Source: Trichosphaerium sp. ATCC 40318 | Taxonomy: Eukaryota; Protista; Tubulinea | Reading direction: 5' to 3' | Assembly (NCBI GenBank): GCA_038496445.1 | Contig: JALMLS010000268.1 | Location: 310,001 to 374,000, forward strand | Length of the DNA: 64,000 bases | Part shown: positions 1-64,000 of the stretch, one piece after another | Layout: each line of letters opens with the position of its first letter | How positions within the stretch are numbered: the stretch's first letter is position 1 | The notes under the pieces: model-generated | The model's input: only the letters and a program-made list of their open reading frames with translations | What the model was told of the DNA's origin: nothing | The model's database searches: none | Program-made: the position numbers and the translations under genes

Positions 1-192
1 TTTTTTCTAATTGTATCTGCAGCTCTGCCCGAGCAGAAAAGCAAAACTTAAGAGATGATGAGATTGTTCTAGAAGCACACTAAGAAAACTGTTCGTTAAA
101 ATGAAGTGACACGTGAATAAAATAGAGTGCTGTCTTGGCTTGACTTTTTTTTTTCCGTCTTTTCAAAAAGCTGTTAAACACTTGAGCGAGTT

Positions 193-2245
193 ATGGCCGG
201 CGTGGCACGCTACAGTGCCGTAAGAACGCGCACTAGACCAGGTTGCTTGTAATATTACGTAGTTTCAGGCATTTACGTTACTACAGGCGCTGATGCTTCT
301 GAAAATGTGCCTCGTGGATTCTGGAATAGCGAAAAACGCCAACGCTCAGCGATGAACGCCGCTGCTACAAAAATGGGTGTTAAAGTGTTGGATGACTGGC
401 ACGCCATCGATATACATTCTTTACGGCGTGCAGGTGTGCGTGGGCTATTGTCTAGCAAGTACGAACAACAATTGGCTTGCCCATAACGTGTTTCAAGGTA
501 CAAGACATCTCTTTTTGGTGCTTTGTCCCACTTGTACCCACTACATCACTGGCATGAGGAAAAATTTAGGTGTGTCTGTTTTTAAACAAATTGTTTACAA
601 CGCCTTACCCCTCAATTAGTACGAATGGCTACTGGCATAATATAAAGAACCAAAGAGAGAGGCTTGATCAAATCGCCAAAAAACTAAATCTGCGGTCTTG
701 GCAAGGCTGGTACAGCGTCACGTGCCAACAAGCCGAAAACGCGGGTGCTGATAGCATCCTAAACATGTACTGTAGCGACTTGCTTCTTCTGATACTCTAG
801 TTACAATTTATAGATACCATGCTCTGTCACGTGTACTCCCCATGGCATATCCGGAACATCCTTGGGATGTGACACAGTTTAAGTGCGTCATTGCAATCAC
901 ATCAGCATACAAACAACGATATAGGAAAAAAACACCAAGGCTGGCGTTGCACTCAAGACGCAGGAAGCTGGATTCTATGGCGCGCCAGTTGAGCGTTAAA
1001 GTGCTTAGTGACTGGTACAGAGTGACTAAAGAACAGGCGATTGACGCTGGAGGTCAGTGGTTGCTAAACAAGTGAGTGCATTGGCTTTGATATTACTGTC
1101 TTATACCTAACATCGCGTGTGCAGGTACAATCACTCGTTGATGACCACGCTGATCACAATTATACCTGAGTATGACTGGAAACCGTACCTATTCCAGTAC
1201 GATATTGTACACATTGATTAGTAGATTTACCAGCTGTTAATAGCATGAATGCTGGATATTGGCAAAGAGATAATCATGCCAGGAAGTTTATACATAAAGC
1301 AAAAAGAGAATTTGGTATAACAACATACGAGCAATGGTACCAAACGTCACGGCTTGTTGAGCTGAATTTTGAGAATAATAACTAAAGGGTTGATAGGTAT
1401 CGCGTTTCTCACAATCAGATAAAGTACACTCTAACTCCCCAAGCGTAACCGTTTTATGCTGATGCAAATGTAGAAGCTTAAATGCAGCTGGTATGCTCAG
1501 ATATTACCCTGAAATATTGGGTGTAATTTACCCTGAAATGGCGTGGGATTGGACTAAATTTTCGAGTTTTGACAAGAAGACTAAGCAACGGTAAAGCTTT
1601 CACGATTGACATATGCCCCTTTTTTGATTAAGTTCCTTAGCGTACTGCTGGATTGCATAAAAACGCTTTATCCATACAATGTGGTGCAAGAGGAGCACGC
1701 TATTGGTTTACGATACAGCACAGGCGCACCTGTTACAATCGACATATACGTGGCGGATTACAATCTCGCTATAGAATACCAGGGCATGCAGTTTTGTGAA
1801 GGAGCGTTCGGATTTGATTATTAACTTCAAAACATAGGGGAGCACCACTACCATCAAGTACTTACACATACAGCACCTCTCGGTGTATTCGAAGCACGTG
1901 ATGTAGAGAAAAAAGAGTGTTTAGAAGCCATGGGTACGCGTTCGCCTTGAACACTTTTAACAGGGATTTTGACTTATGCTTCATGCCCATAGGAATTACG
2001 CTTATATCAGTGCCTTACTGGTGGAAACCAAACGACATTGCTTCCTTGGCAGCAACGATCAAACACTATGCACCGCATGTCGATACATCCGGCTATAATA
2101 AAGGCTGTCCGGTCTTACCATCAACCATGCCTGGTCTCACTACAGGCACGATAAAAAAAACACGATATTTGTTATTTAACTGGGTTTATTAGGAGACTAC
2201 AGTATAATGTCACCAAGTGCACTTGACCTAGAATCCAGCGAGTAA
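193..2245 (+). CDS. Multi-exon repeat protein (G[FY]W...DWY.V repeats) with C-terminal RAP/PD-(D/E)xK nuclease-like domain; possibly organellar RNA-binding
   Basis: Repeats GFWNSEKRQR, GYWHNIKNQRERLDQIAKKL..WQGWYSVT, LSDWYRVT; C-terminal TIDIYVADYNLAIEYQGEHHY...RDVEKKE..GITLISVPYWW after splicing. Start codon uncertain. Confidence 0.65.
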
Positions 2246-2281
2246 GGTTGCATTATCGAAGCTAGAGAGATTGCGTTGTGC

Positions 2282-3695
2282 CTAGAAATCAGTGACAGTA
2301 CGTCTAAACGTGTCAAATTGTTGCTGCAAAAAACGGCGCTCTGATGGAAACAGAGGGTACTCTCCAGGTACTACCAATGTAAATTATTGGTATAATATGA
2401 TGGTGACAGTACGTACTACCCTTTTTTCTTCTTTTATTACGTTTTGTGATTTCTGCTTTGAGCGCTACTCATCCGTCAGCTACTCATTATTTTGTACAGT
2501 CGGAAGCTCTTTGGTTTTTTTTGATGAATAATTGCCATACCTTGAATTGACCCATATTTAGCCAATGCTGTAGCCTTAACTTGTGTCTTCAAGTACAGCT
2601 TCATACTGGATCGTGTGGGATAATAAGGATTAACCTATTTGCAGACGTTAATGAGTAAATGGATAAAATGACGAGATGATTTATTAGGAACCTTTTCTTT
2701 ACAGCACAGCTGGCCCATGTCCTTCTCTGATAGACAGTACTTCCACTTGGCTTTTGTCTATTTGCTGACATGAGTACTATCGCATGAAATGCGGACGTAA
2801 GCATTTACCTTTGGTATAAGCCTCCATTCTTTCTTGGTTTTACAGTCAATGCAGAGTGGATACTATTCCAATAGGCAACGGATTTAGAGTGTTGAGGCGA
2901 AGACGGGGCATGATATGTACTTACCTTTCTCAAGGGATACAGTGGCTTACTTTCGGCCCATCGTTTACAATCTCTGCAACGTACATTAAACAGATGAATA
3001 AATCTATCTCTCCATGTTTTGGTCCCTACAAAACATTCGCGTTAAGATAGTGGGTGGTAATGGCTACGTGCCGTGAAATCTATACAAAAATGTGCCCTTG
3101 AAGTCCCTCTTTCAAAGTGTTAGCCTACAGCATACCAGGTTTACGCGTAACTGGATAATGTATTTGAATTAGGTTCTTCCAAATAGAGTCATCGCGACCT
3201 ACACGCATATTAACCAGTGACTGAAGGTATATATAGCGTACTGAGAAGGTAGAACCCAAGAGATGATACTGCCAAATTACACAAGCTTGTCATTGTAAGA
3301 TGTCCAAGGACACTATGTGCACAGATTAAACTCTGATGACTATTGTATGTGGCTATACCTTAGCAAAACTTCGTCTGGCAGCTGAGACAGCACCGAATCG
3401 TCCCTTGCACGTTGAGCATCCGGTACAAATCCTAAACCGATGAGACATTGTAGGATGTCAGCACTGTTTACGCGTAAAAGCCTTGTACTCGCGGTCTGTT
3501 AAAGCTCCACGCCCACTGCAATACTCAGCCTTTAGTATGTTATTCCTAGCACACCATGTAAACCTGTACCATTGCTTCTACCATGAACGTATAATCGCAG
3601 TGAGAATCAGCCCATGTCAAAGAAGACGTATAGTAAACATACTCCCTGTTCTCTTTGTTCGATCGTTTGCGTTTACCCTTTCGTGTTGTGTTCAT
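2282..3695 (-). CDS. F-box protein with Cys-rich zinc motif and XPA C-terminal-like domain
   Basis: Spliced: LSQLPDEVLLSVLGHLTMTSLCNLAVSS..DDSIWKNL (F-box); CRDC..CIDC; IPKTKAKWKYCLSEKDM..KVNPYYSHTIQYELYLKTQVKATALAKYGSIQALKAE resembles XPA_C. Confidence 0.7.
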
Positions 3696-3942
3696 GTTTG
3701 ACATTCTCAGTGAAATTTTTTTCAAATGATTTTGGTAACCAAAAACCTAGCCAATTAAATAAATAACCAAAGTTGCTGGCAAGGAACCAGGTTTGTAAAT
3801 TAGTGTTACTAGTCGTTGTTGGCGGGCAATCGAGGTAAATTCACTTTTACATGTACGCTTTATTATCTCTACGCGTAGGGAAGTGTCATATGATACTTTA
3901 CGCAGCATTTCTGTTTTTTTGTGACTCAATTCTAAGCTAGAC

Positions 3943-6203
3943 ATGCTAAATACCCTCATTGCTGGAGCTCGCATGCGGCATTCCTCTCAGAATAAACAGG
4001 GTGGTAAATCATCACGTTCTGCACGTATTGGCGCGACACAACAACATAACAACCAAGTTGGTACATAATGACCTGTGTTTCCTCTCTCTAACTTTGATCA
4101 CCAGTGCGCAGATTTTGCGCGACACTGACTGTAAAAGAACAAGAAATAAAAGCGCAGGAGAAACAAGCCAACTTGGTTGATAGGCTGCCATTAAAAGCAG
4201 CCCTTAAGCTCCTTGTCACATGTAAAGACCCGAAAGCAGATGCTGATGTATATTTGCAAGGGCTGCACATGCAAATGCAGGAGTGCAGGCACCTGTCGAC
4301 CGCACACAAGATATTCAAAGCAATACAAAGTGTACCAAAAATAAGCAAAAAACCAACAACATTCGGCATCATGGTGTCAATAGCCGAAAAGGAGAACGAT
4401 TTAAAGTGCGCCATGGAGCTATTCAAACAGCAGAGGGACTGGCCAGAAGGACCACACCCACGTACGGTGGTAGGAGTGCTGCGGTTATTGGCACGTGTCG
4501 ATCTCAACAAGGGCATATCCTTTTACAGGGAAATCAAAAACACTGTTATAGAACCCCACATTGACTGCGTAAATGGTCTGATATCGATCGCTGTAGACGA
4601 AAACAATGCAACCACCGCCCTGGAGATTTACTCGGAACTGAAAAAAGACAAGCTGAAGCCGAACATCCAGACGTACGACGAATTGCTGTCTGTATGCGCA
4701 TACAGCGGCTTGACTGCAAAGGCGGTTGCGCTTTTCAAGGATATGAGCAAGTACAAAGTTGATCCAGGACTCCACACGTATCACATGCTGATGCTGACGT
4801 TTGTTAAAGCAAAAGGACCGCACACAGTACTCAAAATCTATGATGAAATGGTACACAGAAAATATGATATAACACACGATATATACACAACTGTATTCGG
4901 TATATGTGGCGATTTGAATGAGGGAGCCAAGGCATTCTCTATTTACTCGACAATAAAGGGGAATCCGAAAAAATTGGACGACCACGGGGCACATTGCTTG
5001 CTAGCTCTGGCGGAAGCACAGTACATTGATGATGTCGTTGTATTGTTCAACCGCTTAGCCAAGTCAAAGAACAGCATCCATCCTGATTTCTATATCAAGC
5101 TGGCGACTCTATTTGCGAAATGTGGTAAAAACGACGAGTTGTACAAACTGCAGGATATCGCAGAATCCCGGTCGGATATAACCCTCTCTCCCAAACAATA
5201 CAGTGCTCTCCTTGAGGCGTTTGAGAGTATCCGTGACACTACACGAATGCTTCGGCTGTACGAACACATGAAAACAGTGGCGAACGCTTCTTTTGATAAG
5301 GTTGTACATTACAATATTATCATAAAGCTCTATGCTGACAAGGGCGAAGAATCAAAAGCGCTGGAGATCTTGTCGATATTGCAAAGCGATGCAGTAAACG
5401 TGGAGGCAAACAAATTTTCGTACTTGATGATAATGAATGCCATGCAGTCCAAACACCCCAAGAACGTCATCACAATGCACAACGATATGGTGGAGAGCGG
5501 CATTGAATCGGATGCATTCACATTGACAAGTCTCGTCACTGCGCACTTTGAACTAGGCGACTACACTGCTGGGCTCGCCTTGTTGCGCAGTATGCCCGAC
5601 AAAAACATTAAGCAAACCCCACTGATGTACCGCAAGTTGCTACAATTTTGTGCAAAGAGTCACATAACTAAGGTATTTGATGTGGTAGACACCGCAACCA
5701 CAACACTCTTTCCCCACATTTACACTGAACTGCTATACATGAGCGAGTCTGAATCCACTCCTCTTTACGCACAACGTGATGAGATTACACAAAAGATGAA
5801 GGATAATCTGAATGCAGAGCTCGGTAGAGTGGTTTATGCGCTATGGATGCAACAACTGTTGGCTAGTACTCAATTCACAGCAGCACTAGACGTATGCGAC
5901 TGGATACAATCCAAAGGATCTCACTGCACTGTGTCTATGTACACCAAGCTCATTGAGTGTGCCAGTAATCGCGACATGCTCCACAGAATCTGCGTAGCGA
6001 TTAAAAAGGTAATTTCTTCACAATCTTTTTTTTCGAATTATTTTTGACACGCTGCTTTAGGACCAAATGGACATGACCAAAGCATTGGCTACTCTCCTCA
6101 TGAAGCATACTGTAGTTAAAACACTCAATTTACACGTGCCACGCCAGGGGTATGATGAAAAGCGCTGGGGTTCTGAAATAGTATCCAAATTGGCACTCGT
6201 GTA
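3943..6203 (+). CDS. Pentatricopeptide repeat (PPR) protein, probably mitochondrial
   Basis: 647-aa ORF with tandem ~35-aa repeats (PNIQTYDELLSVCAYSGLTAKAVALFKDM, VVHYNIIIKLYADKG); basic, Ser/Arg-rich first exon; short introns near both ends. Confidence 0.85.
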
Positions 6204-6301
6204 ATTTGGCTGACAATAAATGTAACATAAATAATAATAATTAAACTGCCAGAGCTTCAAATTTAAATGTAGTTTTTTTTACTTATCGTATGACTTAATT
6301 C

Positions 6302-8258
6302 CTACGCATCGGCCACACATTTAATACAGTTACAATCAAACTGATAATGCTCTTGTAGGAGGTGCTTGCGCTGATTCACTGGTAAATCCTCGTTGATGTA
6401 CGATATGCGAAGTTCTTCACCTTTGGCAATTGGTCGTATGGCTATCATTGTTGTGCTAAACAAAAATGTAAGCGAAATACAAAAAGAAATGGGACTTGTA
6501 AACACGTAACTGGTAGTCTTTGTTTGTGGATGCAGCCAATACATTTGGTTTGCAAGAGTGGTTAATACTATTGCATACCTGATACATGCCTACAACAGGT
6601 CGTTCAGCAGAGGCTCAAGAGCCACTCTCAAAAATAAGAGAACGCGATTTTACCTTGTCCACACACTGACAGTGCACGCATACAAGGCTCCTGTAGAAGT
6701 TCTTGAGGGCTCAAATCGCGGTCACTGTAAGCTTTGGCAATAGCCCACTGCTCTTCCTCAGTGATACCGTTCATAAACAGGTGAAAAGGCGAAGGTGGCA
6801 CTATCCTTTGTGTGTTTCTTATAATCATGCCATTTAGTCGTCTGTATTGGTTGATAGTCACGACTACAGATGACAATCGGTATCAGTCTACAAACAAATG
6901 TATGCTGGTTTCTTACCTTTGTCACTAATCTTGTCGTCTTTAACAACACTCTTGAGCAAATCAAGTACCATTTGTTCAATAGTTTGAGGACCTGGAGCCT
7001 GTTTTACATCAATTTCGTGTAATTTTCTTGATAATTAGGCAAAAAAGGTATACCTCATGTTGCATAAGGAGTTCGAACTCTTCAGCTGCCTTGTTTCTGG
7101 TAACGCCTTGCTTCATACGGTGACATATCGTCGCCATCATTCTCAATATGAGAATGGGATTTGACAGTTCGTCCTTCTGGCAGGCGCTTAATAAAGCCAT
7201 TGCTATCTCTATCATGGAAATGGTTAGCGAACAGCACGTGATTGTAAATACAGTTTACGTACTTGCTTCTGACTCAAGCATGCTTCCTGGATTGAGCAAT
7301 GTGTAGTGCTGATCTGCAGCAAGCTTACAACACTCGGCACAACAGTATTTTTCGAAGAGAGGTGCTAGTGTTGGCTTTGCAGAAAAGTGCTGTTCATAAT
7401 TCGGTGGGTAAACCACCTCCGGAGCACCCTGGGGATACATTTGGCCATAGTATTGGCGGAGAGTAGGTGGAAGATTTTGTTCTGTCAATACTTGCTGCAG
7501 GCAGTAGCTGCAAGTCATTATATTCTTGTTGCGTTCTTCAAACAGCCGTACGCTCGCTATTGGAGGTTCGAAAAAAATCCACTCTCCAGGTTGGAATGCC
7601 TTCTTTGAGAATCTGCGAGTCTGTTCATTAGCGAACTTGTCAAAAGGAGGAAGAGGAATAGTAGAATAGTGGCACCAAAAGTAAAATGTGACACAAGTGT
7701 CAACAGGTTGACGTACACGCCCTTTCCTGTTCTGTGAGATATGAATTTAACTTGTACAGGCAACGACGCAATCTTTGTACCATAGTACGATGAGAAGTAT
7801 TTTGCCTGAGCCTTTTCTAGCACTGATGTTAGTTCTACGCCAGCGGAGCCTATTTGTTGGCATCTAAACAATAAGCTGTTAGCATTTTTTGCGTTCGTGC
7901 AACTACACGCACTTTTCAAGTGCGCGTACAGCGTCTAGAAATGAACCCTGTCTGAATAAGGCCTGGCCAAGCCGAAAGTGACCCTAATTGGCAATCAAAA
8001 CACTATACACACTTTACAACATACTTTTGCAAAGGTTGGCGCGAGAATGACGCATTGCTGGGCATCTTTTATGGCTTGCGCATACTTACGCAGCATGAAG
8101 TAGCTCTGAGATCGATTGGAATAGTATACGTGATCTACATGCTTTTCCAAAGCCTTTGTGTACCAATTGATGGCTTGTTTGTACTGCTTCTTCGCGTACG
8201 CTGAATTGCCTTTTGTTTTACATGCAATGGCGGCTTGTTGGTCTGTGTTGTGTTGCAT
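6302..8258 (-). CDS. TPR + SET-domain (SMYD-like) lysine methyltransferase
   Basis: N-terminal TPR (KTKGNSAYAKKQY..YYSNRS), split SET with KGV..., INHSCKPN, IAKGEELRISYI and post-SET FDCNCIKC. Confidence 0.85.
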
Positions 8259-8579
8259 GTCAGGTGGAGATGACTTTTTGTTTTCGCACGTTTATTTTAG
8301 TATTTGACACTTAACGTATATATTACAGACAGCGGTTTGCGACTGACAACCCACAGAAGCAAATTTAGTTGTACCGCTGATGGTAAATTATGTGACATTT
8401 TACATTGGTAAACAAAAAACTCCCTGTCTTTAGAAATCATTTCTACAATACTTCTCCTGGTCATTTGAGAATTGTGTTTGCAGTCCTGTTAAGTTGTTGA
8501 CCATCTTAACCCCATTTTAAAAGAAAAGCTGAATAAAACAAAAACATAAACCTATTTTCACTTTAACTAATTCTACAGC

Positions 8580-9670
8580 ATGGGCGCACTATTTGGAAAA
8601 AAGAAAGGTAAACAAAACTCCTGTTAGGTCCAAATACTAATCCGGTGCTAGCCAAGAACGGCGGAGGTGTTACTGTAGGCGGCGACAAACCTAAAAGCAA
8701 TGTTAAGAGACCAGAATAGTATGTTGGCGTGATCTTGTAGCCAATCTAACATTACTTCCTCTAGCGACTATCTTTTCAAATTATTACTCATTGGAGATTC
8801 TGGTGTGGGCAAATCCAGTTTGCTGTTGCGCTTTGCGGTACTTTTAGAAACCAACCCACGATCTTGTCTATTGCATTATTTTTAATATTTTATGGGCTTA
8901 CGGATAACGCTGTAGCTTAGTTGTAAAAAAAGAAAACGTTTTTTTTGTTCTACATTATGGTGGGTAAGTAACCTGGTTTTAGGACAACACATTCACGGAG
9001 AGTTTTATCAGTACTATTGGCGTGGACTTTGTACGTCTTTGTACTAGTATGTGACCCAGTTGGTCCCTTACCCTTCTCCCATAGAAATTAAGAACAATCG
9101 CCATAGACGAATCTAAAGTAAAGTTACAATTATGGGTATGACAACACAGTCTCCAAAAACCACCTTCCTTGTTTGTTTGCGTCATTGGTGTTTTTTTTTC
9201 ATGCACAAATATTTGTATAATTAACCTGTTGTGCTATTTAGGATACAGCTGGACAAGAAAGATTCCGTACCATCACCTCATCATACTACCGTGGTGCTCA
9301 AGGTGTTATCGTTGTGTTTGATGTCACAAAGAAGGACACATTCCATAACGTCGTCAAATGGTTGCAAGAATTGGAACGTTACGCTGCAGAGGACGTAAAA
9401 AAATTATTGGTTGGTAATAAAACCGATATGCCTCAAAGGGAGGTTACCTACGACGAAGCAAAGGTAAATTACTATTTGTTACACTTAATTCCTTTTTTTT
9501 TTTTATTCAAGTGGTAATTGGTTATTGTGTATTAACGTTCCATTGCACAGGAGCTCGCTGAAAAATTGGGATTAGATTACGTTGAAACATCGGCTAAAAC
9601 GTCCGACAACGTCGAAGAGGCTTTCACAAAGCTAGCCAAAATGATCAAGGAAGATCAAGACGATGAGTAA
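8580..9670 (+). CDS. Rab1-like small GTPase, atypical (N-terminal MG motif, no C-terminal Cys)
   Basis: [62 protein letters not shown]; begins MGALFGKKK and ends KEDQDDE*. Confidence 0.9.
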
Positions 9671-9858
9671 ACTAAAGCTCATTTGAGTGAAACCCATCTC
9701 GTGTACATTGAACTGGAAAAAGCAATTAATTTAAGTAAAAAGTGCCTTCTATGTTATACACGTGTATTTGTTATTATTATGGAAAGTACAACAAACTTTC
9801 TTTCTCTTTTGATGCTAAATTATACAATATGGCGTCTGGCTTGGGCGGGTTCTAGATT

Positions 9859-11310
9859 TCAATTTAGTGTCTCTACTTCCATGGCCACGGGTTGTTCTGC
9901 CATGGCAATGGGTGCACCGGGAGCCATAACGATAGGTTCTCCTGGCATGTACTGTACAAATTATTTAGTCAAATGCTGCCTAAATCCTTTGCTGTTTTAC
10001 GTACAAGGCGGACGCGAGGAGGGTTAGTCTTCCATGCCTCAGGCAGCTGAGGTTTCTGATCTGCAGGTAACCTGTTTTTTGGATCCAATCGACTTGACGT
10101 GTGCGTTAATACGCTGCAGTTATTGGGATGTTAGGTACCTTCGTATTTCTTTAAAGCAAGCAATATCGCTGTACCCTTTACCAGTTTTAGGGTCCAAAAA
10201 TCGGGCGCGTTTTCCTGTGACAGCGCACTTGAGAGGCCGCCCTAGTTGTGTGCATGTTAGTAGGGATTGTGAGGTACGGATTTGACAAGTGTACTTATTA
10301 TTGGTGGATTGTATAGCGGCACATCAGAGCTTGCTTGAAACGCCATCATAAGACCGTCTGGCTTGGAGAACATGGATATTTTTGCTCCTTCGATTCTGAA
10401 AAAGGTTGTGAAGGAAAACAAACAATTATTGGTTTTGATGTAAACGAAACAGGTGTTGTTCAAAGAAATACTTCAAAAGGATACTTGTAACGTTTGAAAG
10501 CAGGTTTTTTCTTGTCTTCTTCGAGACGAAGCATACGCTCTAGTGATTCTGTGTTGGCCTTTTTTGTAAGTTTCGCAGCAGCTAGCCTTTGTGCTTGAGA
10601 TATGCTCTTACGCACTTTCTTTTTGCGTGGCTAAAAGGGAAGTATAAATGACGAGCATTCTATTTTTTGTTGCATTTGCATACCTTTCTGCGCACTTTTG
10701 CTTTTAGTTCGTTCTGACGCTGTACTTTGCGCTCTTCTGTGTGTGCAATGGTTGTATGCCGTAGTGACATGTTGGAGACTGTGTTTGCAACTTGCACAGC
10801 ACGTTTTGGTTGTGATGGTGCTTCTGTGAGGGCGCGCGTCAGTACAAAGCGAGTAGTTGATGGCACGTACTTTGCGTTTTGGCCTTCTTCTTCGGGTCTA
10901 CGTACACGTTTTTTTTCTAAAGACGTAAATCAATAGTCTATCGACATATTTGCAAGTACCTTTTTCTTCTTCTCCAGGACTGGCTCGACGACTTCTTGCT
11001 CTACCTCGTCTTCTGGATCATCAAAATCACTGTCCGCGCTGTCTTCGTCGTCCTTGTCCTCTTCAAACTGTTGCAAATTGATGAATAACAATTGTAGGGC
11101 AACAAAAGCAGTACCTCGTTATCTTCACCTTCCACTTTAAATTTTTCGGCCAAAACACCTCCATCAGCCCAAAACTCATCTTGCATATCTTCGTCTTCCA
11201 GATTGTCGTCTAGAAATCGCTCCATGCTTTATAAAGTGTAAATGTATTTGAAATTAGGCTCACACGTACCGATTTCCAGCCGTAGCGCGCTTGGAGCGCG
11301 AAGAAGCCAT
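9859..11310 (-). CDS. VPS72: Vps72/YL1, H2A.Z chaperone subunit of SWR1/SRCAP
   Basis: RSKRATAGNRM N-terminal motif, acidic tract, YL1_C domain CAVTGKRARFLDPKTGKGYSDIACFKEIR. Confidence 0.88.
10396..10484 (-). other. U12-type GT-AG intron in VPS72
   Basis: Donor GTATCCTTTT, branch TTCCTTCAC 12 nt before the 3' end; splicing gives in-frame KRYKIEGAKIS. Confidence 0.8.
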
Positions 11311-11696
11311 TATAGGTGCGCTATTGTAAAATACTATCGTAAAGGTCAGGATATGTAATAAGTACGCATTTAGAGAGAATTGGCGGTATAATACAACAAA
11401 AGTGGCCTCTACTTGCCTACACTGATTTATGATGATGTTATTATGTGTAATGAAGCCGTCCGGTGTCCGCAGCGCAAGTAATGTGGCTTTTTTCAAAGAC
11501 ACAATCGAAACAGTATGCCTTAACGGTGTATACGTTTTGTATTCACGTAATATGCAGTACTAGTCACCCAGTTAGATGTGTAGGTTGTAGCAGTGCCGTT
11601 GTCATCAAATCAGTTAAAACAACAAAAACAATACGCGACTTAAAACGAGAGTCTTTGAAGCATTCCTTGCTTTACGTACAACACAAACAACTCAAA

Positions 11697-13777
11697 ATGA
11701 GTGACTACGACGATGATATGATGTATGATTATGACGAAGACGCTTATGGTGGGGAAGGCGATGAATTTGACTTTTATGATGATGGAGAAGAACAAGATGA
11801 CGGTGCTTCAGACGATCCAGTGGTTATGGTCGAAAACAAATATTTCGAAGCCAAGGGCAAGTTGATTAATAATAGCAGCTAAACGTAGTTCCTGTAACGT
11901 CTGTTAACCATAAAAAACTAGATATCGCAGAAGACGACCCAGAAGATGGCCTCGCCATGTTTGACGAAGTGCTAGAGATAGAAAAGGACGTCCCAGAGGA
12001 AGATAGGCAAAACTGGTACGCTTATTGTGTTTATCTATTTACATACTCTGTCTCTGCGTGCTCTAACCACCACGTAGGGGTTTTAAGGCGTTGAAGAGGA
12101 TCATCAAGCTTAATTTTCAATTAAAGAGGTATCCCGAAGTAAAGAAGCGCTATGAGCAGTTAGTTACCGAAAGAGCGGATTTTCTCGTTGAAAACGAAAA
12201 GGTTTGTTGTAGCGTTAGGTTTACTCTTAATAATTGTCGCAGGCACTCAACAGTCTTCTTGACTTTATTGCAGACGCCCCTGACATCAAACACTTGTTCG
12301 ATTTGACCCTCGAGCAGCTTAAAAAGAAAGGAAACAAGGTAAAACCACATCAAAACCGAAAAAAAAAAAAACGTTAACGTCTCGTGTGTAGAAAGCTTGT
12401 CTTCGTTTAGAATTACGTCTAGCAAAGGTTTTGTTGCAAAAAAAGGACTACAAATCGCTTGAAGTGGTACGTGTCGTGTGCGGTTGGCACATGTTATTCT
12501 GTTTATTTCTCGTCGAAGCCTAATGCGCTATAGAGTTTGGATAAGTTACACGAAGATTGCCAATTACCAGATGGTAGCGACGATCAAAGCAAGGGTAACC
12601 AATTGATGGAGATTTACGCATTGAAGATTGCTATGTTCACCGCCAACGACGATTTACGTCGGCTCAAGGTGCTGTTATTATTATTTTGATTGCGTTCATT
12701 GTTGGTATTGCCCATATTAACGAGCGCTGATGATTGCAGGTATTGTACGAAAAAGCGCTTAATATCAAAGGTCTGTGCAACCCAAGGATATCCGGTATTA
12801 TCCACGAATGTGGTGGTAAAATGCACATGAGGTATGCTCATATGCACTTTTTTTTCAAACCAAAAAGTACGTGTCTGACGTTATCACAACAGAGAGAAGA
12901 ACTGGGAGAAAGCCAACACAGACTTCTTTGAAGCTTTCAAGAATTACGATGACGCTGGTACAAGAAACCTATCTTGCAAGTGCCTCAAGTACTTGGTATT
13001 GGCAAACATGTTGAGTGGCTCAAAGGTACACAATATAAAGAGTTATTTGTGTTTTGGCGGGTGTGGTGGAGTCTCGAAGAAATGTAATAACTTATTGATT
13101 GTAGATCAACCCTTTCCATGAGCAACGTGCCAAGTCATACCAAAGTAATGCGGAGATTAAAGCAATGATTGATTTGATTCGATTTTACCAGGTACGTATC
13201 CAGTTGTCTTGGTTCTCATGTCACAAGTACTAATTGTTGTTACTCTAGGAGAATGATATTAGAAATTTTGAAAAGGTATTGTCTGAGAACAAGGACGCCA
13301 TTATGGGTATGTGCTCACGTCTTTTTTGTTTGATTGTTTTTTCTTGTAATGTTTATTAACGCTAATACCTGTTTGTTACGCACAGGTGATGACTTTATGA
13401 AGGATTACATTGAGGATCTAATGAAGAAGTTGCGTTCTCAAGTATTGTTGCAACTGATCCGCCCTTACACCAACATTTCTATCCGCTTCATTTCTGGTGA
13501 ATTGAATATCAAGCCAGAGGAGGTAGAAAGCTTACTCGTTGAACTGATCCTCGACAAAAAAGTTCGCGGTAAAGTGGACCAAATCGAGCAACTTCTCTTG
13601 CTTACAGAGTCATTGTACGTTTTTTTTTTTCAAATTGTAGCTTTGTACACCACAGTGCGTTTAAAGTACTAATTTGCAAATTGCAGGTCACCAAATTACA
13701 ACAAGTATGTTGCTATTCAAAAATGGACCAAGAACCTATCCAGCTTGGAGAAGAGCGTATTTGGTAGAGTCAACTAA
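11697..13777 (+). CDS. COPS2: COP9 signalosome subunit 2
   Basis: Acidic N-terminus, ENKYFEAK, WGFKALK, GNQLMEIYAL, GIIHECGGKMHM, DFFEAFKNYDDAG, PCI domain at C-terminus. Confidence 0.93.
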
Positions 13778-13950
13778 AAAAGTGTACACTGTAATCTGCA
13801 CTACGAGTGCCAATAAATGGGTTTTCCCCTTTTCCTTCATGCCGCGTCAGAGCTCCCACCAGCGTTTGAACGCGTGGGTTTTTTGTAATTTTTACAATAG
13901 CCGTTAAGTCTAGTTGGTTTACAATAATTGTACAGTTAGCAACCACTCTT

Positions 13951-16380
13951 ATGGACATCCTTCCTGAATGTTTGGAAGCAGAAATTAATGTAAAGGCAGT
14001 GTCGGTTGCTGGTTGTGTGCCTGCAATACTGTACAGGGAACCAAATAAACTTTGTTTGGAATTCTCAGCTAAAAATCCGGCGTTATTGGCTGCTTTTGGG
14101 CAAACACACGAAGTAGAGTCACGGTGGAGCTTTGAACGATTGTTTTTCCTCTACGTGGAAGATACGGCGTATTCATGGTATATTCGTAGTCCAGGTACCT
14201 GTGTATAACGTGTAGCGCCATACAGGAACTAACACTTGACAGATACTACAGATACCTCTAAAACAGCCGTAGTACGTATCACCAGCAAGTCACTTGTGGG
14301 TGCGCCGTTACAAATAGTATTTGAAAGTTATTTCTCGCTAAATAGGTTTGTCCATAGAAAACAGGCCGCCCCAAGGTCACTCAGACCCCTGGTTTCAATT
14401 AGTGCTTGAATTATACAATATAGGAAGCCTGTGGAGCGATTATGAGAATGTAATAAATGGTGCGTTCAACTTCGGCACAAAAAAACCAAGACACTTGATT
14501 CAATTGTAAAGATTCATGTTTATACAGGCAACACAATCAGTGGTGGTACCGTGCACGGCGATAGACCAGAGCTTCCGTCACCGGCACCCGAAGAGTATGT
14601 CGACAAGACCATCCATCGTTGTTGTCGTATACTGACAACTAGCCTCCATCTAGGTTGTGTGACCAAGGTCTTACTGTATACGCTTCTCGATTACCGTGGA
14701 CACTGCCAGATGCTATGCGCCAAGTTGTTAGGCCTACTACCAGAACAGAGGATTCTCAATGCGTCTTGTATTATTTTGTGGATCACACAGGGTACACAGC
14801 AGAATTAAACCGCTAGATTGGTTTTTAACAAACAAATATTCGTAGACAATTGAAAGGAGTAGTGAGGAGTATAGGCGATCAATTTGGAGCGTTAGATAAC
14901 CACTACATTTGCTTCACGCAGCTACAACCAACCACAAAAGACAGTCTCAACAAGTCGAACGTCTTTACGCCATATTGCGATGCTGTAGGCGAGCATAAAG
15001 CGTTGGAAACAGGGTACCTCTATGTTCAATTTCGAATTTGGCTGCTAACATTGTCACGTGACAATATCATTTGCAAAAAGAAAAAAGTACGTGAGATTAA
15101 CATAATTCTCGCAGTTACGTCGATGCTGTCTTGGACGCTGGCGAATCTATTCTACGCGGAATAAACCCTCTGAACTGGCTGTATGGTCCTGAAGAAGAGC
15201 AAAAGGACAAGTATTTTGAGGTCTTGGCAATACGTATGAATTGGTATGGCCGCAGTATCCACACCTACACCTATTTTTTATGTTTTTTTTTCTTATTCGT
15301 GCTTGTTGTCCTCGACACGTGTTGTTGGCAGCCGCACTTTCCAAATTTATCTACACCTTAATAATGACGTGATACAAAGCGATTGTACAGATTTTATAAA
15401 ACAGGTATGCATCGCATCCACCCAGAGAGTCAGCAAGTGCGTGCGCGACGTGACTATTCAGAGATTGTATTTTTAAAAATAGTGGATGACTACAACCTCA
15501 TTATCCGGTAATTCCTTTGTGGCAACGTTTTTGAACCACACTAACAAACTCCTGGTAAGATATTCAGACAAAATAGAGGACTACTTGAGGCTGACAGCGA
15601 TTGACTTGAAACAAGTTGTCAACATCATTATTGGTCATGGCAGAGACCATCTCACAACGGTATGGGGTGACCCACCTTCACTAAGCTCATCCACGTCTGG
15701 TGCGCAACTTTGTGTGTGGACTCAGACATGCTCACTTTGTACTATTTCTGTAGAGATAGAACAGACCCAACCAACATCGTCGCTTGAGTTCAAACAGACC
15801 AAAATCGATCCAGGGTTAACATCGACTATCAAGCAACGTTACACATTTTCTCAGCGAACGACTGTATGCCTGGGGTTGCTTGAGAAACACCCAAATAAAG
15901 TTCCTGTACGTGAGGTTACACCCAGAGAGTGTGTTCGTCTTACACCGCTGAAAGCAAAACAAAATTTGACTAATGAACTTCATCGTAGGTTGTAGTTGAG
16001 CGTGCTCCAGGAACAGTTGGGTCTTTGATTGTCAAATCCAAGTATGATTGTCACACCCAAGCCAATTTTGTTTTATGCCCAATGTCCTAGTGAAATTCCA
16101 AGACGATAAAAAAGTTGATTAAGCCTAGGTTTGTGTTTCCCAAGGAAGCTAAAGTTTCATTTGTTGCTACATACTTACAAGATTATTTGAATCCGGCTCT
16201 ACCACCAGCTCACTCTTTGGTTCTTTTTACATCAGAGATACTTAAATCAGGTACTCTTCAAGTATGTTAAAACGAGTTAACCTCTGACAACAAATAGATG
16301 ACACAATGGGCAATGTGTATAAACAATACAAGGATGATGATGGATTCTTGTACATTATGTTCCTCACGCCAAGAACATGA
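13951..16380 (+). CDS. Large multi-domain protein with C-terminal ATG8/GABARAP-like domain lacking the terminal Gly
   Basis: YTFSQRTTVCLGLLEKHPNKVPVVVERA..KFVFPK..TMGNVYKQYKDDDGFLYIMFLTPRT*; upstream exons of unknown function. Single-gene model is inferred. Confidence 0.65.
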
Positions 16381-16495
16381 TTGTAAATTACAAAAACTCA
16401 CTAAAACAGGTAAATAGCTTTTAAGTAGTATTCAAAAACATCGGTACTTGCAATTTATGAGTATTGCTGTTTCGCTTCATACACATATGTGGAAA

Positions 16496-16567
16496 ATCCG
16501 CGTAGCTCAATGGTAGAGCGCTAGACTTCTAATCTAGAGGTTGTGGGTTCGATACCCATCGCGGATG
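16496..16567 (+). tRNA. tRNA-Arg (anticodon UCU), intronless
   Basis: Acceptor ATCCGCG/CGCGGAT, A-box TAGCTCAATGGTAGAGC, anticodon arm CTAGA-CT-TCT-AA-TCTAG, T-loop GGTTCGATACC, downstream T-run terminator. Confidence 0.93.
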
Positions 16568-16676
16568 AATGAACTTTTTGGCATAAAACCAAACTTTTAG
16601 ATTCTGTAGTTGATACTGCTGGTAGACGTCACTACGTTGCCAAAGCTTATTTAGTTCTTTTCTTTTATTTACAATG

Positions 16677-17762
16677 TTACTTTTTTCCCTTTTTACCAAC
16701 TGTCGTCCAACCATCATCCTGTGCTGGTGGTGTGTTTGTGGTTTGCCCTTTTACCTCTTGTACTTGTTCCTCTTGTACTTCTTGTTCTTTGTCCTCAATG
16801 CCCTGCACGCACTCGCCACCTTCCTGGTCTGTATCATCTGCTATGGAGGGTTGTGGTACAACATCTTTTGCCGCAACACTTTTGGGTGGAACTGTGCTAG
16901 CTGGCTTGCTTTTTTTGCCAACTGTAGTCCAACCATCGCTTTGTACTGGGCCACTGGACTTACCACGTTTATTCACAGTCGTCCATCCGTCTGCTGCAGC
17001 AGCTGGTTTGGGTTTGGGTTTTTTGGAAGCTGGTTGTGTAACAGGATTTGGGTTGTATCGTGGTGGCAGTACTGACGGGTCGAATACGCTTATTTTCTAA
17101 ACAAGGGTGGATCAGCTTAGTGTTGCTCATTCTAATTTAGTGGCTAACGACATGTCTTATGGAATCATCAAGCGCCCACTCGACACATACATCATCACAC
17201 GTCAAATAACCGACCGTACCTCACAATCGAATATCAAATCCTTCTTGCCGGCTGCGTAATTCGCGGCAAGCATTTTGTTGAGGGCAGTGTAGTTCTTTTT
17301 CTGACAGTTTTTGAACATTGTGTTGATTTTGCGTGTCAGCTGACGAATCATGTTAAAATTACGTCGATTGGCGTTAAAAAACAACGTACACTAAGTAGGG
17401 AGAAGGTAACTTCCATGTGAAAGTCCCTGTCCAGTACAGATAACAAATAATCCTCCAACTTCACGGGATCCATTTTTTCCGCTTTGTGGAATTAATAGGT
17501 GCGTAGGTGAGTGGGTTGGCGTACTTTCATACCAAAACAAAATGTTGTCGTGTAGCTCTTGTGCCTTTAACGCTGAATCTGAGCCGCCAAAGCCTTGTTG
17601 AATAGCTTGTTGAATTACCGACCATGTAGATAAGAGCGACTATTTATTTCTGCTTTGTAAAGACGGCGAAGTATAGAAAATATACAAGGAGAAACGTACA
17701 CGAACGCCCTGTGAAAAGGCTCTCCACTGCTCTATGTTCTCCTCTTTAGGTGCTGTCTCCAT
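16677..17762 (-). CDS. TSR2: Pre-rRNA processing protein TSR2 with extended C-terminus
   Basis: WSVIQQAIQQGFGG (WGG-domain-like), LEDYLLSVLDRDFHME, three DGWTTV motifs at the C-terminus. Confidence 0.75.
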
Positions 17763-17927
17763 CTGCTGTAGAATAAGTGCGTGTCGCAGTCAAAGATGAT
17801 CTTCTAAAACAAATTACAATTGAACGGGCGCAAACTCGAGGTACTGCAAGCTGACACCGCACAGCGACGTGTTATAAGATAATTGCAACGGCCAACTCGC
17901 GTGCACAGCGCAATTTACCTCAACCCG

Positions 17928-19471
17928 ATGGCTGAGACTCCAGGCACATCTGGGAGCGATGAGGGTTTGTTTAAGGGGCTTTGTTTCGCACTATGTGGTT
18001 TTACGTTTGAAGAGGATAGGATGCTTAAAGGGTTGGTGGGGGAGCAAGGTGGCACCATTAGCTTCATAGTTAAAGAAAAGGTCGTTCATAATTTAGTTAG
18101 TTGTGCTTATAAATCCAAATTACTAACAAAACGCGTAGACCACTCATGTAGTGGCCTCATACGAAGAAGTCGCTAAAACTGGATTCAAAGTTCGGAAAGC
18201 TAAGGAGTTTAAAATTCCTGTAGTGTCAGAAATGTGGATCACACAATCGATAGCAGAAGGTACGTTACAGAGCAGTACGACATCCAAGCAAGATACAAGT
18301 TGATTGACAATCCATTTTGCAAGGCACCTTACAAAAAGTGGAGGAGTTCAAGCCGCAAATGCCACTTCAGGTACAACGCAGACGCAACTTGATTTTCGAA
18401 AACAAAAAACAAGATTTTGACACTCAATGCTTTTTTTTTTCATTACTCTATCACATCGTGTCATCATCATCGTATCGTGTGCGGTAAAAAACTAAAACTG
18501 TGAGTTAGGAATATGTTCCTGGAGAAGTGTTGGATTACATTGTATACAAATCACATCTAGAAGAGTATTTGGAGGTACGTTATCATTACTTGTTTGTGTG
18601 CCGGTTTGTTAATAAATTGTTATTGTTAAATTTAATCTGGCCACCTTGTAGGAAACTAACGAGCTTTCGCGATCTGTCAAGGACTTGTTCGCGGATCTAC
18701 TCGATCTTGAGCCAAATTTAAACGACTATTACGATCCAGACGTGGAAATACCAGAACTAGTATATCCATTCATCAATCCACCTGCAGACTCAGTCGATGG
18801 CCTTGCAGTAATTAAGCAAATATTGAGAAGCGAGGGCGCTACAGTTGGTTACCTTAGATTACGCCTTGGGGAGTTGTTAGTTTGGTTCTTAGAGCTCAAA
18901 TTCATCCCATTAGACAAGGCCTTACGGAAATCAGGGATATTTGGTGATTTACTTGATTTGGGATTTAGATTTCCCAATTGCACCATCTTGCATTGCCTAG
19001 TCAAGCACGTTGTCATCAAGATACTTCATGGGAACAGCAACGCTTTAAAGAGCTATTTACTACTAGACTATGACATTGTGTCAAGACTCATTGCAAACTA
19101 CGACATCAAGACTGCAGGTTGGCACGGACACCTCTTCCACATGGCCAGAGTCATTCAGGAGATATCGCAGCAGATACCTTTCATTGCCTCATACTTGTTG
19201 CGCAGGCCGAGGTGGAAGCGATTCTTGGCTGTTCTAGATGCTGTGGAAGAGGCACAACAGTTGCCTTTGGATGAGTATCCTCCACCCAGACCATTGGGCA
19301 ATATGGAAGATTTTAACAACCTTGAAGGTACTTACTACGGCAACACGGCGTGCACAATAACCAGTATCTGATATCCCATTTTTATAAAAAATAATGATTA
19401 AACGAGCTTTACTGTTAACTAACACACTCGTAGATGACGTTGAAGAATTTATGATAGACGAAGAGGCTTGA
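17928..19471 (+). CDS. BRCT domain + SAPS/PP6-regulatory-like domain protein
   Basis: LFKGLCFALCGF..GG..THVV..KIPVVSEMWITQSI (BRCT); VGYLRLRLGELL..LLDLGFRFPNCTILHCLV..GWHGHLFHMA resembles the SAPS C-terminal half. Confidence 0.7.
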
Positions 19472-19634
19472 GAAGGCAAAGAGAGTACAATAATAATAAT
19501 AAAAAAAAAGACAATAATTTTTGAAACAAAACCAGGTTTGACTGAAAACAAAAACTATCCGAAACAATTTTTGTAGGGAGTGTTCGATCACCAATATCAA
19601 AACGTCAAGATCAGGGGCAGCGGCTTAAGAGAGA

Positions 19635-22377
19635 CTACAGGGCGTCGGCATTGACGGGTATCTTCTCGTAGTGCTTGGCAAACAGAGCATCGCACTCTTC
19701 CACCATGATGCGGAATACCCTGTTTATAGCTTCGGTATTGCCTAGCATGAGGGCTGCAGAGCTACCTGGTATCTTTATGCAAATTGTACCGAACAAACGA
19801 GATAGGTTGTGTGTTGACACGCCATTGTTCTTGTGCTCAGCTATCCTCAAGAATAATTTAAGAAATAGCTCAATCAGTATTCTAGCCGATTCATCCAACG
19901 ACATGACCAGTTTACGCATTTTGTGAATGACCTTCTCGCGTGGGTAGCAGTTTTCTTTAATAGTAGAAAGGATGAGTACCCGCAGAGAGTGGTGTGCGTG
20001 TAGGTAAAAAAACAGTTTCAGCGTACTTATAAGGTCAATGAGGGGAAGCGACAAGTGGAATGGGATCAGTGGCTCTGGAAGCTCCTCCAGAAATCTTCTC
20101 AACAACCTAGCGACCGAGTACGGGGACGAGATTTTCTCAAATGAGACGTCCTTCCCTGTAGCATACTGTTAAACCTTATGCTACAACGAATGTCAAATAG
20201 GGCGTACCGAGGTTGACGGCCTTGTAAATAGTCTCGACCTCGCCTATGTCGCCCTTGTGCAGAAACAGGTCGTCAAAACTAAGTGCTACGCCAGTCATTA
20301 GATATTTGTAAAGGCGAGCAACACTGTTTACCACCCAGCAAATGACGCATTGCCTGTTCGAGAAACGGTGGTACTTTCTTGTTGGGGTACTTTTTCATAA
20401 GCTCGTTCAGGGGCAACCCAAACACTGGTTTTTTGTCGAGTATTACTTGTTGCTGTTCTTTCCTAACAAAACCGCTGTCAGTGAATCTCTAAATTTGAAG
20501 TTTTCATTGTTTTTGTCTCACTCCCTCTGAGCGGCCTCCTGCCGTGATGTGTGAAGATAGTCTGTTATCGTTTGGACGGCGGTTGGTTGGACTTTGAAGG
20601 ACGGCTCCCAACTGAAGCGCTCGTAGCTGATGCGCGTTTTTTTTGGGTCAAGTGATTTCGACAAGGGATTACGTCGCACATCTGTAGTGTACACTTGATC
20701 CAGTTTATCCAGGATGCTCTTGGCATCGTGTGTCGTCACCATCAAGTCCCGACTGTACCAATTAAACAGTTTAGGTAGAACTACCTACAACAAAAGATTA
20801 GTATTGCGTTTTTCTCTAAATGTTACAAAAAAAAAAGAGTACAGTGTTCTTTTGCACATTGACAGTCACGTGTTTTGACAGGTATGTCTTGAATTGTAAT
20901 TCTAGCTGTGTCAATACAGTGGCTTCGCTATAAAGAGCCAACGGTGGACCAGATTCAGTACAAGTGAACAAAGCATCTTGTCTTGTTAGGGAAGGGAGGA
21001 TGTCATTTCAAAAATAGATTATACAAGAAAAGACAAAGAGGATACACGTGACGTATGGTTCTGGCTTCCTCAATTTGGTGTGGTAGCGTGGATCGCTTGT
21101 GCTACTTATTTTTGAACTTTTCATGATGGTTCCGCCTAGTAAAGGCTGTTAGTTGTTTCCCAAACCGCGTGATAATCAAAGCGGGTAGAGAGGTTGGCTG
21201 TACCAAAATTGAATTTGGGATTTACGAGGGAAGCCCGGAGGATGCCAAAGTGAAGCTGGGCTAGAGAGTATGGTACACCTTGTATATTGTAGTACACATT
21301 ACCGGCAAAGGCCATCCACTCACTGCCTTTTGCAGGTAATTTTTCTGCCTAGAGAGAAGTGTAATCAACGGTAGAGCACTATTGACATCTAATTTCGCTT
21401 CGTGAAAAGAGTACCTCTATCATACCATGCAACACTAGCGTATTTGCAACGTTCAAAAAGAAGGAGAGCTTTTCTTCGTGTGTTACATTGGCCAAATCCA
21501 CCTAGTATTGTCAACGTTTTAGCATCACTTCAAGCTTACGCGTTGTAGTTCGCCTGTGGCAGTTTGAAAGTCTTTGTATCTAAAACAAACATTAACTGCG
21601 AATCCAAACAACTTACTACTACTGTGGCGTGGATGTAGCCATCTTGTAATCAACCTTACAACTATACCTGGATTGTAAACGTATGCCCAATCGTTCTTGC
21701 TGCGTGACCTCTCCTGTTGGAAATGTTTTCCTATTTTTGGTTCATCAAAAGGCTAGCATGCCACGTTAATTTAAAACGCACTGCCACACATCGGCGATTT
21801 GGCACAAAAGGTCTTTGGATACGGTCATAACATCTCGTCCCGCCAACAGCCAAGTTTTAGATTTGTTTAACTCTGTGAACTCTCCATCTTCCTGGTGGTA
21901 CTTGTTTAGCACTTACCAACACTGATCCACATCACGTGTTTTTTTGCACGTGATTTATGTTAGCGTGCCTGAAACTTGAAAAGCGTTGCCCCTAATTCAA
22001 AGCTGTCCTTGTGCGTTACGCTGTGGATGACACACCGCTTTTCTAACAGCTTGCTCACATTTAAAGCCTTTACGCAAGGCGTTAGCACCTTACACGTGCT
22101 GCGTAGAAACGTACTTCTTCAGGTGTTACGTGCATACGGCTAGCCATCCACTGTACCATTTCCGACGCTACAAATCTGTTGAATGCGCGTTGTACCCTGT
22201 TATATTACCTGTAAAGCACCTGGAGTAAGTCTTTCCTTTACGCTTGTGGTTTCTTATTTCTAAACCTTCCCCAGACTTGTCACGCATTTTGCGAACGAAG
22301 TAATCCAGCTCAACATCTGAAAAATGTACTGTATCCTCTCCTTCATCAATTTCATCTTTATCATGTGATAGAGCCAT
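19635..22377 (-). CDS. DEP + DUF547 + RhoGAP protein
   Basis: GLEIRNHKRKGKTYSRCFTG (DEP); KLSFFLNVANTLVLHG, LPKLFNWYSRD (DUF547); LLRRFLEELPEPLIP..NGVSTHNLSRLFG (RhoGAP). Confidence 0.8.
20977..21045 (-). other. U12-like GT-AG intron in the DUF547 region
   Basis: Donor GTATCCTC, branch TTCCCTAAC 8 nt before the 3' end, no pyrimidine tract; splicing restores EPYVTYALFTCTESGPPL. Confidence 0.7.
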
Positions 22378-22683
22378 AACAATAGGTGACAAAGGGTTCA
22401 CGTTCAATCAGGTTTATGAGCCTTGCGTTATAACGTAATTGTTAAGTATTTGTGTGCGCTTTTCGTTTTCTTTTTACTGAATGCGATGGCACGTGAAAAC
22501 AATACGGCGAGTTACAAGCGCACATGATTTTAATGTATGGATTTAACGGAAATTTAAAATATTTTTGAAGTACTCTTTTTAAACCGCATCTCGTAAAACG
22601 CATGGCTATGAGCATTAACACGCTAGCTTTTCGTGCCGTTTCACAGGGCGTCAGCGTTCGCACGCCTGTTATAAAGTACGTTG

Positions 22684-24972
22684 ATGGCTAAAACACCACA
22701 TTACAAAGCAAACGTACTAATTTAGCGTAGACCGTTGCGTTTTCCTCAAGTGTTGAACGTCAAGGGTAAGAAAGTAGAAACGACAGCTGAGGAGGACACA
22801 GGTTACGTGGCTGGCGTAGTTGTAGAAGGCAGTGAGTTCAAGGGTGTTATACAACAAGGGCTACATACTTTAAAGTGCGTTATTTTCTTGAGTAGCGGTG
22901 CCAATCGCCTCACCAAGCGTAGGGAAACGCTGCCAGCGGATAAACCACCTGATTTATACATCGTAACAGCGAACGCGAAGCAAGAACTCTACCAACATCA
23001 GGGAGAGCGGTCCGATGCCGTACTAAACATGCTCCAAAGCGAGTTGCCGGATGACATGCAAGCTCGCACCATTGGGAATGTTCTCCAGCCAAGAAAGCAA
23101 GCAGGCTTTCGCGTATTTGCTGGAAGGTTTCCTAAACTGACAATTCGCCCTTTCGCACAGTACGCATCCTCTCTGACAAGCTACAATATTTATTTGTTGG
23201 TAACATTACCGGTTGTCTAGATCCACGGCCTTCTTTCCTGACGTTTTGACGGACGCCGAGTATGTAGAATTACAAGACATTAACAGCAATGTACTTGTTC
23301 TCACAGACTCCAAGTTTCACAAGGAGTGCAGCGGCTCCTTCCTAGAGTACACCTTTTTGTTTAATTTATGTAAAAAACTTATTTTATTTTCATGACACGT
23401 CACCACGGGCCTGTAACAGTGCTTGCGCTTTTGCCTGTCAATTTTAATGCTAACTTATATAATAGCTACATTGACAACTTTTTCCCAGACTCTACACACG
23501 TCCTCATGTCACGTGATCCTTCATACAAGCTCCTATATAAAGGCACGCTTTTTTTTCCCAGAGTACTCTTTAGATTTTTGTTAAAATGTTTTATTCAGGT
23601 GAAGCCGCTACCGGCGCTACAGGCTTTGCCTGCCTATCTCGTTGGGGTCAGAATGATGCAGTAAAATCACAACAACGTGGTACGGGCTCAGAAGTCCTGC
23701 TAGGGACTTAAAGGTTGATTGTGCTGACGTGTACTGCTTAGACGCTATGGTTCAAGTTGCGCGTACAATGGTGACAACTCTAGGCTCTGATAAGAGGTAC
23801 CTTGCTTGCTGTACCATCTCGTTTTTGCAGCAAACGCTTACTTTTGATGATAGATGTCCACCTCACTTGTCCATGCAGCTCGATAAACAATTGTTCCAAG
23901 TTCCTGCCAAGAGTGCCATTGAAGATCCCAAAGTAAGAAAGAACTCTAGTCTACTGGTGTTTAAATATTAACCAGGTTTGATTAGGATCTCGCACCGGAA
24001 ACGCTACCAATCATGCACGGATTCTTGGATGCGTATTTTCCAAATCAAGAGGAAAAATTTACTGCTGGCCAGTTGCAAGACCGTTACTTGCTAAAATACT
24101 GCGTTGAACAAGGGGTGCGTATTATATTAGTTCTATTCATTGATTGTTAACGACAAATGCTAGAAACCATTCGGGTTGTTGGGCACATCTTCAACTGATT
24201 CAGAATCTATCTACGGCGTGTCATGTATAATAGAGAGTGTTGATGATTCGTCTGTACACACGTGTCCGGATATTGCTTTCAAAACTTCAAAGCGTTTTCG
24301 TGTGGACAAACAAGCTTTCGAACAGCAAGGAATATTAGATGACTGCTTCGGTATTGCGGAAGTCTCTGTAACATACTTTGAGGATAGTGTACCTCAAGAA
24401 GACAAGGTAACGCTTACAATCCTTTTTTTTTTTTTTTGCTTGACGAACAACCGTTACCACTTACTTTGTTGCTGACCTGCGCCTCTCTTTAGACAGCTAT
24501 AAAAGAAAAGTTACAGCAAACGATTCAATTGGCTTCGAAAGACGCCCCTTCACAATCAGAAGTGAAGAAAACAACTGTTGAGATTGCACAAGAGACCTCA
24601 GATCCTGTGTTACTTGCTAAATTGCTCGAAAAAGAGTTGGCAGCAGTGGTCGATGCTCAAAAGAAGAACATGCACCCATACGAGACTATGATTAGATTGA
24701 TCCAATTGAACCCTAAGCCTCAAAGTTTTTTACTTGCTGACAGGCCAGCATCGGTTCGCGCTGGGCCAAAGTATCAGCCTGCTGAACAGACACCAGAGAA
24801 ATACTCGTTTGAGGTGTGTGGATACCTCCGCGATCTCATGCAATCCCTTGAACATGACGCAGAGGCACGTCTAAGCGCATGGATCGCAACCACCAGCACA
24901 ATAGACCGTCTCAGAAGCTTGATCGAGACATGTGAAGAGATTACTCTAAAGATGAAGGAGACAACATCATAA
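22684..24972 (+). CDS. Hypothetical multi-exon protein
   Basis: Chain of open exons joined by GT/GC-AG introns; no family recognised. Confidence 0.65.
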
Positions 24973-25172
24973 ATATTGAAAAAAAAAAACAAGGCATCAC
25001 AAAAAAAACCAAAACTGTAACAATAAAAATAAGTCCGTTGTTATTCTTTGCTCACCCAACAAATGAACTTCCAGCATTGCATTTTCCAGGGGTTTTTGTC
25101 GCCGAAGAGAGTGTTTGAATCGTTATTCCTTGTGTTTTTTTTGCGCATTTACTTAAGCATTATAAGGCACAC

Positions 25173-26128
25173 ATGAGACGTATATCAGCCGCTGCCACGC
25201 GTTTAGGAGCGACAACAACCAAACTTAGCCCTTCTAGCACTACTACTAGTAAATCTCCGTCGGTTCAATCCACAAACACGCGTTGTGCAAAACAACCTGT
25301 AGCTTATTTGCGTGGTGACACTATCACACCTAATTTAATAAATAAATTACCCGTCAACGATATTGGCACTCAAACAACACCTATAAGCGTCTCAAGGGCA
25401 TCATCAGTACTTGCTATGGCGAAACCAGAAACAAAACAGCGTAGTCGCGAGCTGTTCGTGCACACAACTCAGGATGTGGCGTATGCTTGCTTCTCTTGCC
25501 CTAAGTTCCTTTTGGGAGATGTAAAACAGTTGTTCCCATCGCGTGAGTTATCTTAATCAGTAACGCGACAGTTAAACTGACACATAGCGTAGTGGATCTA
25601 GAAGGCAAAACGCTAAAGGTAGTGACTGTCACGCTAAAAACATCCCAAAACATGGAAGAGTGGAATTCTGCAGTTCTTGAAGAACGCGAGGAGCTTATTG
25701 GCAAGGTATGTATTGTACTGTTTTGACGTATTGTAACCGACGTAAAAATACAGTGGATGGACACTACCAAAACAATCTCAGACCCTATTGCACAACAAGG
25801 TCACTGGGTGGACTATATTGATCCGTCATCAGGCTTGCCAGTATGTACACAAGTTATTTTGTTGTTTATTGACTTGAACATAGTTTATAAGTGCTGAGCG
25901 AGGTACTGCAACTCTCAGTGAGACTGATCCTTTTTATAATCATTTTGGCATAAAACATAAACAAGTATGGTGCTGTCCTGTTGCACAACATCCTGTCTTT
26001 GGCACTCACTGTTATGTTGGTAAGTTTATATTTTCCAAGCTTTAGTAATAACAATTTTTGCATCAGGAGTTTTGTTTACTGTTGCTCCATTGGCTAACAT
26101 CACAACTGCAATTGTGTCAAATAAATAA
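25173..26128 (+). CDS. MMADHC: Cobalamin trafficking protein CblD
   Basis: CPKFLLGDVKQLFP, EEREELIGKW, GHWVDYIDPSSGLP, TLSETD, CCPVAQHPVFGTHCYVGVLFT; mitochondrial-like leader. Confidence 0.88.
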
Positions 26129-26531
26129 ATATTGTTCTTAACAGTCAAATTATACACTTTACCACAAGAAGAGGTGGAAAATCCTGCCTGTTGAGATAAA
26201 ATCCCTGCAGGTATTTTCATTCTCAGTGTTGTGTTTTAGGGCAGTTACTTGTATTATAACTCATGTGATGTGCTCTACACATGTGTTGCCACATTTTATG
26301 TATTAAATTCAGGGTTGAAACTCAGCCAGGCATTGCCTTAAAAAATGATGCATATTCCTAACATTTGGCATTAGATGACAAAATCAAGGAATTTGCATTT
26401 GGCATTGCCCAATAAAATAAGGCATTTTTACAAAAAGGCATTTTTGGGCATTTTTTTGGCATTGCATAAAATCAAGTAATGTGCTGTATTGCAAGTACTT
26501 TATTATGCCTTATTTTTTTTAAACATTATAT

Positions 26532-28660
26532 CAGTGGTGGAATCGGACAAAATACGCGTGCTTAAAACGTGCCATTTGCGTGGAAAATAAACGTGCCCAA
26601 AACGTGCCCAAAACGTGTCATTTGCGTGTTGTATATTTGCAATAAATGTGCCCAAAACGTGCCATTTGCGTGTTTTAACCATGACCTGTCTTTAATAGAA
26701 ATTTGGAGAAAAATTCAAAATAAAAAAATTGACAAACTCAAAACTCAACCATCTCACCCCAAAGCCGATCGCCTCCGATCGTCAACAATAAAACATGTAT
26801 TTTCACCCAAGTAAGCAGTAGTTAGGTTTGTATTGGCATGGCTCTAAAAGTAGGTGAAAAAATCTAAAAATACCCAAAAACCAACAATTTCTTGATTTTC
26901 CTATTTTTCGTGAATAACTCAGGTCTACTAGTACGAATCCTTTAAAAAATGAAGTATGGCCCACTATTAGGTACGATGCATGGTTTCGTGGTGGTTTGGG
27001 GTTCGGTGCCCCTTTTTAAGGCAAAAACGATAGAAAATAGATATTTAGGGTAGATTAAGGATATTATGGCTCAATAACTCCATTAAACCCCTTTTTAAAG
27101 ACGATTATTGGATTTGAGATTTTTTGCCTAATTAGGTAAGTTCTTGCTTAAGTATTTACGATAAGGCAGGATTGGCGAAAAAAGCAGGTAAAATGGCAAA
27201 AACATGAAGTTGGTTGATATAAACTGGGTATTGCAGGTCTAAAAATTAAAGTGGTATATACCAGTTTTTTTATGGTATATACCACTTTTTTCAACAAAAT
27301 GGTATATGGACTGGTATATACCATTTTGAAATACCACTTTTTTTAGAAATTAAGTGAATAAAAAAGAGGTATATGGAAGTGGTATATACCACTTTTCATT
27401 CACATAATGAGACCTTCTAAAAATGGTATATAAAGTGGTATATACCACTTTTTTATGGTATGTGGTATATACCACCTTTTTATTGGTATATACCACTTTT
27501 ATGGTATGCTTCAAGAAGGTCATTAAGGAGCTTTTTGGTAATGGGTTTTCTTGTTGAACGATCATGGACGTCATACATTGAACGGTGCGTAGGGACCTTA
27601 GTATATCATAGAATCTAACCAAACCAAGCTCATTCGAACCGCAGGACCTGATTCCAGTACCAACATTGAGGAAACTATATTGCAGGTATTATACAGACGT
27701 TCGTGGGTACCAGACAAAGTTGTATTTTATTTTCGTTTGATATACATTAACCGACCTCCGTAGGCCTTAGTAATTGATAGATTCAGGTGGGACCACTTTT
27801 ATTAGGTGCGCAGCATGTTTTTACAGTAGGTACAGCAAGCTCATGGAGATGGACGAATTTTCCAGACGCCCATAGTAATGTAACTGTAGTGGACATTGTC
27901 CAAAACTTGTAACTCACAAACTGTGTATTAAATAAAGTGTATTTTCTGGAATTGCAGGTGTACTATAAGTAAGCATAAAGTGGTATATAAGAGTGGTATA
28001 TACCATGAAAAACTGGTATAAAAAAGTGGTATATAACTGGTATATACCTAAAAAAAGTGGTATAAAAAAGTGGTATATTTTTTTTTTTCTGGTGAAAAAA
28101 AGTGGTATATTTTCTGTTTTTATACCTGTTTTTTTTGGTATATTGTTGGTATATTTGGTCAATATACCACTTTTTTTGGTATATTTCGGTCAAAATATAC
28201 CACTTTTTTTGGTATATACCATAAAAAACTGGTATAAAAAAGTGGTATAAAAGTGGTATATACCAAAAAAACTGGTATATTTTTTTAGACCTGTGTTTAT
28301 GTGGGGATAGTTTTATGTAAAGTTTGTAATAATTGTACCAAACCTCTTTGTAATCGTTATGTGTTATGTATCGTAATAAACTGTTATTTTCTTTTCTTCT
28401 ATAAAGTGGTGTTTTATGTGTGCCCAAAACGTGTGATATGTGTGGCAAATATGCGTGCCCAAAACGTGCCCAAAATGTGGAAAATAAACGTGCCTAAAAC
28501 GTGCCCAAAACGTAGGTAATAAACGTGCCCAAAACGTGTCCAAAACGTGCGATTTGCGTGGCCAGCATGTGGAAGAGAAACGTGCCTTTTGCGTGAAAAA
28601 AAAACGTGCCCAAAACGTGCCCAAAACGTGCGATTCGCGTTCTGTCCGATTCCACCACTG
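26532..28660. mobile_element. Non-autonomous TIR element family A (AAAACGTGCCC subterminal repeats)
   Basis: TIR CAGTGGTGGAATCGGACA at 26532 and its reverse complement ending 28660; AT on both flanks. Confidence 0.85.
27234..28293. mobile_element. Non-autonomous TIR element family C nested in A (GTGGTATATACCAC palindrome arrays)
   Basis: TIR CAGGTCTAAAAA...TTTTTAGACCTG; TG on both flanks; many GGTATATACC motifs near both ends. Confidence 0.8.
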
Positions 28661-28675
28661 ATGCCTCGTATTTTA

Positions 28676-28814
28676 CAGTACTGGAATCAGGATTTTGACC
28701 CGTACTAAACCTGTACAGAACCCGTACTTTTGACCCGTACTTAACCTGTATGGGTTCTGTACTTTTGACCCGTACTCTACCCGTACATTATCCGTACTCC
28801 CGATTTTACTACTG
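28676..28814. mobile_element. MITE family B, 139-bp copy (TTTGACCCGTAC repeats)
   Basis: Ends CAGTACTGGAATCAGGA / TCCCGATTTTACTACTG; TA on both flanks. Confidence 0.8.
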
Positions 28815-29485
28815 TAATCCATTGTAAGGCATTGCCTCTACTATATCATAGGGACTGATCACTTTAAGGAAGTGTTTTAAGGTAAGTAACAGTCAAACAA
28901 CTTTTACACTTTTTTTTTCTCATCATCTATGGACATTTTATATAAACAAGAATCTAGTGCTCTTAGTAATTGATGAAATTAGACAAAACTACTGCCAAAC
29001 GAACCGCAGCACTATATTTCACCTAGAACAGTAGTAAGAGTGAAGGCTGCAATATTTCCAGGACTGTGGAATTCTAACACTACAAGGTAAGTTTTTTTTT
29101 TTTCACCTCTCATATTTTCTTTAAGGTTTTTTCAAATGTGGACTTAGGAGTTTTGTGTATTGTATGTGTAGTGTATTATAAAATAAATAGTTGTGTTACT
29201 ACCTGAAAATGCCCTGGTTTATTAAGCACTGTAAACTATGATAATGCTTTTTTTTTGTCTTCAAAATAAGGCATTGATGCATGAATTATGCATAATGCCT
29301 TAAAATATGCAGGCAAAACCATTGCATCTTGTGTACCAGATGCAAGCATTTTCATAAAAAATAAGACATTATTTGGATGAAAATCCCTAAACATTGTTCA
29401 AAAATGCCTTGTTGAGCCTCAGCAGTGTTCAAATAAAAACTACTGATGACTACAATAATGGAGCACACAATGAACTGCAAAATTG

Positions 29486-30330
29486 TCATTTATTATCAAA
29501 TTGAACAAGGTTCCAAACATTTACACAACCCATGGCATGCATTTCAGGGGATTCTCCAAGTGCCCTTGTACTCAAATACTTCCAATTGCCTGCCCAGCTG
29601 TTGTTTATCTCTATAATTGCCCGTGCTGCAGAATACTTGCATGTGTAGTTGGCACCAAGCCGTTCGGCAAGAATAATTGTTAATCTGGTTGCAATAAAGC
29701 CCAAGTCAGCCAACAAGCGTATATTGTGTGTTTCAGTCTCAGCGGGAAGTTCATAACATGAAAATGCTGCTTTATTGTTATTGTGGCCTAAATATCTCGG
29801 TTATGCAATTTTAGCGGCCTTACAAGCACTTAAAAAGTTTGTACCCCACACGATATTTACATACAAGAGATTTCCTAAACAATCACAAACAGTAAGTGCA
29901 TTTAAGAAGTGAGTGTGCTTATTCCCACAGTGCAACAAATGCTGTCCAGGATAAACACGATTCCTGGTGTAGATTGAGTGTTATTTACCATTTAGAGTAT
30001 GCACCGAAAATGGCTGGTACAGTCAACAAGTGCTTTAGCACCATCAAAGGTAGGTGGTACATTGTTTCAATCATTTGGCCAAGAGATAAATTTTAACATA
30101 GCATACATTACAGGAATAATGTGGTATATCACGGCTTACACAAGCAAGACTGTGAAACACCAAAATCCTTTGCAATTTTTGCTTGTGAGTAGTTGTGGCA
30201 TAAATAGCACAATACAAGGGCTAAGCGTGCTCACAGGGACAAATTGTGGCAGGACTGTACTCTGCTTTTGTAATTTCAACATGGAATATGTTTTGGTTTA
30301 TGCACACATGTGTTAGTTTATCCATTTTTA
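29486..30330 (-). pseudogene. Decayed PIF/Harbinger(ISL2EU)-like DDE transposase with two introns
   Basis: HTH-like YLCHNYSQAKIAKDFGVSQS, ISWP, ALVDCTSHFRNRVYPGQ, GHNNN, LLADLGF, ARAIIE; premature stops and a frameshift. 5' limit approximate. Confidence 0.75.
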
Positions 30331-30372
30331 AAGTCAAAGTTTGTAAATAAGTGTTAAACAATACAACATCAC

Positions 30373-30789
30373 ATGATACCTACAACAACAATGTCAGCAC
30401 AACTCAGCGCTCAATGCCAACTTTCTGTAAACACTTTCAACGAAATAGCTTCACAAGATAATTCAATACAACCAACAATGCAAAACAAAATGCAGAAACC
30501 AACAAAGAAACACAAAAGATCAAATTTTGAATGGACATTGGATTTGGATGCTGCTGTGCTAAAGGCAGCCATAGCCCATTACAATCCCCAATGTCATTGC
30601 TATGGTCTTAATAAAGCAGCAGATGTTATTGCAGCTCAGCAAAAAGTGAGATTTACACCTGAGCAACTGGGTTCTCACTTGGCAGGCATCTTTAGAGACA
30701 AGGGCAAATATGCCAAAAAATCCTTTAGCAAAGTCAACTCTGTGGAATAAAATAGAAAACAAGCAGTCCAAACCAAAGGCTGAAAAGAA
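30373..30789 (+). pseudogene. Myb/SANT-like DNA-binding ORF, probable transposon accessory gene, interrupted by a MITE
   Basis: FEWTLDLDAAVLKA..G..KAADVI..FTPEQLGSHL resembles the SHAQKYF-type Myb pattern; head-to-head with the transposase relic. Confidence 0.55.
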
Positions 30790-31455
30790 CAGTACTGGAA
30801 TCAGAATTTTGACCTGTACTAAACCTGTATGGAACCTGTACTTTTGACCTGTATTTAACCTGTATGGGTTCCATACTTTTGACCTGTACAAAACCTGTAC
30901 ATGACCCGAACTTTTGACCTGTACTTAACCTGTACATGTTCCATATTGTTGATCCGTACTCTACCCGTATGGGTTACATACAGGATCCGTACAGGTAGAG
31001 TACAATTAAATAATATGGAAAATTGTAAGGTACAAAAACATGTATTATTAATAGATGAGGGTGTTTTAAGGTTATGCATTTACTTAAAAAGTAGAGGAGA
31101 AAACTTAATAAAGTGCAAAATGTAGCTTTTTGCTGAATTTTGTTGTTTTATGCATAACTTTGGTCTGACTGTACGAACTGCTCAGAAAATGTAGCATTAG
31201 GTATATTTAGGTACGATGCATGGTTTCATGGTGGTTTGGGGATCAACTCACCATTTTTAGGCAAAAACGACAGAAAATATGTATTTGGAGTAGTTTAAGG
31301 ATATTATGGCTTAATAGCTCTATTAAACCACTTTTTGACCTGTACTCAACCCGTACAGGATCTGTACTTTTGACCCGTACTCAACCCATATGGGATCTGT
31401 ACTTTTTGACCAATACTCTATCCATACATTATCCATACTCCTGATTTTACTACTG
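30790..31455. mobile_element. Family B element, longer copy
   Basis: Same termini as 28676-28814; repeats decayed to GACCTGTAC; no target duplication seen. Confidence 0.8.
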
Positions 31456-31709
31456 GAGGAGGAGTACAAAAAATTACATGCAGAAGATGATTTGAATATT
31501 GAAAAACACACTGAAATAATGCAGCTGCGCGAACAGTATGCTGAAAAAAAGGTTGAAGAGCCTTTTGCCAGTGTGTAACTTTTTATACAATCAACAACAA
31601 CATTAATCCTTGCCCAGGCACCACTGAAAACCTTACCCAACAACAGGCAAAAAAAAAGGTTGCAGAAGCAAAAAAACAACATATTAATGAGCAAAAGCAT
31701 AAAAAAAAG

Positions 31710-32017
31710 ATTTAATGGAGTTATTGAGCCATAATATCCTTACTATTTTCTATCATTTTTGTGTTAAAAGGGGCACCAAACCCCAAACCAATACCTATTG
31801 TTTTTGCCTAAAAAAGGGGCATTGAACCCCAAACCACCATGAAACCATGAGATGGTTGAGTTTTGAGTTTGTCATTTTTTTTATTTTGAATTTTTGATCA
31901 AATTTCTATTAAAGACAGGTCATGGTTAAAACACACAAATGGCACATTTTGGACATGGTTATTTTCCATGCAAATGGCACATTTTAGGCATGTGTATTTT
32001 GTTCGATTCCAACACTG
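31710..32017 (-). mobile_element. Truncated inverted copy of family A left arm
   Basis: Reverse complement of 26532-26755 and ~26980-27090 with internal deletion; ends ATTCCAACACTG. Confidence 0.75.
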
Positions 32018-32329
32018 TAGACAAATATAAAAAAAAGAGGTTGGATATTGCTTCAAGTAGTGAAACAAAAAATGTCAAAGCTTTTTTAGACATGATTAAA
32101 ATAAAAATGAAACAAATATTTGGAGACACATTTAGGCTAATTGCATGTAAAAAATGACTGAAGTCCAACAATAATGATAAACAAGGACTCAGCTGAACAA
32201 AAAGGAATTATTGATGTCAACTTAAAGTTTTTACTGTGTCAGTTCCATTATAAGTGTACTTGAAGTGGCAAATTGAGAGATAGATTTAAACTAAAGACAA
32301 ACATTCCAAAATTTATTTTTAATTTAACA

Positions 32330-32511
32330 CAGTGGTGGAATTGGACAGAACGCGAATTGCACGTTTTGGGCACGTTTTGGGCACGTTTTGGGCACGTTTA
32401 TTGCAAATATACAACACGCGAATGGCACGTTTTGGGCACGTTTTGGGCACGTTTATTTTCCACGCAAATGGCACGTTTTAGGCACGCGTATTTTGTCTGA
32501 TTCCACCACTG
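32330..32511 (-). mobile_element. 182-bp MITE derivative of family A
   Basis: Both TIRs (CAGTGGTGGAATTGGACA...TGTCTGATTCCACCACTG) and GGGCACGTTTT arrays only. Confidence 0.85.
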
Positions 32512-32913
32512 GCAAAGCATATTTTAGTTGAAGCAATAAAACAATTGTGTTTATTGAAACAAGTTACTTTTGACAAAGATTTGACTTTATGAGAAACAGT
32601 GTTTTTGGCATTTTGCAAAAGCAGTTTTTGCTTTGTATTAATGCTATTAGGCTTTCAAAGAATTGGCATTCCTCATGGCCTGACTTTGGACATCCTTATA
32701 AACTTGGTCTCTTTAACATGAACAATAAGCTTGAAACTCAATGAAAGCAATACTTAAGAAAAAGGATAAAAAATACAAAACACATCAAACAAGCAGTAAT
32801 ACATGATCTGACTATTAAGCTGTGTTGTGTCACATTCTTTACTTCCTGTTAACACACAAGCATAGATTTTACGTACAGCAGTAAACTCAAAACTGTGATA
32901 TTAAATCTGGCAT

Positions 32914-33119
32914 CAGTAGTAAAATCAGGAGTACAGATAATGTATGAGTAGAGTATTGGTCAAAAAGTATGGATCCTGTGTGGGTTTTGTACGGGTTGTA
33001 CAGGACATGTATGGGTTTAATCTGTGTCAAAAGTACAGAACCCATGTGGATTAGGTACAGGTCAAAAGTATGGGTTTTGAGCAAGTTAAATACAGGTCAA
33101 AATCTCAATTCCAATACTT
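32914..33119 (-). mobile_element. Degenerate inverted family B MITE
   Basis: Starts CAGTAGTAAAATCAGGAGTAC, carries GGTCAAAAGTA repeats, ends ATTCCAATACTT. Confidence 0.7.
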
Positions 33120-33390
33120 CTATTACATCCCACATATGTATCACTTTTTTTATTTTTTTATTGTAAAAACTGAAATATGCCTCCACTTGCTCTAAACCAA
33201 TGTTATTTGACTTGGAATGGAAATCTAACATATTTTCCATTTTTGGCAACCACAAAGGATATACTTGGAAATGCCAGCCATGTGTTTTTTAGAGGTTCTA
33301 TTGTCATGACCTCAAAGCACTTATGTGCCTTCAATTTCAACCCTAAACCAAACATGTATTTTTATTGAATTATTACAATACAGATGTTAT

Positions 33391-36077
33391 TTATTGGAAC
33401 CAAACAAAATAAATATCAGCAGCTACACATCCAAATAAACTCCAAACACTCCAAAATACAAGGGGAATAAATGCAACAATCCAAGCAGCTGTGGTTTGCT
33501 GTTGTACCTTGGCACACCAGACAATCATCCAAATGAAAAAAGAAGCAAAAAACACAAATATACCAGTGTACAATAAAGCAAGTTCAGTGATACTCAAATG
33601 AGATTCAAAACAGCAATATAATCCAATTGCAACGCCAGCACAAAATAACAGCCCAAAAATAATCCAAAATGGAATGAAGACGGTGTACAAACTCCAACTA
33701 GCAGTCACACCTATGTGTTTGTAAGACACGTAAAATAATAGTTGGTAATGGTGGTTGGTACCTTGAACACGCAAAAAGATAAAAATCAGAAAGAAAAACC
33801 CAGGCACAAAGATCCCTGCAATTGCCAGCAATCGCACACAAAAATTGTTACCTTTGATACGAGAATTGCCACAGCCACCATAGAGCGGAACAGAGCAATA
33901 AAAGCAAAAAAGCAACCAAATTGGGATCCACACACCCCACCATCCAAATGAATGTGAAGTACCATCTCTAGATAACCACGCTGTTAGAAAACGGCAAGTG
34001 TGTGCCATACATAAAACGAGTAAACGTACAACCCAAGCTTGACTGCTATCAAGACGAAGAATGCTAAAAAAAAGAAAAACGTGACCCAGACCAAGTCACG
34101 CATGAACCGAAAGTGGAAAACTACCTTCCAAAGTGCTAGCGGATACCCTAATGGTCCTGCTATGGGAGAGAAAACATTTAGGATAACACGTGACAATACT
34201 TAAGCAGTATTACGTACACCACTCCAGCTTTTTGTGAAAGTACAAGTGCAACACGTCATAGACACCAACAATTGCTAAAAACTGAACAAATATGAGGTAC
34301 CTACACAAATAACTTTGTTAACATATCTAGCACGTGCAAGAATAACATAAAAAAGTGCCATGTTAGTTACCAGGGAATGAGTACCAAAGCCCAAGACGCT
34401 TTGATTGTGTCGTCTAATTTAAGTGGAATCAGCAAGATACCCAACATCAGCAGAACTACCGTGATGTAGTCGCTCACACGTGAAAACGTAGTCATTTTTA
34501 ATATATCGAGACAACGTGCAGCTAAATAGAATTGCGGGTTAATAGAAAGCGACAAAAGGGAACGATAAAAAAAATATTGTTGGTGGGTTACCTTTTTGTT
34601 TGAGTCTGTTATCTCGCAACTGCCTCTTTTGTTGTTGACGCTGTGCACGTTCAAGCTTCTCTTTGTTCAATTGCTCCTGTTGCCAACGCTTGTATTCGAG
34701 ATAATAGTTTTGTTTTGCTTCAGACCTCTCCCGTGTCAACTAAATTTGTCGTGTCAGCATCATCATACATGAATAAAGAAAAAAGTTCCAATCAAGGGAG
34801 AGACCCAAACGCCGACCCGAAAAAACTTACGTCAGTAATATCACATCCCCACACTCGCGCTCGCTCTCTCCAAATGTCGTGGTGGTAACTAAAATGACTG
34901 AAGGCCTTGTTCACCTTTTTGGGATTGTAAGTGGTGATGTGATTGTACCGTTTAGACACGTGTCAAGAACGAATTATTATGATTGTATTGAAAACAGTAC
35001 ACTCGAAATTTTGGTTATAAGACTTGCCTGAGCAGCGCGACCAATACTGTAGATATCAAGGTAAGACCATATTTGCAGGACAACCTCTTGTGGTAAGAGC
35101 CTATGAAAATCCATGTTCAACTTGTGCTTGTCTTGATGAGGCACATTTAAATTGTTGTCAATCGTCACGATAACATCAGAACTGTAGCATATCACACTGT
35201 TAACAATAATAACCACCAGGTTTCTAGTAACATTATGTACCCGTCTTCCGATTCAGATACTTGTATCGGTTCAAACGCATTGATGTCTATTGAGTATTTG
35301 GACAAGGCTCCCTTTAAAAGAGCGGTTAGAGACACAAGTTGCCGCAAAAAACTCGAAAATGGTAAAAAAATAGAATAAAGTACTAATACGTACGATGATG
35401 GGGCTTTGTTTGTATTTCTTTCTCTTCTTGTCGCTTTTTTCTTTGAGCTTGACGGTCTTTGCTGGTTTTTCAAAATCGTCCGAGCTTGAATCCGCCCGTG
35501 CTACACGCTAGATCCACGTTTTATTTTAGCGTGCTGTTTGCCGTGTTTTCATGTCAGTACCTCATCTGCGTGAGAGATCTGCATGGAGTCTGGTGGCGTC
35601 AGAGCACTCATAACTTTCAATTTTTTTGCGCTTTTACTCTGCTTGGACGCTTTAACAGACTGTTTACGTCGCTTTTTTGAAGGCTTCTTTGACTTTTTGG
35701 GTACAAGATGTGCAGACGGCGATTCGTGCGTAGGTTCAATAACGCCCACATTTGTCCCTGATTCACGCTCACTACATAGTGTTATTATTATCCGCGGGAT
35801 GTAACTGCGATACAACATCGACACACACGATGTCATTATTTACTGTTAACGACACTGGGTTCATATACGCACCTTGAGAGATTGGTTTCAGACAGTTCCA
35901 CCTAAAAACGCATGAGAAGGCAAAAGTGTAACGCGCTACTAACCACACTAGTTCGTGTCTTGGACTCTGTTGAACTATTAGATACGTCCGAGGCCTAAAA
36001 GTAGGTTACGAAACGGAAAAAGAACAAAGAGTAAAACGTCAACTAAAACCTAAAATTAATCTCACCTCTTCAGACAT
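33391..36077 (-). CDS. F-box protein with multi-pass TMEM185/FAM11-like membrane domain and basic low-complexity N-terminus
   Basis: LLPQEVVLQIWSYLDIYSIGRAAQVNK..DIWR (F-box); repeated LKLD..I.ASWALVLIPW / WSLYTVFIPFW helices; intron at ~35185-35240 links the N-terminal exons in frame. Confidence 0.72.
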
Positions 36078-36231
36078 GATGCTTCTATGACTTACTTGAG
36101 ATAGCGCAGGCGAAATTTGTTGAAAGAGGTATTTTGGTTAAGGGACAATGAAAAACAATATATCCCTTTTTTTCATGCGTACGCGATAAAAACACGTGTC
36201 ACTCCGCCATTTCACGCTTCAAACGAACGAA

Positions 36232-37267
36232 ATGAGGGTCTGGATGCTGATACATCACTTTGTGGCTATTTTTATTGTAGCTATCGTTGTAACGCGCACA
36301 AATGGCGTAAAGATAGATCACGGCACTTTGAGTGTTAGTACATTTCACATGGACGCACTATTGGCACGCCTGCAATACCTGAAGCACCGTGTGGTAGCGT
36401 TAGAGCGCACTGTACGTATTGCGTATAATTCGTCGCGTAACTGCTCGTACAGATAGCCGACCTTGTGACACGTCACAACAACAAACCAGATAACGTGATT
36501 GCAATATCAACCACAGTATTACAGAAATCAAAGATTGCAGATGAAATACAGGAGGTACATTTTCTCATGTTTTTTTTTTTTGAACCGCTCAGGCGCCAAG
36601 AGTTAACACGTCATCCACCTAGGTTTCTGTTGAACTGTTGACACTCATCGACGATAGAAAAATGAAGATGAAGACGTATATAGATCTGACGACGGGTACG
36701 GTGTACATGTTGTAGTCTTACTTTTATTCACTTATTGTCAAACTTGTGGATCATCTGACACGCTGGTTAGGTATTCAAAAAATGGTTTCTCAAGCACAAC
36801 AGTACCGCACATCAAGCACAGCGCCTGCTTTCGTGCAAAGCATTACAAGAGTGTTTGACGCAATGTCCCTGACGTATGGTAACAAAATGCCAATCGCCTC
36901 GACTTTGCCATTTTTTAAGACGACTGCAACCGCCACTGGCACATCCAACACTGATGAGGTACGCACCATACTCTAGATAACCCGCATCACGTATTCCAAA
37001 CGTTTGAATGAACATATTGTAGCCACCTGTTCAAGACGCACAAGAATTAATGGAGGAAATGAAGGCGATGATACGAGAGATGTTAGGTGCAGATGTGCAA
37101 GTGCAGACATATACAATCAGCCTGAACGACCTTGGTAACACGACAAACCTGCTGCCCCACATCAAACACCTTCTTAATGGTCAAGGTGAACAAAACTACA
37201 CATTGTGCATATACATGCATCTAACGCACATTTAGAGGAGGACAGTGAGTCAAAGGATAGTGAATAA
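36232..37267 (+). CDS. Hypothetical protein with N-terminal signal peptide/anchor
   Basis: MRVWMLIHHFVAIFIVAIVVT hydrophobic leader; multi-exon. Confidence 0.6.
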
Positions 37268-37349
37268 CAAAGTAGCGGTTTGATTTTTTTTTAATGTAAT
37301 AAAGCTTGTATTGTACAAATTCTGATTTTTTTCTTTTTTCTGAAATGGC

Positions 37350-39400
37350 TCACATCCCCAGCGCACGCTTGCATATATCATCCTCGCGAAAAGCGAAAAG
37401 AAGCTCGGATATATCTAGGCCAATAGCAATAGATCGATAGTATCCCTGTTGCCATTGTTATTGGAGATGGTTTAAATGTTAATAGTGACTTACCTTGCTC
37501 GCTGCGCCTACATGCAGTATCTGTGTTGCGCCCAGTTGCGTGCAGATACGGCTTAATATAGATGCACACTTGACAGGAGGAACATTTACCTTGTTTGCTA
37601 ATGCTGTGTAGCAATCCACAACCTGTTTTGATATTAATCGCGTGATTTCGAAAGCTGCTAAATAATGTACTGACTGACCTTGCCGAACAATACCGACCCG
37701 TTTTGTGGATTTATGCGATGCTCACTTATCACAGCGCACACAAATAACCGGGAATGCAGAGTATCATTACAGAGAGACACGATAATTGGATTCTACAGTT
37801 GAAGTGAGGGAGTGACTGCGGCCGTGTAAATTTGTTTGTTTGTGTACCTCATAAATCTCATCGATAACACGTGTCACGTGCTCCACTTTAACGTGTGGTC
37901 TATTGTCCTGGTCTATACTATCCATATCATGCGCTATTATCGTAGCACGCCTTTTTTTTGGGTTAGTGAACAAAAGAGCAAAGGGATATGTGGCGAGGAA
38001 CCACAGCACGTACCGCATTATGTTTAGAACGCGCCTTGTGTCGCTTGTAACGCTCGCTACTTTCTTGGCCGCTACGCGTATAGCACTTGCGTCAAAGCAA
38101 GGCAAGTACTCTTCTATACGATTTTGTATGATCTGTATGAGCTGTGCACTGTTGTACGGTTTGAAATCTAACCGCAGAAGACCTAGAGAGCTTGCACATC
38201 AATTCCTAACATCCAGATGCTACCAGATAAGCGTACCCAATCTAGAATGAACCTTTGGCAACATTCGTTGTGGAAGATCTAGCGTGTTCGCAATGCCAAT
38301 CATAATCAACTTGGAGTCCTTCTCTTTTTCGCAGAGAAAGCAGTGGGTTAGCCATTTGTCAAACAGAGTTGTGATGGATGATAAAGTTTGCGTACTTCGA
38401 GGCCAGTCAAAAAAATTGTACAGAATTTCCTGCTTCTTTGTTACAAGCAAATCGATTTCATCCAGTAATAATATACTTTAGACGCATGGTTAGGATTGGC
38501 GTTCACAAAAAGCTCAATTACGCACCAAAACTTCTGCTGTGTGTTTGACCTGCTATACTTGCGATCGAGGTAATCCTTTGCTTTCGTTTGTGCAATGCGC
38601 TTGCCTGTCAGGCTGTTGCAAAATTTGGAGTAAATAGCCTTGGGTGAAGGAAGCTTCATGCAATTTATTTCAATGTACTCAAAAGGTATCTAAACAATCC
38701 CTCCTGAGTTAGTACATTGCCAATCGCCATAAAGACTATGAGGCAAGAAGCTAGCTAAAGTTGATGCCATACCTTGGACGTTTTTTTCAACTTTTCTATG
38801 ACAGATCTTGCTGTAATAGTTTTGCCAATACCTGGCACGCCTGCTATATCTGCAACGAAAAAAAAATCAGTTTTGTTGGGCAGAGAGCATCTCATAACGT
38901 ACATATGGCGGCGCCAAGTCCATCCCTCATGTGCGTCGATAACATATCGCGCAGTTTGCTCGCTTCGTCTTGCCTACAAGGCAGTTCCTACAACAGAACG
39001 AGGTTAACCAAATGATGATCTAGACACTGTGCTAGCTATACTTTAGGGAGTGACGACTGGTGCAACAGCTTTAATATCTTCTTGTAGTCGGTGTATGCAG
39101 CACTGCGTCGCCGAGTAGGACGCCCACTTTTAACCTCGGTGTTATCACGTGCGCTTTCAATAGTGTACGATAGGTCCATAGGATCTCCGGTGGAATGCCA
39201 TCCCAGTTCGTCGTTCTCATCATCGAAATACTGGACTAGAAGAAAACGTGTTTGTGTCAATCATTCAGTAACACCTTTTCGACCGTACCATCGCACTCTG
39301 AATCTGAAGAGGGACCGATTTCATCTTCACTGGTAGCGATTTCACAGCCAGAAGAAGATGAGCTGAAATAGGCATTTACAACACAGTCTTCATCCTCCAT
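37350..39400 (-). CDS. ORC1: Origin recognition complex subunit 1 (ORC1/CDC6 AAA+)
   Basis: [12 protein letters not shown] (Walker A), [44 protein letters not shown]; start codon uncertain (39400 or 39593). Confidence 0.85.
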
Positions 39401-39602
39401 AGCTGAATACGTAAGCAAAAACGCCACAATCAACCGAATAAGCAACTTCTGTTGTAGAATTAGTAGTGATAGTAATTTACCGACGTATGAGATCTAACAA
39501 CTGAAATTTAGACATACCCAACCTGTTGTAGCTGTTGGCGCGGTTTTTTGAAATATTTGTGTTTAAGTCACCTGTCAACAATTTCACTTCCATACAACAG
39601 TC

Positions 39603-41609
39603 ATGACGCTGCGAGGGTTTTGGGTTTTTGACGCAGCTGGCAACGACGTTATTTTCTCGCGGTACGTTAACCACCCACTCATCACAATTACATCAACAAA
39701 AATTCATTTTGGCCAGACGGTTTCCAACCGTAGAGAAGAGAGCGAAGGCACTATCTGGATGGAATTACTGCCAAATTCCAAATGACAAGGAGCTAAGCGC
39801 CCTCTTCAAGACTGAAATTAGCCCAGGACACCACCTGACGCCTATAATTTCGCTCCAAAGTGACAAATTATGGCCCGTTGTGTTTTTGCGTCGTGTACTG
39901 ACACTAAAGAATTACATACGCTCTCACGCTTACTAGAAATAGGCGAGCGTCTATTTGGTTGCCATACCGTTACCAGAAGGCTATTTACTCCCAACAGGAA
40001 GCGCAAGAATGAGAGAACTGCCACCCATCAACCTGTGAGGCGTTTATCGTTCTTACAATTGGACTAATACAGCGTAGACCATTTGTCAGTGCCACAATTA
40101 CGCTACTGGAGGACTTGTTTGCGTTTCTAGCACCCGCTGCACCAACCTTTGTACGCAACGAATTTCGTTTTGACAATTCCATCAATCGTCGTGTCTGGCC
40201 CTCATCGCTGTCACAGGATCCTTTGAAGTTAATCGAATTACAAAGTCACATCGCACGGATTATGCCAGTACGCCAAGGCTCCCATCAAATCCAAAGTCTC
40301 AATACAACTGACACATTGTGTTTTTCGAGTTTTTAGTTCGGCAAGCCCATTGACACGTCATACAACAACATTACCAGCATCACCAAACAGCTACAACACG
40401 TCAGATCTGATGATCTTAGCGTCAAGGTACGAACGCATCTGCAACTGGTTGGCCAGCTAACGACAAGCACAGCGACCTGCATGGAAACCGTACTTGCTAA
40501 AGGGCGGCAAACAGAAACTGGAGTTCAACATTATAGAGCAAATAAACGCGGTGCAATACGACAGCGACAAAATAAAAGACGTATTCATTGGCACAGGCGC
40601 TATAGTATGCAAGGTAAAGCCCAATTAAGAAAAAGTGATGAGATTTACATTAATTTCCTTTAGGCCGAAATTGAGGATATACCAGAGATTAATGTTATGC
40701 TTACTAAGAGTGAGACTGAGCTGGAAATAGAGGATATTGTCGTACACCAATGTGTAACAAATCAGGATTTCATCAAGACATCAAGACTCAGTTTCAATCC
40801 TCCTTCAAAGAGCTTCACGCTATGCAAGTACAAGATTTGTCGTGGTACATTGGCGCCCATTCGTGGTACGTCACATATTTACCGCAAACACAAGCTGTAC
40901 ATTCGCCACCACGCAAGACAGTAGTGCTCAAACGCGTGCTTACAGTGTGCTAGGCTACTACCAAATGAAAGAAATTTCAAAGGACGAGGTTAAGGTTCTT
41001 GTGCAACTCAAACTAATGGAAAACATCAACAACAATTTCGAAGTTTGCGAGTTGTACTTGCCTATTTTTAATCGTGGTGTGTTCACTAGCGTGGATCTCA
41101 AACCTTCTAGCGGCTCGGTACGTCAATACAACCACGCTTTGCGTTAAAGCCTATGATGAATAACAGTGTGGATGTACGTTACTAACTACTCTCCTAGATA
41201 ATCTCAGACAACGAAAAGAGTATTGTTGTTTGGAATATTGGTCAGCGATTTCCTAACATCAGGAACAGGGAAGTGCGTATGGGCGGTGTCATTAAATTTG
41301 ATAGCAAAAGAGCATCTAAGTCAAAAGATCCATATTGTCAGGGCAGAAACGCCTACGTGCAGGTACATTACATCCACGTCTTTTTTACCTATAAGTCACT
41401 CCTTCCCTTAGCTCCGGTTTAAAGTGGCTGATTTTGGGATAAGCGGATTGGACATTGTAACGAATAACATTAAAATATTCCCGAAACCATCCAACATTAA
41501 TTTGCAAGTCTCCAAATTTTTACTGGCAGGAGACTACATAATATGGAATTCTTTAGGCAAGGCTAGACACACTGTGCAACCAGAACAATTGGGTATTGAA
41601 ACTACATAG
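39603..41609 (+). CDS. AP5M1: AP-5 complex subunit mu
   Basis: VIFSRRFPTVEKR, LWPVV, MPFGKPIDT, PAWKP, GYYQMKE, DYIIWNSLG. Confidence 0.88.
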
Positions 41610-41639
41610 ATCTCTAGCGCCAAAAAAATCACGTGTAAT

Positions 41640-44600
41640 TCACGTTTTATGTACAAAAGAAATAATAAGTTTGGTTCGTTTACTCAGCGTTGGCCTTAAA
41701 TCTACCTCTTGCGTAATATGTGTAATCAAAGTCACGTGTTTTACAAGGTAGTACACAAAACCAAAGTCAGGTTTATTCTCCTTTAGTAGCTGCAATAGCT
41801 GCTGAAACTGCCCGCAATTAAAGCATCGCAGCGTACATAACACTGGCTGAAAATGACAGCTCAGCGCTTCACAATTCTGGGTGAGCCAAAGCCCAGATAG
41901 CGAATTGTCACTGTACAGCAATCACACGAAAAACGTGTGGCGTGTCGCGATTGGTATTGGCAATGTTTTATAATACAACGTTTTACCGGATTAGTTGGTG
42001 GTTAAAACCAATACGTGTTGTCAATGCGGATCAAATACCTGAACAGAAGCAGAGTATTTGTCCAACAACGCAAAGTTGACTTGTGACGATACAGCCGTCA
42101 ATGTTATCCGGGCAAGCTTTGGGCAGTGCTCCAACAAAGGGATCAAATACGTTGTGTCACATTTTATGTTACCAGAGACATCCAATACTCTACAAAATGA
42201 AGGTTTGCGTTAGAAAGAGGGAAATAGCTCAATGAACATAGTTTAACTACGACATACCTGAGGTTGCTGGAGTTAGGCGAGGAGGCTAAAAGTTGCATTG
42301 TCTTGTTCGTTATCCCTGGTACATCGTGCATACCAAGCACTTGAAGATTTGCGTTGTACTTGAGCAATGATGCGATGTCATCGTCGTCGATGGTTACATT
42401 GGCAGACAGCTTTAATACCCGAAGCTTCTTGCAACATGTCGCTATTTTTTTTACATACAACGCTCGTCTAGACTTCCTTGGAACAACCACATTTCCTGAG
42501 AAGGCGTAAGTTGTGGCTGGTACAGCACAGATGGATCAACAAAAAAAAAAGGTGTGTACGCGTTACCTTTTGCTGTGACATCCCTTTTAGCGTGCATGTG
42601 CGACAGATTTAGATTTTCTAGCGCTGTGCATTTTTCAACAATAGAGCCTATCGTCCCGCCTACCATAATCGAAAAATGAGTGCCACAAACCACGATGTAT
42701 AGAATTGTATTGAAATTTATATCTACTAACCTTGAATGCGTGAGCAATACGACAAGTCCAGACTGGTGAGATGACGACTCAAGGTGGAGATGCAATCCAA
42801 TACTTGATCAGTCAGTTTGCATTTGGATACATTTAGCTCCTGGACTGAAGGACACCACTCTGTAATGCGCTATAAGTTAGATTGCATGATTGGTGCGAAG
42901 AAGTATGCGGGTGCAACGTACTCAGTATGAGTTTCAAAGAAGTGTCTGTCAATGGTGTTTCACTCATGTTGAGTTTAACAATGTGCTTCTTTTCTTTTAA
43001 CGCTCCAAAGACGGATTTTATAAAGTTTGGCTTCCAAGCGGGCCACCCTTCGACACTCAACGATCGCAAATCGTGACATTGAAATAAAATCTAAAGCACA
43101 GGGGTGAGCAGTTGGTACTCCATTGTCGTTGTCTTGATAAGAAAACAAAACGTACAAGCTTCAACAATGTTGTAAATTCTCGCGAAGATCGCGACAGGTT
43201 GATAGACGATAGCTTGGTGCATTTGAGGACGCCTAAATGGAATTTGATAAATTCTTTAATTTTAATTTGAAATAATCATTGGTATAGCGTACCTTGCTTG
43301 ATGGGACTCGCACTCGCATCATAGCACCTTGCTAGGTTAAGACAAGTAAGACGCGTGTTCGTATTCAACATCCTTAGAATGTTAGGGACTTTTAAACATT
43401 GCGTCAAGCGTAAGGTGCTCAAATGCCAACATAGCGGCAGTGATATCGTATCCATATCAGCCAAGAATAAATACTTGACGTCAGGGCATGATTTCGCAAT
43501 ACTTACGAGGTGATCGGCTACAAGCGAAGACGCGTTAATAGATCTTTACTAATTTTCGATTAATTGTGTACTGTTCAAAAAACTGGCAGGTGCCATTTCT
43601 AATCTCCGTAGTTTGCTGCATAACTTGATGCCATCCAAGGTATCTGACATGAAATGTCTCTGAAGGTTAAATCTAAGATCTTGTAACGTTTGGCTGTGCT
43701 TAGCGAGGACTACAGTTAATCCATTCCCCAAACTCTGCTCTATACACCAACAACAACAAGTCAATATAAACCAAGTTAATGGCAACCTAAACAAACGTAC
43801 CAGCGTTGGTTGTGGGATAGGTGACGTTATTCAGACAAATATCTCTAGAGGATCACAATTTCAGTTAAAACAAAAAATCGAACCTTTTAGCGCACCTAAT
43901 ATCTAGCGTAACCAATCCACGCAGTTTGGCAAGGTGCAGAATGCCATCTTGATTAATTTTTCTGCATTTTGCCAAATACAGGTGCGTCAACGTCGACTGA
44001 TGCGTTGTTAGCGCCAATAAACTATCGTTTGTCAATTGTTTGCACTCCTAGAGAACAAATTGTTAACGACAGCGTTCTGATCGCCAAAAAAAAAAAAACA
44101 GAAAAGTCTGCCGCCGTACAGAAACGTCCAGATGATCTAAATGGGGCGCAGAACGCGCTAAAAACGATATCGTTTTATCTGATATGCTAGTCTCCTTTGC
44201 TATGAATGTTCTAGTAGGGTTGTGAGGTCTCGCCAAGCCGTTTTTGTGAAAAAATGTACCGTAAATTCCGGACTGTTACGCGTTCTAGCAAATTGTGTCG
44301 CGCTGCTTTGCAACCACTGACATTCAAGTGTCGTATGTTGCGCATGGTCGTCAAGACCCTGAGGCAATTGGTTTGAGTTTAGTTTGCCGGTTATGCAACC
44401 CAACGCTTACCTAGCACCACACAAATACGCTGCAGACGAGAAATCAAGTCTAGGAAGCATGGAAAACGACTTGATTACCATGGTGCGCCAATCTTGGCAC
44501 ACATACGTTGCAGTCAGGAGCTGCTCGGGTGACATCTCTGCAAGCAAGGAGAATATATGCATGACGAGCTCTTCAGGTAATGTCATTGTTTGCGGCCGGA

Positions 44601-45070
44601 CCGTTCTACGTTTCTTTGTTGGTGTATCGCTTGTGTTTGCCGACGGGCTGGGTTTCCTCTTTTTTGACACTGACGTCCGCCTCATCCTTTGGTAAAGGGT
44701 TAGGCGCAACACTATAATTGGCCATTTGGTTGAACCAACAGCAAAAAACCTAGAATTCAAGGGCTGACAGTGGAAGACTTGTTGCCCAAGAAACCGTATT
44801 TTTGCAATCTGGCCTCTCAAAATGGCACACAAAGCAGATATAGTCACGCCACCAAATTTGCTGTGGTACTTATTGATGGCATAGAGCATGCGGTACAGGC
44901 CTTTTAGCGCTTAGCTTGCCGATCTTGGCTACGTACCTTCCAAGGTGTTTAAATCCAAATGTATTACTTGGGGTGGATAATAATCGAATGTTGTTGTTTG
45001 TTTTGGTACGTTTGGGGCGATTACGCTTCCGTTGTATTTTCACACTCGCTGCTTCACAAAATCGCCTCAT
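41640..45070 (-). CDS. F-box/LRR-repeat protein
   Basis: TLPEELVMHIFSLL..VCQDWR followed by many AMN1-type LRRs; both ends approximate. Confidence 0.78.
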
Positions 45071-45208
45071 AGGTAGCCATGAGGGAATGGCGATCAACTA
45101 TTAAGTTTTTATCAGCAATGCTGGAATTTGTTCGTTACTTTTATTGGACTTAACCGCTACTTTAAAATCGGGTAAAAAAAAATCTGTAGCAGACTACAAA
45201 CGGCTCTC

Positions 45209-45771
45209 ATGGCAACACTAGACTACTACAAAGTACTAGGGGTGCCAAAAACAGCAACGTTGGCAGAAATTAGAGATAAATACAGGGCATTACTTCTATT
45301 GGTACGATTGATCACAAAATATCCAATTCAATGTCGCTAGAGTCATCCAGACAAAAGAAGAGAAAATAGCGACGTTGTTGATATTACAGTATTAACGAAG
45401 GCGTGGACGACGTTAAAAAGTAAAGAAATGCGCGCTTTACACGACGAGAGGCTAAAAGGCAGCCATATTAAATTATTTGTTTACACTTTTTAACAAATAA
45501 TGTAGAAAGCGAGTACACTGACTATTGCGCAGTGTCTGAAGAAGTAGATTTGGATGACATGGAGTTTGATGAAGACACAAATACATACTTTTGGCATTGC
45601 AGGTAATGCGCAAGAACTCGCTCGAGGCAGCACAGTGTAATGTGTTATAGGTGCGGCGAGCTATTCATTATAACAGAAGCGCAACTGGAACAATCTGTAT
45701 CTGTGGTTGGGTGTAACGGCTGTTCACAAAGCATACGCGTCCTGTACCAGCTTGCCAGCGATGATGAGTGA
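45209..45771 (+). CDS. DPH4: Diphthamide biosynthesis protein 4 (DnaJ + CSL zinc finger)
   Basis: DYYKVLGV..HPDK J-domain; EVDLDDM..CRCG..GCNGCSQSIRV. Confidence 0.9.
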
Positions 45772-45873
45772 ACTAGCAGGCCAATGCAGGATCTTTTATT
45801 TACAGGCATGTGTACTGGAGGTGACGCCCACCAGACCCAACTACAGCGGTGCTTGGTGATTGTACGTTGTTGT

Positions 45874-47569
45874 CTAAGACAAAGACAAACGAGCCATCAA
45901 TGGAATATGGTCAGATGGGAAATCAGGACTAGGTAGTGCAATGTGCCTTTTGGGTGTAAAATGTTAGGGTAATACACCAAGCTTATTACGTACTTGTCAT
46001 ATGGCGCTTCTGGGTGCAGCTTGAGTACGGCGCTTGTTTTAATATTTTCGCTCGTCCATATGTAATCTAGCGTCGCCACAAAGTCCTCTACAAAACGGAT
46101 AACGTTCAGCCAATAGATAATTCTACGATACAAAAATCCGAAAAAATAAAGAAATAATGTCATTTCTTAATCACGCACTCGTGTAATTAGTGAATTCTGG
46201 CTCGCCCACTACAGCGTGTTAGAGTATGATTTTATGTCATGCAAATGCCCTGTAAAGCGTACCGGTAGAACCATAAGTGCTCTTCAAATTTAGCTTGCTT
46301 TGGAGGTCTTTCTACATTTATCTTTAGTTGTCTCTCAACATTGACAGGAAATTTAATAAAAAAGTGTGCACCGTAGTTGTGTGTATGCCATCGAAGGTGA
46401 GGTCTTTGTGATTAGAAGGTGCAACTTGTCCATCCATGATGAGGTAAGTTGCTGAAGATGGCTGGCTATTAAAGTCACCACAAATGACAACATGCTCCGC
46501 ATTGTGCTTTTTCATCAAACTGTGAACTATATCTGTCATAATTTTAGCTTGCCAGGCCTTAATTGCCCTGTGTCTCGGGCTCCAAGCGAGATGCGTATTT
46601 ACAATTACTACACGTGAATCCGTCCCTAGCGCTTGCATAAGGGACATTGATTTAACAGCGAAACAGAATCGCACCCACCTTTGATAGAGAGCAATGCAAA
46701 ATGCGCCAAGTCGTGCCTGTGGTTAAAGGATTTGCGAAATCTAGGATTGCCCACAATGTATCCACCACGCACAAACGCTTCATTAAAAGGTATAGTGTAC
46801 TGGTCTTTGCGTTAGCGCATCGTAAAAAGTTATGTCATAAAAATGGGGTATTTACTTGTTCAACCATCTCAAACCTACACGAAACGTCGGTTACAACCAA
46901 AAAAAAGACTACATCATTGTCAGTGATTGTAGTTAACGCACTTTTCCTTTGACCAAAACATGGCACAACCGAAGGCAGTATCTGTTTCAGAAACACCTTT
47001 TACGTGTTTACCAAATCTACCTTTGCCAACTTGCACTGAATCGTACGTGTCCAAAATTCTTACATAATCGTTGTTGTATGCTGAATTCTCCACCTCCTAT
47101 TCAGCTAATATTCAGTTGTTTGCTAAAAAATACGTTTGCGCATGGCGATATTGTGACACCCACAGAAGGGTGTTAAAAAAGACAAGCTGATTTTTGGTCC
47201 ACAATGACAAACATGTCACTAACACCTTACACAAACAGATCAATTGGCGAGGTTTACCTGCAAACACAGTATGTCTGGCTTGAGTGCTTTGAATTCTTGC
47301 TCAATGAGGTTCAATCTAAACGGCCACTCTTTGGCATGTTTAGGAGTGTATGGAAAATCGCTTAGGGTTTGCGCAAGAACGTTGTAGCTCATCACCTTAA
47401 ATGAGTTGTCTGGTACTGGATCCTATCGAGTTTTTAGTACATTTTACAACAATATCCGGCACAACGACCTTACACACTTCCACGAACTCATATTTATGGT
47501 CTTTTACGCGTCAGCACAATAGGGGGTCAATATACGTGCCAACTTTGGTACAGTAGCTTTTATTAGCAT
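45874..47569 (-). CDS. CCR4/angel/nocturnin-family EEP deadenylase-like protein
   Basis: VMSYNVLAQ, DILCLQE, NTHLAW, ICGDFNS, TLDYIW, PSDHIPL. Confidence 0.88.
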
Positions 47570-47717
47570 GTTTTCTCCTAACGGTGGCTCCACGAAGAAC
47601 GCGTGCGCCAGAGAGCAGCATTGGGGCGTGTTTGACTAGTTTTGAAAGCTGCATTATATATTGCGTATATTTTTTGTCAGTTTTACCAACTACCTTGCAC
47701 CAGTAGTACTCGTAGCG

Positions 47718-49705
47718 ATGGAAAAAGAAGCAGACTTCCCGTCAAGCCCAAAGGGAAAAGCCAGTGGCGAAGCCAGAGCTCCTCCAATTAAAAAAAAGCG
47801 CAGCAGCAAGCGGTTTTCATTCAGGTACGCTTTGCAAAGCCGAGTTTGGAATAAGAGGTCAATTACGTCTTAAACTGGATGTTAGTTCAAAACGTAGATC
47901 ATCTACGAGTTACAAAGGCAAAACAGGCATGGAATGGAGTCCTCCTGTGCGTAATAGCAAAGCGAAGAAGCTAGACGACAACTACATTTATCGTGGTGTG
48001 GCGTTGTACCCATTCCAACCAGGTATACGCGATTTTTTGTGTAATATTACGTATATATTTTCGTGACAAGTTATAGAACGCGTTGATTCTATTTTCTGCC
48101 ATTATGCGTCACATAACAATTAAACCTTTTTAAGCATCACATACGTTATACTAACTTGTGTACTGGAAAGAATCTGGATCTCAACACCAGCTTGTGCTTA
48201 AAAAAGGGCAACGCGTGTGGGTATTGAAACGAGGCTTGAATTGCAACGGTTGGGCGAAATGTGAATCAAAGGACGTGAAAGGATGGGTTCCCGAAACCTA
48301 CCTAAAGATGCGTACGAACTCTAAAAAGAAAAAGAAAAAAGGAGTTGACGACCAAGACGACGATATAGAACTACCAAGTGGCGCTCCGCCAATGCCCAAC
48401 ACAAAGTTTTTCAGGCACACATTTTCAGTAAAAGACACACAAAACCCAGAGGGAGACTTTAATTTTGTTGGCGAAGCGGCAGCAGATGGTAGCCAAGGAG
48501 CCAGACTTTCCAGCAGATCAAGGAGGAGTTCGATGTTTAGAAGCTCTAGATCTAAGAACTCAAAAAGTAGAACACCAAGAACGCCAAGGTCGAAAAAGAG
48601 TGCGAATAAGGACAGCCCAAGAAAGCAAGGATTGACCGTTGATAACTTCCTCGAAGAAGAAACAGTAGCGGCCTCACAAGCACCAATCTCTGACACGTCA
48701 ATCCAAGTTAGTGCTTCAGTTGCAGTGACCACGCCATCTTCGAACGAACAGGATAGTGAGGTTGTTTCAGCACGCAAAGCCAAGGAGACACCACGTCTGG
48801 CATTTGGAGGGCAACAAGGTGTTTACTACCCAAAGGTGTCAACAACCGCCATTAAGCTTCAAGTTAATGACGATGATCAAAACACATCACAACAATTTCA
48901 GCCAGTTTATCCGGATATGGATGAGCCAATCGTACGTGTTGCACAACTTTCTTTTTCTTTTTCTTTTTCTTTTTTTTTTTTTTCTGCAATTTCTTCGTTG
49001 AAGACGGCTATAGCTTGACTCAGATGTTATGCTCATACTGTTTTTGTAGCATATGCCACCTCCAGTTGCTGCAACAGCATCGTATAATGCGGAAATGTCC
49101 ATAGACGCGGAGCTCGATCTAGATATGGACAATATCAATATGGACGAATTGATGGATGGTTTAACCGGCGCGGATTTAGAGGATTTAGAGTTAACGCTGG
49201 CTGATGTCGATATCGATATTGCACAACTTGACACCAAGTCAAGCATGATGCTAAACGCGGATGCAATTGTGTCTGCACGATCGCACCCACAACAAGCTTT
49301 AGGTTCGGCACCTGCAGACCAAGCATACGAACCAAACGAATTGGTAAGTTAACTTTGCAATAAGTACGGTAATTGACATTGTTCGAAGGAACTTTTGGGA
49401 CAATCTTCGTTCCATCAACAAAGTTTCAAAGCACTCAACTCAATGGTTCAAGACTGTGAAAAAGTAAATCAAGAGTTAGCAGAGCTTAGCAATATGCCAG
49501 AGGATGCAGATATCGGTGCGTAAACAAGAGCTGCACACTATCATCACATTCAACAATTTAGCCGCTAACACCAGTATACATAGATGGCAATGCTCATGTC
49601 TCTGTGAATGCCAGTGTATCAGTTACTATGGGTGAAACAGAATCAGGGAGTGAACCTAACAACGCACTGAAAGCGTTAATGGCTGACATGGGTGTCAACA
49701 TGTAA
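47718..49705 (+). CDS. SH3-domain protein with long low-complexity tail
   Basis: GVALYPFQP..QLVLKKGQRVWV..GWAKC..KGWVPETYL. Confidence 0.8.
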
Positions 49706-49947
49706 AAAACCATTTTATTGAAAAAGTAGTGCTCGAGATTGGATCCGGGTACACACAATACATACAATGTATAACACGTTCAAAACCTTCACAAAAAGTG
49801 AGGTAAAGGCAATGCGAGTTCTTGTACTCCGTGCTTATGAGCACGCACAACAAGTACAGATCATTGTTACTTAAACGTAACAGCAGTAGTTCAAATCATG
49901 AGTTTGTAGTACTCAAATATATGTTACGAATAAAACCTAATTTATTA

Positions 49948-51227
49948 CTATAGTTCTACATTGTTTGGGACTTTTTGTGGCGCGATAGCCTGTGTTGTGG
50001 GCTTAGGTATCGTATATTCATACAACACTGTCCCTTCGCTGTTTATAAACCGCGTTTCCATGTTGGTTGGGGATAGTTGTACTTCAAGGAAGCCACCAGC
50101 GATATCTAGAAAACAAATGTAAACTCTGGTACATTTACACTTGTGAGCACCTGTGCTAAAATACTTGAGGCTACCTACGGGGACAGCGTCATCGTGTTTT
50201 CGATGATTGTGGGCATGGGCTCCACAACCTACGGAGAAAATAAAGAGGTTGCTTTGTTAGCTGCACCTTACCGCTCACAAAGTAACTCATTGACCCATCT
50301 AAAAAGTGTTGTAGGGCATGCTCGTGTCCTGCCAGGTACGCAGCTACGCCATACTGTTCTAGAAGAGGGCTAAAGCGATGCTGCAAAGCTGGTGTTGGCC
50401 CGTGGTATGCAACTGATCTGTTGGTGCGGGATGATAAGTGGGTAGGTTGGACTAGACAGACTGCTTCAAAACGTACAAAATCGGGTGATGTCCAACAACG
50501 ATCTTCCATGAAGCATTTGACATCTTCAACTCATTTTCAAGCCAATCAAGCTGTTCCTTGGCTTGCCATCCACCATGAACAATTACTAGTTTGGTGTTAC
50601 CAGAATGAGCAGCCCCAAAAAGAGAGTTGTGCCTGTTGTATCAGTGTGGAATATCTGTAATGTTTGATTGCTGTTCGGTATGTTATGCGACGTCGTGTAC
50701 CACATCGACTCAAAGTGCCAACGGTCTGACCTGTCCGAATATGCTATTTGAGCGCTTACGTTGGACATGTGGTCGTGGTTGCCGGCTATTTGGAACCATC
50801 TGATCCAAAAAGTTAGGAATTGATACCATTCTACGAAAACTGCGTCTTACGTCATTGGACTAGCGTATACATCCTCAAAAGTCTTCTTAAATTGTATGTC
50901 GTCCACAGAAGATACGCCTGACCTTAGTTCAAAGTGAGTGTCCTGTAAATAAAACGTGTAGAATTGTACAACGTGCCAATAAAAATTGTCTCCCAAACCC
51001 ACAACAAAAGACAGGTTTCTGTCGCTGTACATACTATCCAATTGGTTTGCGACATTGATCTGTAAATCTGTGGTATACGGAGAGCCATAGTGTCCTGATG
51101 AGCACTTAGCTGCTTTTGAGCTAATAAGCGTACCTCCCCAGTCTCCTATTGCTACAAATCGCAACTGACAGGTGCAAACCGATACTAATAGAGCGACTGC
51201 TAATGCCACTGTACGCACATGCATCAT
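49948..51227 (-). CDS. Secreted purple (tartrate-resistant, ACP5-like) acid phosphatase
   Basis: Signal peptide; GDWGG, GDNFY, GNHDH, GHEH metal-binding motifs. Confidence 0.9.
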
Positions 51228-51541
51228 CTTGCTATTTAAATAACAAAATGTAGATGCCACGTCACTCAAGCGTGGCTTATGTTCAAAAATGAAGAATATT
51301 GTCCGAACAGGGGAGTAGTGCCTTATTTAGTGCTACTACAAACTAGGTAGTGAATGATGCGTCGTTAAAAACTGTGATTCAGAACACTTGTGATATACGA
51401 CTGCTGTTTATTTATTGTATGTACGGAGTAGTAGCCGTATGAGCGCAGGCACAATTTGAAAAAAAATTAAAGAGGGTTGCACCTAAGACCCTTTGTTTTT
51501 GACATGTCTTGTAATGGGGGCGTTATAATTTTTGTTTGTAT

Positions 51542-54500
51542 TTATTCTTCTTCGTCTTGCCTCTGGTAATTCGCTAGATTGGTCAGAATGTCACGTATCA
51601 CGTTTTGGTAATCGGCAGGGAGTGCGCTAATGGCGCCATTTATCAAGTCCGGATGAAGTGTCTTTTTCATCTGATCGAGAACGGCGAGGATGCGGTTCTG
51701 GCCCTTTGCATCGATGAACTCTGTACCAACTACTTCACAAAAGATTTTAAACAGGTGCGGTGTGTGTTCTCCTTTTTGACCGAGGACTATTTGACCCAAT
51801 TGTTTACTAAGGATAAGTATTAATAAAGGCAAGACCAATCCAAAACAATTATAATGAAAAAAAAAAAAAAGAGAACAGTTTTGTGTGGATTTGTTGTTTT
51901 AACGCGTACTCTTCCAACATGGAACACAACTGCTTGTGAATGACAGCAGACTCAACTATATCCTTATCACATGGTAGCCAGGAAACGTACATGGTCACCA
52001 ACTACAAGCAATAGCGTTAGAAACTGAGTGAGTAATGAATACTCTTTTCATCAGTACGCACTTGAGGGATATCACCTGCGTGTTGGCGCTGGTATAGTAT
52101 CATTTTACCGACCGAAGAAATGGCGTTATCAGTTGCAGGGGCGCCTGGACCATATCGGGAACCGTCGGCATTGATCACTTGGAGCAATTTTTGTATAACA
52201 TCTATACACAAGAATAAGTCCACACAAGCCTAAGCTTCATAATCACGAACCTTTTACGAACGGTGCAAATGCTTCACCACCACGTTGTGCGCATACACCC
52301 ATACCATATACTGCTGCTTGACGTAATGCTGCGTTTTCAGCAAATATGTTTGGAATGACTTGTTGCAAGAAGGCTTGGAACAATTGTACAATCATCTAAA
52401 ATAGAAAAAAAAGCGTTAACAAGCGCGGACATAATTAAGAGGGAATGACGCGATCAACTTACCTCAGGTGAACCGCAGTGCTCTATGACATCATCAAATA
52501 TACAGACGGCAAGATGTCTGTCAGATTGGTGCTTGGATTGGAGCAGTTGTGCCACAACCTTACCGAGCTGTGGGAATAAAGGCAAAAATTGTTGTTTGTT
52601 CCAACGACAAAGAGCACCCACAATTTCAGCCAACTTGAAAAAAAAAAGACAAGTGAGTATTCAAATAAAAAAAAAAAGTAACTTAAAACAAAAAACCCAA
52701 ATACCTCAGCTTCACAAAGATTGTCTCGTTCCTCGTCTTCAAGAAGTTCACGTGCAGATAGACCTTGCTCAATCTTGGAGAGTTCAGCTATAAAAAATGT
52801 CGTTAATACAAAAGATTGGGTGACAAGTTACGAAAAGATTGTATACCAGCTCGCGCATTTCGTCTGGTGTGTACCCAGTTCAAAACTTGCTCAATAATGT
52901 TAATGTTTACTGCAATATGTTCTTGTGTGAGGCCATTGTCGCCCAAGTACATGATGCACTCATGGACACATTCAATTTCGGCTTGCAAGATATCAGGATC
53001 TTGAATTTCTGCCATTTCGTCTTGAATTGCAGATAGCTACAAGTGGAGCATGTCACGAGAATGAACGGTGTAATTAACAACGTACAAGTTCAGTGAGGAT
53101 AGCAGTCCATAGCGCTGTAATGTTGGCAGCACCTTGTCCTGTTTTTTGTACATTCAATACACATGCGCGCAACAACAGAGGTATTGTGTTTAATGAAGCG
53201 ATACGAACACGTGAGGCTGAGTTAAGGAGGCTATAATAAAATTTTGAATCAAAAGAAAAGAAGTCGAAAAGGTCTAAGGATATCTTCATGGAGGTAGAAT
53301 TTAAGTTGTGGGAGCACAATCTTCAAAATTTGTTCAACCCATTCTATGATACCTTCCTTTAACCTGTATGTGTATGCTAGAGCACTCGGTTAGATGCACC
53401 TCAACGGGATAAAATGTGTACCATAGAGCATGTTGATGGCAGATGCCTTCTCTTCCATACCGGCTGTGTGAACAGCAATCCTCTATTAACTACTATCAGT
53501 ATACGAAAAAGACGTAGTATGTCAAAGTTACCCTGTCCTCTACTTCGACTTCGTCCCATCCTTCAGCAAGGTCGGCTTCACCGCCTTCATCTAATAAAGT
53601 AATTTCCAATTGTTGATCAGCAATAGCCATTACAGGTGGAAGCACCTAAAAGCGCAAGTGAATGAGCTAGGAGCTTTCTTTCGTTGAACAAACAGAAAAT
53701 TATATATATGGCGCATACCATTCCCAAGTAAGGAACAAAGTCTTTGCCCAAGCATCTACATATTCTGACCCAAGCCTGTAATATGTAGTCACGTTGTGGG
53801 TCATCGTTTTCCATGCCCTTATCGAGATCTGCCTTTAGCATATCCATAATGACGCGCACATCATCAAAAAAGCGTTCTTTGCCTACAGAGCATCCTACCA
53901 AACTGACACATTCCAAAGCTTTACCACGCAATTTACGATATTCTTTGGAGCGTGCTTTGGCGAGAATGTTCTTCATCACTGGGATGACAGTGTCATAGTA
54001 CTAATTTAAAAAATATTAGGCAAAAAATTCCATGAACAAAATAAGATTGTGGCGCCACGTACTTTAGTGAAATTGGCTTTTGAGCAATCAGCAACGGCTG
54101 CGATTGCAGTTACAGCTTGTTCTTGAAGCCTTATATTGCCGGAGTTTAGAAGCATCAATAACTTGGACATGATGAGTTCTAGATATGGTGGTACAAATTT
54201 GGCATCAAATTTTTCCATAAAGTTAATTATGGCGGCGCCAGCGTGACATTGAACTCTACAAAATAATTAAACTTGTGTGGTAATCATATTATTATAGGTA
54301 CCTCAAGTTGGCAGTATCGTCCATTAAACTCATGAGCGCAGGTAGGGCTTGCGTGTGAAAGTTCATCTGAAATCCAGGCTATAGAAAGGGGCAAGTCAGT
54401 AAGGAAATTAATTGGTTAGGTTTTTTTTTAACGTACACCGAAATCGCTAGACATCTGTCCAACAGCGTTTGCAGCTGCCCAACGCACGAGCGGATGAGGA

Positions 54501-56284
54501 TCTGCAAAGCGAGGAAGAACAGCTGGTACAATATTTGCTAGGTTAGGTCCCATTTCAGCAACACATCCTTCACCAATCTGTGCCAAAGCGATTAATCCAG
54601 CACGTCTGTGCTTCCAGTTTCCATCCGAAAGCAATTTTGGTATTTGATCGAACATGATAGGAATAATTTGTTTGCCACCACAGGCAATAGACAAACGATC
54701 TAGATACTCTTCAGCAATGTTCCAGTTGGTATTTTCTAAATTATTTCTATCATCTTCTTGCGTGTTCCATTCAGCTACATCTTCCTCGATTTCAAGCATC
54801 ATCGAGATAAGAATACGTAATGTATTTGCAAAGTACCCTTCAATGGCGCTTGCAGTTTCGCCCTTGTCGCTTTCAGCGATTGAAATAAGGAATTCGGTAC
54901 TTGATTGACGAACATCTAAAATACCAGTGAGGTCCAATCAATCAAAAAAAAAAAAGCAAAACGACGTTATCATTTCTTTTGAAAGGGACATTAAACGCAC
55001 GATCGTCTAATTGTTTGGCGTCGGATATTTTTATCATTTCCGCAATAATTGGTTGTAAATGGAATTTCAAGAAAGCAGGTGATAGCTCAGCCAAATCTGA
55101 GAATAGCTGAATTGCTTGTTTTGCAGTGTCTTCATCGTTCATTTGTAGTGCCTTTGAAATAATCTAGAGCATTATTAGTTTTTTACGCCAAACACTGGGG
55201 AAGAAGGAAGAGTACGCACGCTCAACATGGCAGGTAAATATTTAGCCAATTCTCTAACTTGCTCAACAGAATCGCAAAACTGCGTTGCGTAGGCAAAGGC
55301 GGTAAACGCTTGCAAACCAGACCTTACATTAGCATCACCTAATCCTGAAACCCAAATAGGCGTCAACTGTGGAAACAACGGTTTTAATTTGTCGCCCATG
55401 TACGCTACGAGCTTCGAGTATATGGTCATTGCGGCCTAAAACAAATAAGAAGGAGTGACAGTTGCTGATGCCGAAATAGTTTAAAACCTAAATCAGGTGT
55501 CTACGGATGTTCAAATTTCTGGTGTAAGCGCAGTAATTCAAGCACAATCAAAATAGATTGATGACATACCTCACGATGAGCAGGATTTGGGGATCGTGAG
55601 TACTCGACTAGAAACGGAAAAAGTTGATTCCACTCGCCTAAAATAGTTAGCAGAGGTACAACTAGGTGATAAGCTTCACGGCTTTTTTGATTGAGCATAA
55701 AAAAAAAAAATTGATTAATAACCAAATCGGCTTGGAGCCTCGTTTACGCATGGAATTAATTAAAACATCCACGAAAGGCGTTACAGATAACCATTTTAAC
55801 GAACTCTATTTGTACGCACCGTTTTTACTAATAGCCACCATAACCATAGCCACACATTCTGTTGCTTGTCGTAGAACGTTGGGGTTAGCCTCATTCTTGA
55901 GAACTAGCACTATTTTAGTGTTTTGAACTTTACACGTTTACTAACCCTCTAACAAGGTGCCCTGTGTAAATGCACGCGCTTCTGCGTCCAATTGCTCCCA
56001 CATTCCCTCTTTCACAATTGCACCGCGCAGCAAAATGGCGCCAAGCGATCGTATCTAACACTGTAGTCATAACCAATGGCGCTTATTTAAAAATGCGAAA
56101 AAACAAAGTACAATAAACAAACCTTCAGGTCAGCGCTTCGCTTTGTAGCTTCTAACAATAACATGACAATTGCTTTGGGATTAGACTGTCGAAGCTTCTC
56201 GAACATGCTTTGGGCATTATTACGCGCAGCATTGTCTGCGCTGGTTATATTCGCCAATAGCTGTTCGAATTGTTGAAACTCCAT
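51542..56284 (-). CDS. IPO5: Importin-5 / karyopherin beta-3
   Basis: HEAT repeats; LRGKALECVSLVG..VGKERF, WVRICRCLGKDFVPYL, FYLHEGVRIA, ATDNAISSVGK. Confidence 0.93.
53211..53283 (-). other. U12-type AT-AC intron in IPO5
   Basis: ATATCCTT donor, TCCTTAAC branch 10 nt from the 3' end, AC acceptor; removal restores KFYLHEGVRIAS. Confidence 0.92.
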
Positions 56285-56407
56285 ACGAAACTTTTGATGT
56301 GAGGCGTTTTGCGCAAATACCGCGTTTCAACAAGTTATGAATTTTATTTTCGGTTGGTTTTTTTTACAAATTAAGTCGCAATCAAATCTATCAATGGCCT
56401 CTTCTGT

Positions 56408-57200
56408 TTACGAGCATTGGGCACTTTTGTAGAGCGTTTGCATTGGTATTAGTACAATAGGTGTGAATTTTCTCATTGGCAGCCTGTCAGTTCGCTTTTG
56501 CTTTAGATCCCTGCATCGCGCTTTAAAGCATACCCCGAGCTTTGTTCGTGGCGTGAAGGCAGAGCGAAAGCGTGGGCGCTGGGACTGTCTCGTATCCTTT
56601 CTCGTGCTTTTTCTCGTGCCATATTTGTATTTTAGCGCGGCTTTTGACCCACGAAGCATAAAGTCGGCTTCGTAGTACTCTATCTGCATTCGTGCTTTGG
56701 CGCTGTCTCTTTCAGCCGCTCTGCGGGTGGCATAGTCGCGGTGGTCGTGGTGATTCGTATAAACAACATCTCTATTCACAGGTAAGTAAAAGGGTTTCTA
56801 ACAAAAAAGAGCAACACGTACGCTAGATCTGGGTTCTGGCCATTTCTTTGAACTGACTTTTTCGCCTTGCAACCTACGCGCTGTTATCTCTTTTTATTGG
56901 CTATGGGGTTTAAAAGTACCTGGGTGAAGACACTGGTAGTAAAATCTCTTGTACTCGGCGCCTTTGGGGAGCCTACGAAAAAGTATCAGCACGTGTGTAT
57001 GTCAATCAACACCTTTGCGAGGGTATGTGTACGTACCGCCTGCCAATATTCTTCCAGGTTGCGCCGTCAATACTGAGGTCTGCTGTGTGAGGTACATTCA
57101 CTCTAACTTTGTAGGAGAACATGCCTACGAGCCCTTTTGGTAGTTGAAAGCTAGGTTGAAGGTCCTGTGGTGAGTGCATGGTATTTGAATGTCCGAACAT
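56408..57200 (-). CDS. WRKY-domain protein with variant heptapeptide
   Basis: Three GT-AG introns; spliced DGATWKNIGRRLPKGAEYKRFYYQCLHPGCKAKKSVQRKCQNPDLADVVYTNHHDH (C-X4-C-X23-H-X-H). Confidence 0.82.
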
Positions 57201-57689
57201 GTTAAGAGGAGTGGTGGGCTTTGTGTTTGTGTTCGTTTTTTGACATAGAGATCGATAGTCAAATCAATCACTCGAAACTTAACATTCGTGTGCCTGAACC
57301 AGGTCATAAGTTCGTTATACTACGCCACACATACAGTTGAAAGTTACTGTGCCAAGAAGGGAACGTGTAAACAGCATTAATAGGTGCAAAAATGTTGGAT
57401 GTTGGTGCTACAGTTGCACGTGATTGACAATTCTTCATACGGATAAACTACTTCTCAGATTGACCTCAGCTGAAAACAGTGCTGAGTAAAAGGGTTACAT
57501 AAGAGGTGTACGTCCGAGTTATCGCTTAAAGTCATAGTCGGGTTTTTGATGCTGATAATATTAAACGTTTTGTTTCGTTTTTTCATGCCAAAATCGTACT
57601 TGTGCACAATATAATTATTAACCACCAATTTGTGATTCCGGCAAGAGCACTTCTATCAATCAGTGCGCTGACTAGTTAGGAGGTTGCGA

Positions 57690-60600
57690 ATGGAGTTCGC
57701 CACCCTTTTGCTTGGTAAAGCGTCAACTGGCAAACTTGCTCTGGCGTATGCGTTTGCTAGACTGAGCGACGCGCCAGGTACTAATTGGCAGTTTTATACT
57801 TGCTTTTACTAAAATTCCTTTTCTAACTAACCTCTTTGTAGTTGCAAGCGCAGAGAGAAATGAAACAGGAGCTGTACTGGAGCATCGCGTACTTTACAAA
57901 GGTCGAACGTATACGCTCGGGATTTTGCCTTTTGTGCGTTCAGTAAGCGTTTTTAGTTCTTAGTAACTCCGAATAGAGAAGTGAGCGCGATTCGAAATTG
58001 TTTTCTTGTGTCATACAAGATTGCCAAGGTTTTGTATTGACCTATTCGACACACCACAGGAGTACTTTCACGGCCGTCACAAAGTATATCAAGTTAATTG
58101 AAAAAAGCAAAAACATGAAAGTTGCCGTTCTGCCAGTTGTACGTCATGAACAACTTCAAAACCCTCGCTTGGCTAACGCGTTTACCCTACCTTAGACTTT
58201 AGTGGCGCACGACTTTGATGACGGCGACACTGACAGCGAGTCGCCCAGAGGAGAACCCGTATCTGTTGATGAAGGTAAAGCCTTAGCAAAGGAGCATGGG
58301 ATTAGTTTTATTGAAGCGTGTGCCAGCACGGACGTACGTGAAGCCCAGATTGTTTAGTTGATTTTTCTCCTTTTTTGTTGTTTTATTGTTTTCTGACATT
58401 TTTTTTTCGTATTATAGTTCAATGTTCGAGAGACCTTCGTCGATGCATTAGACCAAATGATTGAATTTGAATCATTGGGAAGAGCAAAAAAAAATAAAAA
58501 GAACAGGCGACACAGACGGAGGAAATCTGCTCCCGAAAACAACCACCTACGTACGGTAGGGCACGAACGTTGTGCCACAGCTACAGCGCCGTTGACAGCA
58601 CGCAATCATAGTGAAGAACCCAAAAAAGTAACAAAAATTGGTACGTCATAGCATTTTGTACATTTTGTATTTGACCAACTGACTCACCCTTAAAGCACGT
58701 TGCCATTTTGCAAATAAGGTAGTAGAAGTAACTTTACCGCCATCAATTACATTTTTGAGGCTTCACAAACAGCTAGAAGAAAAGTAAGCCTAGTTTGCAG
58801 AGTAGTTGTAAATGTGATTTTTCTAACGTTATTAATTGAGGTTTCAATGCAAGCTCAATTCAGCAGTGCAATACATACCAGCAAAAGGTGGCGGAATGAG
58901 AGTAACGAATGATGCCTGTACGTATTTGCCATCCATTTACCTAGGTAATCCAGACTAACACTTGCGCTATTAGTACTACAAATTGTCTTAAGAAGTTCGG
59001 ATGTAATCAATCTCCGCTTGGAGCGCAAAAATGTGACAAGGAGAAAAGCATCAGCCAGAAGCACTTTCAACAATTCACCTACTGTTCGACGGCCACCTGT
59101 GTTTCTTCGTGATACTGGCGCCAAGCCGTTTTCATTGTCAACCACTTCACTCCCTATAAATAGTAGGAGGCCTCAAAGTGCCCGAGACAACTTTGAGGCA
59201 CCAAACAGTCCAAGAAGTAAGTATAGTATAGTCTATTTTTTTGTTTGAGCCACGAAAAAGTTGATGGTTTATAAAAAGGTAAAACTGGTATACAAAGACG
59301 AGGCGTCTGGAAAAATAGATCATCGTTTCAGCGTGACACACAACGGCAATTACCTAAAAGTCATCGTCCCTCTACTCAGCCGCGGTCAGATCAACCAATA
59401 AACGAAGCAAAAGGGCAGCCTACTGACAAACAATCATCAAAACCAAAAACACGTGAACAACCTTCACAAACAATGGTTGTATCGCGTTCTTATGCAACGT
59501 GCGTAGGCCTTTATTTATCCACATACAAACCTAAAATTGCTTTAGGCTAAAGGATATGGCATTAGATAACTCGTCGGTCAGCCTGACCAATGACAGTCAG
59601 TTGCGAAAAGCGATTGAACTACTAACAGCTGAACGATCCTTTATAAAAAATCTAAAAATAATGAGAATGCTGATTGAGCCTTGTCGCAATCAACACTTAT
59701 TGACACCACACGAGTTGTATTCCGTATTCGCCAACATTGAAGACTTGATAGAGCACCACGACAAGTTCTTTGTAGTGCTTGAACAATGCACAACTGGTCT
59801 TCTTGGTCCGGACGGTATCGCCGAAGGGTTTGTCAGCAATACAGCTTTCTTTGAGGACTACATCCCCTATGTTAAGAATTACAACACGAGCACTACAGCG
59901 TTGCACTACTACCTCAAAACAATTCCAAAGTTCAGAGAGCTTGTCGAACAATTCGAAAAAGCACAGAGGAACTTAAAAAACCCTCCTTTGGACGTTCTAC
60001 TAGCAATGCCTGTCAGACATATGGGCGAGGTATGGACATTAATTCTTCTTTTTTTCCCCATCCTTGGTTGTTGCATGTGCTGACTTAGAGTTTTTTTAAT
60101 AGTACTGTATCTTGCTGAGGAGTTTGCAAAAATACAATCCACCCTCTAATTTTAGCTACAACACTACAGCCAAAGCAATCGAAAGATGTCAAAATTACCT
60201 GGACAGATACAACAAAGAGATTGACTCACATGCCACAACACAAATGAAGGAACTCATTCCTGTTATTGAAGCGATAGACCACGGCGTAGATCTCCTTGCG
60301 TCGGGACGTTATCTGATACGAAAGGGGTACTTACGGCTGGACATATCCATAAAACCCCGGCAAACAGATCAAGTGGAGCAACATTTACAAACCATCAACG
60401 AACACACCAAAATTTTTACATATCTATTCAACGACGCATTGGTGTGTACTACGGAAGGCAAACAAAAGCACAAGTACCTTGAGACTTTACGTCTTAAAGA
60501 AGTGATTGCAGTGCGTTACGGTGACCGCGATGAACACAATTTTTTCAAGCTGGACATGGCTTCAGCACAGTGGGTTTTTTCGTTGCCAACTGTTGAATTG

Positions 60601-60711
60601 TGTTCCAGTTGGGTGGATGACATTATGCTGATCCAGAGCGACGATTGGCTGAACAACCTGATATTGAAACATAAAAAAGCAGCAAAAAAAAAAGCTAAAC
60701 GATCAAAATAA
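57690..60711 (+). CDS. Degenerate Ras-like domain + PB1-like + DH-PH RhoGEF (possibly two genes)
   Basis: GKASTGKL, QGFVLTYS, EGKALAKEHGISFIEACA; PB1-like segment; ELLTAERSFIKNL..LLAMPVRHM (DH) and FTYLFNDALV (PH). Linker splicing at 59.2-59.55 kb unresolved. Confidence 0.7.
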
Positions 60712-60955
60712 ACTGTAGATACGTATTGTGTACACACTTCTCAAGTTATAACTTGCACCTGTGCAACTCCTTTTTTTTTCGAATATTTTCTTTTGACCGA
60801 AGCGATTAACCACGTGCTTCAAATGGCAGATAGACACATGGCGACTTACCGATGGTGTAAAATAGTGACGATAGATAATCATTGACTGTTACAGAGGTTA
60901 ATTTTGGAGTTTTCAAATGTTTTGGGCTGGAACGCAAGCTAAAAAAAGAGAATGG

Positions 60956-61603
60956 ATGTATACGTATACGCCAGAGCACTCTCTTTTGAAAGCTCAAGGC
61001 GTAAAATGTGTTAGACCACAAACCAAATACACGCGCAAATCAATAAGAGACGCAACATTGTGCAGTATGCTTCTCAGATATAAGATTACGATCGTGATTA
61101 TTCCTGAAGAGCTTATACAGATGATAGTGTCGTATTTACTGGTACCATCACCTCCAGATAGAATAAACCTTACTTTCATCAAAAACGAGCGCCTTGCGTT
61201 CAAATTTACAATTTTATCCACCAAAACAACATACGACTTGGCACATATTCTAAAGAGAACCTCTATGCGTGCAAACCTAGGTTTAGACGCCTTTTTGGTA
61301 TTAGTACGCGGTGAAGGCATTCAGTTAATACAAATGGGAGAACGTGCGAATGGCTGTATTAAGGATCCGCATGGAGTTTACGAAGGCAGACAAGAAGCTT
61401 ATGGATCGTTTAAAGATTGGACTAAAGGACCATTATCCCGTCGTGATATGGATTGGCTTAACACTCGTACACTTGCAGAAGCCGGTGTCAAAGATGGCGA
61501 TGTAATTGACGACGAGTACACTTTCTCTAAAGAAGCACTGATGTTAGGTGTACCTTTGGTAACAAAAGCCACAGAAACCCAAGATTGGGGCGATTTGGAA
61601 TAA
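60956..61603 (+). CDS. Intronless hypothetical protein, F-box-like start and ubiquitin-like end
   Basis: IPEELIQMIVSYL; TRTLAEAGVKDGDVI. Confidence 0.6.
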   Translation: MYTYTPEHSLLKAQGVKCVRPQTKYTRKSIRDATLCSMLLRYKITIVIIPEELIQMIVSYLLVPSPPDRINLTFIKNERLAFKFTILSTKTTYDLAHILKRTSMRANLGLDAFLVLVRGEGIQLIQMGERANGCIKDPHGVYEGRQEAYGSFKDWTKGPLSRRDMDWLNTRTLAEAGVKDGDVIDDEYTFSKEALMLGVPLVTKATETQDWGDLE

Positions 61604-61967
61604 GGTTTCTAGTTTTACTTTTTACACTTGAACAACAGCAACATGTACTCACCCTGCCCATATTATGTGCGCTTGCCTGTTTCCATTATTATAAGACTCT
61701 CCACTCGTGTGTTGGCACTAGTAATGATTTTGTGTTAATCTGTCACTTTCTATTTTGAGAATTTCACAAAATGTGACGTGGCTAGATTCGTGCCACTTCC
61801 ATTATCTTCAGGATCCTCAAGCGAGTAGTGACTTGCCTTAGCTGTATAGTATCTCATCATCTTGGCATTTGCGAAGCAAAGTTCTTGTGCACATGATACT
61901 TAGCCACGACTTGAATTTAGACGAAAAAAATAATTTTCATCAACAAAGGACGTTAACGTGTGGTTGA

Positions 61968-62744
61968 ATGGGAGGCGCTTCCAGCGTAGTACGTGGCTCA
62001 GAAATTGACGTGGCAACAGCAGTACGTTGATACCTTGGTATTATTGGCCTAAATACGCACCACTAGCTTAACTTTGATTGCTTCTTACGCATCGCAACGT
62101 ATTTGGAGCGAAAAGCCCATGACTTGCTTTCTTTAGCTCTGGTATGCAGCAGTTGGCACGAAATGATGCGAGATGCGATTAAAGTATCAATTCGACGTGT
62201 ATACGGCGTTTCACGTGAAGACTATCGCGGCCCGAAAGACTACACCTTGTATGACGATGGTATTGATTGGTTCGCCTTCTACAAGTCGTATCGAAAACTA
62301 AAGCACTTGACATGCACCACGTGCAAACGGTTTTTACACTCACCGGACGACAACAACAGAGATGTCAACTCATGTCCATTTTGTGACACTGCTGCTTTTT
62401 GCAATTCTTGTTGTTTTCAGAAGGGATGGCCCAAACATAGGTGGACGTGCAACCGGAGGGTATGGTTCCAATGGCGTGGGGGTGAGATGTCAGGTGTCAC
62501 GTATCGAACCATAATCCCTCGCACAAAACACCAGCGTGGCGCTACCCTCTACGACATTACAGAGAAGGATTGTGACGACTATGAACGCCGTATAAGCAAG
62601 CACATGGTTGTACGTGGTACGCCACGCGTTCAGCTGTGGTTCTGGCGCACGCAGCAATCTGTCAACAAAGACAAAACAATGAAAGACTACATTCCAATCT
62701 TGTTCAAGGAACGCGGTTTTACGGCTAGGTTGTACCTTACTTAA
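61968..62744 (+). CDS. F-box + MYND-type zinc finger protein, putatively N-myristoylated
   Basis: First exon MGGASS spliced to LNFDCFLRIATYL..LLSLALVCSSW; CTTC..CPFC..FCNSCCFQKGWPKHRWTC. Confidence 0.7.
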
Positions 62745-62961
62745 TGCACCTGCCGCTCATCAAAAAAAACCTTTGAGCATGTATTTCTTAAGTAGTTTAT
62801 TGTTTATTTAATGTAATAACGTTAAATTAATTAGAGGCTTATTAGTGTTTGCCTTTAAGTAGGATATTGTATCTCGGGCAGAAAAATGCTTGAGATTTTT
62901 TTTATTGTTGTTGAAGCCACAAACGAACAAAAAGAAAGCACGCTAACACTAAATATCGCAC

Positions 62962-64000
62962 ATGACGGCTGTTGTAGCACCTAGATCACCCTTACCTGTT
63001 ATAGTATTTCGTGGTACGTAAGGTGGCCTGGATACATAATTTGTAATAATTTATTAATTTATTCTTTGCTAATCCTTTCGAGTCCAGACAAAACTAACAA
63101 CAATCAACACATCACGTGCTATGATATTCAAGGAGAAATAGGCTGTGGCAGTAGCGGCAGTGTATTTGCAGCAAGAGAGAAGACTACACGAAAGCGTGTT
63201 GCGTTAAAGCGTATTAAACGCGAGTTCTTTGAGAAGTTCCACTCGCTTGTAAAGCAAGAATTTGATTTTGGTAGAACCTTTAAACACTCAAATATTATCA
63301 AGGTGCACGGCGTTTGTGTAGATGAAGGTACGTTATCCCAATCCATAACTTGAAAACAACATTGAAAATATTGTAAAAAACACGTGCTTACTTGCAACTT
63401 GAAAAAGGCCTTCCCGTACTGATCATGGAACGTGCTCGTTGCAGCTTATTTGATTTGCTTGATGGTAAACCCCTGTCACTCCTTAGACCAATTTTACAAG
63501 TGGCGACTTATCACGTGCTCAGAGCGTTACAGCAAATACATTCACGTGATATAGTGCACTGTGATATCAAAGTCGGTATGAGACATTCATATTAGTACAC
63601 TCTGATACTTAATTGTTGCGCAGAGAACATCTTGGTTGGATACGATGGTTTCTTTAAGGTAGCTGATTTTGGGTTTGCACAGACTGTTGGCCAGTTTAAC
63701 AAGATTCCACTCGCTGGAACGCCACAAGTACGTGATAATTCAGTATCTTTCAAGTTAATCATGGTATAGTACATGGCACCGGAGTGTTTTGTTGGCAAGG
63801 GAGAGTTTACGACAAAATTTGATATTTGGTCAGTTGGCGTATTAGTTTTTGCCTGTTTGGTTGGCGAGTTTCCAAAACAAGTAGACTTTTCATCAACAGA
63901 AAAAATATGCAGAACACTTGCAACTGTAGCAAAGCAAGGATACATCAATTATTCGTCACAAATCGGCGAACTTTCGATTGATGACGTAGCCTTCTTGGGC
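62962..64000 (+). CDS. Ser/Thr protein kinase (3' end outside window)
   Basis: IGCGSSGSV, VALKRI, HCDIK, DFG, GTPQYMAPE, DIWSVG. Confidence 0.9.

What the first reader, a model, noticed from the sequence alone, without database searches (positions are those of the whole stretch)
53211..53283. AT-AC minor-spliceosome intron in importin-5
Seen: 73-nt segment with ATATCCTT donor, TCCTTAAC branch site and AC acceptor; removing it restores FYLHEGVRIA. Known: these are the U11/U12 consensus signals, and the minor spliceosome is patchily retained in protists. Inference: this organism has a working U12 spliceosome, and GT-AG-only annotation would mis-model the gene.
Basis: partly seen in the sequence, partly recalled or inferred. 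Interest (0 to 1): 0.75.

Follow-up and report, generated by a model that had tools for sequence, protein, structure and literature searches.

The report
Ancient AT-AC minor intron in importin-5
A 73-base interruption in an amoeba's importin-5 gene is a genuine "minor spliceosome" (U12-type, AT-AC) intron. It sits at exactly the same codon as the known minor intron of human IPO5, so the find is correct and neat but belongs to an already well-known kind.

Summary
On the minus strand, window 53283-53211 is a 73-nt segment that starts with ATATCCTT, carries TCCTTAAC with its branch A 11 nt from the end, and ends in AC.

- **Reading frame.** Removing the segment joins ...LKFYLHE to (G)VRIASLNTIPLLL. 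Importin-5 orthologues read ...LKFYFHD-G-VRxAA..P.LL there without a gap. The exons on either side abut at residues 705 and 707 of one orthologue, with the split Gly codon between them.
- **Alternatives.** Every GT/GC-AG pair that keeps the frame across the segment deletes this conserved helix.
- **Machinery in the 70-Mb genome.** It encodes U11 and U6atac above the Rfam cut-offs, and a single U12 gene with the branch-site box. It also encodes the minor-spliceosome proteins PDCD7/59K, SNRNP25 and CENATAC. U4atac was not found.
- **Other introns of this class.** Strict U12-type patterns give 13 AT-AC and about 8 GT-AG sites genome-wide, against 1 and 0 in reversed-pattern controls.
- **Match to human.** A published table prints the junction of human IPO5 minor intron 21 as FHD-G|VR, phase 1. 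That is the same codon and phase, so this is probably an ancient orthologous minor intron.

The organism is probably the amoebozoan Trichosphaerium sp. U12 splicing is already known in Amoebozoa, and this scan has already reported U12 introns in this same genome. RNA evidence for this junction could not be obtained. Verdict: real, correctly interpreted, of modest novelty.

The parts
53211..53283 (-). 73-nt U12-type AT-AC intron, phase 1, in the importin-5-like gene
   Evidence: Read directly from the sequence. It is the only donor plus branch-box pair in the window. The junction is validated against orthologues.
53276..53283 (-). 5' splice site ATATCCTT (U11/U6atac recognition box)
53221..53228 (-). 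Branch-point box TCCTTAAC. The branch A is 11 nt upstream of the 3' splice site AC (53212-53211).
   Evidence: It is complementary to the GUAAGGAAAAU box of the genome's U12 snRNA.
53284..53376 (-). Upstream exon (93 nt) encoding (A)YTYRLKEGIIEWVEQILKIVLPQLKFYLHE plus the first base of the Gly codon
   Evidence: PDB human importin-5 residues 691-716, E=2.7e-5.
53086..53210 (-). Downstream exon (125 nt) encoding (G)VRIASLNTIPLLLRACVLNVQKTGQGAANITALWTAILTEL
   Evidence: Its V1 aligns to residue 707 of orthologue P0037, while the upstream exon ends at residue 705.
53377..53421 (-). Neighbouring ordinary intron, 45 nt, GTACAC...CTCTAG (GT-AG)
   Evidence: It is the only acceptor that keeps the frame and gives MLYAYTYRLKEG, matching the orthologue consensus ML.CYA.ELKEG.
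53037..53085 (-). Neighbouring ordinary intron, 49 nt, GTACGT...TTGTAG (GT-AG)
51542..56284 (-). Whole importin-5 / Kap121-type gene, with many short exons. The ATG is at 56284 and the stop at 51542-51544.
   Evidence: ORF pieces. Pfam on exons. tblastn of the 1090-aa orthologue P0010 tiles residues 7-1088 in order on the minus strand.

Best explanation
Window 53283-53211 (minus strand) is a U12-type AT-AC intron of an intact importin-5 (IPO5/Kap121-type) gene. Removing it joins ...KFYLHE to G-VRIAS....

The mechanism below is inferred from how the family is known to work. The U11/U12 di-snRNP binds the ATATCCTT donor through the U11 5' end (UAAAAGGG). It binds the TCCTTAAC branch box through the U12 GUAAGGAAAAU box. 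U4atac/U6atac.U5 then joins, U6atac replaces U11, and the branch A 11 nt from the 3' end attacks the donor.

The intron lies in the same Gly codon and the same phase as human IPO5 intron 21, itself a U12-type AT-AC intron. It is therefore most likely an orthologous intron inherited from the common ancestor of Amoebozoa and animals. The signals, the frame restoration, the snRNA and protein genes and the positional identity are shown here. The actual splicing in RNA is inferred.
For: - **Signals.** Exact consensus signals and spacing.
- **Junction.** It restores an ungapped, highly conserved motif seen in about 38 of the 150 retrieved orthologues that carry the motif. The upstream exon ends at residue 705 and the downstream exon begins at residue 707 of P0037, with the split Gly as residue 706. 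tblastn of P0010 gives residues 641-703 then 703-747 across the gap.
- **Gene identity.** The upstream exon aligns to human importin-5 PDB chains at 691-716, ending ...KFYFHD.
- **Alternatives.** In-frame GT/GC-AG pairs all delete that helix.
- **Minor snRNAs.** U11 scores 66.4 bits (cut-off 39), U6atac 51.9 bits (cut-off 33), and U12 39.2 bits over its full length with the branch-site box.
- **Minor-spliceosome proteins.** PDCD7/59K scores 42.5 bits, SNRNP25's Ubiquitin_4 domain 31.9 bits, and CENATAC/CCDC84 60.9 and 29.3 bits.
- **A class of such introns.** 13 strict AT-AC and about 8 strict GT-AG U12-type sites of 54-81 nt, against 1 and 0 in controls.
- **Human junction.** The IPO5 AT-AC intron is printed as TTCCACGATG|ATATCCTAC...TTCCTTAACAATGAAAC|GTGTTC in the supplement of PMC8280824. 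That reads F-H-D-G|V, phase 1, as here.
Against: - No RNA evidence for this junction was obtained.
- U4atac was not detected by the Rfam model or by my pattern hunts.
- U12 scores below the Rfam gathering threshold, because its gene is interrupted.
- U6atac carries GCCGA instead of AAGGA in the box thought to pair with the donor. This is the known 'CC variant' of Acanthamoeba, Physarum and others (PMC2396436).
- In 80 metagenomic or metatranscriptomic IPO5-like loci the motif is uninterrupted, so they add no further support for conservation.
Confidence: 0.93

Rival explanations
1. It is an AT-AC intron, but the major (U2-type) spliceosome removes it, as happens for a few human AT-AC introns.
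For: Major-type AT-AC introns exist, for example SYCP2 and TAF2, which served as controls in PMC8280824. U4atac was not found in this genome.
Against: Both the donor ATATCCTT and the branch box TCCTTAAC, placed 11 nt from the 3' end, are perfect U12-type signals. Major-type AT-AC introns lack them. The genome keeps U11, U12, U6atac and three minor-specific proteins. The human intron at the same position is experimentally U12-dependent.
Confidence: 0.03
2. It is not an intron at all. It would be a 73-nt insertion, an assembly error or a frameshift in a decaying gene copy, and its resemblance to U12 signals would be chance.
For: No transcript evidence was obtained here.
Against: The chance of both 8-mers at the right spacing, with exact frame restoration at a conserved motif, is negligible. 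It is the only such pair in 128 kb of sequence counting both strands, and the genome-wide control gives 1 against 13. The rest of the gene is intact and tiles a 1090-aa orthologue. The position is identical to a known human minor intron.
Confidence: 0.02
3. The gene is spliced here through a conventional GT-AG pair, for example 53352..53274 or 53352..53217. That would give a shorter or altered protein, and the AT-AC signals would go unused.
For: Several GT/GC-AG pairs keep the reading frame open.
Against: All of them delete the conserved IIEWVEQILKIVLPQLKFYLHE helix or replace it with unrelated residues. Every orthologue keeps that helix. Their donors (GTATCA, GCTCCC) are poor.
Confidence: 0.02

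Closest known systems
Human IPO5 intron 21 (U12-type, AT-AC; CENATAC-dependent A-type minor intron, PMC8280824)
   Same: It lies in the same gene family, the same Gly codon of the KFYFHD-G-VR motif and the same phase 1. It has the same AT-AC ends, and the first six exon bases after the intron are the same (GTGTTC).
   Different: The human intron is about 1.7 kb with donor ATATCCTA, and 8 nt follow its TCCTTAAC box. This one is 73 nt with a perfect ATATCCTT, and 10 nt follow the box.
U12-type introns of other Amoebozoa (Acanthamoeba castellanii, Physarum polycephalum, Protostelium aurantium, Pelomyxa schiedti; PMC10639083, PMC2396436, bioRxiv 10.1101/2020.10.12.336362)
   Same: The donor and branch signals are canonical. 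U11, U12 and U6atac are present, and U6atac carries the '[GU]CCGA' CC variant. U4atac is hard to find or not reported.
   Different: The branch box here is the classic TCCTTAAC, not Physarum's transformed TTTGA. I found no paper reporting minor introns for Trichosphaerium or any tubulinid. Acanthamoeba's predicted minor introns were mostly not conserved with human ones, whereas this one is.
AT-AC U12 intron in HACL1 and the Ca2+-ATPase U12 introns of the same genome
   Same: Same genome and the same class of short intron. The HACL1 intron is also 73 nt. An earlier agent reported that it is removed in RNA.
   Different: They are in different genes. I did not re-test those loci.

Membership tests
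U12-type (minor-spliceosome) intron | Extended 5' splice site /[AG]TATCCTT | tested here: met
   ATATCCTT at 53283-53276, minus strand
U12-type (minor-spliceosome) intron | Branch-point box TCCTTAAC about 10-15 nt from the 3' splice site, with no long polypyrimidine tract between them | tested here: met
   The box is at intron positions 56-63 of 73. The branch A is 11 nt from the end, followed by TCAGCCTCAC.
U12-type (minor-spliceosome) intron | AT-AC (or GT-AG) termini that give an in-frame, homology-supported junction | tested here: met
   The AT...AC junction gives KFYLHE-G-VRIA. The exons abut at residues 705 and 707 of P0037, and the motif is ungapped in orthologues.
U12-type (minor-spliceosome) intron | The genome encodes the minor snRNAs U11, U12, U4atac and U6atac | tested here: inconclusive
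   U11 and U6atac are above the Rfam cut-offs. U12 matches over its full length but below the cut-off, with an intact branch-site box. U4atac was not found. The search scores only its best pre-filtered candidates, and the 2008 snRNA screen likewise lists only U11, U12 and U6atac for Acanthamoeba and Physarum.
U12-type (minor-spliceosome) intron | The genome encodes minor-spliceosome-specific proteins | tested here: met
   PDCD7/U11-59K PF16021 at 42.5 bits. SNRNP25 Ubiquitin_4 PF18036 at 31.9 bits. CENATAC/CCDC84 PF14968 at 60.9 and 29.3 bits.
U12-type (minor-spliceosome) intron | Removal from RNA depends on U12 and U6atac | not testable with these tools
Importin-5 / Kap121 (importin beta-3) family | HEAT-repeat karyopherin of about 1100 aa with the importin-specific repeat domains | tested here: met
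   Exon-by-exon Pfam gives Importin_rep_4 (1.7e-12), HEAT and HEAT_EZ, and Importin_rep_6 (4.6e-6). There is a PDB importin-5 hit. Orthologues of 1076-1099 aa tile the locus. The joined protein was not assembled or searched.
Orthologue of human IPO5 minor intron 21 | Same codon and phase in aligned orthologous proteins, and the same intron class | tested here: met
   The human junction is FHD-G|V, phase 1, AT-AC, from the published table. The window reads LHE-G|V, phase 1, AT-AC. Only the human comparison was possible. No genomic IPO5 locus from another U12-bearing lineage could be fetched.

The most novel reading that the evidence does not exclude
The intron is the direct orthologue of human IPO5 intron 21. 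It would have been kept as an AT-AC minor intron since the common ancestor of Amoebozoa and animals. It sits in a tubulinid-type amoeba lineage for which I found no report of minor splicing. In this organism its removal would depend on a single-copy U12 snRNA gene that must itself first be spliced by the major spliceosome. That would be a built-in hierarchy between the two spliceosomes acting on a nuclear-import gene.
Probability: 0.45. Interest if true: 0.5.

Novelty: new member of a known kind. Interest (0 to 1): 0.3.

Why it matters
- **Annotation.** Annotating this genome needs AT-AC-aware gene models. Pipelines that allow only GT-AG would replace a conserved importin helix with unrelated sequence.
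- **Taxonomic spread.** It adds a further amoebozoan lineage, probably Trichosphaerium, to the patchy map of organisms that keep the minor spliceosome.
- **Antiquity.** It gives a clean example of a minor intron held at one exact codon in both human and an amoeba. That supports the view that minor introns are ancient and slow to turn over.

None of this overturns current understanding.

Tried and rejected
- **Word search for spliced fragments.** I searched with the 82-aa ORF that contains the downstream exon, hoping for transcript-derived fragments across the junction. It was blank.
- **Large representative search with the 169-aa exon.** It returned no protein from this species (best 47-50% identity), so the junction could not be read from an own transcript. 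It did supply the orthologues used for alignment.
- **Metagenome scan.** All 80 IPO5-like loci have the motif uninterrupted. Most are intron-less transcript contigs, and the long genomic ones lack an intron there. They say nothing on wider conservation.
- **PDB search with the 41-aa downstream exon alone.** No importin hit. A pairwise comparison with orthologue P0037 resolved this.
- **U4atac.** Neither the Rfam model at E<=10 nor four pattern hunts gave a convincing gene. The hunts combined complementarity to U6atac, an Sm site and the snRNA promoter box. One locus, G000:C203 around 42970-43000, has 10+5 nt of complementarity to U6atac. It lacks a K-turn and a good Sm site, so I rejected it as unproven.
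- **The U6atac box.** I first took GCCGA, in place of AAGGA, for an anomaly. It is the published 'CC variant' of Acanthamoeba, Physarum and oomycetes, so I dropped it.
- **Alternative acceptor at 53364 for the upstream intron.** Rejected because it runs straight into a stop codon.
- **Joined protein.** Exons were searched one at a time by reference.
- **Human sequence.** The only human sequence used was two short strings printed in a paper's supplement. I read them by eye and did not save them or search with them.

Full report
**What is in the sequence**

The feature lies on the minus strand. Read 5'->3', the text is ...AAA TTC TAC CTC CAT GAA G | ATATCCTTAGACC...TATAGCCTCCTTAACTCAGCCTCAC | GT GTT CGT ATC GCT....

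- The bracketed segment is window 53283-53211 and is 73 nt long.
- It starts with ATATCCTT.
- It holds TCCTTAAC at intron positions 56-63 (window 53228-53221).
- Ten nt follow that box, so the second A of the box is 11 nt from the last intron base. The segment ends in AC.
- Removing it gives F-Y-L-H-E-G-V-R-I-A, with the Gly codon split after its first base (phase 1).

A regular-expression scan of both strands found 13 [AG]TATCCTT octamers in the window. Only this one is followed by a branch box placed just upstream of a matching intron end.

**The host gene**

ORF pieces on the minus strand run from an ATG at 56284 to a stop at 51542-51544. I searched exons one at a time, by reference.

- Pfam gives Importin_rep_4 (E=1.7e-12), HEAT, HEAT_EZ and Importin_rep_6.
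- The exon just upstream of the intron aligns to human importin-5 structures 6xte, 6xu2 and 9im6. In 6xte it matches residues 691-716, [26 protein letters not shown], with E=2.7e-5.
- A search of 1.84 billion representative proteins with the 169-aa exon returned 1520 relatives. The best full-length ones, 1076-1099 aa, include Amoeba proteus, Clastostelium and Sappinia transcriptome proteins.
- tblastn of the 1090-aa orthologue P0010 tiles its residues 7-1088 in order along the minus strand.

The gene therefore looks intact.

**Is the AT-AC junction the right one?**

- Of the 150 retrieved proteins, 40 matched my motif pattern. About 38 of those are the true site and read ...LKFYFH[DE]|[GED]VRxAA..P.LL without any gap. 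The other two were unrelated matches elsewhere in the protein.
- Pairwise BLASTP against orthologue P0037 places the upstream exon's last residue at 705 and the downstream exon's first full codon at 707. Residue 706, a Gly, is the split codon.
- P0010 aligns residues 641-703 and then 703-747 on either side of the gap.
- I listed every GT/GC...AG pair that keeps both exon frames. The ones that span the segment are 53352-53274, 53352-53217, 53352-53139 and 53315-53231. Each removes the conserved IIEWVEQILKIVLPQLKFYLHE helix or replaces it with unrelated residues, and each has a weak donor.

The flanking introns are ordinary: 53421-53377 (45 nt, GTACAC...TAG) and 53085-53037 (49 nt, GTACGT...TAG).

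**Does the organism have the machinery?**

The window is G000:C27:310001-374000 of a 70.28-Mb assembly in 642 contigs.

- **U11.** The Rfam model finds it at C151:66788-66902, 66.4 bits against a cut-off of 39. Its 5' end is UAAAAGGG.
- **U6atac.** At C20:307774-307894, 51.9 bits against a cut-off of 33.
- **U12.** At C49:145161-145303, 39.2 bits, below the cut-off of 53. The match is full-length and includes UGAGUAAGGAAAAUAA, the box that pairs with TCCTTAAC.
- **Copy number.** Exact-pattern searches show one U6atac locus and one U12 locus.
- **U4atac.** Not found by the model even at E<=10, nor by pattern hunts. The genome search scores only its top pre-filtered candidates. The 2008 snRNA screen reported only U11, U12 and U6atac for Acanthamoeba and Physarum (PMC2396436). 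I read this as 'not detected', not as 'absent'.
- **Proteins specific to the minor spliceosome.** PDCD7/U11-59K is at C58 with 42.5 bits against a cut-off of 27. The Ubiquitin_4 domain of SNRNP25 is at C73 with 31.9 bits against 22.8. CENATAC/CCDC84 is at C45:76294-77724, with three exon-level matches of 60.9, 29.3 and 19.7 bits. CENATAC is the factor that promotes A-type (AT-AN) minor introns in human cells (PMC8280824).
- **The U6atac box.** It reads GCCGA where human has AAGGA. That looked odd, but it is the published 'CC variant' of Acanthamoeba, Physarum, oomycetes and cnidarians (PMC2396436). It fits an amoebozoan origin.

**A class, not a one-off**

- ATATCCTT-N25-55-TCCTTAAC-N6-14-AC matches 13 distinct sites of 54-81 nt in the genome, against 1 for the reversed control.
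- The GT...AG version matches about 8 distinct sites, against 0.
- These strict patterns give only a lower bound on the number of minor introns.

**Position compared with human**

The CENATAC study uses 'IPO5 minor intron 21 (U12-type, AT-AC)' as its standard assay. Its supplementary tables print the junction as TTCCACGATG|ATATCCTACAACTTC ... TTCCTTAACAATGAAAC|GTGTTC.

- That reads F-H-D-G|V, with the Gly codon split after its first base.
- It matches the end of the PDB alignment...KFYFHD at residue 716.
- The amoeba reads CTCCATGAAG|ATATCCTT ... CTCAC|GTGTTCG. This is the same codon, phase and intron class, and even the same six exon bases after the intron.

I read these two short printed strings by eye. 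I did not fetch, save or search with any human contig. The simplest reading is an orthologous minor intron inherited from the common ancestor of Amoebozoa and animals.

The 80 metagenomic IPO5-like loci are transcripts or lack an intron at this site.

**Organism**

- Earlier notes of this scan name the marine amoeba Trichosphaerium.
- The published draft genome has 70.87 Mb, 710 scaffolds, a mean intron of 75 nt and a mean exon of 154 nt (PMC10521059). These fit the assembly size and the gene structure seen here.
- The nearest importin-5 relatives include amoebozoan transcriptomes.

I did not prove the identity independently. No paper in the searchable library links Trichosphaerium with minor introns. 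The pan-eukaryotic survey lists Physarum, Acanthamoeba, Pelomyxa and Protostelium for Amoebozoa.

**What is missing**

There is no RNA evidence for this junction. The word search with the exon-containing ORF was blank, and no protein from this species was in the large library. An earlier agent reported RNA-level removal of another 73-nt AT-AC intron, in HACL1, in this genome (s1-383708). I did not re-test that.

**Seen on the way**

The U12 gene is itself interrupted. The text AGCCTTAAACTAA is followed by a 51-nt GTACGT...TTGCTAG segment and then TGAGTAAGGAAAATAA.

- Removing the segment reproduces the Rfam U12 consensus exactly and restores stem-loop I.
- The snRNA promoter box AACCACAA lies at -56/-57 of three of the four U2 genes examined, and at -62 to -64 of the four U6 genes, of U6atac and of U11.
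- For U12 the box lies at -59 of the upstream mini-exon, not of the model hit.
- U2 (30 or more copies) and U6 (16 or more copies) are uninterrupted.

This scan had already reported the U12 gene intron, with RNA support (s1-378501, s1-378526). I only confirm it from the DNA and the promoter spacing. Introns in snRNA genes are known for U6, U2, U5 and U1 of some fungi (PMC5855946). I found no published case for U12.

**Verdict**

The finding is real and correctly interpreted. It is a new member of a well-known kind. The one attractive extra is exact positional identity with the human IPO5 minor intron.

Noticed in passing
L001 (G000:C49:143661-146803), minus strand, about 1700-1501; the intron is about 1687-1637: The single U12 snRNA gene is split. 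A mini-exon AGCCUUAAACUAA is followed by a 51-nt GTACGT...TTGCTAG segment and then UGAGUAAGGAAAAUAA.... Removing the segment restores the Rfam U12 consensus. The snRNA promoter box AACCACAA sits at -59 of the mini-exon. This scan had already reported it (s1-378501, s1-378526).
   Followed up: partly
L002 (G000:C20:306274-309394) 1501-1621, plus strand: U6atac carries GCCGA where human has AAGGA, the box thought to pair with the 5' splice site. This is the published 'CC variant' of Acanthamoeba, Physarum and oomycetes (PMC2396436). It still pairs poorly with the ATATCCTT donors used here.
   Followed up: yes
Upstream of the snRNA genes: L001, L002, L003, L126-L132: The snRNA genes share a promoter element AACCACAA. 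It lies at about -57 for U2 (3 of 4 genes) and -59 for U12, which would be pol II genes. It lies at -62 to -64 for U6 and U6atac, which also have a TATA-like box (pol III), and for U11.
   Followed up: partly
L124 (G000:C203:41407-44534) about 1560-1720: This locus lies downstream of an AACCACAA box. It has 10+5 nt of complementarity to the U6atac stem-II strand, but it folds back on itself and lacks a clear K-turn and Sm site. It is only a weak U4atac candidate. A C/D-box snoRNA-like match (SNORD24 model, 27 bits) lies on the opposite strand at 1685-1771.
   Followed up: partly
G000:C45:76294-77724, plus strand (L133, L134): A homologue of CENATAC/CCDC84, the human factor specific for A-type (AT-AN) minor introns, is encoded in this amoeba genome. 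There are three exon-level Pfam matches.
   Followed up: no
G000:C66:227840-227893 and 239313-239366: Two nearly identical 54-nt AT-AC U12-type introns lie 11.5 kb apart. They are presumably in recently duplicated genes. At 54 nt they are very short for minor introns.
   Followed up: no
window 50189-51269, minus strand: The neighbouring gene looks like a purple-acid-phosphatase or calcineurin-like metallophosphoesterase (motifs GDWGG...GDNFY...GHEH). I saw this only in the ORF translations.
   Followed up: no

Follow-up and report, generated by a model that had tools for sequence, protein, structure and literature searches.

WRKY proteins form a standard, plant-centred family of transcription factors in which the DNA-reading strand is nearly invariant. 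Within the N-terminal domain of AtWRKY1 (AtWRKY1-N), residues K3, Y4, Q6 and K7 of this WRKYGQK strand touch bases of the W-box, K7 is termed absolutely conserved, and either of the substitutions Q6A and K7A abolishes binding (PMC7026264). WRKY genes are also scattered outside plants, and whether their distribution reflects gene transfer or an ancient origin is still debated (PMC4350883). Those of Amoebozoa, among them Dictyostelium and Acanthamoeba, are mostly group-I-like (PMC4350883), and those of Mucoromycota (‘fungi incertae sedis’) carry a WKNNGNT signature together with a C-X6-C-H-X3-C zinc motif of unusual spacing (Rinerson et al. 2015, PMC4350883). A published draft genome of the amoebozoan Trichosphaerium totals 70.87 Mb over 710 scaffolds; its G+C content is 37.7%, its introns average 75 nt, and single-cell transcriptomes accompany it (PMC10521059). 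WRKY proteins receive no mention in the genome paper (PMC10521059).

The gene described here lies in a 64,000-nt stretch of Trichosphaerium DNA with a G+C content of 41%, which was analysed as a whole and is referred to as the window. Its WRKY domain shares length and order of elements with the plant domain (Pfam PF03106; AtWRKY1-N in complex with the W-box, 6J4E, and the C-terminal domain AtWRKY1-C, 2AYD). The elements held in common are DG-x-x-W, the glycine of the strand, K-G-x5-R-x-YY-x-C and the zinc motif C-X4-C-X23-H-X-H, and the sequence HP.CKAKK of the gene closely resembles HPNCKAKK of AtWRKY1-N. It differs from the plant proteins in its strand, which reads WKNIGRR, in a glutamine at the equivalent of R135, in its amoebozoan host, and in belonging to a small protein with a basic tail. 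Like the WKNNGNT proteins of fungi (PMC4350883), the gene is non-plant and single-domain, with a W-K-N-x-G strand far from WRKYGQK; judged by the published description, it is set apart from them by the classical C-X4-C-X23-H-X-H spacing and by a strand that ends in R-R rather than N-T. The group I-like WRKY genes of Amoebozoa (PMC4350883), and a canonical copy found elsewhere in the same genome, belong to the same supergroup. However, the group I-like genes have two domains with WRKYGQK (PMC4350883), whereas the family of this gene comprises at least 11 single-domain loci with a changed strand.

Gene model and transcript

Reading of the reverse complement with local splicing placed the gene on the minus strand, between positions 57200 and 56408, with four short exons when a 52-nt internal segment (the exitron, discussed below) is kept (Table 1). 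Removal of three introns leaves an open reading frame (ORF) of 210 aa from the ATG at 57200 to the TAA at 56408. The joined exons read DGATWKNIGRR-LPKGAEYKRFYYQCLHPG-CKAKKSVQRNGQNPDLA-DVVYTNHHDH; divided at the exon borders, the domain is DGATWKNIGR / R LPKGAEYKRFYYQCLHP / G CKAKKSVQRNGQNPDL / A DVVYTNHHDH, and each join falls at GT..AG borders. All of the motifs that had been reported from the sequence-only reading (DG.xW, WKNIGRR, RxYYxC as RFYYQC, GCxAKKxVQR as GCKAKKSVQR, and C-X4-C-X23-H-X-H) are present on this strand. Numbered along the exitron-retaining ORF, the zinc ligands are C69-X4-C74-X23-H98-X-H100, a spacing that fits the WRKY pattern C-X4-5-C-X22-23-H-X-H, with the joins confirmed by cDNA. 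Downstream of the domain, the 110-aa tail encoded by exon 4 is basic (30 K+R against 9 D+E, pI 10.9). The WRKY frame is free of stops for 176 codons, a run with a chance probability of ~1.6e-4. The introns presumably lie at positions other than the PR-type or V-type positions of plant WRKY genes.

Table 1. Features of the WRKY-type gene and its transcript, in window coordinates
Feature	Position	Strand	Description
Transcript	56406..57202	-	cDNA contig span; template-switch oligo joined at 57202, contig end 56406
Exon 1a	57125..57200	-	ATG 57200-57198 to GC donor; encodes MFGHSNTMHSPQDLQPSFQLPKGLV + first base of next codon
Exitron	57073..57124	-	52 nt, GC-AG; kept form encodes (G)MFSYKVRVNVPHTADL(S)
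Exon 1b	57037..57072	-	encodes IDGATWKNIGR + two bases of R55 codon
WKNIGRR strand	57056..57037 + base 56972	-	variant DNA-reading strand
Intron 1	57036..56973	-	64 nt, GTACGT..TAG, phase 2, splits R55 codon; joint 56971/57036 (cut +1)
Exon 2	56920..56972	-	encodes (R)LPKGAEYKRFYYQCLHP(G); first zinc ligand Cys69 = 56932-56930
Intron 2	56919..56874	-	46 nt, GTACTT..TAG, phase 1, splits G73 codon; joint 56871/56918 (cut +2), both runs
Exon 3	56822..56873	-	encodes (G)CKAKKSVQRNGQNPDL(A); second zinc ligand Cys74 = 56871-56869
Intron 3	56821..56772	-	50 nt, GTACGT..TAG, phase 2; joint 56771/56822
Exon 4	56408..56771	-	DVVYTNHHDH, His98 56749-56747, His100 56743-56741, 110-aa tail, TAA 56410-56408

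Evidence for transcription was drawn from contigs of two small public RNA runs (X1 and X2), which represent one sample at low depth and were mapped onto positions 55600-58000 of the window. The contigs derive from cDNA, as GT-AG joints are present in both the WRKY gene and the neighbouring importin-like gene, and their identity to the window is 100%. Loose letters at the contig ends were taken to be a SMART-type template-switch oligo. This oligo adjoins the contig 2 nt ahead of the ATG, and the opposite contig end lies 2 nt beyond the stop codon; the WRKY-type mRNA thus appears to be almost without untranslated regions. Both ends nearly coincide with the borders given by the sequence-only reading. 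One contig of run X2 enters intron 1 unspliced (56944-57028), with the template-switch oligo at 57028 and greater depth than the spliced contig, indicating that unspliced or partly processed RNA was present in that library. The WRKY-type gene is real and expressed. Each of the three GT-AG introns that had been proposed from the letters alone corresponds to an exact cDNA joint in runs X1 and X2, and the junctions give a frame that contains all four zinc ligands, where splicing that broke them had been named as grounds for rejecting the gene. The earlier gene model therefore stands with respect to its three introns and their borders, but not in its first exon, from which the cDNA cuts a further 52 nt.

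The importin-5-like gene is also encoded on the minus strand, in window positions 55600-56284. Its N-terminus, MEFQQFEQLL.., begins at 56284, 124 nt downstream of the WRKY stop codon, and cDNA of run X2 shows GT-AG joints skipping 182 nt (55636/55819), 42 nt (55903/55946) and 68 nt (56054/56123).

Membership of the WRKY family

The sequence-only reading had assigned the gene to the WRKY family, an assignment borne out by paralogues in the same genome, by solved structures and by the exons of the gene itself. When seven paralogue exons were compared with PF03106 (gathering score 21 bits), all seven matched, with a best E of 6.3e-16 and a score of 44.8 bits for the paralogue shared by contigs C92 and C132. 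The same exons gave no match to other DNA-binding families (FAR1, FLYWCH, MuDR) at E up to 1. A profile of the family matched solved WRKY domains, including AtWRKY1-C (2AYD, E 4.6e-15), 6J4E, 6J4G, 2LEX and others, and in these alignments the variant heptad aligns directly onto WRKYGQK.

Taken singly, exons 1, 2 and 4 of the gene gave no match to Pfam WRKY, and exon 3 reached 14.9 bits (E 0.032, model positions 31-48), below the cut-off of 21. A profile was built from the seven Pfam-positive paralogues, with this gene excluded, and used to search the 3,988 stop-to-stop fragments of the window. The three exon fragments of the gene ranked first to third and were collinear, with exon 1 matching profile positions 8-44 (E 1.3e-8), exon 2 positions 41-59 (E 4.5e-5) and exon 3 positions 60-75 (E 0.009); the next-best fragment had an E of 1.9. 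The start of exon 4, DVVYTNHHDH, resembles the VVY..H.H of the paralogues. On these comparisons the gene is a member of a previously undescribed, probably lineage-specific subfamily of classical WRKY zinc fingers with a consistently changed strand.

A family of variant WRKY genes in the genome

A six-frame Pfam WRKY search of the 70.3 Mb, 642-contig assembly returned 12 matches over the cut-off on other contigs. This gene escaped the search, its domain being divided among pieces of 10 to 17 residues. The gene had been read as a lone oddity but is one of at least 11 loci, all single-domain genes, whose eight distinct heptads read W-x-[NQ]-[IVT]-G-[RNQ]-[RK]. These are WKNIGRR (this gene, contig C27), WHNVGRR (C202), WRNIGRR (C66), WHQIGRR (C180), WRNIGNR (C205, C292 and C51), WINIGRR (C92 and C132), WHQTGQR (C8) and WHQTGRK (C78).

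The nearest paralogue, that of C92 and C132, carries DGIEWINIGRRLPKNHKYKRFYYKCSFPRCQARKQVQLDSNDPQYL in one exon, with GRRLPK uninterrupted. This continuous stretch independently validates how the sequence is joined across introns 1 and 2. An intron at the position of intron 3 was present in every paralogue inspected and is followed by (R/N)-[DV]-V-x-Y-x3-H-x-H. Its presence at a matching place in the domain of all of them marks intron 3 as inherited from the ancestor of the family; introns 1 and 2 are private to this gene. For two paralogues separated by a dS of 0.21, dN/dS was 0.25 over 67 codons, a small sample.

Two pairs of family members are near-identical or identical copies on different contigs (C92:223737-223958 with C132:1162-1383, and C205:82474-82707 with C292:41066-41302), with 0 and 1 differences in 63-67 codons, and may represent uncollapsed haplotypes or very recent duplications. 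In the C66 paralogue (WRNIGRR; L005:1321-1674 and downstream) the finger ends in H-T-C-H, not H-x-H, and the tail is acidic (EEEEEENEN), in contrast to the basic tail of the gene described here. The sole classical WRKY gene found in the genome (G000:C209:75872-76374) is of the canonical two-domain type; both domains contain WRKYGQK and are interrupted by introns. It is possible that this gene is the ancestor of the variant family.

The DNA-reading strand

The WKNIGRR strand differs from WRKYGQK at five of seven residues, keeping only W1 and G5, and lies outside WRKYGQK and its known close variants; the same departure is found in all 11 family loci. Mapped onto AtWRKY1-N, the substitutions include K3 to N, Y4 to I, Q6 to R and K7 to R, and the base-contacting positions of this protein are K50, N51, I52, R54 and R55. 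Phosphate contacts are kept, with R64, Y66 and K77 corresponding to R131, Y133 and K144 in the contact list of AtWRKY1-N (PMC7026264), and one contact residue is changed, the equivalent of AtWRKY1 R135 being Gln68. Because the base-contact positions K3, Y4, Q6 and K7 are occupied by N, I, R and R, an altered DNA specificity with a target other than the W-box TTGACY is plausible. The arginines at the Q6 and K7 positions could still read guanines. A literature search with six of the variant heptads found no paper.

A 52-nt exitron in the first exon

Contigs of both runs show a fourth splice, which cuts 57124..57073 from within the first exon proposed by the sequence-only reading (joint 57072/57125, with plus-strand ends CT..GC). 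No contig in either run covers the removed segment, although both runs are of low depth and stem from one sample, and rare isoforms are lost from contigs. The depth in the bin 57058-57138 is wholly explained by the flanking parts of the exon. Frame bookkeeping indicates that, once the 52 nt are removed, the ATG at 57200 and the WRKY domain lie in different frames, and this ATG opens a 71-codon non-WRKY ORF. The WRKY frame of the spliced form is ...T-stop(TAG)-LSTTKRARSIDGATWKNIGRR... and lacks any AUG ahead of the domain. Since exitron splicing throws the ATG out of frame, the 210-aa protein requires the retained isoform. In-frame deletions would result from splicing to a CAG acceptor at 57083 (42 nt) or at 57080 (45 nt), and neither form was present among the contigs. 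Rescue of the spliced frame by stop-codon reassignment or by an upstream exon was considered and rejected, as the WRKY frame contains no AUG from the 5' end of the cDNA up to the domain and meets several stops further upstream.

The segment encoded by the 52 nt aligns with the lead-in to the domain of the paralogues, F[ST]YK-x4-[VL]P-x7-DG. Using the profile from which this gene had been excluded, the contiguous fragment scored 32.6 bits, compared with 11.1 bits when only the sequence following the exitron was scored; the 16 residues of the exitron by themselves scored 6 bits, which is not significant. A GC donor and an acceptor at the corresponding places are absent from all paralogues, and the splice signals of the 52-nt segment are for this reason likely to have arisen locally. 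The most fitting term for the segment is an exitron confined to this gene, and the retained form is the homologous coding form.

Exitrons are introns inside protein-coding exons (review PMC10985678). Like the exitrons described there, the 52-nt segment lies in a coding exon, contains no stop if kept, encodes conserved protein sequence and has splice-site-like ends, here GC-AG. It differs from them in that only the spliced form was seen, in contigs of two low-depth runs, and in that 52 nt is not a multiple of three, such that splicing destroys the ORF and does not trim it.

Relatives in other organisms

A profile search of 1.84 billion representative sequences gave 4,418 matches. The best 150 of the 4,418 were all multi-domain canonical WRKY proteins, and none of these 150 contained W-x-N-[IV]-G. 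The ranking sums scores over domains, an arrangement that hides single-domain relatives scoring below 96 bits; the members of the family themselves score 102-126 bits. Among the matches listed, no outside protein matches the profile as well as the family's own members.

Word searches were performed with three queries. The exon-4 ORF (123 aa; targets of 68-215 aa) yielded no relatives of the tail, the C92/C132 paralogue (targets of 74-234 aa) yielded no candidate, and the family alignment (targets of 144-458 aa) yielded four plant two-domain WRKY proteins only. In the ESM Atlas the nearest clusters were plant WRKY proteins at 0.80-0.82, values that serve as a lead only. Two queries against viral contigs gave no match, and the sequences suggest no giant-virus origin at close range. 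Metagenome contigs searched with the C92/C132 paralogue likewise gave no match. Two metagenome tblastn matches to FVRLYYRC (L027 and L028, obtained with the L002 query) lacked a W..G strand and had stops alongside, and were dismissed as chance.

Discussion

The locus is probably an expressed gene of a classical WRKY subfamily, encoding a functional factor whose output is limited or gated by the 52-nt splice. A protein produced from the retained form would consist of a short N-terminus, the FSYK..VP lead-in, one WRKY domain (approximately residues 45-100) and the basic tail. By homology with the solved plant domains, the WRKY domain would be expected to fold as a zinc-bound beta-sheet through Cys69, Cys74, His98 and His100. 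The strand W49-K-N-I-G-R-R55 of this zinc-dependent sheet would then enter the major groove of DNA, with a predicted preference for a site other than TTGACY. Splicing of the exitron would both delete the FSYK segment and shift the start codon out of frame, and only mRNA that retains the exitron, or that uses the in-frame acceptor at 57083 or 57080, would be expected to yield WRKY protein. The regulatory meaning that we infer is that exitron splicing holds the output of the factor in check or gates it.

A somewhat unlikely, though possible, alternative is that the gene is a transcribed but decaying copy, in which the 52-nt splice is constitutive, no WRKY protein is made and only the 71-codon ORF is left, with the intact frame reflecting a recent loss of function. 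Such decay is consistent with the exclusive presence of the exitron-spliced form in both runs, a form whose WRKY frame lacks an AUG and is preceded by a TAG, and with splice signals that occur in no paralogue and so point to a local origin; at least 10 other family loci could moreover cover the function. However, no stop interrupts the frame over 176 codons and three correctly spliced introns, a run that chance would rarely produce, and all four zinc ligands are intact, as are the W, G, YY and KK residues of the core. The 5' end of the transcript precedes by 2 nt an ATG that shares the frame of the domain only if the 52 nt are kept, and low-depth contigs of one sample cannot show absence of the retained form. 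It is very improbable that the exitron-spliced mRNA is itself the functional product, either through a 71-aa peptide translated from the ATG at 57200 or through a WRKY protein that lacks the FSYK segment and starts at a non-AUG codon. That this is the sole isoform in the contigs, and that the WRKY frame contains the near-cognate codons AGG and ATT a short way before DG, would fit such a product. Nothing in the family supports the 71-aa frame, however, which overlaps the conserved WRKY frame; splicing would remove a segment that is conserved in paralogues, and non-AUG initiation is pure conjecture.

The remaining alternative concerns the origin of the domain, which the sequence-only reading had suggested could be domesticated from a Mutator-like (MULE) transposon. 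Babu and colleagues are said to have described, in 2006, WRKY-like domains at the N-termini of MULE/FAR1 transposases, and the near-identical copies of some family members on different contigs would also suit a captured WRKY-GCM1-type domain. The evidence gathered here argues against this origin. The paralogues match Pfam WRKY alone, with nothing found for FAR1, FLYWCH or MuDR, and the zinc spacing is the classical C-X4-C-X23-H-X-H. An exon-wise search of the genome for the MULE transposase PF10551 gave no match, no terminal inverted repeats were found around the gene, the locus is single-copy with no second DNA copy, and the gene is situated 124 nt upstream of an importin-5-like gene. Capture from a MULE followed by domestication is thus very unlikely.

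The favoured reading of an expressed WRKY gene with splice-limited output can be carried further, to an amoeba-specific WRKY clade (W-x-[NQ]-[IV]-G-R-[RK]) with a new recognition code, in which Arg replaces the otherwise invariant Lys7 and Asn/Ile replace Lys3/Tyr4, and of which this member is switched on and off by a frame-shifting exitron whose splicing cuts away part of the conserved lead-in. We regard this extended form as doubtful. If true, an amoebozoan transcription factor would be regulated through unproductive splicing.

The ORF listing and the exon-wise Pfam scan both missed this gene, so that counts of small domain families easily fall short where members are split by introns. A clean conceptual translation may differ from what the cell makes, as the frame-shifting exitron warns. 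The family adds data on the history of WRKY genes in Amoebozoa. A marine amoeba with at least eight distinct variant genes of one domain each, beside a single canonical two-domain WRKY gene, constitutes a natural experiment in re-coding the specificity of the fold.
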